From positions 27,543,923 through 27,607,922 of the forward strand of contig NC_085844.1 in NCBI RefSeq assembly GCF_035594765.1: a stretch of DNA of 64,000 bases. The letters run 5' to 3'. Positions 1-64,000 of this stretch are shown piece after piece; the first letter of the stretch is position 1, and every line of letters starts with the position of its first letter. A program made the position numbers and the translations under genes. This DNA comes from Anolis carolinensis (taxonomy: Eukaryota). Below the pieces are notes generated by a model. The model had not been told where the DNA came from. It ran no database searches and saw nothing but the letters and a program-made list of their open reading frames with translations.

Positions 1-442
1 CTAACATGTTAATATGACATTGTTAATAAAATTAATCCTTTAGTTTGAAATGTTTAATCAATAACTAGTGCCTTTCCTGCCTGAAATGGGGTTGTGTATT
101 CGACTTTTATAGAAATGGAACATTATTCAGTCTGTGTCATTGTCAGAAAGATGGAATAAAGCCCCCTGCAGTAATAGACAGGGAGCCAAAATTTAATGGT
201 ACACACTGCAGACAGGAAAGTACATTTTGATCCATAGTTCAAAAGCCAAATCTGGTTTCTCAACAGCATCTCCTCCCTATTTGTAGGGAAAGTGATCATA
301 ACCCTACCTAATGCCAACCTCACAAGCCGAGAAAAAATAATTGTGACCTAAGAAGAGGGGGAATGGTTTTATCCTAGTTTTTTCTATGCTTTGAATATTC
401 TATTGACCCTTGAATACTTAATTCTTAAGAGTAATTGGTCAA

Positions 443-961
443 GACCCCCAGTACATGTGGCGCAGCTGGCTAGTAACCAGTTGCAATAAATCACTACTGA
501 CCGAGAGGTCATGAGTTCGAAGCCTGGGTCAGGTTAAGCCCCCAACCATTAAATAGCCTGGCTTGCTGTTTACCCAAGCAGCCCGAAAGACAGTTGTATC
601 TGTCAACTAGGAAATTTAGGTACGTTTTATGCGGGAAGCTAATTTAACTAATTTACAACACCATAAAACTGCCAGCAGCACATGGAAAGGAATGAGGAAG
701 TACAGCACTCGGTGTCACTTATGGATGATGAAGCAACAGCTCCCCCTGTGGCCGGAATCGAGCATACCCTCATGAAGCTGGAATTGTTAAAATTGCCTCT
801 GTGTGTGTCTATACTGTATGTTGTTTGTCTGATGGCATTGAATGTTTGCCATATATATGTTCATTGTAATCCACCCTGAGTCTCCTTCAGGGTGAGAAGG
901 GCGGAATATAAATACTGTAAGTAAGTAAGTAAGTAAGTAAATAAATAAATAAATAAATAAA
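443..961 (+). mobile_element. tRNA-headed SINE with L2-type 3' tail (Anolis SINE2-like, long form)
   Basis: Pol III A box (tggcgcagctgg) and B box (gagttcgaagcc); 3' end ccctgagtctccttcagggtgagaagggcggaatataaata followed by (TAAG)n(TAAA)n; same tail at 37732 and 47915. Confidence 0.8.
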
Positions 962-2271
962 TTTATAGTTGCCAATTCATTTTTTTCCTGAGAGGTACTT
1001 CATCTTTAACGCTTATACAGCAGGCCCATGCAATGTCCTCTCTATGCTGGGAATAGTGATATCCACAGAATTTGAGTGGTGCAAATGGAAAATATTTTAA
1101 GTTTAAAAGAATGTTTAAATTACCTAAGGAAAACTAGGAAGAGTGGGATCAAATGGAGCATCCTTGGAAAGAGGATGGCTGTATGGAACCTTGAAAAGGA
1201 ACTCTCCCGACTACAACTTTTTGTTGCAAATCCCTACTTGCCAAGGAATACATTCGAAGTCAGAAAAGAGAGAACAAAAATCAGCATAATTTAAATGACT
1301 CAGCATTGCAACCTACTGGGGAGGCATGCATGTGTGCAACATGAGGTGTGTGGGTTGATCACTTACATGAGAAGGAAGATGGAGAGACAGACATGCATAA
1401 AATTGGCACTTGCTAATAGATAGGGAAAGCTGCAAAGGAAGGGAGTAGCGCTGTAATTCGAAGAGAAATACTTTCACAATAAAGGTGAACTTCACACCTG
1501 TCCTTAAGATGATCTCAAGATGCTGATGGTTGGTGGACAACTTCAAGGCTCCTTCAAGGCTCTCCTTTCTCTGGATTGTTTCTCTTTAAACAGGGCTGTA
1601 AAAGCGGGACACAGGAGTACCCCCTACATATGGGACTTTTTGTTTATTTTTACAGGATCAAGCTGGCTATGCAGGAGGAATACACTGGATGCTTAAGTAG
1701 ACACATTAGGGACACATCACATTCTCCAGTTCTTAATTGGAGTACCAGACTGAGATGGTACATATTTTAATGTTTTTGAACTTCTCTTTTAAATGTTTCA
1801 AACTCCTGATCTGAGACCATAATAAAAAACAACAACATTGGACTGAGATGGACGATAAAGGCCCCCCTCTGGTAGTGAGGGAGCAACCCAGAGCCAACAA
1901 GAGGACCTTGGATGGCATTTGGACGTGGATTTGTGGTTGTTCTGTGGTCTACAACTCTTCAATAATATTGAGTAATGATTTCTGAAGAGCAGGGGTGGGC
2001 AAAGCAGCTCACAGGGTGCATATGACTCCTGGGGCTGTTTTTGAGGTCTTCCAGGGGCCAAATTTGTATGCATCTAGGACGTAGGGGGGATTTTTGACAA
2101 GATTTGCATGGCTTCTGAGCCATTGTAAGTCCAAGAGATGCCTTTTTTTAAATAAGGAAGCAAACAAGAAGTATAAAAATGACATGTTGTGGGATTAGAA
2201 TGGCCCAAGAAATCTAAGAACATGAAATAAATGACCCCTACTCCACCCCTGAGTATGTTTGAGATCTCTCT

Positions 2272-2272
<1 letters not shown>

Positions 2273-2298
<26 letters not shown>
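2273..2298. repeat. (TG)n microsatellite
   Basis: Seen directly. Confidence 0.95.
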
Positions 2299-2302
<4 letters not shown>

Positions 2303-2624
2303 TTTTGCAGAGGTGATACAACAGGCTACAACCCTCCATGTTCTCCAGGAGGACTTATTTGGCTCCTTAGCCTCCTGTATTCATATGTAGTTGCAGAAAA
2401 GGAATAACCACATCAGTGTTGGAGACAGCAACCTTCTCAAGCCTCCTCAGTCTAATGTTTTCCCTGTTTATAATGTGTCAATTTATTTCCTGAAGTGTAT
2501 ATCTTCTTTGGTTTGCAGTTTTCTTAGCTCTATGTACTTGAGGCAGTGGGAGGGGCTGTAGACCACCTAACTGGTTCAGTAACTGATTAGAATGCAGTTT
2601 AAAAAGGATGGCAGTTGAAGATGA

Positions 2625-2748
2625 CAGTTGGGGCTTGAGTCTGTTTGAGTATAGATGCTAGTGTTAGAATTCTGAAGTCAGTTGAGGCTTGAGTCTGTTT
2701 GAGTATAGATGCCAGTGTTAGAAGTTAGAAGTCAGCTGAGACTTGAGT
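2625..2748. repeat. 54-bp tandem repeat, ~2.3 copies, in a possible old LTR
   Basis: Units start at 2625, 2679 and 2733 (cagttgrggcttgagtctgtttgagtatagatgcyagtgttagaa...). Confidence 0.85.
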
Positions 2749-3008
2749 TCCTTGGAAGTAGACTGTTAAAAAAGAAATCTATACAGAGCCAATATAGTTT
2801 TAAAGAGACTGTTAAAGACATTAAGTTAAAGATACAAACTGAAATTTTTTAAAGCTTAACCGGACAAGAAATGTACCTGTATATTTAAATTCATGAAGTT
2901 GTGAATAAAACAAACATATTATTTTAAAGAAGTCTACTTGAATCTTTGTCTGCTGAGAGCATCAAATAGAAACAAGATATTTATATGCCCAGTGATTTTC
3001 CATTACCC

Positions 3009-3289
3009 CATTTTATTTTTATTTTTTCGTGTCAGGAGCAACTTGAGTCGCTTCTGGAGTGAGATAATTGGCCGTCTGCAAGGACGTTGCCCAGAGGACG
3101 CCCGGATGTTTTGATGTTTTTACCATCCTTGTGGGAGGCTTCTCTCATGTCCCCGCATGGAGCTGGAGCTGATAGAGGGAGCTCACCCGCACTCTCCCCG
3201 AGTGGGATTCGAACCTGGCAGCTTTCAGGTCAGCAACCCAACCTTCGAGTCACGAGGCTTTAGTCCACTACGCCATTGGGGGCTCCACT
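3009..3289 (-). mobile_element. Full-length tRNA-derived SINE ending ...gctcctgacacg(A)n (possibly Vingi/Ingi-mobilised)
   Basis: Minus strand starts ggagcccccaatggcgtagtgg, B box ggttcgaatccc, A-rich tail; 8-bp TSD cattaccc at 3001-3008 and 3290-3297; sister copies at 15817 and 27682. Partner LINE assignment is from recall. Confidence 0.8.
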
Positions 3290-3460
3290 CATTACCCAAT
3301 AAACTAAAGGAACACTCCTGAAACTCTGCTACCCAATACATTATGATCCTAACAGGTTGTAATTCCCATTAGGTTATGATTCCAACACTTCATATTCCAA
3401 TAGCCCAATAATCAGTGTATAATAGGGAGGAAAACAAGGAATAATGTGGAACCTTTAGGG

Positions 3461-3568
3461 CAGTCATGGGCAAACTTTGGCCCTCCAGGTGTTTTGGACG
3501 GTAGGCTGTTAGGAATTGTGGAAGTTGAAGCCCAAAACACCTGGAGGGCCAAAGTTTGCCCATGCCTG
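3461..3568. mobile_element. Non-autonomous hAT MITE
   Basis: ~38-bp TIRs cag(t/g)catgggcaaactttggccctccaggtgttttgg; 8-bp TSD ctttaggg/ctttagga. Confidence 0.9.
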
Positions 3569-4390
3569 CTTTAGGACATATTATCCACTCATCATAGCAC
3601 GAGCTTTGTGGTCTATGGCCCACTTCTTTCATCTCCAAGGCACCTCAATGACCCTTTATGGGTCTACAAGACTACAATGAACCACAAGTTTGGCAGCCTC
3701 AGGAGCACTGGAGTGAGTGCAGACCCACTTGTTTGCTTGTTTTGTTGCTGAAAGCACCACTCTGCCCCTTTACACTTGCGAGAACTTGCCAGGGCTAATG
3801 AAGTAATTGCCTTTAAATGATTCATGCAAGACAATTACAGTCTTAGAGCTCACTCCTCTGTGATTCATGGAGGCACACCCTTGAAGGAGGCTGCAAAAGT
3901 TGCCTGGCAGGTTTCAGCCACCTCCACTTACGCCTCCAACTCCTCCTCCTCTGCTGATGGTGTGCAGTGCAAATTTTTTTGGTGTTGCTAAAAGCCTACA
4001 CTGGTATTTCACACACACACAGACACCACAACAGGATGCTGAGAGGCAGTGGAACAGCTGGCAGCTTCCTGTGCCTGCGATGACACACACGTTGCCATAA
4101 CGGCAGCGGCATCACACAGCAAGCTTGCGAACACACGCCCTTGTTTGATCGTTTAATTAAGGCTTCAAAAGAAAACGGCTCAAAATAGTCATTTGCATGT
4201 TGCGGATTCTTTATCTTGGAAGAGATAGCATTAATGGGCTGGCCTTTCCCATGCCACGGTCATGGTTCTGGAGAGCCACAAAGCCACAGCTTTCAGTCAC
4301 ATCAGGATATTTTTAAACAAAAAAAAATAATCAAAGGTGTGTCAGAATGAAGTATTGTCTTTCATCACGCTTGAAGTCAAGTGTACAATA

Positions 4391-4612
4391 GAGTGCATCT
4401 ACATTGTAGAATTAATGCAGTTTAACACCACTTTAATTACTACGACTCAATGTTATGGAATCTTGGGAGCTGTAGTTTTACAGGGTCTTTAGCTATCTCT
4501 GCTAAAAGGCTGTGGTGCCTCATTTAACTACAAATCCCAGTATTCCATAGCATTAAGCCATGGTTGTTTAAATGGTGTCAAACTGCATTAATTTTGCTGT
4601 GTAGATGCAGCT
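4391..4612. mobile_element. Palindromic PIF/Harbinger-like MITE (abundant family)
   Basis: Long IRs g(g/a)gtgcatctacactgtagaattaatgcagttt...; further full or half copies near 5856, 13713, 21830, 25846, 29644, 48594, 50536, 55821, 61815 and 62842. Confidence 0.75.
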
Positions 4613-5855
4613 TAAGGGACACAAAGCTGGCGAATACAGTATACAGCCATTTTCTCCAACACCTTAACTGCCACCTTCCCAGTTCTGCTGCCTGAGACAA
4701 CATTGGTGAAATATCCACTAGTGTTGAATTTGCTTTGAACACAGAAATAAATTGAGAGGACGGAAGACCCATAAAGTAATGATCCTCCCATTAAGCTGGT
4801 AGGTGGATCTCCATGGCTTTTGCTGACCTTAAATGACGCCTCATAAATGAGCGAAAGCCATTTTGAACTAGAATGGGAAATGTTCTTTAAACACGGAGAG
4901 AAGAAAGCATTACAGATCTTAAAAGTGCCTATTGCCAAAGCGTGTTCAATCTCGTCAAGCTGATGGGAAGCGCCAATGGCACACCTGCCATTAAATGGAT
5001 CACTAGTAAAAGCCGTGAGCCAGTATTCCAGAGCAAAGCTTCCCTTTGAAGCTATTGTGGAACACACTCTGCTTCAAGGTCTGCAAGAAAGTAAGCTGTG
5101 ACGCATCACTCCCACATGAGCTCCCATGCCTGCCACAGCTTGCACGGCTTATGCGTTATGGGCTTTTTTTTTTGGGGGGGGGGGGTAGCAAGGATGGGTT
5201 TGATGGCTGCTGTCCTGGTCACCTTGCAAATCAATAGAGCTACAGAAACAATTATATTAAAGTGTTCAAAGGGATACACTTAACATTAACCTCATAAACC
5301 CATTTTATGGCATGGAAATCAAAGGCGCCCAGATTCCAGAGAGGCTGAGCACTCGGAAATCCCAATGGAGTTGCCAGTTGCCAAGTATGCTCACCTGACA
5401 TGATCCAAACTTTCTCTTATCTAGGGCCTAAACTGGATTTAGAGACTTAAACCTAGAGCTTTGAATGATTTGGCCTAAGGTCCATTTTGCAAACAAGAAG
5501 CGAAGCAATAGGTCAAATGCATGCCTGTTTCTGTTTCAGAACCTTTTTGAGTTGGTATGATTTTGCAGAGCTGAGAAGTAACACTTATTAGTAACTAGTT
5601 CATTGTGCATTTCCCCAATAGCAAAGGTATAACTCGGTGACTTGAAGGTTATAATGTAATAGGGGATAACTCATACCTTCCAATATTCCCAGATCAAAAC
5701 AGCCACACAATATCAGAGTGTGATCAGAATGGCAAAATTATTAATAAGGAAGAAGATACAAAATATAAAAGGCTTCAGCTATTGGCTTTTGCCAAAGCCT
5801 ACAGAGAAGAGCAAGATTCTAACTCTCCTGCCCTCCTCTCTACTCAGTTAAATAA

Positions 5856-6372
5856 AGGTGTATCTACACTGAAGAATTAATCTAGTTTGATGTCCTTTTA
5901 ACTGCCATAGCTCAATGCTATGGAATCCTGGGAGTCATCATTTGATGAGGAACGGAGCTCTTTGGCAGAATAAAGCTAAATACAGTAGAGTCTCACTTAT
6001 CCAACACTCACTTATCCAACATTCTGGATTATCCAACGCATTTTTGTAGTCAATGTTTTCAATGCATTGTGATATTTTAGTGCTAAATTCATAAATACAG
6101 TAATTACTACATAGTATTAATGTGTAATGAACTACTTTTTCTGTCAAATTTGTTGTATAACATGATGTTTTGGTGCTTAATGTGTAAAATCATAACCTAT
6201 TTTGATGTTTAATAGGCTTTTTCTTAATCTCTCCTCATTATCCAACATATTCACTTATCCAACGTTCTGCTGGCCTGTTTATGTTGGATAAGTGAGACTC
6301 TACTGTACTTCAACTTCCATGATTCCAAGCATTGAGTGATTATGTCGAACTGCATACAGCGTAGATGTACCT
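5856..6372. mobile_element. Harbinger-like MITE interrupted by a mariner MITE
   Basis: Left arm aggtgtatctacactgaagaattaat and right arm gtagatgtacct flank the 5983-6305 insertion. Confidence 0.7.
5983..6305. mobile_element. Tc1/mariner-type non-autonomous element
   Basis: Perfect 24-bp TIRs cagtagagtctcacttatccaaca; TA target duplication at 5981-5982 and 6306-6307. Confidence 0.92.
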
Positions 6373-7892
6373 TGAGGACCTCATCACATACTCCGATTAT
6401 ATCAGTATGCATCTCCTATTTTCTTAGGACGGGATGCATACTGTATTCAGATAGAATACATACTGACCTCATCACACCTGATTCTTACATTTTGAAAATA
6501 CTGCGCTTTGACACATCACACCATGGAAGACCGATTCCTCTCAATCCATCTGAATGGCTCCCTACGTCACTTTTGAATTTTCCCTGTTAATATTGCACTG
6601 CAAGTCTCAAACTACAGTTCTCATGAGATTTTAGCTGGCAGAATACATACTAATTTTTCAATCACACACAAAATAGCATTCCAGAACCATATTAAATAAA
6701 AAAAACATGACTAGAATCCTGTATGCAATTACTCCGTTTCTGCGATGCCTTGTAGACAGATTCTAATGGATTACTGACGGATTGGGACAAACGTCACATG
6801 ATGCGACCTGTACTCAGAAATAAAGTACATCCCAATGTGATAAAGTCCTGAGTTTGCAACAACTGAAGTAAGCCGAGACAAAGGGTAAAAGGGAGAGGTG
6901 AGTGCCTACTTGTGAGCGTTGCATGAATTGCAATGAAGCCATCGTATTTGGTGGCTGAGGCTAAGCTGTTGGAATTGGACTGCCTGATGTTTCACTGCCT
7001 AACTATGGTGGGTGGCAATGGCTGCATTTTTTTTTCTCCCAACGTACCTCCACTGAGCCTCTGGGGCATAGGGATTTCTGGCTCAATCTTGCCAGGGACT
7101 TAACATATGCTTAGCAATTCATTTTAATGGGATTTCTTGCGGTCTTAAAATCAATCATGCACTGAAACACTTTTCAGAGTCAGGCAGCAAATCTCCTTGC
7201 CTGGACGGATTAAAAACTCTGCAATACAAGGCACCAGCCATATCAGGGGCTTAGGAGGTGGCTGGGGATGGATCTTGGAGGGAAGTACACACACACACAA
7301 ACTGTCGGTGCTATACGAAAAAATCCTATCAGTATTGCTGTTTCGAGACCATGATGGCTTGATTTGTTGCTAGTAAAATGCAAAGGCTGGAAAAGTTTAT
7401 TTTTTGGATTACAGTTTCAGGAATCTCTCAAGCATCATGGCAGTAAAGTTGTGGTCCAGTACATGATTTCCATATTCTGCAAAGAGTACTTTATCCAGTT
7501 TTCCTCTGCCACTGGGGTGAGACAACAGGAAGTGAGAGAAATTTGCCCCTAGGAAGGGAATTCACTCCTGAAAGAGATATCATGGGGGGGGGGGGAGGCT
7601 TTCTCACCAATCCTTGTTTCCACAACAAGCTAATTTTTTTCAAAATCCAATTGCCATAGAGATCGAGAGTGAGGTGGAAATTTTCTGAACAGGGGCACAG
7701 ACAGCAAAACAAGCACCATAGAGATATTATCCCTTCCCTATGCTATCCAAAGTATGTATGTATGTGTATAATTTATTTGACTGGAGTTACACTTAAAAAT
7801 ATACCTGTTTCAACTGACACAGAAATTGAACTGAAGAACAAACCTACAGAACCTATCTTGTTCATAACTTGGGACTGCTTGTACATATATAC

Positions 7893-8361
7893 TAGTGGTT
7901 TCCAACCTTTTTTTGACCAGGGACCACTTTGATCAGGAACCACTCTGACCAGGGTGTAATGTTGAGAAGCCTCCAACATTAGTACCAAAAGGGTTACAAA
8001 TCAGTTTTTGTCAACTGTAGATTTGGTTTGGTTGTTTGGGGTGTTGATTCAGAAAATTGTATTGGATAGACCACATCAGTTCTAGTTTCTGATACAGAAC
8101 ATATGGCACCCAGCAGTCGCCATCTGCTCACCCACAGAAATCCATATTTAATAATCTAGAGCTGATGTGTATATCCAATGTAATTTTCTGAATCAGCACC
8201 CCAAATAACTCCAGGAACACACCTAAAAATGAAGACATCAAGAAAAAATATTTTTTGGTTGGGCTGTGTTATTATCCGTAGTAGTAATGATGAGGCCATA
8301 GGCCATATTTTAGTTCTTGCAGATCACTGGTGGTCCATGGACCCCAGGTTGGGAACCACTG
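7893..8361. mobile_element. Non-autonomous hAT transposon
   Basis: TIRs tagtggtttccaacc / ggttgggaaccactg; perfect 8-bp TSD atatatac (7885-7892, 8362-8369); internal ~50-bp inverted repeat. Confidence 0.88.
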
Positions 8362-8851
8362 ATATATACACAAACAGATAAAATGAAAGAATAAAGAAGG
8401 TATTATTATAGCCCCATATAACAGGAGAAAGCATACTTAAAGCTTGTAGGGACTACTTGCTTTCCTAAAAGAAACAGCTCCACCAATACTGACCATTTAC
8501 AGATATGTGCAAAATGGTGGCTGAAGTGTAGAACACATCCCACCAGAGGCAGACTAAAGGGGTTGCCCATTTGCATGAAATCTTCATATGCTAGTATACA
8601 ATAATAGATAATATACATTACTTTGTAGAAAAGGGAGCATCCAGATAACTTGTGCACCCACTCAAATGTGCAAATGTTACTAACAGGTGATGGATAACTT
8701 CATGACCATCCACCCCTTTCTCTCCTTCCTTAGGGTTCTTTATCTTTAACTGGATGTAGACTCTGTGTTTGTGTGTGCCTTCAAGCCTATGGTCAACTTA
8801 TGGTGACACGGATCAATTTTATAGAGTTTTCTTAGTCAAGGAATACTCAGA

Positions 8852-9250
8852 AACCTTATGGGTCATTTATACATGACTATCATGTCTTTTCTCAGAAGAG
8901 AAGGCTGAGAGGAGACATGATAGCCATATATAAATATGTGAGGGGAAGTCATAGGGAGGAGGGAGCAAGCTTGTTTTCTGCTGCCCTGGTGACTAGGACG
9001 CGGAACAATGGCTTCAAACTTCAGGAAAGGAGATTCCACCTGAACATTAGGAAGAACTTCCTAACTGTGAGAGCTGTTCAGCAGTGGAACTCTCTGTCCT
9101 GGAGTGTGGTGGAAGCTCCTTCTTTGGAGGCTTTTAAACAGAGGCTTGAGGGCCATCTGTCAGTGATGCTTTGAATGTGATTTTCCTGCTTCTTGGCAGG
9201 GGGTTGGACTGGATGGCCCACGAGGTCTCTTCCAACTCTATGATTCTATA
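8852..9250 (+). mobile_element. 5'-truncated CR1 LINE 3' end
   Basis: ORF2 C-terminus MIAIYKYVRG...[23 protein letters not shown]; tail ttccaactctatgattcta; 7-bp TSD actcaga (8845-8851, 9251-9257). Confidence 0.92.
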
Positions 9251-9278
9251 ACTCAGAGGTGGTTTTGACAGTTAATTC

Positions 9279-9714
9279 TGTCAGGGTATTGTGTATTGTG
9301 AAATGTTAAAATCAATCTGGATACAGCAATCATGGAGTTAATGAGAGTCTGCTATGATTGATGTATCACAGGACCAATGGGGTCAAGTGTGTTTTGACCG
9401 GGACTTACTATCTTGGTTCCTGTGGAATGCGAGGGAGTGAGGAGGTTTCCTGTGTAGAGCGGAGAACAGCGATGAGCAATGTGCTGTGTGTGTGCATGGG
9501 TGCTTTCGGCAAGCACTCATGGAGGAAAGGACTGAATTGACTCTATTTGTATATAGATCATGTAAATAAAGTTTAATCAACAGTTGGACTTCGTCTGCTG
9601 GAGTGAGTTTATCCAGTGCTGTTTTCCACACGGGGAAACAGTCTGGAGAGAAGGAGGTGAACCGGGATGGTGAATTTTTGGATTTCACTCTGCTACCCAT
9701 CATCCCCGCCGACA
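9279..9714 (+). mobile_element. Solo LTR (436 bp)
   Basis: TGTC...GACA termini; perfect 5-bp TSD aattc (9274-9278, 9715-9719); AATAAA at 9565. Confidence 0.85.
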
Positions 9715-12700
9715 AATTCCTCTGAAATACAGCCTACAGCACATGGTATCTGTTGGGGGTCTCCCATTCAAGTTGAAACTATACTACCCATCAATTCTAG
9801 GGCTTGTTCCAGCAGAACACCTCCTATGGGGGCACATGGCCCACCCTACTCAGGTCTCAAAGTCAGCTACCCACTGAATTATTTGAGCCATACATTGAGA
9901 AAACCTGAAGATCAAGTGCAAATCTCCACCTGAGTTCTCATAGAAAAGGACAATAATAGTCCAGTTGTGTCATGCTAGGTAGTGATAAGGGAAGTTCTAG
10001 TCGCACACATAGGTAGAGCATAAGGGGTTCTTTCATAATGCACAAGTACGGTGTTATCATTCTCCTTCCACTGCAATGGCAATCAGGGATATACAGTCTA
10101 ATGAGTCAGTAGAGCTCTTTGGCTGAGAAGTCTCACAGGAAACCAAAGGAGTATTCCCTCTTAACAAATCTTGCTAAGAAAACACTGTGCTAGATTTGCC
10201 TTGGGGTTGCCATATATAAAAAATGACTTGAAAGAACAAAGCAATAAAACCGGAAATCCCAGGATTACGTAGTATATTGTCATAGCATAAATAAATAAAT
10301 AGCAGTTTCAGTGAAACTCAGTTGACAACATTATACTACAGAATTGTGTAGTATAAAGGGGAACTAGTTAGGAGAAGGCTACCTTGAGCTTGGCCCTACC
10401 AAAACTGAGTGAGGCAACTGCTTCTTGTGGCAGATGATGGGGGTCAGCCACTACAGCAGACCTTCAGCTAGTTTCTATATGCTTTATGGTGATTCCCTTT
10501 TATTGGAGGACCAGAGATTGGAAATATTCCTTTTATTAAAGACTACAACTCCCATGACCATGCTGGGAGTTTAAGGGTGCTGGGGAAAATAGTCTAACAT
10601 AGTAGATTTTCCAAGCCATGTGACACATAGGCTGTCCTGCATCCCCTAAGCCTCAATTTCCCCACAATCTGGCTGCTGCCCTATTGCCAGTGTTTGATGT
10701 ACAACTCAACTGGCAATTCCATTCACTTTCTTATGTGAAAGGAGGAAAGTGTCATTTTGTCCTTTGCCTTAGTCATCAAAGCATCTTGTGGATTGGCCTT
10801 AAACAGACTGTCCAGACTGGGGACAAGAAATGTTTTGGTGTTTCCTCTGTCCAAAGCCGAAAACCCTGCCCAAGAGAATGTGCCATGCCAGTGACTCACC
10901 TGAATTTGACAAGAGGGTCCAAAATGGTGGATGCTTCAGTTATCTGGGACTAGGAGCTGCTGACTCAAAAGTGTAAAGAAAGCCCTTTCTTTCCTGGCTG
11001 TTTCTGTAAATCTCCATCAGGTCGAGTCATGTTGTTCTGGTAGATTAGGTCCCCTTATATGTCTGCATGAGTCCAGCTAGCATGAAAGTAAAAAAGGAAC
11101 ATGTCCTCCAATAGCTTCTGACAGGCAATTCAAGTAGGCCTGTAATTCCTAAAAGGCAGGTATTTATATATGGTTCATATAGGCCGCCTCTCCTAATTCG
11201 TGCAGACAAGGAGCTTCATAATGCAAACGCCTGGCTTAAAATGCACTGTATTATTCATAAGAGCAGCAGTACAGAATGAGGGAAGAGAGAGGGGAAGAAA
11301 ACAGAAGACATTCCCATTTCTTCCTCTTGTTGTTTGTGATGTCTGTAACTCTTAGAAGACAAAGAAACAAAGATGAGAAGAACACATTCAGAAGACATGC
11401 ATATGCTTGGCCCTATGTTCTCCTGTCATTATGGTGGCCATGGTTACAATCCTCCTCATTAGAAAGAAGTGTATTTCTATTTACACCAGAAATGAGCAAC
11501 CTTACTCTTCCAGATTTTTTTGGGGTTTACAACTCCCATCAGCCCTACCCAGTCATGGGGGATAATAGGAATTGTAGCCCACACAATCTTGATCCCTAAA
11601 CTTCTATCTACAACAGGTAGCCACTGGGCTTTGACTTCAGAACCCCTATATAGATAGTATTAGATACCAAAATCTGGGATGCCAAATCCAAGTATACACA
11701 ACAGTGCTGTAAAAAGGTGTCCCTTACATAAAATGTTAACATCAAAGTTAGTTTTTTTGGAATCGAGGGGTAGAGGGGAGAAGTGATGTATAGTTGAAAA
11801 TCTGTGACTAAAGAGGCCTGACTGTACACTTAATAAATTAGCACAAAAAATATTCTTCAAAATCTCTGTCGTCTTTTTTCAGCCATTTGTAAGCAATTAC
11901 CTTTTGGTTTAGTGTTTGATCTGAAGCAAACCTGGTGTTTTGCTACATTCCCAGATTCTCCAAGAGGCTTAAAAATAGTTTCAGACCTCCACCAACCACT
12001 CCAAACAAACACAGCCCTGAAAAGGGCCCCAAAAGTTAGCAGGAGGGATGTGATGGCACTACCACTTACCCAAAATGGAGGACATATCAGCAAACTACAG
12101 TCCTCCAGATTGGCTGAAAATTAGATGATATATCATCAGGAGGGAAAACTGTCCCATAACCTGTGTCAAAACGCTGAGGGAACACAAGATTAAAGGGGGG
12201 CTTGATGCTTGCCAAAAATCTGCCCTGAATCGCATCATTGGGTTAAAAACATGGGTTAAAAAGGTGTGCTTAAAATCCAAGATTGGCTGGAAAATGTGCA
12301 TATTCGCATCACTGTATATCCCTGCACTAAAAAAAAAACATGGGACTTCATCACAATATGCTGGTGTGGACTGCTCCAGCACATATGTGCATTTTAAAAT
12401 CATGAAACAGTTGCTGAGGGTTGTAAACAGATGGAGCCACGGACACAAAGGTGGTGAAATTGAAGCACAAATGGAAAGCAATTCCCATGAGAACTCTCTG
12501 CAACCATTCCTTTGTTCTCATTATTTAATGACATTAAACAGAGCTTGAATTTACACAGTGGGCACCAGCATGGCAGGCAAGTGACCCCAAAGGGAAGAGG
12601 GGTTCAAGAGGGCAAATGTAAAGGCAGCAGGAGGGTGAGGAGAGATGACAAGAAATCTGCTTATGTGCACATTTGTATATCTGCATCAGCGCTTATGAGG

Positions 12701-13649
12701 TCCAGTGCATCTCAGAGAGTCAATAAAAATAATTAAAAGAAAACTTAAGGCAGAAGTCCCGCGTCCATCTTGTGGATTTCTAAAATCCACTACAAACAAA
12801 CCTGTCAGGGTGCCAGAACTGACAGCTCCATGTTTGGACTTGTTTTCAGGTACCGCAATTTTTTGCCCCACTTCTTTGTCTCGGATTATGAGGCTGTCTG
12901 GAATGGACCCCAGCTGCCAAATCAGCTTCTCTTGTCTTATCTTGTTCTTATCCTTGGGTGGTAAAATGTCTTAGACTAGTGGAAAGAGATCAATTTCAGG
13001 ATGATGTTTGCTTTATCCCTGCCTCCAAACCTAACTGCTCTTGTAAATGCCAAAAGTGTGCTGCTTATTTGAGGCTCTCTGTCCCTTCACCCTGGTGTCA
13101 CCCTCTTACTGAATAAACACCAGGATCCTCCTTAATTTGGAAGCTATTAACAAGTGTTAGAAATCTCACTTCTTCTATGAAACATAACACCAGCAAGCCT
13201 GCTGGCTGCTCATTCATATGAGGTGGCATCCCATGACCTAGATTCCTCCGCTCTGATCTCTCCTTAACACACTAATTGTTCTGTTCCTCATTCACTTCCC
13301 CCTCCCCTTCGTCCCCATTGCCAAGAACGTCTGTTCAGCTATTGACTTCTGAGCAAATGCCTCCCTTGATTCTGACACTTCAATTGGTTAATCTCTTCAT
13401 CTTTTACTGTTGATTATCCCCAAATTCCCTGTTGGGCGGGCAGAAGGTTCCAAGCAAAGCCAAGTAAGTACTGGATACTTCCAGACAGAGTGTGAACCAT
13501 CAAAGCATTGCACACCTATTCCACCCATTCCCTCTTTGATAGGCTATTTTTTTCTGACAAGAATAAAAGAAGGAAATGGGTTACAAAATTTAGACAATGA
13601 CAGAATTTGGGAGACATGTTCAGGAACTTTTAGGGATAATGAAACTCGT

Positions 13650-13689
13650 GCATCTGATGAAATAGATTTATGTCTATGAAAGCTTATGC
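13650..13689 (+). ncRNA. Candidate minimal type I hammerhead ribozyme
   Basis: CTGATGA (13654-13660), stem II atagat/gtctat, GAAA (13678-13681), palindromic AAGCTT, short helix I gca/tgc. Confidence 0.5.
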
Positions 13690-13712
13690 TACCAACTTCT
13701 TTCTCTGTCATA

Positions 13713-13932
13713 ATATACCTACACTGTAGAATTAATGCAATTTGGCACCACTTTAACTGCCATGGCTCAAAGCTATGGAATCATAGAAGTTATAGTTTGG
13801 TGATTCAATAGCACTCTTTGGCAGAGAAGGCTAATGGCCTTGTAAAATTACAACTCCCAGCATTCTACAACATTGAGCCACGGCAGTGAAAATGGTGTCA
13901 AAATGCATTGATTCAATGCCGTCGACTCACCC
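13713..13932. mobile_element. Harbinger-like palindromic MITE
   Basis: Same IR family as 4391-4612. Confidence 0.75.
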
Positions 13933-14121
13933 TTAGCCTCAAAGGTGCTACAGAAACTCTCTGCATCCTGACTTAGACTAATATGACTATGCGCCTTATC
14001 ACTCTGGACAATTATAGTGTTATGATTCCACTTTAACTGCATCTTGTGGAATGCTGGGCCTTGAGATTTGACTGAGTTCTCTGGCTGAAAAGTCTAAAGA
14101 CCCCTCCCTAAATTGCAAATA

Positions 14122-14442
14122 CAATAGAGTCTCACTTATCCAGGCCTCGCTTATCCAAGCCTCTGGATTATCCAAGCCATTTTTGTAGTCAATGTTTTCA
14201 ATATATCATGATATTTTGGTGCTAAATTCGTAAATACAGTAATTATAACATAACATTACTGCGTATTGAACTACTTTTTCTGTCAAATTTGTTGTATAAC
14301 GATGTTTTGGTGCTTAATTTGTAAAATCATAACCTAATTTGATGTTCAATAGGCTTTTCCTTAATCCCTCCTTATTATCCAAGATATTCGCTTATCCAAG
14401 CTTCTGCCGGCCTGTTTAGCTTGGATAAGTGAGACTCTACTG
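14122..14442. mobile_element. Tc1/mariner-type non-autonomous element (sister of 5983-6305)
   Basis: TIRs caatagagtctcacttatcca / tggataagtgagactctactg; internal sequence closely similar to the 5983 copy; sits inside an older palindromic MITE (~13990-14512). Confidence 0.9.
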
Positions 14443-14539
14443 GACCAGAAATCCATGGGATGGAACCATGGCACCAAAACTGGAATCATAATGCTATAAT
14501 TGTGTGGTCTGGCAGATATGTGAATATCCTGTTCTGCTT

Positions 14540-15178
14540 TGGTTAGACATCACCTGGAATGTTGTGTTATGTTTTGTACATCCTGTTTAAGAAGATTTCC
14601 AAGAAACTGGACTATGTCCAGAGGAAGGCAAACAAGATAGTAAAACATTTGGCAATTAAGCCCTATGCAAAATAGTTGAAGGAGACTGGCATGTCTGTCG
14701 TGCTGGAGAGCAAATGAGTGACCAATGATTTGATAGTCATCCAAATAACGATTGTGTGGAAGGCAGACTGAGCTTGTGTTTTTCTGCTTCAGTAGATAGG
14801 ACCCAAACTAGACAAGAAAAGATATTCTGATTAAACATAAATAACAAGTTTCTAATATAAGAGCTGTTTGACAGTGGAAAATAGATGATCTTAGACTAGA
14901 AGTTAAATGACTGCCAGTCCAGGATGATTTAGCTGTAGATTCCTGCTCTAGCAGGGGGTTGGACTACATCTATACTAGCCAAACTAATGGTCCATACTAT
15001 TACTGGTCCACAAGCAGCTCCCTAGTGAATTTTCAGGGAAATAAAACAGTTGTAGCTAATGGGCACAAATATAGTACCGGTCCCTGACAAACTTGAAAGA
15101 AAATTGCTGGTTCTTCCCCATCTGATAACTTGAGATGCACTTGACTAGATTATTCTTTGTGTCTTTTTCCAACTTTGA
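14540..15178 (+). mobile_element. Old CR1 3' fragment with an internal insertion
   Basis: Degenerate ggttagacatcacctggaat...gtccagaggaaggcaaacaagat...cagggggttggacta...ttccaact. Confidence 0.65.
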
Positions 15179-15794
15179 AAAAGTTACTAGTCAGACTGCT
15201 ATATGTATGAAACAAAGAATAGTTATGATTTCATCTTGTTTTTTCAAAAAGCTTTGGGTCAGTAGTAGGGAGGATGGACACATCATTGAATGATGCATAC
15301 AGAACAGAGAGGCTGACTGATAGTACAGATGCACACATTAAATATAAATGTTGCTGTAATGCTTATAGCATTGTTTCCCAAACTAACAATAGTATGGACT
15401 TGCATGTAGTTTCAGTCATGGATGAAGTTGCAGATACCATATTTTAGCAGCCTTTGCAAAATACTGCTTCCAGTGTAAAAGATCTTCTTGGCTGAGCGTT
15501 TAGTTCTCAATACATTCGTATAACTTGTTTTATTTATTACAGAACTGAGAAAAGTTATTCTTGGTCTGCAGTTCCCAGAATCTCCCACCCAACATGGCCA
15601 TTCCGGCTAGGGAATGCTGGGAGCAATAGCCCAAAAGATAAACTTTCCCCATCTTTGATTTATATAGCTTACAATATTCACAAAAGCCCAATGTAGAAAT
15701 TTAAGGATATGGATAGCAAGAAATATTAAGCATCTACTCAATTATCCAGGTACTTCGACATGCTTGGCCTTACCATGTGCCGGCTAGGATGCGC

Positions 15795-16292
15795 GAGAGC
15801 CAATATGGCATAGTGGGGGGGGGGGGGGGTTTGTTCATGTCAGGAGTGACTTGAGAAACTGCAAGTCATTTCTGGTGTGAGAGAATTGGCCATCTGCAAA
15901 GACGTTGTCCAGGGGACACCCAGATGTTTTGATGTTTTTACCATCTTTATGGGAGGCTTCTCTCATGTCCCCGCATGGAGCTGGAGCTGATAGAGGGAGC
16001 TCATCCGAAGTCTCCCCGGGTTGGATTCGAACTGGCAACCTTCAAGTCAGCAACCCAACCTTCAAGTCAGAAGTCCTGCTGGCACAAGGGTTTAACCCAA
16101 TGCACCTCCTCAGCATAGTGGTTTGAGGGTTGGACTAAACTCTGGAGACCCAGGTTTAATTCCCCACTGAGCCATGAAAATACACTGGGTGACCTTGGGC
16201 AAGTCAGATACTCTAAGCCTCAGAAAATTCAGTGCTGGAGTCACCTTAGGGTCATTATAAATCAGAAATGACTTGAAGTCAGCAACAACAAC
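15795..16292 (+). mobile_element. tRNA/CORE-like SINE with RTE-like tail, interrupted by a younger SINE
   Basis: CORE-like ctgggtgaccttgggcaagtca...ctaagcctcag; tail gacttgaag...caacaac; other copies ~29830-30056, ~40850-41060, ~51515-51690 (-), ~61700-62080. Confidence 0.7.
15817..16112 (-). mobile_element. tRNA-derived SINE (same family as 3009-3289)
   Basis: Body closely similar to the 3009 copy; 9-bp TSD gcatagtgg (15808-15816, 16113-16121). Confidence 0.85.
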
Positions 16293-16719
16293 AGCACTCA
16301 CAACATAGCCACATTTCCTGACATTATGTAAGGCGGTATGTGCAATGGCTGCTAAACATAGCCTGGGCACAGATCCTTCCCCATTGACTGGCCATTATGA
16401 TTCTATATTGTGCTTTTCTTGCATGGAAGGGGGTTGAATTGGATGACCCGTGTGGTCTCTTCCAACTCTATGATTCTATGATTCTAAGATGGACAGATTT
16501 TCTTCTCAACCTGTTCTCTGAACCAATGCCCATTCTTCCTGCCAATCGCTGCTGAGTTGATGAAGCCAACTCACTGCAAGTGTCATCCTTGCCACTTCCC
16601 ACAAGAACGGCAACTACTCTTCTCAAAATCTTATACAGTGTCTGTCTATCCCTTCAAGTTCTCTTCATAAGTTCGCTGGTGAAAATTCTATGCTCCACCA
16701 GTTTGAAACAGCACCTCAT

Positions 16720-16900
16720 TCAGAGTCTTGTGGCACCTTAAAGGCCAACAAATTTTATTACGGAGCCAGCTCACCTCATCAAATGCATGAAGTGTTATCC
16801 TCACTTGGCAAGAGTATATACCCATGGTTTGGGAACAGAATGGAGAGGACTGTAAATAGAAAGGTTGAAGGGTACTGAAATGCAGAAAGTACAGACAGTA
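16720..16900 (-). mobile_element. Penelope-like terminal fragment
   Basis: Minus strand gcatttgatgaggtgagc...tttgttggcctttaaggtgccacaagactc resembles the 13640 element; right end approximate. Confidence 0.5.
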
Positions 16901-17549
16901 CTTTAGCAGTGGCCATTTGCAGCACAGTGGGTGGGTGGTACAGAGACATCCCTGTATTGGTGATGAGCTGATTAATGTGACAAAATGTGCTGTAAGGTAA
17001 TAAAAAGGCAAGCTCTTCTGCAAACGGAGGCACTGAATCTATACTATATGAATCCTCTTCTGACAGTTGCAGTGCACTCAATCCATGCACTGTCTTCACA
17101 TTTGAAAGAAAAAGCAAAACAGTTGGCTTATTCCACTCATTTTAAGATCTTGGGGAATTAATGGGACCTGATTGTTGCTTGACAGAGGCTGTTGTTCTTG
17201 ATTAGAAAGGACAAGTCAAGATAACTCACTAATGCTTATAGCCTCTAGACAGAACTAAAAACTAGGATGTTATGAGATCACTAGCTGCTCATCACTGGGT
17301 GACAGATACATCTTTCCTTCGCTTTTTGTTTCAGCTGCCAGAGTCTGTACCATCATAAAATCATTATAGTACAACATGAACAGGCTTCAGAATTGTAATT
17401 CCATAGTTTAGTGCAAAGGTGCCTAAGTAATGCCGCACAATAAAATCGTGAAATTATTTATTTATGGCCTTCAGACCCCAATGTTCAAATCAGAAAATGA
17501 AAAACTGAACACTAGCATAAGCTAATAAAAGGAGAAAATGTGATTAAAA

Positions 17550-18660
17550 ACATAGAAACAAAGAATCTTAGTTTTGGAAGGGAATATCTGTCCATCTAGT
17601 CCAACCCCCTGCTTTGCCAAAATGCACAACAAATGTAATGGAAAATGCCCATTCAACCAACCTCCAAAGAGGGAGAGTCTGCCCTCCACCCTCGGAGGTA
17701 ATCCATTCAACTATTGAACAGCTTTCACTATTAAAAAAAAGGTTTTTCCTCATGTTTAGGTGGAATCTCTTCTGTTGTATTTTGGATCCATTGGTTTGAG
17801 TTCCAGTACTTGGAGCAGCAGAAAATAAGCTATATTTAAAGACAGTTATCATACATTCTCTTATCTTCTCCTGGCTAAACATACTCATCTCCCTCGGTCA
17901 CTCCTCATAATGCTTAATTTCCAGAACTCTTGAACACCTTGACTATGCTTCCCTGGAAATATTCCAGCTTGTCAATACCTTCTTGAACTGTGGTGCCCAG
18001 AAGTGGACACAAAATTGCAGGTGGGATCTCACCAAAAGCAGAATACAGCGGCAATATTACTTCCATTGATCAGAGCATTATCCTCCTTTGGATGCATTTC
18101 AAAATGCATTGACTTTTTTAGCTAATGCGTCACACTGCTGACTCATGTTCACCCGTTGATCTACTAAGACCCCGACAGCCTTTTCACATGTTCTGCTTTA
18201 AAGCCAGGTGTTAAAATTATATAGTCAAGCTTTTCACTTCTCCTCTCTAGATGTAGTATCTGTTTTTCCCTGCTGTGATTATTTTTTGTTCATTTTGGCC
18301 CCATTCCCCAATTTGTCAAGGTCATTATGAATTTTGATCCTGTCGTCTGCGGCATTAGCCATCCCCTACCTCCCTTTCCAGTGTTTTCTGAAAATTTAAT
18401 AAGCGTGTCGTGTTTTCTGTTCTATCATTTCAGGCGTTTACAAATATATTAAACAACACTGGGTCCAGGACAAACCCTGAGGCATCTCACTGGTCACTTC
18501 TTCTCTCCAGGATGAACAGCAGCTATTGATGACCATTTTCTGGGTTCATTCTGTCAAACAGTTACAGATCCACCTAATGGTCCAGCCCACAGCTCACCAG
18601 CTTGCCTGCAAGACTAACCTGGGTGTCCTTACCAAAAGCCTTGTTGAAACCAGGATACTG
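17550..18660 (-). mobile_element. Old CR1 fragment (RT C-terminal half and tail)
   Basis: Minus-strand remnants FNKAF, GMPQGLS and KRFHLNMRKN; CR1-type 3' UTR. Confidence 0.8.
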
Positions 18661-19342
18661 TATATATATATTAGCACCTAAACAGTGAAGAAGTTTTATA
18701 ATCAGCATTCTCCTGCTTTTGTTGGCTGGGTTGAGGCACAGATCAAAGGCTGGCAACTTGTCCCCCCCTAGATGTAGTCAATGGTGCTGGGACATGCAGT
18801 CCAACGACATCCAAAGGTCTGCATCATGTACAGCCTTGCACAAAGACATCAATCCACCCAGAAGTAGCAAAAGACAAGAAGAGAAGCAAGAAGACTAGGT
18901 GCAAAACAGGGTGACACAGCAGGAGGTAACTTACACATCATTTTAGGAAGGTAAGATGGGAGATGACAAGAGACTATTAAAATTGTGCGTAACAACTGCG
19001 TATTACAAATGATATACATACTGATGCAAATTTAGAAACACTAACTGTAATTTACAGAGAATCTCAGAGTAAGAAATATTGACCAGATAACCAGCTTGGT
19101 CTATTCTCCAGAATAGAACTGATGAGAAACTTCAATCCCCCAACCCCATTTTCAAATTTTATTTATTTTTCTTTTTTAACTGACTGGAAATCGGCAGAGA
19201 TTGAAATGGAGGACCCTGTCAAACTGAAAGCTGTCCTCTAGCAATGCTTCCAATAGAGAAGCTTTCTCTATAAAGTGAGACATGTGACCATACAACTTTT
19301 GGCAGTTGGGTATCATATCTGACGCACCCCAGTTGCTTCCAA

Positions 19343-19582
19343 GTCCCCTGCCACACAGCTGTATAAAAGCCCCCATTATTTGCTTTGAACTGGGTTATAT
19401 GGCAGTGTGGACTCAGATAACACAGTTCAAAGCTGATACTGTGGATTATCTGCCTTCTGGGGCCCCTTCTACACAGCTGTATAAAATCCACATTGAACTG
19501 GACTCAGATAATCCTGTTCAAAGCAGATGTTGTGGATTACCATCCTTGATATCCTGGGTTATATGGCTGTGTAGAAGGGCCC
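19343..19582. mobile_element. Harbinger-like MITE with duplicated left end
   Basis: TIRs ggcccttc(t/c)acacagc / gctgtgtagaagggccc; two tandem left ends; sister copy at 20092. Confidence 0.7.
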
Positions 19583-20091
19583 TAAGGATCTAACAATTTC
19601 TAACCAGTGCCAAAAATATGCACCAACTAAGTAAGGTACAACCTAGGGCCTCTAAATATAGTTTTGAACTAAATTTAAAGTTTTGCGTAATTGATAGAAT
19701 AATACCACCTCCTCCTTTTTGTAATACTCTGCAGCCTCTTAAATGTGACACAGTTTAGGCTCTTAGGATCTAAGCATGGCTTATTGTGGTCTTAGTACCA
19801 GCAACATCCAGAAAATAACTGAATCTTACCTTTTATCTTATGCCTAGTAAAAGGTAAGTAACTTTGACAGTTCTGTATTTGTGGGACCTTCTGCAGATGT
19901 GCATTCTCGCTAACATTTCTCAGGTGAAAACCGGGATATTTGTGGACACACAACATCAAACTAAGGTCAAAATGGTAAAAATAATTATAAGGAAAAACAC
20001 ACAAGTTAGGAGAGGCTTTGCCTGAGTTTACTGGAAAGGGCAAGATTCTGCCCTCTCCCATACTCCCTCTGCTGAGTTGAGTGAAAACTAT

Positions 20092-20232
20092 GGGCCCTTC
20101 CACACAGCCATATAACCCAGAATATCAAGGCAGATAATCCACAATATCTTCTTTGAACTGGATTATTTGAGTCCACACTGTCATGTGGACTCAGATCCAT
20201 GTGGATTTTATACAGCTGTGTGGAAGGCAGCT
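20092..20232. mobile_element. Harbinger-like MITE
   Basis: gggcccttccacacagcc ... gctgtgtggaaggcagc; inverted relative to the 19343 copy. Confidence 0.7.
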
Positions 20233-20429
20233 TAATCCGCACTCTGAGTAGAGTTTACAACAACTGAAGTAAACTAAAGACAAAGGGGGAACATGGAGAA
20301 AAGAAATGTGTTGCCTACCCCATGTATTTCTACTTTGATTTATACACCAGTTCTAACTTTAATGAGTTTGTTAGTCACCCATTATACCCTAGGATGGGAC
20401 CTTCTCAAGGCTCACAGATGATTGTTAAT

Positions 20430-20625
20430 TACTTTTACTGTTTTTATACTTATGCTATTTTAACCATGGTATGTTTAATCTGTTTTTAGTTGATACTTGT
20501 ATTTTAATTGTATTTTTATGATATAAATGTGACTGATTGGGCTTGTCCCCATGTAAGCTGCTCTGAGTCCCTTCGGGGAGATGGTGGCAGCATACAAAAA
20601 TTAAGTTATTATTATATTATTATTA
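20430..20625 (+). mobile_element. L2 3' UTR/tail fragment
   Basis: ccccatgtaagctgctctgagtcccttcggggagatggtggc + (TTA)n matches the tail of the L2 ending at 47390. Confidence 0.75.
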
Positions 20626-21924
20626 AATGAACTGAAACTTTTTAAAAGAAAAAAAGGGGGTCAATAAAAGATTAATCATTTTATGCAGATCCATGACCCA
20701 CAGCTAAGAATGCAACCTGATCTTCCTCATATTGTGTCTCTGGACCAATGGTGGAAATTCTATGGGACCTCCAGCAACCTAGATTCCTAAGTCAGTATGG
20801 CCATTGAGGATTCTGGAAGTTGAAGTTCAAAAATAAAATTTCCACATTCAGATCACCACTGTCAGCACCAGCCTCCTTTTTCATTGCTGTGAGAGTTAAA
20901 AGTGCCACACATCCTGCTTTCACAGGAAATTAGAACAGTGCGTTGAGTTGCCAAGCGGCCAGAGATTTACAAGCCTGACCAGAATATTGTCCTGTTAGTT
21001 AGTTGCCAGACTGGAGGATACAATGCTAAGGGAAGAGGGACAATTCTTACTTCCTTCTTCTTTAAAACGTAAACAAGCAAAGCTCTTCCTTATTCTTGTT
21101 ACTTTCAGTACTGCTTGAGGCTAATGAGTAGCAGTGCACCATGCGAAAAAATAAGGCAGTTTTTCCAAGCAGAAATGTGGCTTAAAATGTGACATTAAAA
21201 TAAATTTATGTGATTGAGTCTCTCGGGACTGCTGAAGCTTTTTAGAGTTTACTAAAGTCATGAACTCAAGTTTCTCTCTGCAGCTGTGATTGCTTCATGG
21301 CATTAGGCAGCCAAAGCTGTGTGGAAACAGTTATTGTTCAAGGGCACAGTATCTATCTACTTTGCACATAGAAGGTCCCAAACTTGATTCCTGGGTCAGA
21401 TAGCAGATGGCATGAGAAACCTCTGCTGGTGACTGTGGAGAACTGCTCCCAGTTCGTAAAGGCAGGTTTGACATCCTTTATCAGGAAATCCCAAATACTC
21501 CAAAATCATGCACATGCTTGGCTGAGAAAACAACACCTTTACTTTCTGATGGTCCAGAATACACAAAGTTTATTTACAATAGTGTATAAAACTGTCTTCA
21601 GAGTATGTGTACAGAGTATATGAAACACCACTGAATTTCATGTTTAGACTTGGGTCTTATTTCCAAGATACCTCACAAGGTACGTTTATGCAAATAGAGG
21701 TATTTCAAAATGTGAAAAAAAATCCCAAATTCTTCTGGCCCTAAGCATTTCAGTTAAGGATACTCAACTTGTGCAGGAGTGGATGGGACATTGTTATGCA
21801 CTGCCTTTTTAAGAGGGAAAGGCAGAATGTTGATGCATCATCAAACTACAACTCCCATGATTCCATAGCACTAAGCCATGGCAGATAAAATGATGTCAAA
21901 TGACATTCATTCTACAGTGTAGAT

Positions 21925-22058
21925 CAGGCATGGGCAAACTTCAGCCCTCCAGATGTTTCAGACTTCAACTCCCACAATTCCTAACAACCGGTAGGCATTT
22001 AGGAATTGTGGGCGTTAAAGTCCAAAACACCTGGAGGGCCGATGTTTGCCCATGCCTG
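21925..22058. mobile_element. hAT MITE inserted in the TIR of a Harbinger-like MITE
   Basis: TIR caggcatgggcaaac; perfect 8-bp TSD gtgtagat (21917-21924, 22059-22066). Confidence 0.92.
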
Positions 22059-22399
22059 GTGTAGATGCACCCCAAGTTCCCAAAGAGATAGTCCAAATTG
22101 AAACCAAAAGTCTGCCTAAAAGGGAGGTCATTCTTCATCCAAGTGGTCTCATCAAGGTAAGTTTGTGTATAAGAGGTGCATTTGTCAATGTGATGATTCA
22201 CAGATGTTCATATTATTTCTATAAAGTATTGTGCATAAGCTGTGCAGCATTTAAAAATGTTACTTTTTATTTTTACTAAAGCTTCTAAAAATTCCCCAAA
22301 ATCCAGAGATTCAGATTGTGCTGAAAGTTTTTTTTATGGAGGAAGGCAGTAGAGAGCTGTAAGTATCTTTATGAATCTCATAAGAACCGTTCAGCTGAG

Positions 22400-24370
22400 C
22401 TGTTTCGAGTGATTAGAGGGCAATTACAAACTGGTTCTCAAGGAGAAATTTAGGATAAAGTCGCTCAGATCCATTCCGACATGGATGCTGTTATTTATAC
22501 AGTTCCAATGAATGTAACTTTGGCCCAGCTTGTCCAGTGTTGATGGATACATTTCAGTTTGTGCAGCCTGACGATGTGGGCAGGATCCTTGGAGAGGCGA
22601 GGGCTACCACATGTATTCTGGATCCTTGCCCTTCTGGCTGATCAAACAGGCCAGAGGGAGGATGGCAGAGTGGGTGAAGGTGGTAGTCAAAGTTCCAACT
22701 TGCCTAAAGGAGGCAGTTGTAAGACCTATACTAAAAAAGCCATTCCTGAACCCCTCTATAATGAATAATTATCAGCCAGTGTCCAACCTCCCCTTTCTGA
22801 GTAAGATCTTGGAGTGTGTGGTGACCTCCCAACTCCAGGGATTTCTGGATGATACAGATTATCTAGATCCATTTCAATCTGGTTTCAGGCCTGGCTGTGG
22901 AACAGAGACAGCTTTGGTCCCTGTGATGGCTGCCCTACGAAGAAAGCTAGACAGGTGATGTGTGTCCCTGTTGATTCTCCCAAATGTCTCAGCAGTGTTC
23001 AATATCATTGACCATGGTCTCTTTCTGGGTCATCTCACCCAGAAAGATACCATGTTTACTATGTTTACAGTGGCTCCAGTCCTTCCTGGAGGACTGTACC
23101 CAAAAGGTGGTGGACTCCTATTCAAACCCCTGACCATTGATCTGTTGGGTTCCTCAGGGTTCTATTTTGTCCCCCATGTTGTTTAACATATACATGAAAC
23201 CGCTGGGAGAGGTCATCTGGAGTATTGGAGTTCAGTTCCACCTAAATGCAGATGACACCCAACTCTACTACTCCTTTCCATCTAAAGCCAAGGAAGCTGT
23301 CCTGACCCTAAACCAGTGCCTGTCATCAGTAATGGACTGGATGAGGGCAAACAAATTGAAACTTAGTCCAGACAACACAGGGGTGCTCCTGGTCAGTCGG
23401 AAGGCTGCATTTCTGGCAGCTATTCTAGCTGACCCATGTCTCTGCTGTGTTTCCTTTCGCCTTTCCTGAAATGTGGGTACTTGCAAAATCTCCTCCTCAG
23501 ATTCCAACTGCTCCTCTGACTCCTGAACACTTTACTGCTCTCCTTCCTCTTCTGAAGAAGAGCAATCCCTAACAGGGAGCAGGGATCCAGCCTGTGCTTG
23601 ATGGAGTTACACTTCCCATGAAGACAGTTTTGGGGTCCTCCTGGACTTGGCACTGAATTTGGAGGCCCAAGTGTCAGCGGTGGCTGGGAGGATCTTTGCA
23701 CAATTCAAATTTATGCATCAACTGTGCCCATTCCTTGGGAAGCCAGATTTGGCCACAATGGCACATGCCTTAGTTCCACTCTGGATTACTGTAATGTGCT
23801 CCAGGTGGGGCTGCCTCTGAAGAATGCTTGGAAACTTCAGCTGGTCCAAAGAGCTACAGCCAGGCTGGAGCTGGCTATAGGGAGCTAACAAACCCGCCTG
23901 TTGCAGCAGTTCCACTGGCTCTCAGTCTATTTCTGGGCAGAATTCAAAGTGCTGGTTATGACCTTTAAAGCCCTAAGGCCTAGACAGTTCAGGTCCAGGC
24001 TATTTGGCTGACCGCATCCCCTTGTACAAACCTGCCTGGGCCCAGAGATCTTCAGGAGAGGCCTCTCTCTGGGTCCCACCTCCATCTCAAGCTCAATTTG
24101 TGGGAATGAGAGAGCAAGCCTTCCTTGACTTCTATGACTCTGGAACTCCCTGCCCAAGGAAGCCAGAACGGCTCCCTCCCTGCTGTCTATCTGGCAGCAG
24201 GCTAAAACCTTTATATTCAGGCAGGCTTTCAAAGAAGAAGGTTTTTACGAGCAAGTCAGAGGGTGCTGTGGTTTTATATGCTTTTATGGTTTAAATCTGA
24301 ATTGTTTTTAATATTAATTAGGTTTAACGCTGTTTAAAAATTTGTATATTTGTATATTTTAAGTTACCAG
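22400..24370 (+). pseudogene. Degenerate L2 LINE ORF2 (RT domain to 3' UTR)
   Basis: Frameshifted pieces NNYQPVSNLPFLSKILE, QSGFRPG, VPQGSILSPMLFNIYMKPL and NADD, colinear with the 44055 ORF2. Confidence 0.9.
23404..23574 (-). mobile_element. Truncated LTR 5' (U3) fragment inserted in the L2 relic, carrying the LTR ORF
   Basis: Interrupts L2 colinearity; minus strand begins TGTTAGG; frame +2 reads VRDCSSSEEEGEQ*SVQESEEQLESEEEILQVPTFQERRKETQQRHGSARIAARN. Confidence 0.6.
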
Positions 24371-24489
24371 TTTTTATTATCCTGCCTATCATCAAACATG
24401 TTTTAGTTAAAAAGAGGAAAGCACCTAACACTCTTATCAAGCTTTCAAAAAATGCTTAAAACCTAATTAAGCTGCAATTGTGTGTGCAT

Positions 24490-24992
24490 ATACTGTATGT
24501 CTTCAGTTTGCTTGGCGACTTATTCGTAGTAGTGGTAGTAGTAGTATTAACAATGGTAGTATTTATATCCCGCTTCTTATCTCACAAAGGAAACTGGAAC
24601 TGGCTAGCACTAAAACCCATACAATATGTAAATTAAAACACAAAGCATACAAACATTAAAATGGAATTAAACCCACAACTTATTAAAATACATAGTTTAA
24701 ACCATTTAAAATGTGTTAAACTACATAAAACTCAGTATTCACTGGCTTGATCTTAAACACATTTTTTTAAGCCTGTCTAAAAAGAAAGATAACCTTATGG
24801 TGATCCCATGAAATTTCCTAGGGTTTTTTAAGGCAAGAAATATTGAGAGATGGTTTTGCCAGTTCCTTCCTCTGAAAAATGGCCTACAGCTCTGATATTC
24901 ATTGGCGGTCACTCATCCAAATAATAACCAGGGCTGACCCTATTAAACTTTCAAGATCAGATGGTATCTGGTGCCTTTAGGGTAATTAGGCC
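24490..24992 (-). mobile_element. 5S rRNA-derived SINE split by an L2-type tail insertion (~24525-24793)
   Basis: Minus strand ctaaaggcaccagat...tctgatcttg...agggtcagccctggtta...ggatgagtgaccgcc matches 5S rRNA 5' two-thirds; ttat repeated at both junctions. Confidence 0.75.
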
Positions 24993-25231
24993 AATCTGGA
25001 ACTGCATAAGAATTATTTTTAGTCTTGGTTTTGGAGTTTGCAGAGACACTGAAACAGGGATGGGAATCATACAGCTCAATGGGTATCAAAAGCTACAAAT
25101 GGACACACAACTGTTGCTTTAAAATGCCTTGATCAACTGCCAGTGTGTGCATAGGAAGGAGATACTATTGTCTCTTCCATCTAAGGCAGCAAAACATCTT
25201 GGACCAGTCCTGCTCTGAAAAGGTAATATAA

Positions 25232-25692
25232 TAATATACTTTATTTATATTCTGCTCTATCTCCTCGAGGGGACTCAGAGTGGATTACAGGGAACATATA
25301 TGGCAAACATTCAATGCTGTTATACAATTGACACCAAAGACAGACAGTACATAAACAGAGGCAAGGCTTCTCTCTTTTTTAATCTCTGGCATCTGGAGGC
25401 TGTGCTTGACTCGGCCATGGGAGGAGGCTGTTGTTTCATTTTTCCATGCCAAGGAGCCTGTTGTACATAGACTCCTTCTTGACTGAATGCCAGCATTTTT
25501 TCAGAGGCGCTTTTACCTCCCTTCCAAAGTGGTACCTATTTATCTACTCACATTGCTGTTTTCTAACTGCTAGGTAAGCAGAAACTAGAGCTGACGGCAG
25601 GAGCTCATCTTACCTGCGCCTTGAACCACCAACCTTCCAGTTGACAAGATCTTCTGTAGCTGACAGTTTATCCCGCTATGCCACCGCCACCC
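25232..25692 (-). mobile_element. SINE with Sauria-like head and body and L2-type tail
   Basis: ggtacctatttatctactcac...aactgctagg shared with the 54390 Sauria SINE; ggggactcagagtggattaca tail shared with the 443 SINE. Confidence 0.7.
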
Positions 25693-27681
25693 CTACTTTA
25701 CCCCATTTGAAGACATCTGATTTCAGCAATGGAAATCATGTGGCCTTGCAGATGGTGTTGGGTGCAGATTGTGTCCAAATGGCAGCAATGAAGTAGATGA
25801 ATGATTCTACTTTGTAAGATAAATACATTTGATGAAGGAGATTTAGGGTGCATCTACACTGCAAAATTAATATAATTTGACACCACTTTAGTTGCCATGG
25901 TTTAATGCTATGGAATCCTGTGATTTGTAGTTTGGAACTATAGTTCTTTACAACAAAGCACCAACTCCTGCACCGTTTTCTCTCTCCAAAAAAGGTTTTT
26001 ATGAAACCAGAAATGGCTTTCTATCGACTTCTGTTTTCCTTTTTTCCAAGGTGGTGCAAACCGCAATTTGTCCAGGGGGGTGGGTAGGCAAAAGGACCCT
26101 GGATTCAGAGTTTGTCCATCCCTGTTTTAAGACCAGGTATCATTCAGCTAAGAGTTCCTGGCTTAATTCCATTGCCCATGGAGCCACTTGAATCACATTG
26201 CCTCATCCTGCTGCATGACAGATTGTGTTGTTTCTGCTGAACAATATATCTTCTAGACAATTCCAGTATATGGGGCAAAAGAAGGAAATACTGAGGTCAG
26301 CCACAAAGCTCCCTCCTTCTCAAGAGCCATGGATCCTTATACATTTTCCTCTTCCTCTGTAGCGTGCACTCTGATGTACTGTCAGGGATGCTATCTTTGG
26401 CCTGACAGACAACAAAACTAGAGCATACATCAAGGGAAATGTGAATGTTATTTCTCAGCTAAATATACTGCATCTGCAATAAGGACATTCAGAGTGGGAA
26501 CATCTCCTTTCTGACAAACCTTTCCACGGATGGGGCGCCTTGCTCTGTGGCCTGCCTCGGTGTGTCGCACAAACTTGTGTGAGGCACAAGAGAAGTGTTT
26601 CTTATGGGAATTGTAAATTCTCCTCTCTGGTGGACGGTGGCCAGCTTTTGGACAAAATTCAACAAGAGGATAGCCTTCTCCAGCCTATTCAAAAGGGATT
26701 TACACATTTGTAAACTACACTTAGACACGTAAGTCAGACATTGTGTTTGACAGTGGGATATGTTGCCTCAGAGTGAGGTGAAGTCTCCTTCTCTGGAGGC
26801 ATTTAAACAAAGACTATATGGCCATCTGTTGGGAGTGCTTTGATTGTGTGTTTCTGCATAGCAGTGGGATGGATTTAATGGACCTTGGAGTGTCTTTCAA
26901 CTCTGTTTCTATGGAACTTCCATGGATTTAAAATCAGTTACCTAGCAGCTGGTGGCTGTTTTTCCTAACAAACCCAACAGCAGCTGCTGCTGATGAAAGC
27001 TTTTAAGGAAGTGGTTCTTGTTTTGTGGTTGTCCTTTCCCAAAGAGATCTTCATCTTGAGAAGAACTTTGAAAATTGATCTTATTGTGAGAACTGTTCAA
27101 CAGTGAAATAAGCCACCGTGGATTGTGGGGGACTCTCTAACTTTGGAGGTCCTTAAACAGAGGATGAAAAGGCATCTTCCAAGGGTTAAGTGTTGCTACA
27201 TGGCAGGAGTTTGGACTAGATGGCTTTTGTGGTCCCTTCCCATTCTAAGTGTCTACGATAAGAAACACAGGCTTTATGTATTAAGTTGCAGAAATGTGTT
27301 TTCAGTAAACAAATTAATAAGCCTGAGCAGGAAAGAATGGGATTCCACAGGGGCCAATACTGGCAGTAGGTGCTTCCAGAAGACTTTGCTGAAAGTGTGT
27401 AAGCAGAAAAGCAGACAGAAAGGAGGAGAACAAACAAGTCTGTCTCACTGCTATCCTCAATATTTTTTTTAAAAAGCAACATTATTTTAAGATTAGGCAA
27501 CAACTTGTGTAAATCATAATAAAAGTAGAAGGTGGTGAGAGAAAAACTCATGCCTTTGGAAAGAAGTGTTCAAATGGTCCCTAAAGGTTCACGACATTGA
27601 CTTGAGAATGGATTACTCAACCTGGTTGTTTCATTTCTCATGTGCATATTATTCGTTTGACGCAGGGGGGTGGAATTCACC

Positions 27682-27826
27682 GGGACATCAGAGAAGCCTC
27701 CCACAAGGATAATAAAACGTCAAAACATCCGGGCATCCCTTGGGCAACGTCCTTGCAGATGGCCAATTCTCTCACACCAGAAGTGACTTGCAGTTTCTCA
27801 AGCCGCTCCTGACACGAAAAAAAAAA
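27682..27826 (+). mobile_element. 5'-truncated copy of the 3009-family SINE
   Basis: gagaagcctcccacaaggat...gctcctgacacg(A)10. Confidence 0.8.
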
Positions 27827-28854
27827 CCCAACCCATTCACAACTTCAACCTGCCCCTATATTTTGTATGTTGTTTCTGCCTCTGGTCACAAATTTTCTGT
27901 TAAAGAACAATGTCATGGGACCCTTCAACTTCATTCATGGAGGTATTCCTGTAGTGTCTGCACCACTTTCTCTTGTCCCCACCTCAACCTTGAGCTATTG
28001 GAATGATGGAAAATGCAATCAAACACACCCAGAAGGTGCCAGTTGGGAACAGGGCAGCTCTCCAAAATGTCAGAGAGTCAAGTGTCTTTCTCAGCCTCAT
28101 CTTGAAATGCTGGGAATTGAACCCAGGACCTCTTCCACCAGGGACATGTGCTCTGCCGCCGATCTCCAGCGGCTGTTGTCCACCTCTTCCCACATGGGTT
28201 CATTTCCTATAAAGCGTGTAGGCAGGAGCAAAGCTGTGCTCCTGCATGATCAAGCGTCTCCATTCTGCTGACAAGACGGTGTCTGTATGCAGCACAAAGC
28301 ACTTCTGTCTCATTTCTTATGGCACAAAAGCTGCCTATTACCAGCAGTAGCGGCTCTGTAATGCTTTTCTCCCGTGGTGAATTTTCCAGAAATACTGCAA
28401 GCTCTCTATGTTGGAACATTCCCTAATAAAACGTGTGAGCGTTCTTGTCTGCCTTCAGAGCTCTTCTAGCTCTTCCCCCTAATTTCCATCTTTCGGTTTC
28501 AAAAGGCACTCAGAACGGCTATATGGAAGGAAGGCACATTGGTCATGTTCTTTTAAACACACGCAGGGAAAAGAAACATTCTCGCTGGAACAACAGCAAG
28601 GTCCCTTCTCCGAAGGAGAAGTTGCCCAGGGGATGGGTCCCAGCTTTGCTGACATCACTCCCATGGCCCTTGCACAAAACATGCTTGTGAAAATATCTGA
28701 CACGGATGCTCCCTGTGTGGGATTCTTATTCAGTCAGCCACGGCTGCTCGGGAAGCAAGGTTTGTTGCCATGGCAACAGGGAACCCACATGACATCCACA
28801 CTGCACAATGAGCGATGCAGGCAAAAACCTAAAGGACTGTGCAGCAGGCAGAGA

Positions 28855-28886
<32 letters not shown>

Positions 28887-29086
28887 CGTGCGCTAGGTGG
28901 TGTCCTGTGCCAGTGCCACACGTTTTTCTGCATCTTAGGGAATAATCCTCAGGTACACGATACAACCACGTAAGGCCACTCTGTTCTTCAAAGCACATGC
29001 AGGTGAGCGCCTGACATGAAACCAACACAGCTTTTGGGAGGAAAAGAGTGAGGTTTACAAATATTCAAAGCGGCATTTTCTTCTAC

Positions 29087-29621
29087 TAGAATCATAAAAT
29101 CATAGAATAGTAGAGTTGGAAGAGGCTTCATGGGCCATCCAGTCCAACCTCCTGCCAAGAAGCAGGAAATCGCATTCAAAGCACCCCCAACAGATGGCCA
29201 TTCAGCCTCTGCTTAAAAGCCTCCAAAGAAGGAGCCTCCACCACACTCTGTGGCAGAGAGTTCCACTGCTGAACAGCTCTGACAGTGAGGAAGTTCTTCC
29301 TGATGTTCAGGTGGAATCTCCTTTCCTGTAGTTTGAAGCCATTGTTCCGCATCCTAGTCCCAGGGCAGCAGAAAACAATCTTGTTCCCTCCTCCATATGA
29401 CTTCCCCTCACATATTTGTACATGGCTATCATGTCTCCTCTCAGCCTTCTCTTCTGCAGGCTAAACATGCCTAGTTCTTTAAGCCGCTCCTCATATGGCT
29501 TGTTCTCCAGACCCTTGATCATTTTAGTTGCCCTCCTCTGGACACATTCCAGCTTGTCAACATCTCCCTTCAATTGTGGTGCCCAGAATTGGACACAGTA
29601 TTCCAGATGTGGTCTGACCAT
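29087..29621 (-). mobile_element. CR1 LINE 3' fragment
   Basis: [38 protein letters not shown]; CR1 tail. Confidence 0.93.
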
Positions 29622-30351
29622 TTCCAGGTGTTATCTTATTCATGGGTGCATCTATACTGTAAAAGTAATGCAGCCCGACACAGTTTTAACTGCCATGGCT
29701 TAATGCTATGGAATCATGGGAGTTATAGTTTAATAAGCGAAAGCTAAAAACCTTGTAACATCAAAGACTGATTTCCAGGTTGTCCAAAATTTATACCATT
29801 AGGAAACAAGTTTACAGAGTGCTAGGTTCAGAATGCAGCGTATTTTAGTGATTTGAGCTTTGGACTCTGGTGCTGGAGATGCGGGTTCAAACCCCCTTCT
29901 CAGCCATGGAAACCCACTGGGTGACCTTGGATGAGCCACACACTCTCACCTTCAAAGGAAGGCAAAAACAAACCCCCTCTGAACAAAGAAATTCCTGTGA
30001 TAAGTTCCCCTTAGTGTTGCCATAGGTTGGAGAATACTTGGAGGCACAAAACAACAGATTCTGAATGGTTGACCTTTTTTCTTAATTGAAATGGGAGTCA
30101 CCTCTCACACCTGCAAAAGGTGGAGACAGTACAACACACCCATGGCACAGTTGTCTGTGTGAGTCATTGTTCTGGGCATGTCTTGAGCAGAAGGATCAAA
30201 ACCCCAAATACTATGATTCAGCCAAAGACACAAGAAGCACACTCCTCTATTCCTTTGACCTAATGCTGCATCACTTAGTTCATATTATTTCTCACAGCAG
30301 ATGATAAATAGTTTATCTGTGGCATACTAGCTTTACCACACAGTCTAGAAT

Positions 30352-31217
30352 TGTCACGCCCCAAGGCTACGGAGCACCAAGAACCAAACACGGAGGCCAA
30401 TAACTATCTAATATCTTTATTAAGGAAATATATAAAAGTAATAAAAACAAGTAGAAAATATAGTCCAGAAGCAGACCTATCAAATGAGGTCAAATATAGT
30501 CCAGAAATGTTTTGTCCAATAAATGATATTAGAGTTCAAAGTTAAATCCAAACCAAAACACACACTATTGCCAAGCAATAGTGTGGGGAAACGTCCAGGG
30601 TCTTTCAGGGTCCAAGGTAAAAATCCACAACAAGGTACGAGGGCAAGACTTGATTCTTGAAACAAGGTCCGTGGCTAGAAGCAAAGCGAGGCAATTCTTG
30701 AAATACTTGAATGAGCAAGGCAAGGAAACTGGATTTGCGGACTTTGCGAAGCCCACACAAGGCTGGAACGCGATTTCACTCCTGAAGCTGCTCTGTTGAC
30801 TCCGCACAGATCCAACCATGCCAGGCACCTATATCTGGGTCTCGTTTTCCCGCCAAACAGGTGTCCAGCATTCTCTTTCCCTAGAGAACGGAAAACGAAA
30901 CCCAGTTTTCTCCAGATGTGAGACTCCCTAGATTTTTCCAAGGGAAGCATGGCTAATCAGTGTCTTGTTTAGCTGCGATTCTCAGACTCCTGCGAATCTG
31001 CTCCCTTTCTCTCCTTTCCGCAGTATAGGACTGTCTCCTGGCAAAAGGAGGCGAGGATTGCTCAAGGTCTTTTTTAATTGCTTCTTGGGCAAAAACATCA
31101 ACATCAGACATCTGAAAGGATTCCGGCTGTTGTTGATCCGGAGAAAACCCTATGTTTTCATCCTCATCTGCCACAGGGACACTAGGAGCGGGACTACAAG
31201 GCCCATGAGTCATCACA
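30352..31217 (-). mobile_element. Solo LTR (866 bp, Gypsy/BEL-like), young
   Basis: TG...CA termini; perfect 5-bp TSD agaat (30347-30351, 31218-31222); minus-strand TATA-like box ~30830 and AATAAA ~30416-30421; CpGs retained. Confidence 0.9.
30953..31216 (-). CDS. LTR U3-encoded ORF (87 codons): acidic stretch plus RRSLRIAAK basic motif; probably the C-terminal tail of an internal ORF
   Basis: Open from LTR nucleotide 2; homologous frames in four other LTRs in this window. Confidence 0.55.
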   Translation of the reverse strand: MMTHGPCSPAPSVPVADEDENIGFSPDQQQPESFQMSDVDVFAQEAIKKDLEQSSPPFARRQSYTAERREREQIRRSLRIAAKQDTD

Positions 31218-34200
31218 AGAATTAGCCTGCCACAAGGCAGCCATTCCCAACTTGCTCCTTAAAAGTGTGTTGGACTACACCTCCCATCAGAATGGCCTGT
31301 GGTCAGGGTGATGGAAATGTCATATATAGCAACATTTGGAGGACACCAGGTCCCAGGCTATCCGAGGTTGCCTGGGATTTCTCTAAGTTGCACAGATCCT
31401 ACTGAAAGTCCCTGACATCTGAGGGAGGGAGAGGGAAAAAACAGAAACATGGCAGGGATGAAGGAAGGAAGGTCCCAAAAGACATAGAAAGGACGCTCTG
31501 CTTTAGGTATTGTGTGTCCTCAGGGGGAAGAAGTAAAGCTGTGGCTGCTGTTTTACTCAGCACTGTGGGTCTCTCTCCCCCGGCACCAACCAACAACAGT
31601 CTATGGGTCTGTCTCACTCCCCACAAATACCAGTAAAGCTGCTGCTCCCCAGGACTGAGCAGCAACAGTTTGTGGGTCTCTCTCACCGCACACAAACACC
31701 AGGGGATAGGAGAAAAGCTTCAGCAAGCAGTCTGCTACTGAGCCCAGAGAGATCATCCCATAAATGCAGATTGTTGTACCATACTTAGTGAAAAATAGGA
31801 CACCCCTTGAATATAATCCATAGTGCGTCTTCCTGAGGAAAAATAAATATAAGATAGTGTCTTATTTTCGGGGAAACACAGTACCTCACTAGGGATTGTG
31901 ACATTGCACAACTGAATGGTAACCAAATGACCATCTGCATGAACAATGAATATTTCCATGCACAGCTCTACTTTCACGGCCTTGAACTGGTGTTCTCCAT
32001 CAGAGAAAAAAGTGTATAGCCACTTCTGGAGGAGAAGATATGCATGCAGAAGACGCCAACAGATTCCAGCTGAAGAATCTGTTATTGCAACCAGGGCAGA
32101 AAACAGATGTGTGTTGAAATGCTTACTTTGCCTTCTTGGGCAGGGTGAATCTATGTTATTTTACAGAGAGAAAATGGACCTGCAAATATTCATACACATA
32201 TTCACACTGGGCTCAAGTCATAGTACAGTGAACCCAAACAGCCAAGTTATAGAAGCAGCTGTCAGAAAATCAAAGAAGTAGCTTTCTACTGTCCCTTGAA
32301 ATAAGACCTGAATAATACATAAAATATCCAGCATCTTTCCTTTCATGAAACTCAAAATTAGCTTCCTAAAGCAGCCACTTGAGTCTACCTAATGGCAGAG
32401 CTGGCCCGGAGAAGCCCACAACTGTCAAACAATGTTGCCAGAGCAAAATCAGATGGGAACTGGTGTTGCTTCTCTCATTGCCTTAATAAATGTCCGAACG
32501 ATTGCAGTTGATGACATGATGTTGCAGCTATTCCACAGTGAGATGTAGAAGGAAAATGATGCCACTGGTTGTGATGTTTTCAGAGTGTTCCTTTTTGAAG
32601 CACTGTGCATCTCATGCAGCCCTTCCCAACAGATGCCCTGGGGTGTGTTCTACTACAGTGCCCATTGCCTACCATGCAGGCTGTGGGTGATGGGGATTGT
32701 AGTTTTGCACTTTGGGGGGCTTGGAGACAAGGTAATTTGAGGTAGCATTGCTTTCTGCCAAATCAGAGCCTCCCCCAAGCTCCTAACAGGAGCGAGCTGC
32801 CTGCCAATTTTGTCGCCTTCTCAACACAATATAGTTCAGGCTTGTGCTGTGCCATTTGTCACACTCCTACGAGGTTCTTTTGTATGTATGCATAGAAGAA
32901 AGAGGATTGCCGCTTGTTACCACTATCATATATACTAATGGATCTGTCATGCAGTTTCAGAGTTTCTCTCCCCCACCCTGCATTATGTGTAGGATTTGAT
33001 TTGCTAACACTATCCAGAAGGTTACAGCCGTCTGGTATCACACGGACATTTGCTGGAATTTGAATTACACTGCAAATTCAGGAAAGCGAGGAGTCTTCCA
33101 TTAACTAGCTCTACTTAAAAGAGAGAGAAGGAAACAGGATGCTCTGCTGAATTCCTGCCTATTTGCTTTGAGATTTTGGCAGTTAGGAGATGACCGTGCT
33201 CTCTGCCTTCGAATGATGCCCTGGTACAAATAAATATATTCAGCATGGCACTGCACAGCAGACAATCAGCATCAGCACCAAATCCCTTTAATATTACAGA
33301 GTCATAGCTCTGAGACTCTACTTTAACTGCCATGGCAACATTTTATAGAAGGCTGGGATTTGCAGGTTTGGAAGGGATATTTAGACTTCTTTGCCAGAGA
33401 GCTCTGGTATCTCAATCAATGTAATCATAGTGTTACAATAATTGTGTCATGTGAATTGGTTCAATATAGACACATTGTCATGCACAGATGTTGACACTTT
33501 TTCCCACAGCAATGAGGGACAGAAACTTGTTTATTTTTTTTTAAAAAGCAAGTTTTCCTGAGATTATTTGCAGACAACTGGTTTATATTTTATGTTGGCC
33601 TTGCGTCTGAGTTCAGGAAGAAAGCAAAACAAGTGTCCAGTTTGACCTATCCCGTCTGCATTGTGCTGTGCACCCAACTCACATTAATCTGCAGTAAAAA
33701 TGGAGAACCATCAAGGGAAGGGAAAGTGGGCTACACCACAAGATTCCAGTGAAATGGAAACCTCTTATTTGGAAAGAATGGAAGCTGCTTCCCCCCAATT
33801 AAAAAAAAAAGATATTGCAAAGATACTGCATCTTTCAGGCCAATATAACTATTGCAGTAGGCAAAGATAAAGATTAAAGCCTCTCTGTCCAATTCACACA
33901 AACTCAACACACATATAGCAAGGTTCCCATCCATACTGGATCCCCTGTACATGCCATTTATGATATAACATGAGCTGTATCATACATAATTGGATTTTCA
34001 TATTGGTTGGCTCAGGCTGCATCATTATTCCTACTTAATGAGGAAGACATTTCATGGAGCATATTGGTATTTACTTTGATAAGGATGTAAGAAGAACCCT
34101 TCTGGAGCAGACTCAAGGCCTATCTAGATCAAAACTTTGAAAACCCTCACCACTATTACTTTTTGGACTCCTGTCTGGCATTTTTGCAGCCAGTATGCCG

Positions 34201-35107
34201 ATGGCCATGTTGCCTGGAGGGCTCTAGGAGTCAAAAGAAAGCAAATATACGCAGGCTCTCCTCTGGATTCCATAATCCCTCAAACATCTGCAGCAATGCA
34301 GGTTGCTAGGCACCCTTCGTTATAGCATGAAAGAAAATCTACCTAGGGATCTAACACAGACTTCTGAATATCACTTCTACCACCACTAAAATGTGGCAAG
34401 TTCTGGAGAGAATGAAGCAGTCCTTTGAAGAGGATTAGAATGTTCCCTTTACATACTTTCAGAGAAGTGTGATGAAAAAGGAAAATTACATCTCCTGTGA
34501 AATAAAAAACATAATCAGCTGAAAATTAGCCAGGGCACAAACACTATCATCCCTGTGCTGGGAAAATGTGTCAGAGAATTTTCATAATATGCAACAAGTT
34601 TAATACACACACGGGAAATGCATAAAATTTACAAGGTTTCAAAAAGATTAGATGGAATGCAACATCTAAAATAACTGTAAAATGAAGCCCAGACAATTGT
34701 AGAAGCGTTTTCAACCATATATTACTGGGTGAAAAGCTAGATTAAGGTGATTGGAGCACTGGAGCAATCTCTAACTAGATACAGTACTTCTTTGTAAGCA
34801 TAAGGGAGCTATTCTCAGAGTGCTGTTGGAAACGACAGTATTTGGTGGCCACTTAGCCCACTAGTCAGGAAGGTAGTTCAGAGACATAATATGACAGTTA
34901 TTCCCACGATCCCATGCACATTCACTGTTCCTGATCCAAAGGCACCAGGGCAATGAAGTGCCTGTACGCATTGTATGTATAGTTGCATCCCTGAACATAA
35001 AAGCTGCAATAAGTAGTGAAACATACAAGGCTTATTGCAGGTGCAAACATATGAACATGTATATTGGGGCTCAGCAATCCTCTGCTCCCAGACTAGCTGG
35101 ACTAGAT

Positions 35108-35431
35108 CAGGGCTTCTTAAACCTTTTCAACTTGCAACCGCACTCCACACAAGAAATGTTTATGTGAACCCAGGTATATATGTATATAAAATAAGTATAA
35201 AATCAAACATTTAATGAAAATAAATCAGCATTTGCAAAGTTTGCTATTTAGGCTGATTTTCCTCAAACATTTTCTGCAATGTCCACTGTGGACACTTCAT
35301 GTTGTTGCTAATAGATTTGTGTAAATGGATGGCATTCAAAAACCTTTTACTTTTGCAAAAAAATTTGTGACCCCAACATTGAACTAACAGGACCCCATTT
35401 GGGGTCAGGACAGACCGTTTAAGAAGCAGTG
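35108..35431. mobile_element. Non-autonomous hAT element
   Basis: TIRs cagggcttcttaaac / gtttaagaagcagtg; TSD gactagat/gactacag (6 of 8 match). Confidence 0.7.
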
Positions 35432-35827
35432 GACTACAGGTTGTAGATGACTTTAGGATTTTCTATTCATCTCGTTTTTAGTGCTGTTGGAAAAGCAGGC
35501 GGGGTTATTATAAAAAACTCTTTTTACTCTGCAGTTTTAGGAAAACTAAATGTTTACATACGAGTCAGGATTGGGGTGGAATTGGAGGAAGATGTCCTAA
35601 CTGGAGAATAGGACATATTGATGGGTCAATATCTTAATTTTTATTGATTTGCTCTTCTGAAATTAATGATGTTTTAAGACTGTGTGATTTTTTTATCATC
35701 AGTTTTAGCTTCATTTTGTACAGCATTTCTTTGTGTACATGTGTGAACTATTCTAGGAGGGGTGCCATAACATTTAAATATAACAATAGGCAACAACATA
35801 AGCATCTTCATATGTGAACTTCTAGAT

Positions 35828-36373
35828 CTCCTCTATTCTGCCTTGGTCAGACCACACCTGGAATACTGTGTCCAATTCTGAGCACCACAATTTAAGGGAG
35901 ATATTGACAAGATGGAATGTGTCCAGAGGAGGGCGACTAAAGTGATCAAGGGTCTGGAGAACAAGCCTTATGAGGAGCGGCTTCAAGAGCTGGGCATGTT
36001 TAGCCTGCAGAAGAGAAGGCTGAGAGAAGACATGATGGGTACATATAACTATGTGAGGGGAAGTCACAGGGAGGAGGGAGCAAGCTTGTTTTCTACTGCC
36101 TTGGAGATTAGGACGTGGAACAACAGCTTCAAACTATAGGAAAGGGGAATCCACCTGAACATTAGAAAGAACTTCCTAACTGTTCTAGGTTTTCAGCAGT
36201 GGAACTCCCTGCCCCAGAGTGTGGTGGAGATTCCATCTTTGGAGGCTTTTAAGCAGAGGCTGGATAGCCATCTGTAAGGGGTGCTTTGAGTCTGATTTTC
36301 CTGCTGCTTTGCAGGGGATTGGGCTGGATGGCCCGTGAGGTCTCTTCCAACTCTATAATTCTATGCTTCTATG
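35828..36373 (+). mobile_element. CR1 LINE 3' fragment
   Basis: [31 protein letters not shown]; ttccaactctat tail. Confidence 0.93.
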
Positions 36374-37731
36374 AACTCGTTTTCAGATCTATAAGTCTGA
36401 TGAGACCAACAGCTGAATAACGTATAATTTAATTAATTACTTTAGTAATCCTATTTTACTAATGAAATACATCATGAGAAACAAGGTGATCTTGAACTCC
36501 TAACCCAAGAATCCAAATATAATTTACTAAGCATCAGTGAAACTTGGTGGGATGAGTCTTGTGATTGGAGAATAGTAATCAAGGGGTTAGAACCTATTAT
36601 TATTATTATTATTATTATTTCATTTTTATCTCATCTTTCCACTGATAATGGGATTTAGAGCAGCTAACAATATATTGAAAACACTACAAGTTAAAAGCAA
36701 CACAAAAGTCAACATAATAGTATACATATAAGTTTGAAAAACAAGCAATTAAATATTAAAGAATGTAAGAATATTAAAGAAAACATTAAATATTAAAGAA
36801 TAAAATGTATTTAAGAACTTTACATAGACCCTTTAAAAATATTTAAAACAGCACTCACCATTAAAAGTCCAACCTCATCAGTTTGTAAATGCCTGACAGC
36901 ATAAAAATGTTTTCACCTGTCAGAAGAAGAGCAAGGATGATGCTTGCCATATGAAGCTGCCACCCAACACTCTGTCCCACCACCCTGTTCTCGAATTCAG
37001 ATCATCATCATCATCATTATCATATTTTATTTTATTTCATACACATCTCTCCTTGTGTTTAAATGTGGGTTAGGATACACTAGTATAAAAAGATAGGATA
37101 GGATACACTGGGAGGGGTCCTGTTTTTTTCCCCTAGAAACTATGGAGCAAGAAATTAGTTTTTAAAAATGGCGTTCAAGTATAAGAGAAGCACTTTTAAC
37201 TATTAAAAGTTGTACATTGTGTGTTCCTACCACACCACAACAGAGGTAGGTATGGATTTATTTATTTTTTTGCCTTGGCTATGAAATCTCTTCCTTAAAC
37301 ACACTTTCATGCTGCAATTGTATTATGAAGCTTTCCCAGAGTTAGGAGAGAGAGCAACCCAGGTGGAAACAGACACGCCCTGGGAGCAAACAGAAAGTTA
37401 GTTTTCCTTCCTCTTTTCTCAGGGTTAAAGCTCTGCCTAGTCTTATACTGATGGCTTTCTGACAGTTACGTCATCCTAACCTCATACATTAATTCACATC
37501 AGGGTTTCCCCCCCCCCCCCCACTTTCTCTGTTTTGCTATTGAACAGATTTCTAATCCTAAAAAAACCCCACAGTTTGCCATAGTAACCTAAAATCTGCA
37601 GCAAGAACACAAAATATTGTGGCCTGTATTGACTGCATAAGCTTAGTGCAAATTATATGTTCATTTTTACATAATTTGTCTTGGTTCAGTGGGTTCTGGA
37701 GCAGAGCAAATTGGTCACAGGCAGTTGATAT

Positions 37732-37959
37732 TTATTTATTTATTTATAGCATTTATATTCCGCCCTTCTCACCCCGAAGGGGACTCAGGGCGGATCACAT
37801 TACACATATAGGCAAACATTCAATGCCTTTTAACATAGAACAAAGACAAGACAAATATAGGCTCCGAGTGGGCCTCGAACTCATGACCTCCTGGCCAGAG
37901 TGATTCATTGCAGCTAATTGCAGCTGGCTTGCTCTCCCGCCTGCGCCACAGCCCGGGCC
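37732..37959 (-). mobile_element. Short L2-tailed tRNA SINE
   Basis: Near reverse complement of 47915-48148; TSD tgatat (37726-37731, 37960-37965). Confidence 0.85.
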
Positions 37960-38029
37960 TGATATCCCCTCTGGACCAGCAAGAATCTATGCAGAGCTCA
38001 AAGGGCCCAGTTCAGGGAGTGATGAGTCA

Positions 38030-38385
38030 ATATCCCACTGTTGAACAGCTTTTACCATAAGGAGGTTATTCCTAATGTTTAAATGGAATCTATTCTCCAG
38101 GAGCTGGAATGCATCTATCCATGCCCTAGTCTCTAGGGTAGCAGAAAACAAGCTTTCCCCCTCCTCAATGTGACATCTCTTCAAATATTGAAACATAGCT
38201 ATCATATCTCCTCTTAACTTTCTTTTCTCCAAGCTAAGCACACATAACCCCCTAAACCACTCCTCATAGGGCTTGACTTTCTGATCTTTTATCATTTTGG
38301 TTGCCCTTCTTAGGACATGTTCCAGCTTGTTAATATCCTTGATTGATTGATTGATTGAATATCCTTCCAGAAATGGACACAGTAT
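38030..38385 (-). mobile_element. Older CR1 3' fragment
   Basis: KPYEE...[18 protein letters not shown]...RFHLNIRNN. Confidence 0.85.
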
Positions 38386-40559
38386 TGTTATCGAAAATTA
38401 GACCCCAGAATTACAAATTATGAGACGAGGGTCCATTGGTATATACAGAACACCCACATTGCCTTTTCTGTTTTGCCCTGTAATGCAGAAATCGTATTAT
38501 ACTCTAGCTCTGCTGCTTCTTGCTCTCTTGGCTTTGTTGGTTTTATTGGCCGCATAATAATTTTAAATAAATTTTAATTGTGGTTTTATATAAATTTATG
38601 TTTATGTTTTTATGTTAGATGTAAATTAATTGACAAGTTAGGATATTATTTAATTTCTGGTTATAATATTAGATGCTGGTTTATTTTGGGATCTGATTGG
38701 TTCGTTATTTGTACTTGCATTTATGAATGTACTATGACATTGAATGTTTGCAATTTTTGTTGGAATCCGCCCTGAGCTCTCTTGGGAAGATGGGGCAGAA
38801 TATAAATAAAGTTGTTTATTATTATCATCATCATCATCATCATCATCATCAATAACCTCTCAGGAAATTTCCTTGGAATGTTGGCTCACCACACCTCGAA
38901 CTTCAAAAATTAATTACCCAAATTATCATATTCCTTTCACAATGCGCCAGTAGACTCTGGGAGAGCACACAATGGGCTTGCGTAAGAGCCCCTGGGTCTT
39001 TTTTCCTGTCTCACCTGATATGATCTAGGTTATTTCTAGGAACATTTCATCTCCAATGCCCCCAAACCAGCCCTGCCCTTGCGATACCCATTGAGATGGC
39101 TATCACATTAAGCACCCATTGTTTCTCTGAACTAACACCATTGTATCAACTAGAGCTAGAATATGAAGGCCAATATCAAATGCCCCACTTCATTCCTTTC
39201 TGATCACACATTTCTCATAGGTGGATCAATAAATAGACACACTCTTCAAAATAGTCCAGTAAAAGTTTATTGAAGTAATGATGTTGGGTGGAGCCCTGGA
39301 CTTCTCAGGGAATGGATCCTAGCTGGACATTTTCTGAGCCAATTAGGAGTCAGCATGGTAGACTTGAATAGCTGTCAAAATAAAATAAAATGTGCTATGT
39401 ATTCACAACTGCAGTATGTCGATTCTTTGGAGTGCTATATCCGTTGACGACATCCCTGGCTATTGAGAATAAAGCCTCTGATTTTGCCTTCAGCCCATCT
39501 GTGTCTTATCTTATCTTATGGAAGCTTGGCACTCTGGATCCTAAACATGTGGTTTTAGCAGAGCTGAAATCACACAACAGTATTCCTGGTAAGGTATGGC
39601 CAGAGCAAAATAGAGTGACTATAACCATTGGGCTATTACTTCCAACAATTGATGAAATCCTGCCCTCGGGAATACTGTATCTTCCTCCTCTATATAGCTC
39701 ACTTTTAAACTCCCCTGATAAGATTTGTAAGACCCTTGGCAAAGATATTCCTGATAACTATTGTGAAGTACAACCCATCACTTGACAGAAGTCTGTCTCC
39801 TTGAAAACGAGGGCCCATTTACACTGCATAATTATAGTCTGATAACCCCACTTTATCTGGTTTAACAACATCCTATGGAATCCTCGTTTGCAATTTGTTC
39901 AGGCGTCTACATAGTGTAATTCAAAATTGTCAGAAGGGAAGAAATCAAATAAAATATTGGTTCTTAGTAGTCTTCCTTAAGAAGTCGTTCCAAGAAATGG
40001 AAATTTTGCTTACCTAAGAAATAAGAGGAACACAACATTTAACAATAGAAAATAGGAGACACAATCCCTGAGACATGCACATACTGTACTTGAATGCTAT
40101 GGACAGTTTTGTTGGTTGAATCTCAAAGAGAATAGTGTAAAAAATTATAAAAAGGCCAAAAGAGGCCACAAAAATGTTCAGAAACTCAAAGGAGCCCTTA
40201 CCACAAGAAAATATTACAATGTAGTTTTTTCTATTAGGAGAAAATGTAAGTAAGGGAGTAAAAGACAAGAGAGCTATATAACATTAAAATGGCATAAAAT
40301 GTATCTGTGTCCCATAATAGCAGAATGAAGGATCGTCCATTGAAATTATGGCTTGATATTCATGGCACGTAAAAAGAAGTCCCTTTTCTCATTGTGCACA
40401 GTTGAACTATAGATTTTACTACCATAAAATGTAATGAGGGTCACCAATATGGTCATTTTAAAAGGGATTAGAAAAGCTCATGCTGAATAAAACTGTCAGT
40501 GTCTACTAATCATGATGTCAATGTATCACTTCCTTTGATGTCAGATGCATTTGGTCTCA

Positions 40560-40790
40560 CAGACAGCCAAACATCCTAAAGACACCAAATCCTGTCTGAT
40601 CTTGGAACCCATGCAGGGTCAGTTCTGGTTAGTTCTCGAGACCACCAATGAATACCAGGTGCTGCAGGCTATATTTCTGAGGCAGGAACTGTCAAAATCA
40701 CCTCCAAGTATTCCTTGCCTAAGAAAACCCTGTGAGATTCATAGGATCACTATAAATTGACTGGCAACTTGAAGACACATATACATACTA
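40560..40790 (+). mobile_element. 5S rRNA-derived SINE (SINE3 type)
   Basis: gtctgatcttggaa...gcagggtcag...tggttagt...gagacc...gaataccaggtgctgcaggct follows 5S rRNA, then the RTE-like tail shared with the CORE-type SINEs. Confidence 0.75.
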
Positions 40791-41306
40791 GTTGCAGGGA
40801 AGCATAAAGAGACAGGTGCCAGTGTATGTATCTAATATAACAGGACTCTTCCTATATAGTGATTTGAAACTGGAGGCTAGCTTTCAAATCCCTGCTTACC
40901 CATGGAAGTCCATTGTGTGGCCTTAGCCAAGTCAAACTCTTTCAGCCTCAGGAAGGCAAACTTCCCCTGGACAAATCTTGGTAAGAAAACTTTGTGATTT
41001 ATGTCCTAAGATGCACTATAAATTGGAAATAACTTGAAGGCAAGCAACAACAATAATAACAACAAAGGAATTTGGAACGTTCATTACTATCTATCTATTG
41101 AGTATCATCAATGTGATTAGCCTGAGGGAACCCTTTCTTCACTTGGCACAGTATAATAGTATGACTCGCAATAAGGATAAGAGTTACTGTATCCTTGAAA
41201 TGTAACTGTATTAGTCTGTTTTAAGAAGGGAAAAATGCATCATCTAAAAGGCCAACATGTTGGCGGCATAAGCTTTCATTGGCTAAACCATATTTCTGGT
41301 ACATGA

Positions 41307-42543
41307 TGTTGCACCCCTAGGCTGCAAAGAAAACTTAAAATCACACTGGAGCTCCAGGCTACAAGTAATGCAAGCTGTTTATTGAAGATAATATGTAAGC
41401 ATTAGTAAATCAAAGTTCAAAGTCACTAAAACAAGGTAATAGTCCACAAGGTACGAGGCACTTGGAAATCTTGAAGCAAGGGTCCATAGAAATCCAAACA
41501 TAATAATAAACTTCAATCAAGGTAGTCAAAATTAGTCCAAGGGACAGGATCATGAACTGGAACAGGAGATTCAAAATGCAAGGCTTTTAGGAACATGACA
41601 TGATAATCCAAAATACCCAGGAACAGGAACAAGAACTGGAACAAGGCTCAAGGTACAAGGCTTACAGGAACTTGGCATGAAAATCCAAAAGTACAAGGCA
41701 TGAAAATCCACAGGAACAAGTGCATGAAGCAGGATCAAACCTCTCGATGAGCAAAGTTACCACCTCTGAGCTCACTCTCAGAAGCAGTTCCTCTTAAAGC
41801 TAGAGTCAAGGCCCCTTTCCGTGGGAAGTTTCTTCAAAACCCTTTCACATGCTTCTTCTCAAAATGTCCCTTTCTTTTCACTGTTGACATATTGCTTTCT
41901 TTCTGTAAACCTCATTACTCTTATCAAGACTGGAATGCCCATCTGCCAAGGGATAACTCGACGTTGACTTTCCCAAGTAATGCGGTTCAAGCTGCTTGCT
42001 TGAAACCATTGTATGCCTGCTCCCAGAATCCTCAGGAACAGCAGACTCATCTAACTCTGGCTGTACAGAATCATCTACCACTGGCTGCATGGGATTTTTA
42101 GGCCCCAACCGAGATTCAGTTGACAGGTCAGGTGCAGGTACAATCACAAGCTGAACAGGCCCAACCCCAGGCTCACCTGACAGTTCAGATTCAGGCTGGA
42201 ATACAACTTCTTCTTCTTCTTTATTCGGTCAGTCGTTTACAACTCTTCGTGACCTCATGGACCAATCTGCGCCGCCCCCAGTCCCTTCAAGTTCATGCCA
42301 GTAACTTCAAGGATACCGTCCATCCATCTTGCCCTTGGTTGGCCTCTCTTCCTTTTCCCTTCCACTTTCCCCAGCATCATGATCTTTTCCAAGCTTTCCT
42401 GTCTTCTCATGATGTGGCTAAAATATTTCAACTTTGCCTCCAATATCCTTCCCTCCAGTGAGCAGCCGGGCATTATTTCCTGGAGGATGGACTGGTTGGA
42501 TCTTCTTGTGAAGAAGATCCAACCAGATGATTGGAATACAACA
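41307..42543 (-). mobile_element. Solo LTR interrupted near its 5' end by an RTE/BovB fragment
   Basis: TGTTG...CAACA termini; perfect 5-bp TSD catga (41302-41306, 42544-42548); minus-strand AATAAA ~41378; U3 frame +2 ORF. Confidence 0.87.
42208..42531 (-). mobile_element. RTE/BovB LINE 3' fragment
   Basis: KLKYFSHIMRRQESLEKIMMLGKVEGKRKRGQPRARWMD; (GAA)n tail; 11-bp TSD tggaatacaac (42197-42207, 42532-42542). Confidence 0.9.
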
Positions 42544-42706
42544 CATGAAGCAATTTGGGAAGAAAGAAAGAGCTTAAAAAGAGCTTTTATTTTATTTTAT
42601 TTTATTTTTATTTTTATTTTTTATTTAGAGAGTTTAATTTTACTGGTTGAGACTGAATCAATGAGGAAGTTCTAGATAGGAATAGCTTGGATCATTTCTT
42701 CAGTGC

Positions 42707-42838
42707 NNNNNNNNNNNNNNNNNNNNNNNNNNNNNNNNNNNNNNNNNNNNNNNNNNNNNNNNNNNNNNNNNNNNNNNNNNNNNNNNNNNNNNNNNNNNNN
42801 NNNNNNNNNNNNNNNNNNNNNNNNNNNNNNNNNNNNNN
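42707..42838. other. Assembly gap (132 N)
   Basis: Run of N. Confidence 1.
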
Positions 42839-43079
42839 GTTTTTATCTAATTTCAGGGAGACTCTGATAGGAAGTAGGTTTGAGAACCTGGTACTTAGGT
42901 CATAGGAAGTGATCACATAGGATTCGAGAGTTCTTGAGTTTTATTGATTGGTAAATTGATGGTCCCAGAATGTGAATGAAGGTATGTGTATGTTGAGCTG
43001 AAAGAGATAGTAGAAACGAGGGGTAATTTTGAAAGATTAGAGAGGTATATTATAGGAAGGTTTTTGAAAGGTAATAGGA

Positions 43080-44042
43080 ATGAGTTGGCAGGAAACATCG
43101 AGGGAAAACGAACTCTTTTTCCTATGTGATCTACTGGGAAAATCGTTCAGTACTGTTTTACAACAGTTGGAGACACTGAACAAGAAAATTGACCATCTTT
43201 TCAAAGGAATTTCCCTAATGGTGAAGAATCCTTCTCCTATAGACATTATACAAACTGTACCAACCAGCTTTATTAATATTAATGAGGAATTAAATGCTCT
43301 GGAAAGCCAGGGAAGAAAAAAGCTAGAGGAGCAGAAGGAAGGCAATAGGTCAGGCTTGGAAGGGGCCAGGGATGGGGTGGAGTCTTTATCTGGGGAAGAG
43401 AGTCAGAGTCAGGGGAGGGACGGCCGGAAGGAAACTAATAGAGTCTCTCAGAGGACAAACAACACGCTGTCCCCAGAACTGTTTGGACACTCCCTGGACA
43501 CTTACTGCAATTCCCAACATCTGTTGCGAACTAATAAGGTGGCAGTGGAAGTGCAAGACTCACTATTGAACAGAGGAAGATGGACATCTAAGCGAGCGGT
43601 CCGGACATCTCTCTCACAAATTCTATCTTTAAGCTGGTCGAAAGTGAAGATCAAGACTATCGACTGGCTTCGTAGAGACTATCAGTCCTGGAGCCGCTCC
43701 ATTTGTCTTCTCATTGGATTGGAAGACAGAACACTGATGGAGGAATTGTTTTTGTATAGGCCCAAACTTCAACAGTGGGGCATTACTCTCAGGAGGGTAC
43801 TAGTAGACCCATTGATTCGCCCCCTGGACATCAGGCGGAATCTTGGTAGACAAGATCCCCCAGGTTTAGGCCATGTCTATGTTACCTCTCAGTCCCGTTC
43901 TCAGACATCATTAGTGCCTAGCCCCCTTCCCACGCTAGATGATGATCTGTTAGATGACTCCTTTCCTCCTACACCAGCGGAGATAGGCCCCTCCTTTAAA
44001 CAACCAAGTATTGCTGATGATTTTCTATCTCAGGACAGCTGA
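43080..44042 (+). CDS. L2 LINE ORF1 protein (320 aa; predicted coiled coil and RRM-like domain)
   Basis: Long ORF immediately upstream of ORF2; heptad-like STVLQQLETLNKKIDHL; alternating strand/helix pattern in the central region. Confidence 0.75.
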   Translation: MSWQETSRENELFFLCDLLGKSFSTVLQQLETLNKKIDHLFKGISLMVKNPSPIDIIQTVPTSFININEELNALESQGRKKLEEQKEGNRSGLEGARDGVESLSGEESQSQGRDGRKETNRVSQRTNNTLSPELFGHSLDTYCNSQHLLRTNKVAVEVQDSLLNRGRWTSKRAVRTSLSQILSLSWSKVKIKTIDWLRRDYQSWSRSICLLIGLEDRTLMEELFLYRPKLQQWGITLRRVLVDPLIRPLDIRRNLGRQDPPGLGHVYVTSQSRSQTSLVPSPLPTLDDDLLDDSFPPTPAEIGPSFKQPSIADDFLSQDS

Positions 44043-44054
44043 CTATCCCCTTCA

Positions 44055-47000
44055 ATGGGCAACCTCAATCAGTCATCTCTCCAGGGGGGAGAGGGTTTCC
44101 ACGGGCAGGGTCTCATTGAGGTGGTTTGGGGGAGAAGGAAGAACGGTCACTTTCGACCCAGGGAGAAGCGCAACAGAGTTTTTGCGACCCTGGAGAGGAA
44201 TAGGTGTGGTAGTCTTCAGGACAGACCTCCCAGCCTTAAGGTCCTGCTTTTGAACGCCAGATCCGTCAACGGTAAAACAGCTGTTATCCAGGATTTGATC
44301 CTGGATGAGGGGGCGGATCTGGCATGCATCACCGAGACGTGGTTGGACGAGCAGGGTGGTGTGAATCTCACTCAGCTGTGCCCACCAGGTTTCGGGGTGC
44401 ATCAGCAGGCCAGGGCTGGGGGGCGGGGAGGAGGAGTCGCGGTGATCTTTCGGCAGTCCATCGCCCTGATCAGATGCGCCGTTCCGCAGTCTTCGAGGTT
44501 TGAGTGTGTCTTCCTGAAGGTGGGAGCCCGAGACAGCTTGGGGATTCTGCTGGTGTACCGTCCACCCCGCGACCCAGCAGTCTCTCTGTCCGAGCTAGCA
44601 GAAGTGGTCTCCAATTCGGCCCTGGTCTCCCAACAACTCATAGTTTTGGGGGACTTTAATATTCATGCCGAGACCTCTTTGACAGGTGCAGCTCAGGATT
44701 TCATGGTTGCCATGACGACCATGGGGCTGACTCAAGTTATATCTGGGCCCACACATCAGGCGGGACACACGCTGGACCTCGTCTTCATTGTGGACGGTGG
44801 GACAGTCAGAGTGGAAGAGCAAAATATTCTTCCATTGTCATGGTCTGACCATCATCTGATCTGTTTGAGTTTCGCCGTGTCTTCTAACCTCCGCAGGGGT
44901 GGTGGACCCATTAAGATGGTCCGCCCCAGGAGGCTGATGGATCCGGATGGACTCCTGAGGTCTCTTGGGGATCTTCCTGTTCTGGAGACTGGCGATCCTG
45001 TCGATGTCCTGGCTGATCGCTATAATAGTGAGCTGACAAGGGCACTTGACACGATCGCTCCCGAACGTCCTCTTTCGCTGCGTAGAGTCATGTCGACTCC
45101 TTGGTTCACTGAGGAGCTGGCTGTGATGAAGCGTGCGAGGAGGGGACTAGAGTGCATCTGGAGGAAATCTCGGGATGTGTCTGACCAAACACGGGCTAAA
45201 GCCGCTATTAAGGCTTACTCCGTGGCTCTGCGAGCAGCCAGGAAAGCTTTCACGACTGCCCGCATAGCGTCTGCGGCCAACAGGCCATCGGAGTTGTTCC
45301 GAGTTGTTGGGGAGCTCCTGCGGCCTCCTGAGACCCAGGGGCTTCCTGATGACTTGGCAACTAGGTGCAGCGATTTTGCGCACCACTTTGCAGGCAAAGT
45401 TGCTCAGATACGCCATGAGTTGGACTCCAGCTTAATTGTAGTTCCAGCGGAGGTAACCGAGGCACCTGTCTGTCCGATTTTGTGGGATTCTTTCCGGCTT
45501 GTTCTTCCGGATGACGTGGAGGGGATTCTTGGGTCTGTGAGGGCGACCACTTGTGCTCTGGATCCTTGTCCCTCTTGGCTGGTTAAGCAGGCCAAAGAGG
45601 GGTTGTTGGATTGGTTTGTGGCTATAATAAATGCCTCCCTGGGTCAGGGGTCATTTCCATCTTGTTTTAAGCAAGCGGTGGTAAAACCGTTACTAAAAAA
45701 GACCTCGCTAGACCCATCTGTATGTAACAACTACAGACCAATTTCCAACCTCCCGTTTTTGGGCAAGGTTCTGGAGCGGGTGGTGGCCACGCAGCTCCAG
45801 GAGTTCCTCGATGACACTGATTTTCTGGACCGCTCGCAGTCTGGCTTCAGGCCTGGGTACAGCACTGAGACGGCTTTGGTCGCCTTGGTGGATGACCTCC
45901 GCAGGGAACTGGACAGGGGGAGTGTGACCCTGCTGGTTCTCCTGGACATCTCTGCGGCTTTCGATACCATCGACCATGGTATCCTTCTGGGGAGGCTCTC
46001 CGGGATGGGACTCGGTGGCACTGTTTTGCAGTGGCTCCAGTCCTTCCTGGAGGGCCGTTCCCAGATGGTGAAGCTGGGGGATACCTGCTCGGACCCCTGG
46101 CCTTTGACCTGTGGGGTCCCGCAAGGGTCTATTTTATCCCCCATGCTTTTTAACATCTACATGAAACCGCTGGGAGAGGTCATCCGGAGTTTTGGAGGGT
46201 GTTGCCATCTCTACGCAGATGACACACAAATCCACTACTCGTTCCCACCTGACTCCAAGGAAGCTCCTTGGGTGCTGAACCAGTGCCTGGCCGCTGTGGC
46301 GGACTGGATGAGGAGGAACAAGCTGAGGATCAATCCTGACAAGACAGAGGCCCTCCTGGTCAGTCGCTCGTCGGATCGGGGTATTGGGTGGCAACCTGTG
46401 CTGGACGGGGTTGCACTCCCCCTGAAATCACAGGTCCGCAGTTTGGGGGTCCTCCTGGATTCAGCGCTGACGCTTGAAGCGCAGGTGTCGGCGGTGGCCG
46501 GGAGGGCTTTTGCACAACTCAAACTTGTGCGCCAACTGCGACCATACCTCGTGAAGTCTGACTTGACCACGGTGGTGCATGCATTAGTTACCTCTAGACT
46601 GGACTACTGTAATGCGCTCTACGTGGGGCTTCCCTTGAAGACGGCCCGGAAGTTACAGCTGGTCCAACGTTCGGCCGCCAGACTAATAACGGGGGCGAGT
46701 TACAGGGAGAGATCTACTCCCCTGTTTAAGGAGCTCCACTGGCTGCCGTTCATCTTCCGGTCCCAATTCAAGGTGCAGACCATCATTTATAAAGCCCTAA
46801 ACGGTTTGGGACCCGCCTACCTTCGTGACCGTATCTCCTATCATAAACCTGCCCGACCTCTCCGATCATCGGGGGAGGCCCTCCTGTCGCCACTACCTAT
46901 ATCTCAGGCTCGCCTTGTAGGAACAAGGGAGAGGGCCTTCTCTGCGGTGGCCCCTCGCTTGTGGAACTCGCTGCCCATTGAAATCAGGCAAGCCCCCACC

Positions 47001-47060
47001 CTTTTAGCCTTCAGGAAAGATTTAAAAACATGGCTCTTCCGGTGTGCTTTCGGAGAGTAA
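44055..47060 (+). CDS. L2 LINE ORF2: AP endonuclease and reverse transcriptase (1001 aa)
   Basis: APE motifs LLNARS, ITETWL, GDFN, LDL, SDH; RT motifs LDISAAFDTIDH, GVPQGSILSP, YADD; L2-type SRLDYCN and LHWLP. Confidence 0.97.
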   Translation: MGNLNQSSLQGGEGFHGQGLIEVVWGRRKNGHFRPREKRNRVFATLERNRCGSLQDRPPSLKVLLLNARSVNGKTAVIQDLILDEGADLACITETWLDEQGGVNLTQLCPPGFGVHQQARAGGRGGGVAVIFRQSIALIRCAVPQSSRFECVFLKVGARDSLGILLVYRPPRDPAVSLSELAEVVSNSALVSQQLIVLGDFNIHAETSLTGAAQDFMVAMTTMGLTQVISGPTHQAGHTLDLVFIVDGGTVRVEEQNILPLSWSDHHLICLSFAVSSNLRRGGGPIKMVRPRRLMDPDGLLRSLGDLPVLETGDPVDVLADRYNSELTRALDTIAPERPLSLRRVMSTPWFTEELAVMKRARRGLECIWRKSRDVSDQTRAKAAIKAYSVALRAARKAFTTARIASAANRPSELFRVVGELLRPPETQGLPDDLATRCSDFAHHFAGKVAQIRHELDSSLIVVPAEVTEAPVCPILWDSFRLVLPDDVEGILGSVRATTCALDPCPSWLVKQAKEGLLDWFVAIINASLGQGSFPSCFKQAVVKPLLKKTSLDPSVCNNYRPISNLPFLGKVLERVVATQLQEFLDDTDFLDRSQSGFRPGYSTETALVALVDDLRRELDRGSVTLLVLLDISAAFDTIDHGILLGRLSGMGLGGTVLQWLQSFLEGRSQMVKLGDTCSDPWPLTCGVPQGSILSPMLFNIYMKPLGEVIRSFGGCCHLYADDTQIHYSFPPDSKEAPWVLNQCLAAVADWMRRNKLRINPDKTEALLVSRSSDRGIGWQPVLDGVALPLKSQVRSLGVLLDSALTLEAQVSAVAGRAFAQLKLVRQLRPYLVKSDLTTVVHALVTSRLDYCNALYVGLPLKTARKLQLVQRSAARLITGASYRERSTPLFKELHWLPFIFRSQFKVQTIIYKALNGLGPAYLRDRISYHKPARPLRSSGEALLSPLPISQARLVGTRERAFSAVAPRLWNSLPIEIRQAPTLLAFRKDLKTWLFRCAFGE

Positions 47061-47914
47061 ATGTTCTATGCTACTCCCCCCTGATATTTATCCTCTAGAC
47101 TGGTTCACTATCTGATGTCCCGTCCCTCGAGGTTTTATTCTGATCCCTTTCTCACCCAGAGTTTTAATTTTTAATCTAGTTTTTAAATGTAGTATTCATG
47201 CGGCCCGCTCGTGTTATATTGCTGTTTTGATCTTATGTTGTACTGTTTTATTTTATGTAATGTATTATTTAATTGTATTATGTTATGGTCTATTGTATTG
47301 TCTTGGGCATGGCCCCATGTAAGCCGCCCCGAGTCCCCGTTGGGGAGATGGTGGCGGGGTATAAATAAAGTTTTATTATTTATTATTATTAAAATCATGC
47401 AAGCAGAAGTGCAAATAGCAGAATGAATCATTCCCTGAGCAGTGTTTGGCTTACCTTGAGGGTCAATTCCTGTTAGCATTTTCGGTTTTTCAAAGCTGAC
47501 TCTTGCTATGCTGACTATGCTTCCTCCAACATCGGATGGATCCATGCTGGCCTTTTTCACGTTATACAGTTATAGCCCTTTGTTCCTACTTCTATGGCTA
47601 GGGATCCTGTCTATGAAATCCTGAGATTTATAAGATCATGAGGTGTTTAGAATTATTTGTCAAGAACTCCAATGTCTGAGCCCAGGATTTTGTAGGATAC
47701 AGCTAAGATAGTTAAAGCACCATCCAAATGAGACAATTATGTAAACAGACCTTCTGAAGGAAATGAGTTTCAAGTCAGGAGCATGCCTTACAATCTCATC
47801 AAATGGGGCAATTTGCCATTGTACACTTCTTGCTCTCCCCTTTTGTGATGGAGCCCATTACACGATGCACATCTACTTCTGGCCGGACTCCGTGGTGAAA
47901 GGGGAGAGCAGGGA

Positions 47915-48148
47915 GGGCCTGGGCTGTGGCGCAGGCGGGAGAGCAAGCCAGCTGCAATTAACTGCAATGAATCACTCTGACAAGGAGGTCATGAGTTCGA
48001 GGCCCGCTCGGAGCCTATGTTTGTTTGTCTTTGTTTTATGTTAAAAGGCATTGAATGTTTGCCTATATGTGTAATGTGATCCGCCCTGAGTCCCCTTCGG
48101 GGTGAGAAGGGCGGAATATAAATGCTGTAAATAAATAAATAAATAAAA
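47915..48148 (+). mobile_element. Short L2-tailed tRNA SINE
   Basis: A box tggcgcagg, B box gagttcgaggcc; tail ccgccctgagtccccttcggggtgagaagggcgg(TAAA)n. Confidence 0.85.
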
Positions 48149-50757
48149 ACGCCACCATGGCAGCAATACGGGAGGCTTCTTGTGTTGCCTTTGAAACAAT
48201 GGGGGGAAGCTGGGTGGTGGACACTTCCCCCTGTAGATGAAGCCAGCTGTCGGATGGGCAATGCAAGGTGTAGGGCAATGGGTTCTCCATGCCCCCCACC
48301 GGGACTCTACAGATTCGGCACGATACATGATGAATCCATATGCCAATGTGATAAGGTCTATAATCATACTTAGTGCCATCAAAACCGAGCAGAGTAGGAG
48401 TGGGAATCCTTCAACTCTGAAGATATTGTTGGACTCTCAGCAGTCCTAGCCAGCATAGAGTGGTAAAGAAGACTGGCAGCTATAGCCCAACAGTATGCTG
48501 ATGTATGATTCTCACACGTGCAATAGGATTTAAAGTAGTCATGACTCTCTTAAATCTCATTCATTTTAATTGCTCTTGTCTAAGAATAACTTGGGGTACA
48601 ACTATACTGTATAATTAATGCAGTTTGACGCCACTTTAACTGCTCTGGCTCAGTGGTATGGAATCATGGGAGCTGCAGTTTTATATTTAGCCTTTCCTGC
48701 CAAAGAATGCTGGTGCCTCTCCAAACGATATGTGCTCAGATGCATCCTGGGGTACCCCCACTCTTCAAAGGTTTTTCATGCAATTGAATCAAAATACCAT
48801 AATCATTGCAGAAAATTATGTTTATTGAGGCATTCAAAAACTTGTTCTTAATACAGCAGTTTCTTTACATATAGTGAGTGAGTCATTGATATCCATTGGG
48901 GTTTGGTTTTAGGGTCCTCCATGAATCCCAAAATCCATTTTGCTCAAGTCCCTTACATAAAATGGCAAAATCAAGGTTTGGAATTTTTTAAAAAATCAAG
49001 CCATGGATGTTGAAATCATTGGATGCAGAATCCGTCGGTACTATGGTACTGTAATGTAAGCACTCAGAAAGACCCTAGGAACATGCTCTTAGCACCTACC
49101 CATCCCCAAAATGTTCCAACTGGCCTTCGTTCTCATTAATTCTTAATCGAAGTTGTGACAGTGATGCTTCCAGCTCCACATTTTAAAGTGGAGGAGCGTG
49201 GAAGGGGGAGGATCCCTTGCAAGTAGTCCTAAATGTGAATGCTGTTCTCTGTGATTTACACTGCTTGATCATTCTCTTTCACACACATATGGACACATAC
49301 AGACACCCGTTTTTGCAGAAGGCACCAACAGGAGAGAAATCATTTCCTCCCACATCTTTTGGAGGCCTCCTCAGTCTCAAAGCCAGGCTTAGAGTTGATT
49401 TGCCCTTTCTGCGGCAGGCACGTAATGTTATGCACTGCCTGCCATGCAGAAGCATTGCTTCTTGCATATTTCATGCCTGACGGGACTGTGTTATTCCCTT
49501 CCCTCTCCTCCCTCCCAGTGCAATTAGGTATGCGCTGCACATTAAGTGCCTGTTTGCGTACATCTCTGCTGGGAGAGAAAGCATCCTGACTGACAGTCAA
49601 GCAAATGCTGGGTTGCTTTCTCCTCCTCTTCCCCCACCGCTTCCCCACCTCTTCTTTTGCCTCTGAGACCCACTGTTATTGACTGGAAGGAGGGATTTGT
49701 CAGGTTTTTCAACCCTGTCTCCAGTCATCTGCCTACATGCTGTTATTATCCATGGCAATTATGAATTAATATTAATATTGTGTGAGATCCGGGAAGTGCA
49801 AGCCAGGATTGGGTTGCTATGGCCTTTGGTGTGGTATGGTGTGAGCAAAGGAATCGCAAAATCTGCCTGGGGGCAGCTGCCTTATCTGGCAAAAGAAAGC
49901 AAATTCCCCCTTTATTGTGCTATAAATCCTGGCTTTCGGGGATGTATGCCTGGCTGTTAAAAGATTTTGCTTCATGTTGAAATTTACCTACACATACCTG
50001 GCTGGGTGCTATTTTGAGAGACTCTGTGTCTTTTCTTTTCTGATTTCCTTTCTCCCCAGAGGAGATCTTTCTGCCAATAGCACGTTCTCTTTTGGAGCAG
50101 AGGTCATGCTAAGCTCACCTACTGCTCCAGCTGCTCTCCCTTTCTGTTCAAAAGCCTGGCAAACCGTGTTTGAAATATTTCCGATACATTAAAGAAGGGT
50201 CTCCAACAATCTAGAGGCAAAGCTGAGAAAGAATAAGAGCAGACCTCCAGCAGCTCAGGGACAAAGGAATGAATGGGTACATACAGCTTAACACACCACA
50301 CAGGGTTGGGCGAAGGTGAGGAGTAGTTGGCTACTTCTCTGAAATTAGCTAGCCAACTGCCATGTGGGAATGTCATAGCTGTCTCTTTGGAGGTACCTGT
50401 ATCAGTCTGTATGAGATATAGGCTAGAACAGGGAAGCTCTGGATGTGTGCACATGCATACAATATAAAAGCCATGAGCAGAAAGTAAGGAGACAGCATCA
50501 ATGGGTTTGCTGGATTGCTTGTTCAGTTGTTTGAGGGTGAATCTACACTGTAGAGTTAATGCAGCTTAGCATCATTTTAAATGCCATAGTTTAATTGTAT
50601 GGAATTGTTGTATTACAAGGACTTTAGATGTCAAGAAGTGTTGGTGACCACCAAACTAGAACTTCCATGATTCCATAACATAGAGCCAAGGCAGTTAAAG
50701 TGATATCAAACTGCATTAATTCTAGTGTGCATCCTGAGTCCAAGAAGCTGGCAGAGC

Positions 50758-51224
50758 TGTCCTAATTATAGCAGCTCAAATGACTTGTCCAGACAAAACA
50801 AACTACCAGAATATAGGAGAGTTGAGCTGAGGGAAGGTCTAAACAGTCCAAAGTCAATGAAACCAAGTCAAGAAGTCAATTTGGGCTTGAGTCAGAATAA
50901 TAATGATAGCAGGTCCAAGGTCAAGTCCACAAAGGGAAGCAGTTGTCCATAGCATAGAAGCATCGTGCAACTGCTTGATTTATAATTCTTGTTCAACTTT
51001 TCAACTGCTCCTTGATTAAGCAGTATTTCTCATAAAGGTGCAGCAATCACCTTAGCCCTTCATTTCCCTAGTGTCTTTGCAACATTGTAGATATACAGAG
51101 ACTTTCAGGAACTTGCTGGGAGGTGCTCCCTTTGGATTCAACCACTGGAACTTGCAAAGATTCCAAGGTTGGTGACTGCTGAGAGTTGTTGAATTCAAGC
51201 TCAATTGCTGGCATCACCACCTGC

Positions 51225-51263
<39 letters not shown>

Positions 51264-51471
51264 CAACATTTATACCCCACCCTTCTCACCCGAGGGGACT
51301 CAGGGCGGCTTACAAAAATTGGCAAAATTTAATGCCCAAAATGCAATCATAAAAACAAAACAATATAAAAAGATCTATTAATAACATTGTTAAAACACAT
51401 TATAAAAACCTTAAAAACGTATATATAACTGATTCCATTCATTCTCCTTGCTATCTGAACAGGGCATGACA
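50758..51471 (-). mobile_element. Old solo LTR interrupted by an L2 tail
   Basis: TGTC...GACA termini; perfect 5-bp TSD agagc (50753-50757, 51472-51476); U3 frame +2 ORF once 51226-51430 is removed. Confidence 0.75.
51226..51430 (-). mobile_element. L2 3' tail fragment
   Basis: (TTTA)n followed by cccttctcacccgaggggactcagggcggcttaca. Confidence 0.8.
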
Positions 51472-52310
51472 AGAGCTTTTCCTCACAGTCACTTGAAATG
51501 TAAAAGACTGGTGCTTGTTGTTGTGTGCCTTCAAGTTGTATCCAACTTATGATGACCCTAAGGGGAAAACATCAGGGTTTTCCGAGGCTAAGAGCATACC
51601 ATTTACCCAATGGGTTTTCATGGCCAAGAGGGGATTTAAACCCTGTTCTCCAGAATCATAGTCTAATGCTCAAACCACCATACTGGCCTGATGACAACAA
51701 CAACAAATGGAAGCAAAGGGGAGAAACAATTTTCCCCATTTTCCCCGGCAAATATACTGTTCCATTGGAATATTGGAAACTTTGAGAAACATGGGTAAAA
51801 ACACCCTGTTTTTGTTACTGAAATGCTTTTTAAGGCATGACAAGATTTTACTTATACCAAATGCCAGGAACTGCATAATATAAAGTTTAATGTGCAGGAC
51901 AGTCTTACAAAATTAGAGAGTGGTATTTCATCTGCATACGGTATGTACAGTATATGCAGCCTTTAACGTGCATTTCTGCACCAAGTAAGTGTTGCCATCT
52001 TCCTGAGAGAAACAAACAATTGGGCCCCCGTTGCTTGTGAAAAACGAATGTATTCAACATTGAAATACACTTTATTCCCAAATACTGAAAAACTACGAAT
52101 GTTTATGTCCAAATAATATGCTTTCACTTATTCTTTACGAAATCTGTGCTTTCTGTTTTCTCTTCCCTTGCCAACTTCAGATCACAAAAGCTAAGAAATA
52201 TCCTTACAATTTTCTCCAGAAAGAAAGAAATGTCAATCTAATCTACAATGCACAGGAATAGATAGAAAACTGGAGTTTTGGTATTGCTGAAAGGAAGAGG
52301 TTTTCCTTAC

Positions 52311-52436
52311 CTGAGAAGGGGATGAAGAAACGGGACTATTTTGGTTCTGGAATGGCTGGAAGAGGTTGCATCTGCTTGGCTGGGTGGAGATTGAGCAACT
52401 GGAATCTTACCTTTTGAAAGGAGAGGCTTCCCTGGC
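52311..52436 (-). other. Weak candidate 126-nt exon
   Basis: Minus-strand acceptor T10-CCAG, donor CAG|GTAAG, one open frame (PGKPLLSKGKIPVAQSPPSQADATSSSHSRTKIVPFLHPLL); no recognisable protein. Confidence 0.25.
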
Positions 52437-52931
52437 CTGGAAAAAAAAAATGATAGTCTTTGGTGCTTTATTATTTAAACCTTTTTAAAACTGCTGACGG
52501 GTTGTGTAAAATCTTTAAATTCATGGCTACTTCAGTTCCATTGGAACAATACTCTGAGTTTCTAATGATTCCACATGAAACTGATTCTCTCCCTCACCCA
52601 ATTACTTCAGTCTCAATTTACATCAGAGAACTTCAGTATAAATCCAGGTTCATCTGTAGTACAAGTTTATATGCTAAATTATGCACGAAACGTTTTGTGT
52701 TACTAAAGCAGTAAAATGAGTTTTGAGTTTGATATGAAAATAAAAAATGGTGGGTGGAGATTTTTGCCTTTTCCATAACTCAAGAGTCTCTGGAAATTTT
52801 GCATCTCTAGCAATCCCAAGCAGCTAGGTCTGATTACAATCTACTAAGCTTCATGGGATGCGATCTTAACTATTAAAATGGTTTCAAGGTGCTATAATTG
52901 TGTAATGTGAAAGAGAATTAATACCCTAAGA

Positions 52932-53238
52932 CTGAGCTTTCCAAACAGTGTGTCATGACACATTAGTGTGTTGGCTGCAGTGTCATGCAAACATGTGAAA
53001 TCTCTGAGTCTGTGAAAGAAGTAATAAATCAAATATATTTTTAAAAATACAAATGAAAAGTTTTCATGCGATATGTTGTATCCCCATACATTTCATTATT
53101 GTAGTTTATGTGTATGTTCTTATCTCTTATAAGGGGTTGGCCAAACCTCTGGTTTGCTCATAAAACTGAATTACTGTGTCACGAAATGATGCATGTCTAA
53201 AAAGGGTGTCATCGACATGAAATGTTTGGAAAGCTCTG
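52932..53238. mobile_element. Non-autonomous hAT element
   Basis: TIRs ctgagctttccaaac / gtttggaaagctctg; degenerate 8-bp TSD. Confidence 0.65.
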
Positions 53239-53720
53239 TCCTAGGCTTTGACCAAGTTTAAGATGTCTTGTAGCATTCCTTCAAATATGTTGAAGTGTAA
53301 AATATGAAGGGAATACAAAGGAGAGGGCCTTCTTGGCTGTGACTTTGGGAAAGGCCTCTCCTTGGAGAACTGATGGGCACCAACACTGGTTCCTTTTTTG
53401 TGTCTGATCAAGACATAGCTTTTTATTAAATCCTTTGAGCCTAGTTTAAGGATAAACATGTATATAGTTTTAATATATATGTTTATTTGCTGAATGTATG
53501 TTTGCGTGGCATTGAATTGTTGCCTATATTTATGTGAACCACTCTGAATCCCCTTGGGGATGGGAAGGGCAGGGTATAAATATGGTAAATAAATAATAGT
53601 TTTCTTGTAGCCTTTTTTTAAAAAGTTATTTTATTTTGGTTATATTTTTAATTTGTTAATCTTGATTTTAATTTGGAACTATTCATGGTGTTTATAGTAT
53701 TCTATCTGTTAGTTCCTGGG

Positions 53721-55021
53721 AAAATATGGAGAATGTATAGGTAGGGAGAGTATGATGGAAGACATAATCAGAAAAGAACAGAGGGCTGGTTGGAGTAATA
53801 TAGAAAGGGATGATCAAAGATGAGGAATAAAAACATTATAAAATAAATGGCAAAAAGAGAAGTACTTGCAAGGCAAACAATAGAGAACTTAAAAAGAGAG
53901 GCTAGGAAAATCAAATGGAGAAATACAAAGAAACTGAAAGGAAATGTATTTAGAAATGATACCAAACCCCAGCACAACTATCAAATATGATTACTGGTAC
54001 AAGTTCAACTTGTTGGCACTGTGGATTAAGCAAAGGATGGTATGCTCACTTGTGGTGGGAATGCCCAAAGGCAAAAGCCTTTTGGAAACAAATAACAAAA
54101 AAATAGAAATTATTTAAAATGCTGCTTCAAGTAAATATGGAGCTGATGTTGATAGGAATATTAGGAAAAAATAAGATCAATGTAAAAAAAATCAAGATTT
54201 ATTCAAAGTGATGATTCTTACAGGAAAGGTGATAATAGCATGGGGTTGGAAAGATGAAAAAAATGTAATATGGTAAATTGGAACAATTACTTGTTTTATC
54301 AGGTTCAATCGAATATTATAGCAAGTGTAATCTGTGAGGATAAGAAGGAAGATAACATTTAAAAAGTAAAGAGAAATGGTTGATATATAAAGCAAAGGTT
54401 TCCCCTTGACATTTACTCTAGTCGTGTTCGACTCTGGGGGTTGGTGCTCATCTCCATTTCTAAGCCAAAGAGCCGGCGTTGTTTGTAGACACCTCCAAAG
54501 TTATGTGACCGGCATGACTGCATGGAGCACTATTACTTTCCTGCCAGAGCGGCACCTATTGATCTACTCACATTTACATGTTTTCGAACTGCTAGGTTGG
54601 CAGAAGCTGGGGCTAACAGTGGGAGCTCACTCCGCCCCCCAGATTTGAACCACCAACATTTCTGTCAGCAAGTTCAGCAGCTCAGTGCCACCGGAGACTC
54701 CACAGTAGATATATACGTAATGGATAAAGTGGTGAAGCCAATGTAAATATTGTACAGAGACAGGAAAAGCTAAGCTCGTGGATACAGTTAAAGTTCTAAT
54801 AGAAATTGTAGTATGAGTATCGGATGGGGGAGGTGGGGAGGGAGAAAAGAAGAGTAAACAGAACAAAGATATATAAATGAGTGGATAATAGAGAATGGAG
54901 GAAGAGTGTGAAATAGCAAGAGGGCGGAGAAATAGGGTTGTAGATAAATGGCATGTATGGATTAAATATACAAAATCTACTCATATAATGAATTATAATA
55001 TGAATAAAATATGTTTAAATT
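53721..55021 (+). mobile_element. Degenerate L1-clade LINE 3' end
   Basis: Zinc-knuckle CWHCGLSKGWYAHLWWECPKAKAFWKQI at 54011-54094; IIAWGWK motif; AATAAA near 55003; 14-bp TSD tgttagttcctggg (53707-53720, 55022-55035). Confidence 0.8.
54390..54701 (-). mobile_element. Sauria SINE inserted in the L1
   Basis: aaaggtttcccc...gtcgtgttcgactctggggg...cacctattgatctactcac...ttcgaactgctaggttggcag; TSD gatatata (54382-54389, 54708-54715). Confidence 0.88.
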
Positions 55022-55820
55022 TGTTAGTTCCTGGGCTTCTCATCCTACAACTACCAACCATGGCCCTCTCAAGATCCTTATCCTGAGGTCATTTACTTCT
55101 GTACCACCCAAGCTTACCATGCAGCTACGTTCGTTGTCCCAGTTCCTATTTGAGGATTTTCTAAACCTAGAAAGAAAACTCTCTTCCTACATGCGTAGCT
55201 CTAGACTTGGCTGAAAGGGCATGCAAGCCTCGGGGTTTGACATCCAGATGACCTCTGTGACATCCTCATGCCCAAGTGAAGCATGACACCTTTGGCACAT
55301 GTACTTTCTCTCTTCTCCTTCCCAGCATTTCAACACAGCTTTTTCACAAAATGCCCCTTGCAGCAGGAGAAGCAACAGAAAGTAGGTCAAGCTGCCCTAT
55401 CTGTGCAATGTAATTAGATGATTTCTGAACACACAAAGCCAAGAGTCCTCCTAGGCAAGGCTTTAATGGGGTAATTGCTCTGGTACAACCACGGGGCTTT
55501 CAAGGAAGGCCAGGTGATGCTGTGGTTTGTTTCCCTCTATCTTCTATCTTATCATTAAGGAGGGAAAGATGATAGAGCTAGGAGCTGTCCATCTGGCAGC
55601 AAGGAATATAAAGCTTGCCATTGGAAAGAAAAAAATCACAGTTTCTATCTCTCCAGGAATATGAGATTTTGAAAATAGGGACATGTTACTTTGTAATACT
55701 TTCATTTTTAGTAATAAAACAAAAACCTGAATAATGTAAAGACTTTTGACAAAGTTCAGGAGGGTCCAGGATAAGCAATAATTCCTCTACAGAGGAATAA
55801 TGGATTATCCACATTACATA

Positions 55821-56027
55821 GGATGAGTCTACAATGTGGAATTAATGCAATATGACACCTATTGGATTGAAATGGCTCAATGCTATGAAATCATGGAAAT
55901 TGTAGTTTTACAAAACCTCCAGCTTTCTCTGCCAAAGAGTGTTGATGCCTTCCAGGATTCCATAGGATTGAGCCATGGCAGCAAAAACGATGAGAAACAG
56001 CATTAATTCTACAGTGTAGATACACCC
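55821..56027. mobile_element. Harbinger-like palindromic MITE
   Basis: Same family as 4391-4612. Confidence 0.7.
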
Positions 56028-57458
56028 AAAAGTATAGGATGTTGATGCCACTTTTGTTGCCATGGCTCTATCCTATGCAACATTAGGATTTTTAGTTTTA
56101 TGAGGTCCTTAGACTTCTCTACCAGGAGCTCCAACACTGTAGTTCAGAGAAGTGTGGTTTTAAACTCTGAGTATCTTTCCATGCTAAAGAATCCTGGATT
56201 CCATAGGTTGGAGCCATGGAAATTAAACTGTTGTCAAATTGCTACAATAGTGCAGTGCAAATTCATCCACTGATATCAGCTATTACCAGTCACCTAATCA
56301 ATAGACCAAAGGAGTTTTTCCAGGCCTGCAAATGGAATTCAGCCAGAGTGATATAAGATCTTGGACAAGTTACGTTTTACACTATAGTTCCCAGATCCCT
56401 CTAGCTAGTAAAGCTATTGGCAATGCTAGTGTTGGGGAAATCTGAAGTGCAGTCCAAAATATTAACTTGCTCAAGATCTATATGTCACCAAATTATAAGA
56501 CATTGAGTGATGGACATGGAAGCATGATTCAGCTTCCAGACTGTCTTTCAGGGTAGCCAGCGTGTAAACAGTAAGGGAATAAATCTCCAGACAGTCTATA
56601 TACAATGACTCATTGCAGGATGGGGGAGTGGTGGGGGGAGAAAACTCACACAGAAAGGTTTTGGGCCTACAAAATACTGTCATATCCATAAAAAAATAAA
56701 CTTCATAAGAAAAAAATTAAAAGATTTTGCATTAGACCTCGCCCTTAAACAAAACAGCTACAGAGGTGTCATTCAAGGTAGCGAAATGTCCTTCTGACAT
56801 AAGTTACGGCTGCAAAAGTGTCACTCGGGGTTGCAAAACATCTTTCTGACATAAGTTACAACTTCAAGCGTGTCAGTCAAGCCATTATTCACTTTCACTC
56901 TGTGGCTCAATCACTCAAGTTAATCTTTCTGAATGCCTTTGAGCTCAAGCATTTAGAAAAGGAAGGGCACTTGGGAGCCAGGACCACATACCTAGGGTGA
57001 CCAGTTGGACTTGTCATAAAACGCTGCACTATTAAGTTGTTCTGGGTTTTTAGCCAGTCATTTTGCTGATGACAACTGGGGCATGCATGGTTAAGAAACA
57101 TCAGGGTGTAATTAAGAAAGCAAAATACTGAATCTGAAAGAACATTCAAGCTATGAGAGGATGCAGCAGTTTGGTTTTGCCTGAGCCTACTAGGAAGGGC
57201 AAGACTGTCTATTCCTCTCTTTTTTCACTTCCTGATTTAACTGAGTGCAATCTAGTTTTGCATTTTGAACTCAGCTTACATCAAGGGAAGTAAACTGAGT
57301 ACAAGGGGGTGGAGTGGAAGGAGGCCCCTGCATTGAATGAAGGATTCTGGGAGCTATAGTTCAAAAGGGCCATATTCCTAAACTTTGGCCTTTTACACAG
57401 TGATCAGCTTCATTCTATTGCTGTTTTTATAGGAAAAACAATAATTATAGGTATTATT

Positions 57459-58545
57459 TGTTTTAGTCCATCCTTTGATTGTGCCTGTATCTAATCTCAC
57501 TGGGGATTCTGACACTGGGGATTCTGGGCCTGCAGGCCAGCAGGAGATTCAAGAGATTTTAAGCCCTGAGAATGAGAGCTCTGAAGATGAGAGCTCTCTG
57601 TCCAAGGAAGGCCACATTCCAGAAAGGCAGTTCCCTAGAGAAGTAAGGTCAGAGACAGAAATGAGCTCAGAAGATGAAAATGAAAGTCCAGGTAGATGGA
57701 CTAATGAACAACAATTAGATAGGAGATTTATGTTCCATCAACATAGAGCTTCTCAGGAGAGAGTACGAAGGTTAAGCCACTAACTAGCCAAAATGTCCTT
57801 ATCAGCTTTTCAGAGGAAACGGCATGGGTTTCTGTCTATATCAGTGAGACCAGCAGGTTACTTCATCAGTCTAGGCAACGTTGGTGTTAGAGAATAGAAC
57901 TTCTGTCAAGTCAAGTCTTTTAAGGGATTTCTAGTTCCAGGTTTCCTTGTGTTTATGTTTCATGTTTTAAGTTTCTAAAGACTTTCCTGAATCACAAGTT
58001 TTTGATCTATTCTTTTGTATTCCCTTTTTTAATGCTACTGTGTTTCCCCAGAACAGTGTCTTATATTAATTTTTGCTCCCAAAGCTGTGCTAGGTCTTAT
58101 TGTCAGGAGATGTCTTATTTTTTCATGAAGAAGAATTCACATTTATTGCTGAACAAAAAAATGAACATTTATTATATACTGTACAGTTGTTGTCATCACA
58201 AACCAGCATAACCAGACAAACTGTGAAATCCTATCAAGAATTTATTGTTACTACCATTATTACCAATCCTGCATGCTCTGTTGTTCTGTTCGGCAGGCAT
58301 GCTTCCAAACAAAATCTTTCAGGGGAGGCCTTATATTTAACAATTCAGCAAAACATCTACTAGGTCTTATTTTCAGGGGATGTCTTATTTTCGGGAAAAC
58401 AGGGTAATCATGTACCTTGAATTCTGAGGATTATTCCTGATTTTGGACTTTGGGTTTTTTATACTATTTTACTGAATTGCTTTTAATATATATTCTTCAA
58501 TAAACTGCATTGCTATTTTACCTTGGAGTGTGTGTTAAGTACACC
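57459..58545 (+). mobile_element. Solo LTR related to 41307-42543 (3' end uncertain), interrupted by a pogo/Tc2-like element
   Basis: Start TGTTTTAGTCCATCC versus TGTTGTATTCCAGCC; frame +2 acidic ORF to 57783; AATAAA at ~58499 with downstream sequence similar to the 41307 LTR; no TSD found. Confidence 0.65.
58038..58404. mobile_element. Non-autonomous pogo/Tc2-like (Tc1/mariner superfamily) element
   Basis: ctgtgtttcccc ... gtcttattttcgggaaaacaggg, flanked by TA; short relatives ~31779-31882 and ~62976-63061. Confidence 0.7.
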
Positions 58546-58872
58546 TGGAATCTGTAAATGTATGATTCATGTGTACAAATAACAGGCAAATCTGTGTCCA
58601 CAGCCATTCTACTGACTTTGTGGGGGGCGGGCCTGTAGATTTACTTTTGGTTTAGAAATAGAAAAGAGAGTGAAGGAGGGCAGGGGGGTGGTGGCCATAC
58701 CCTCCATGCTAATACTGGTTTGGCATGGGAGGGAACGTAGGTCCCCTGCAAAAAAAGGTCACAGGATTTGGGCCCAGTGTGTGGCCTAAATCCTAGGAGG
58801 AACCGGGATATAAAATCCCAGTTCCCTTCAGGATTTAGTCCTGTCTGGAAGGGCCCTCTGTTTCCTTTAACA

Positions 58873-59007
58873 AAGTGCTTCTCTACTTGGGGTCCCCAGA
58901 TGTTTTTGGCCTTCAACTCCCAGAAATCCTAACAGCTGGTAAATTGGCTGGGATTTCTGGGACTTGTAGGCCAAAAACATCTGGGGCACCCAGGTTGAGA
59001 ACCACTG
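58873..59007. mobile_element. Palindromic hAT MITE
   Basis: ccccagatgtttttggcct / aggccaaaaacatctgggg; end ggttgagaaccactg; TSD ctttaaca/ctctaata. Confidence 0.75.
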
Positions 59008-60025
59008 CTCTAATACTACTTAAAATAAAGCCAGGCCTCCGTAAAGAAGGATGTGTAGCCACCCCAATCCCTCCTCAAATGGAATGGTCCATGGAATCCA
59101 TCTGAAGAGACTCCATTGTTGAAGCATCATGCTACTAAAACTCCAGGCTGAAGATTCCAGAACTATTCATGTGGCTCTTACATCACTTTAAAACAATGTT
59201 CCCAAAGACAGGGCTTTACATGCATTAAACATGGCCATAGGAGGTTAAATGTAATTACTTTCACATTTGACAATTCAAATGGATCATAGTTGCCTTTAAG
59301 GTTCAGGCCTAATCACATGCATTTTGGCAAAATAAGGGATGTCTTTTAAAGCTGTGCAAATTGTGAAAAATGAAACGCTTGTCTCCCTCAAGCCATGATA
59401 ATATACATCTTGTAGAAGTCATCTAGAATTGATTCCTTTCCGCCTTCTGCGCCCTCTTTTTCTTCCCCCGGTAGTTCTTTTGCAGAATTACATTTTTGCG
59501 CTTCATGCGAAACTTTGCATAAGTGTTCCTTCCTTCATCCCCCAATTAAACGATGTAGCCTGCTAAGATATGATATTCTTTCCTAGGTTCTATTTTTAAG
59601 GGTGCTATTATCTTTGGGGAAAACACAATGGGTGTTTTTGTTTTTATTTTCACCTTACAAAGAAACTGTACCATTTACTGGATCGTCATGATTATATTGT
59701 TACAAAGAAAACAAAGAAGAGATGGTAAAAGACAGATCATTTGAACCAATTTACTAAATGCATGAAAAACAATCCTGTGCACATTATTAGAAATACATTG
59801 ATCAATACATTTTCCCAGGTGTAGTTATTTTGTTTTGTCATAGTAAGGCACATTCAGGAGATTTGTATTATTCATTTAAGATGTGAAAAGTAGTACATCC
59901 CTCAACGTATTTGGGACTGCTGGTTACAAGTCATGGAAGAGTAGAGCAAATGGATGCCATTTTCAAATGAATGGCTGGGAAACCATGCAATGACCACCAT
60001 TCATGTGGAATCCCATGTCTTTAAT

Positions 60026-60027
<2 letters not shown>

Positions 60028-60073
<46 letters not shown>
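60028..60073. repeat. (TA)n microsatellite
   Basis: Seen directly. Confidence 0.95.
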
Positions 60074-60076
<3 letters not shown>

Positions 60077-61257
60077 TGCATGAACTGGTGTCCTTAGTCA
60101 GCAGGTGAGTCAACTAATGCATGGATCTAGAGTCATGCTGGATCAAGTTTTTTACAGCTGTATCTAACAAAGTTGTGGGGTGTGCTATTCTAACATTCAG
60201 TTTGTGTGTGGCTATTCATACAATGAGTCATATTAACCACTGAACCTGCAAAATTATCTGCTTCTTTTTGAGGTTAGTTAGCCCATATTTAAGGAGCCTT
60301 ATAGAACACACTGTTGGGTAGTCTGATACACTGGATTTTCCAAGTGAAACACAGAGCTGGAATGAGCCCTGAAGCTAAGCAGGAAGGCAAACAGACAATA
60401 AACAATAACTTTGGCCAAAGGATTTACCAAGTCCCAGCACTGCTTTCACTTCAATCTACTCACAAGCTGGTTGAAGTTGATTCCAAGCATTTTTACAGAA
60501 CTTCACAATTATGCAAATATACAGTATGCATGCGAAATATCTAAGGCATATGTGGTAATCCTTATCTAAAGTCTATGTGAGCAGTACGGAATGTACCCAG
60601 AGATTGATTGTTGTTGAAGAGGATATTCTTAAAGTCTGTCACTGTAAGGTAACCATAAGGGGTTGTTGGCCCTGGGCACATAACATTGCAGTTACAGCAT
60701 TTCTAGCATAGCATAAATGACAGAGCTTTGTAACCAATACAGGCCATAGGGAGATGCCAGCTGTTTTTTTCAAAATGGAATTGATCAGGCTCACAGCTGA
60801 ATCTTTAATTCTTATTTTATGCTGACATCATAATCCTTAGCCATTAGGATCAAATAGAGCAATTAATGTTTTGGCCCAATATATCTGGAAGGCACCATAT
60901 CGTAGAAAGGTTCTGTGCACAGGTTGTCTGTGAGTATGCATAGGTGTGTTCATGTGTTCCTTTTCCTAATTAAATCACTTGGTCAATATGAAGTAAAATT
61001 ATTTCCTTGGCGCTAATTGAAGGTTTTATGAACTTTTGAGTGATAAGCAGACTGAATAAGGAGATTTTTCTTTTTCTTCTTCCTGCCTTTTAGATGACAA
61101 AGTAGCAAGGTAATTTTCTATGTCACAATGGTCTTTTGTTAGAAAGAAAGCAATACAGATACTTATAATTCTCTAAGGGCTTTTGCTGAAGAAACCAAAA
61201 TGGCTAGGAGTTTGGCATAACCTCATCTGAAACATGCAAGAAAGAAAGGGAGGAGGG

Positions 61258-61277
61258 ACACACACACACACACACAC

Positions 61278-61323
<46 letters not shown>
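61258..61323. repeat. Compound (CA)n(GA)n microsatellite
   Basis: Seen directly. Confidence 0.95.
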
Positions 61324-61325
<2 letters not shown>

Positions 61326-62113
61326 CACTGTGAGTGAATTATCTATATGCCCTACTGCTGCACATTCCTAGATCAGAAGCAGGATATTATTTGGCTGTGT
61401 GATTAGTTTATGTCCAAAGAGCAAACTTTCCACACTCTTGTTTCAGTGATTTTGCTTTAAACTGCAAGTGGGGAGCCTATGTGGCCCTCTAGATATATGG
61501 CTGAATTACATCTTCCAAAATTCGATAATAGTTGGATGGCTTGCTAGGGCTTATGGGGTTTGGAATTCAATTCAATAACATCTGGAAAGTCATGCCTGCT
61601 GTAAACCCTAATAGACAAGAAAGGTAACTGCAGGACCTAAGCCAATAGCACAAATGTATCCTTTGCAGACTATGTAGCACACATCAGACATCCAAATAGA
61701 ACTAGTGTGGTGTTTTGAGTGTTGAACTACAACTCCAGAAACCAGGGTTTGAATCCCATGGTTCAGCCATGAAAACCCACTGTGTGATGCTGGGCAAGTT
61801 AGTATGCTCTTGGGCTCCATATAAACTGTAGAATTAAAACAGTTTGACACCACTTTAAATGCCACGGTTCAATGCTAGTGAATCTTAGGAGTTGTAGTTT
61901 AGTGAGGCACCAGAACTTTGGCAGAAAAGTCTAAAGGCATTGTAAAACTGCAATTTCCATAGCATTGTGCCATGACGGTTAAAGTGTTAATTTACAATGT
62001 AAATATACCATCTGAAAATCACGTGAAAGAATCATCTTAGTGTTGCCATAAGTCAGAAATGACTTGAAGACACAGAACAAAACCTACTAATGGTGCCATC
62101 TGTTGTATCTAGG

Positions 62114-62449
62114 GTGGTTGCTTGACTATGGACCCCTTCACACGGGGCATTTTTGCCCCATTTTGCCACTTTAATTTGTGGCAAGGATGGGATCTGCCAT
62201 GCACCATCACACGATGCACCGTAGGCCCTGCCCACATTCCTCCCAAAGTGGAGAGGAAGTGCCAAAAGGTGCTTTCCTCACCACTACAGGGAGGAAAGTG
62301 AAGTTTGGGTAGCTCAATTCCCCTCCACTTTGGGAGGAATGTGGGCAGGGCCTACGGTGCATCATGTGATGGTGCATGGCAGGTCCCATCCTTGCCATAA
62401 AATGGGGCAAAAATGCCCCGTGTGAAGGGGTCCATAGTCAAGCAACCAC
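62114..62449. repeat. ~336-bp near-perfect inverted repeat (Harbinger-like MITE core)
   Basis: Arms ~62114-62258 and ~62318-62449 are reverse complements. Confidence 0.9.
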
Positions 62450-63396
62450 ATTTTTCTCCCCTTTCTGCCATCTGATGGAGGCAGGGTAGGGTGCCAACAC
62501 ACCCTGTCCTGTCCCCACCATATAATGGAGGAAGGATGGAGGCTATGTGAGGCAACACGAGCACCTTTCCTTTTGCTGTGCAACGTTACGGTCTGAAAGA
62601 GCCTTATGAAGAGGTTATATTGCCCCTAGTACCAGAACATAACATTTCATTACATTCACACATACTTTCCAAGTGAACATTATGTTGGACCATAGAGTCT
62701 GCCCATCCATCCAGTGAAAAGCAAATAATCCAATTCAGGTAGTGCATTTTTAATGAAAGGCAGTCAATGGTTAGTTATTTACTTTATTACTTTATTGGGA
62801 AGACAAGTTTGTGGGATCTTCTACAGCAAAAAGCTAAATAGCTCAGTGCATCTACACTGTGGCATTAATGCAGTTTGATGCCACTTCAACTCCCATGGCT
62901 CAGTGCTATGGAATCTTGGGAATTGTCTTTTAGTGAGACATCAGCACTATTTGGCAGAGAAGACTAAGCATCTTACCATGTTTTCCTGAAAATAAGACCT
63001 AGCAGATCTTTGGGAACAAAAATTAATATAAGATACTGCTTTATTTTCGGGGAAAACATGATATAGAAGGAGTGGGAAGAGGATAATGCCTTCCACTTAT
63101 GTGCAGAAAAGGAATAAGTTCTATCAATAAAGAGTTATTTATATTGGGTTGTTGTGCATTTTCCAGGCTGTATTTTTTTTCTTATTCATTTATATTTTTA
63201 TAAAGATACATATTTTGAGCATACTTAAGAGAAATTCATTATAAATACAGGCAGGGTGTCTGGCCTTTTGGACAATGCTCAGGTTCAGAGCATAAAAACA
63301 TGGTGTTTTCAAATTCTCTCTGAATGTTATCTGAGACATGTTTTTTGCCAATTACAAAATGCTGCTTAGTGCAAAAATGTTGGAGTAGATGTATAA

Positions 63397-63450
<54 letters not shown>
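63397..63450. repeat. (AAT)n microsatellite
   Basis: Seen directly. Confidence 0.95.
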
Positions 63451-63451
<1 letters not shown>

Positions 63452-64000
63452 TTTATTTGAACATCTGTATTGGCATAGCCATTTTCCGCTGTTCCATTTA
63501 CTCTTCCAACACAAATTGGCAGAAAATATAATTACAACATCACTAGCAAAGAACAAGTTGTCATCGCAAGGGCCAACACACACCTTGAAAACAGCTCCTA
63601 TTGCAAATCTCCCAAGATAAATAGCAGTCAAACTGATTTCAATCCTGGCAAGATTAGGGAAGCCAAAGGAATGGGGTTTATTAATTATTCCTGAATAGCA
63701 GTGACAAATGGAGACTTCTGCTGCCTAAAAATATTGATGTTTCCCTGAGTACATTTGTATGGAAATTGCTAACTGGGGTCCATCACTGCAAAATATAACT
63801 TCCAGATCAGTCCTCCAGCACTATAGTGCAACTCTTTGGTCAAAATCCAACAAAAGTTGACCATAGAGATGCATTGGAAGACATCGAGATTTCGAGAGAG
63901 ACTATATTAATCCACGAATAATCAAACCTGGAAATGTGGAGAACCAACTGCACTCATTTCCTACAAAAAGTCAATAAAGGGTTAGTAATCCTTATCAAAT

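Follow-up and report, generated by a model that had tools for sequence, protein, structure and literature searches.

The minus-strand reading frame at 30953-31216 of the window (the whole 64,000-nucleotide stretch of Anolis carolinensis DNA analysed here) corresponds to the C-terminus of a retrotransposon integrase, which in full-length relatives continues past a chromodomain into the 3′ LTR, and the residues of its closing motif, RRSLRIAAK, are under purifying selection as protein. We consider it probable that this motif acts as an HMGN-type acidic-patch tether on the integrase, working together with the chromodomain; the case for the acidic patch is built on the resemblance of a motif of 5-8 residues and on its conservation.

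An integrase tail read into the LTR

The frame lies in an LTR on the minus strand, with the following features.

30352-31217, minus strand: solo LTR of 866 bp, TG...CA, of a Ty3/Gypsy chromovirus family (from its sequence and genome matches)
30347-30351, plus strand: left copy of the TSD, AGAAT, 5 bp (from the sequence)
31218-31222, plus strand: right copy of the TSD, AGAAT, 5 bp (from the sequence)
30953-31216, minus strand: Pol/integrase C-terminal tail frame, 87 codons plus stop (LTR-encoded, after the chromodomain, in full-length relatives)
31058-31216, minus strand: acidic Pro/Ser-rich linker of the tail (from the translation; predicted to be disordered from its composition)
30968-30994, minus strand: RRSLRIAAK, the HMGN-like motif, starting 13 residues before the stop (from conservation)
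30828-30835, minus strand: TATA-like element, the putative LTR promoter, downstream of the tail frame (motif scan)
30416-30421, minus strand: AATAAA, the likely polyadenylation signal (motif scan)

The presence of AGAAT on both flanks of the 866-bp LTR indicates that this is a solo LTR, and all 40 of the genome matches scored, from 4605 candidates, were 89-100% identical to it. The tail frame begins at base 2 of the LTR and translates, from 31216 to 30953, as VMTHGPCSP...EQIRRSLRIAAKQDTD followed by a stop; since the TATA-like box is downstream of this frame, the tail is located in U3. The window LTR holds no pol and has its frame upstream of the TATA-like box, and it probably makes no such protein, being in all likelihood an inert relic. 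We rejected the reading of this copy as an expressed gene, for which no support was found at the level of the sequence.

Three LTR pairs among the genome matches of the window LTR (L031-L033) were taken as full-length parents, and these enclose gag and pol, with a within-pair identity of 96.6-99.1%. Pfam analysis of L031 revealed gag, zinc knuckle, protease, RT, RNase H, integrase, SH3 and Chromo domains, and the domains of its pol follow the PR-RT-RNaseH-IN order of Ty3/Gypsy elements, while the TG..CA LTRs and short TSDs that flank gag-pol are those of Ty3/Gypsy chromoviruses. The Chromo match of the parental Pol was above the Pfam cut-off (E 3.4e-9); this chromodomain aligns best with HP1/CBX1 and has an aromatic residue at all three cage positions of group I chromodomains, as these are given in the available part of PMC3605345. 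The pol frame of L031 (2841-5768) enters the 3′ LTR, which starts at 5507, so that RT, chromodomain, polypurine tract and the LTR-encoded tail are all read in a single frame, which ends RRSLRIAAKQDTD. The frame of the chromodomain region entered the 3′ LTR in all three parents and reached the motif in two of them; in L033 it is the frame with the distal chromodomain that reaches the motif, and that of L032 breaks after its entry into the LTR.

This same-frame read-through behind the chromodomain identifies RRSLRIAAK as the end of the integrase tail. An earlier note on this DNA, made from the sequence alone, had described the motif as LTR-encoded, and the motif does lie in the LTR, but it is not a free LTR product because the frame is the integrase C-terminus. 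The note had also suggested that the motif replaces a chromodomain, and had advised checking whether the parent elements lack one; the parents of both LTR families found in the window carry a chromodomain, which in the window family is continued in frame by the tail, and the suggested replacement is thereby refuted. The acidity of the linker that the note had called acidic and disordered was borne out by the four tails measured, in which the net charge was −7 to −12 for the linker and +4 to +6 for the last 28 residues, whereas its disorder is a prediction from composition only.

The nearest named proteins were Anolis carolinensis Gypsy Pol models. No Pfam family was found in the tail, and searches with it returned one chance-level match in the PDB by sequence and none in the ESM Atlas. 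A monomer model of the chromodomain plus tail had a mean pLDDT of 51.6 and a misfolded chromodomain, and the motif helix in this model was given no weight.

The earlier note had paired this peptide with another at 23574. Both are indeed present, in the minus-strand frames 31216-30953 and 23574-23404, but they do not come from the same element.

23404-23574, minus strand: first 171 bp of a ~540-bp LTR from a second chromovirus family, interrupted by an in-frame stop and carrying a decayed motif (from genome matches)
22531-23866, plus strand: decayed LINE fragment (endonuclease-RT type) that holds the 171-bp LTR piece, outside the tail module

When the window LTR was compared with the window by BLASTN there was no match at 23.4-23.6 kb, and we therefore rejected the view that the two peptides are copies of one LTR: the 171 bp belong to a distinct ~540-bp family. 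From 23574 to 23404 the minus strand translates as VRDCSSSEEEGEQ, a stop and, further on, QQRHGSARIAARNAA, with HGSARIAAR, the decayed motif of the second family, at 23438-23412. In 20 copies of this family picked by DNA similarity, RRSAR was intact in five, Arg5 was kept in all 20 and Ser3 in 18, and the damage was mostly at two CpG-containing Arg codons; the HGSAR of the window is decay of this kind. The second-family parents, from four distinct loci and each broken to some degree, have a purine tract in common as well as chromodomain sequence before the LTR frame, and this family is thus built like the window family. In the upstream part of one locus (L058), the integrase region of a second-family element is interrupted by an oppositely oriented LTR from another tail-bearing family. 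The repeat families D9, D14 and D18-D20 of the LINE fragment match a LINE ORF elsewhere in the window (44043-47060, plus strand), a stop-free and apparently intact frame of 1005 codons with endonuclease and reverse transcriptase.

Conservation and tolerance of the motif residues

A degenerate DNA pattern for RRSxR[I/L]AA[K/R] had 16,577 genome matches compared to six for the reversed control, where the pattern also admits a few further residues and the counts measure copy number and not independent origins. The first 30 matches of a stricter pattern with Ala at position 4 were all LTR tails of the same kind, in five DNA clusters, and RRSxR was present in 29 of 30 copies of the window family, some of which are the two LTRs of one element. 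Since tails picked by the motif would make a test of selection circular, loci picked by their chromodomain were used. This motif-blind set comprised 46 Pfam-Chromo loci (30 plus a further 16 that were picked from a list of 150 with their tails unseen), namely five host genes, 19 loci of a second chromovirus clade and 22 of the tail-bearing clade. Of the 22 tail-bearing loci, 16 had RRSxR intact and in frame, 13 residues from the stop, while three of the remainder were point-damaged and three frameshifted with the motif still visible. The second chromovirus clade, although amplified in the same genome, has no such motif in the chromodomain frame of its 19 loci. Members of that clade (L099-L109, L193, L194) have the chromodomain sequence YFVRWKHFP, and their pol mostly stops straight after the chromodomain.

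Ser3 and Arg5 were kept in all 17 frame-intact, chromodomain-picked copies, with codons that vary synonymously. The earlier note had made the HMGN-like resemblance depend in part on the conservation of these two residues, and because both are conserved the resemblance survives that test. We estimated selection on these 17 copies, reduced to 12 lineages, after exclusion of L083, L096, L098 and L187 (broken frames) and L184 (missed by the pattern). The omega of the tail was 0.30, with lnL −1985.1 compared to −2038.2 at omega = 1 (2ΔlnL = 106). At motif codons 1, 2, 3 and 5, pS was 0.805 and pN 0.049, the pairwise values not being independent, and the pN/pS of the nine motif codons (0.216) was the lowest among the tail segments listed, against 0.488 in the rest of the tail. 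The motif Ser is encoded by both AGY and TCA and the motif Arg by all six codons, and the distance from motif to stop is constant at 13 residues in tails whose length varies from 58 to 97 (11 motif-picked clusters). A frame-blind test of indel lengths, in which 43% versus 21% of gaps were multiples of three, was only suggestive. These data indicate purifying selection on the motif residues as protein. The segment ADEEENLGF was nearly as constrained (pN/pS 0.247), and RRSxR is thus not the sole selected part of the tail. An S-P-P-F-x-R/K element about 20 residues before the motif is also conserved (alignment A2), with PTFQER as its counterpart in the second family.

The consensus end of the integrase is R-R/K-S-x-R-I/L-A-A-K/R, most commonly as RRSARIAA. 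Arg is nearly invariant at positions 1 and 5, position 2 is Arg or, in some lineages, Lys, position 4 is A, L, T, S or M across tails, and position 9 is Lys in 9 and Arg in 8 of the 17 copies; the Leu at position 4 of the window family is absent from the HMGN, Dsup and Dot5 motifs compared. Lys at position 2 had 172 genome matches against 11 for its Gly control, and all 14 of the loci fetched (L207-L218, L221, L222) were LTR tails ending RKSxRLAAR. Compared to the 16,577 matches of the motif pattern, Lys at position 1 had 14 and Lys at position 5 had 40, with 13 for the Gly control at position 5. Judged by these counts, Lys at positions 1 and 5 is close to the level of decay, and the excess over Gly at position 5 may reflect small Lys-5 lineages. 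One locus (L220) has an acidic tail that resembles the second family and ends RRSAKIAARTLNNQTSP, and a second locus shares its 26-base match; the two may form such a lineage.

Taxonomic range of the tail

Outside Anolis, Pol models of Podarcis muralis (five proteins in two subfamilies) have a different acidic linker and end in PRRSARLKA. The three gene models from Vipera, Crotalus and Rhineura have acidic tails and basic ends with no intact RRSxR, the Rhineura tail ending KRGRP. The motif was absent from the fish tails inspected, one frog protein has RRSRRLHR, and among 124 chromodomain-bearing representatives from a profile search, many of them apparently host proteins or spliced models, none had RRSxR[ILV] beyond the chromodomain. 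In a tree of the SH3 domain plus chromodomain, the tail-bearing lizard families grouped with Podarcis and Rhineura at a support of 85/82. This is moderate support for a grouping of the squamate tail-bearers, and since it is no higher than 85/82 a single origin of the tails is not established.

Four fish Pol models (P0060, P0087, P0099, P0112) have an AT-hook-like RGRP behind the chromodomain, followed by a Gly-rich stretch to SPEF, SPEY or SPDF, which by its sequence is possibly a different chromatin-binding addition in the same place. Database gene models P0131, P0139 and P0288, the last named as a host gene isoform, include LTR tails, and are possibly either annotation artefacts or cases of exonisation of a motif-coding LTR.

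A candidate nucleosome tether and its relation to known systems

The lizard tail shares an R-R-S-x-R core followed by I/L with HMGN (RRSARLSA), Dsup (RRSSRLTS; both in PMC12487698, in part) and Dot5 (RRSARIAT), and the commonest lizard form, RRSARIAA, equals the Dot5 motif in seven of eight residues. According to the available text of PMC12487698, the arginine anchor is residue 5 of the motif in cryo-EM structures of both HMGN2 (R26) and Dsup (R367), whereas the second contact is made by Arg1 in Dsup, with Arg2 loosely held, and by Arg2 (R23) in HMGN2. The anchor therefore aligns with the least exchangeable residue of the lizard motif, and the lizard pattern, strict at Arg1 and Arg5 and loose at position 2, fits the Dsup register. 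Yeast Dot5 is described as binding nucleosomes through the acidic patch by means of its arginines (PMC13347269, in part), and a loop of APC3 carries a partial HMGN motif (PMC11910654, in part).

The partner, register, phospho-control and role in integration that we infer would fit together as follows. In an integrase ordered as chromodomain, acidic linker and R-R/K-S-x-R-I/L-A-A-K/R end, the R-R/K-S-x-R motif would engage the H2A-H2B acidic patch in the manner of HMGN, with Arg5 as the arginine anchor and Arg1 presumably making the second contact. Thanks to the flexible linker, the motif could sit on the nucleosome face while the chromodomain is on a methylated H3 tail. The integration complex would in this way be tethered to chromatin, mitotic chromosomes possibly included. 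Ser3, which is invariant, could be a phospho-switch, since phosphorylation at this position was modelled as blocking binding and a switch was proposed for S24 of HMGN2 (PMC12487698, in part). The same source reports that AlphaFold 3 misplaces even HMGN2 on the nucleosome. Several findings stand against the tether: position 2 varies to Lys, whereas R23 is a main contact of HMGN2 in that account; the window family has Leu at position 4; Lys at position 5 exceeds its Gly control; further segments of the tail are constrained too; intact RRSxR is missing from the snake and Rhineura tails, and RRSxR[ILV] from the 124 chromodomain-bearing representatives; and the second clade has been amplified (19 of the 46 loci) without the motif.

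It is possible to explain the conserved tail end in other ways. A cis-acting DNA or RNA element of U3, or chance read-through of a functionless peptide, might account for a stretch that does lie inside the LTR and whose first LTR codons are constrained as DNA (pS 0.23), but the motif codons are near synonymous saturation (pS 0.71-0.81) with their residues kept at an omega of 0.30, Ser comes from both codon families, and the position of the motif relative to the stop is fixed despite the variable tail length. This codon pattern largely refutes such an explanation, which we regard as highly improbable. It is unlikely, though not to that degree, that the tail end is instead a basic helix that binds nucleic acid (target DNA, linker DNA or element RNA) or another acidic partner: the basic residues 1, 5 and 9 are helically spaced between helix-prone, proline-free flanks, the upstream SPPF-R/K element is conserved too, and the RGRP of fish and KRGRP of Rhineura suggest that different basic modules occupy the same place, yet a basic helix would be expected to tolerate Lys, which hardly occurs at positions 1 and 5, and Ser3 is invariant.

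A nuclear localisation signal, which the earlier note had offered as an alternative, is a weaker option than acidic-patch tethering and a shade more doubtful than the basic helix. A C-terminal signal of this kind in Ty1 integrase is cited in PMC3605345 (in part). The lizard tail has a comparable basic cluster at the integrase C-terminus, and some 13-15 residues before it another RR/RK, a spacing like that of bipartite signals. The major site of classical importin-alpha requires Lys, but in the tail positions 1 and 5 stay Arg, and conservation extends to the Ser and to the I/L-A-A that follows. What likelihood is left beyond the acidic-patch tether and these three explanations belongs to partners that we have not considered.

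How vertebrate LTR retrotransposons gain access to chromatin and choose their sites has been poorly tested, and the tail is a short and delimited candidate tether that yields residue-level predictions (Arg5 as anchor, Ser3 as switch) and has a natural control in the tail-less chromovirus clade of the same genome. A broader proposal, which we advance tentatively and hold to be somewhat short of an even prospect, is that squamate chromoviruses, without recourse to host HMGN genes, evolved a two-handed integrase reader of nucleosomes, in which an HP1-like chromodomain is joined by an HMGN-type acidic-patch anchor, LTR-encoded and switched by Ser phosphorylation; this reader would steer the timing or site of integration, and more than 16,000 motif-coding LTR copies in a single lizard genome would be its legacy. 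If the binding is true, retrotransposon integrases would join Dsup, Dot5 and APC3 as cases of HMGN-type acidic-patch mimicry, and LTR-encoded integrase extensions would contact chromatin in animals too, besides the plant CRM elements.

The lizard tail differs from HMGN in its position at the end of a retrotransposon integrase, in having no HMG14_17 domain by Pfam, which places it outside the HMGN family, and in its DNA. Comparison of 97 tails with three host HMG14_17 loci, one of which has an RRSARLSA exon, gave no blastn match. The idea that the motif was captured from host HMGN found no support, the weak tblastx matches being antisense to the tails. The absence of the domain and of blastn similarity to these loci points to convergence of the motif with host HMGN.

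The lizard elements, putative sushi-type Ty3/Gypsy chromoviruses, have in common with vertebrate elements of that type a gag with CCHC, the PR-RT-RH-IN-SH3-chromodomain order, no env seen and a 5-bp TSD. The fish sushi-type Pol tails inspected are short and end SPEF or SPEY without the motif, unlike the lizard tails.

In plants, read-through into the LTR that encodes a targeting motif is known in CRM elements (PMC3059260 and PMC3605345, both in part), and in some Bingo families of beet the ORF extends into the LTR beyond the chromodomain (PMC3605345, in part). CRM group A is like the lizard elements in this read-through, but there the CR motif replaces the chromodomain, whereas in the lizard elements, comparing by description, a true group I chromodomain precedes the polypurine tract and the LTR-encoded HMGN-like module. 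Steering of integration by chromodomains is cited in PMC5053271 (in part). No retrotransposon integrase with an HMGN-like or acidic-patch motif was found in the literature searched, which included few subscription papers and lay outside Repbase and supplements; nor was the lizard architecture found described there, and the available portion of PMC11011659 does not discuss it.

Acidic-patch tethers are known from KSHV LANA, CMV IE1, foamy virus Gag and probably MLV p12, and the foamy virus Gag motif shapes integration sites (PMC9040877, in part). These viral tethers likewise use a short arginine motif, which there anchors a mobile genome to nucleosomes, but they reside in Gag or latency proteins, whereas the lizard candidate sits on the integrase, where the LTR encodes it and a chromodomain accompanies it. 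LTR read-through motifs and acidic-patch tethers are thus each known already, and what appears to be new, within the literature searched, is an HMGN-like motif on an integrase, behind its chromodomain.
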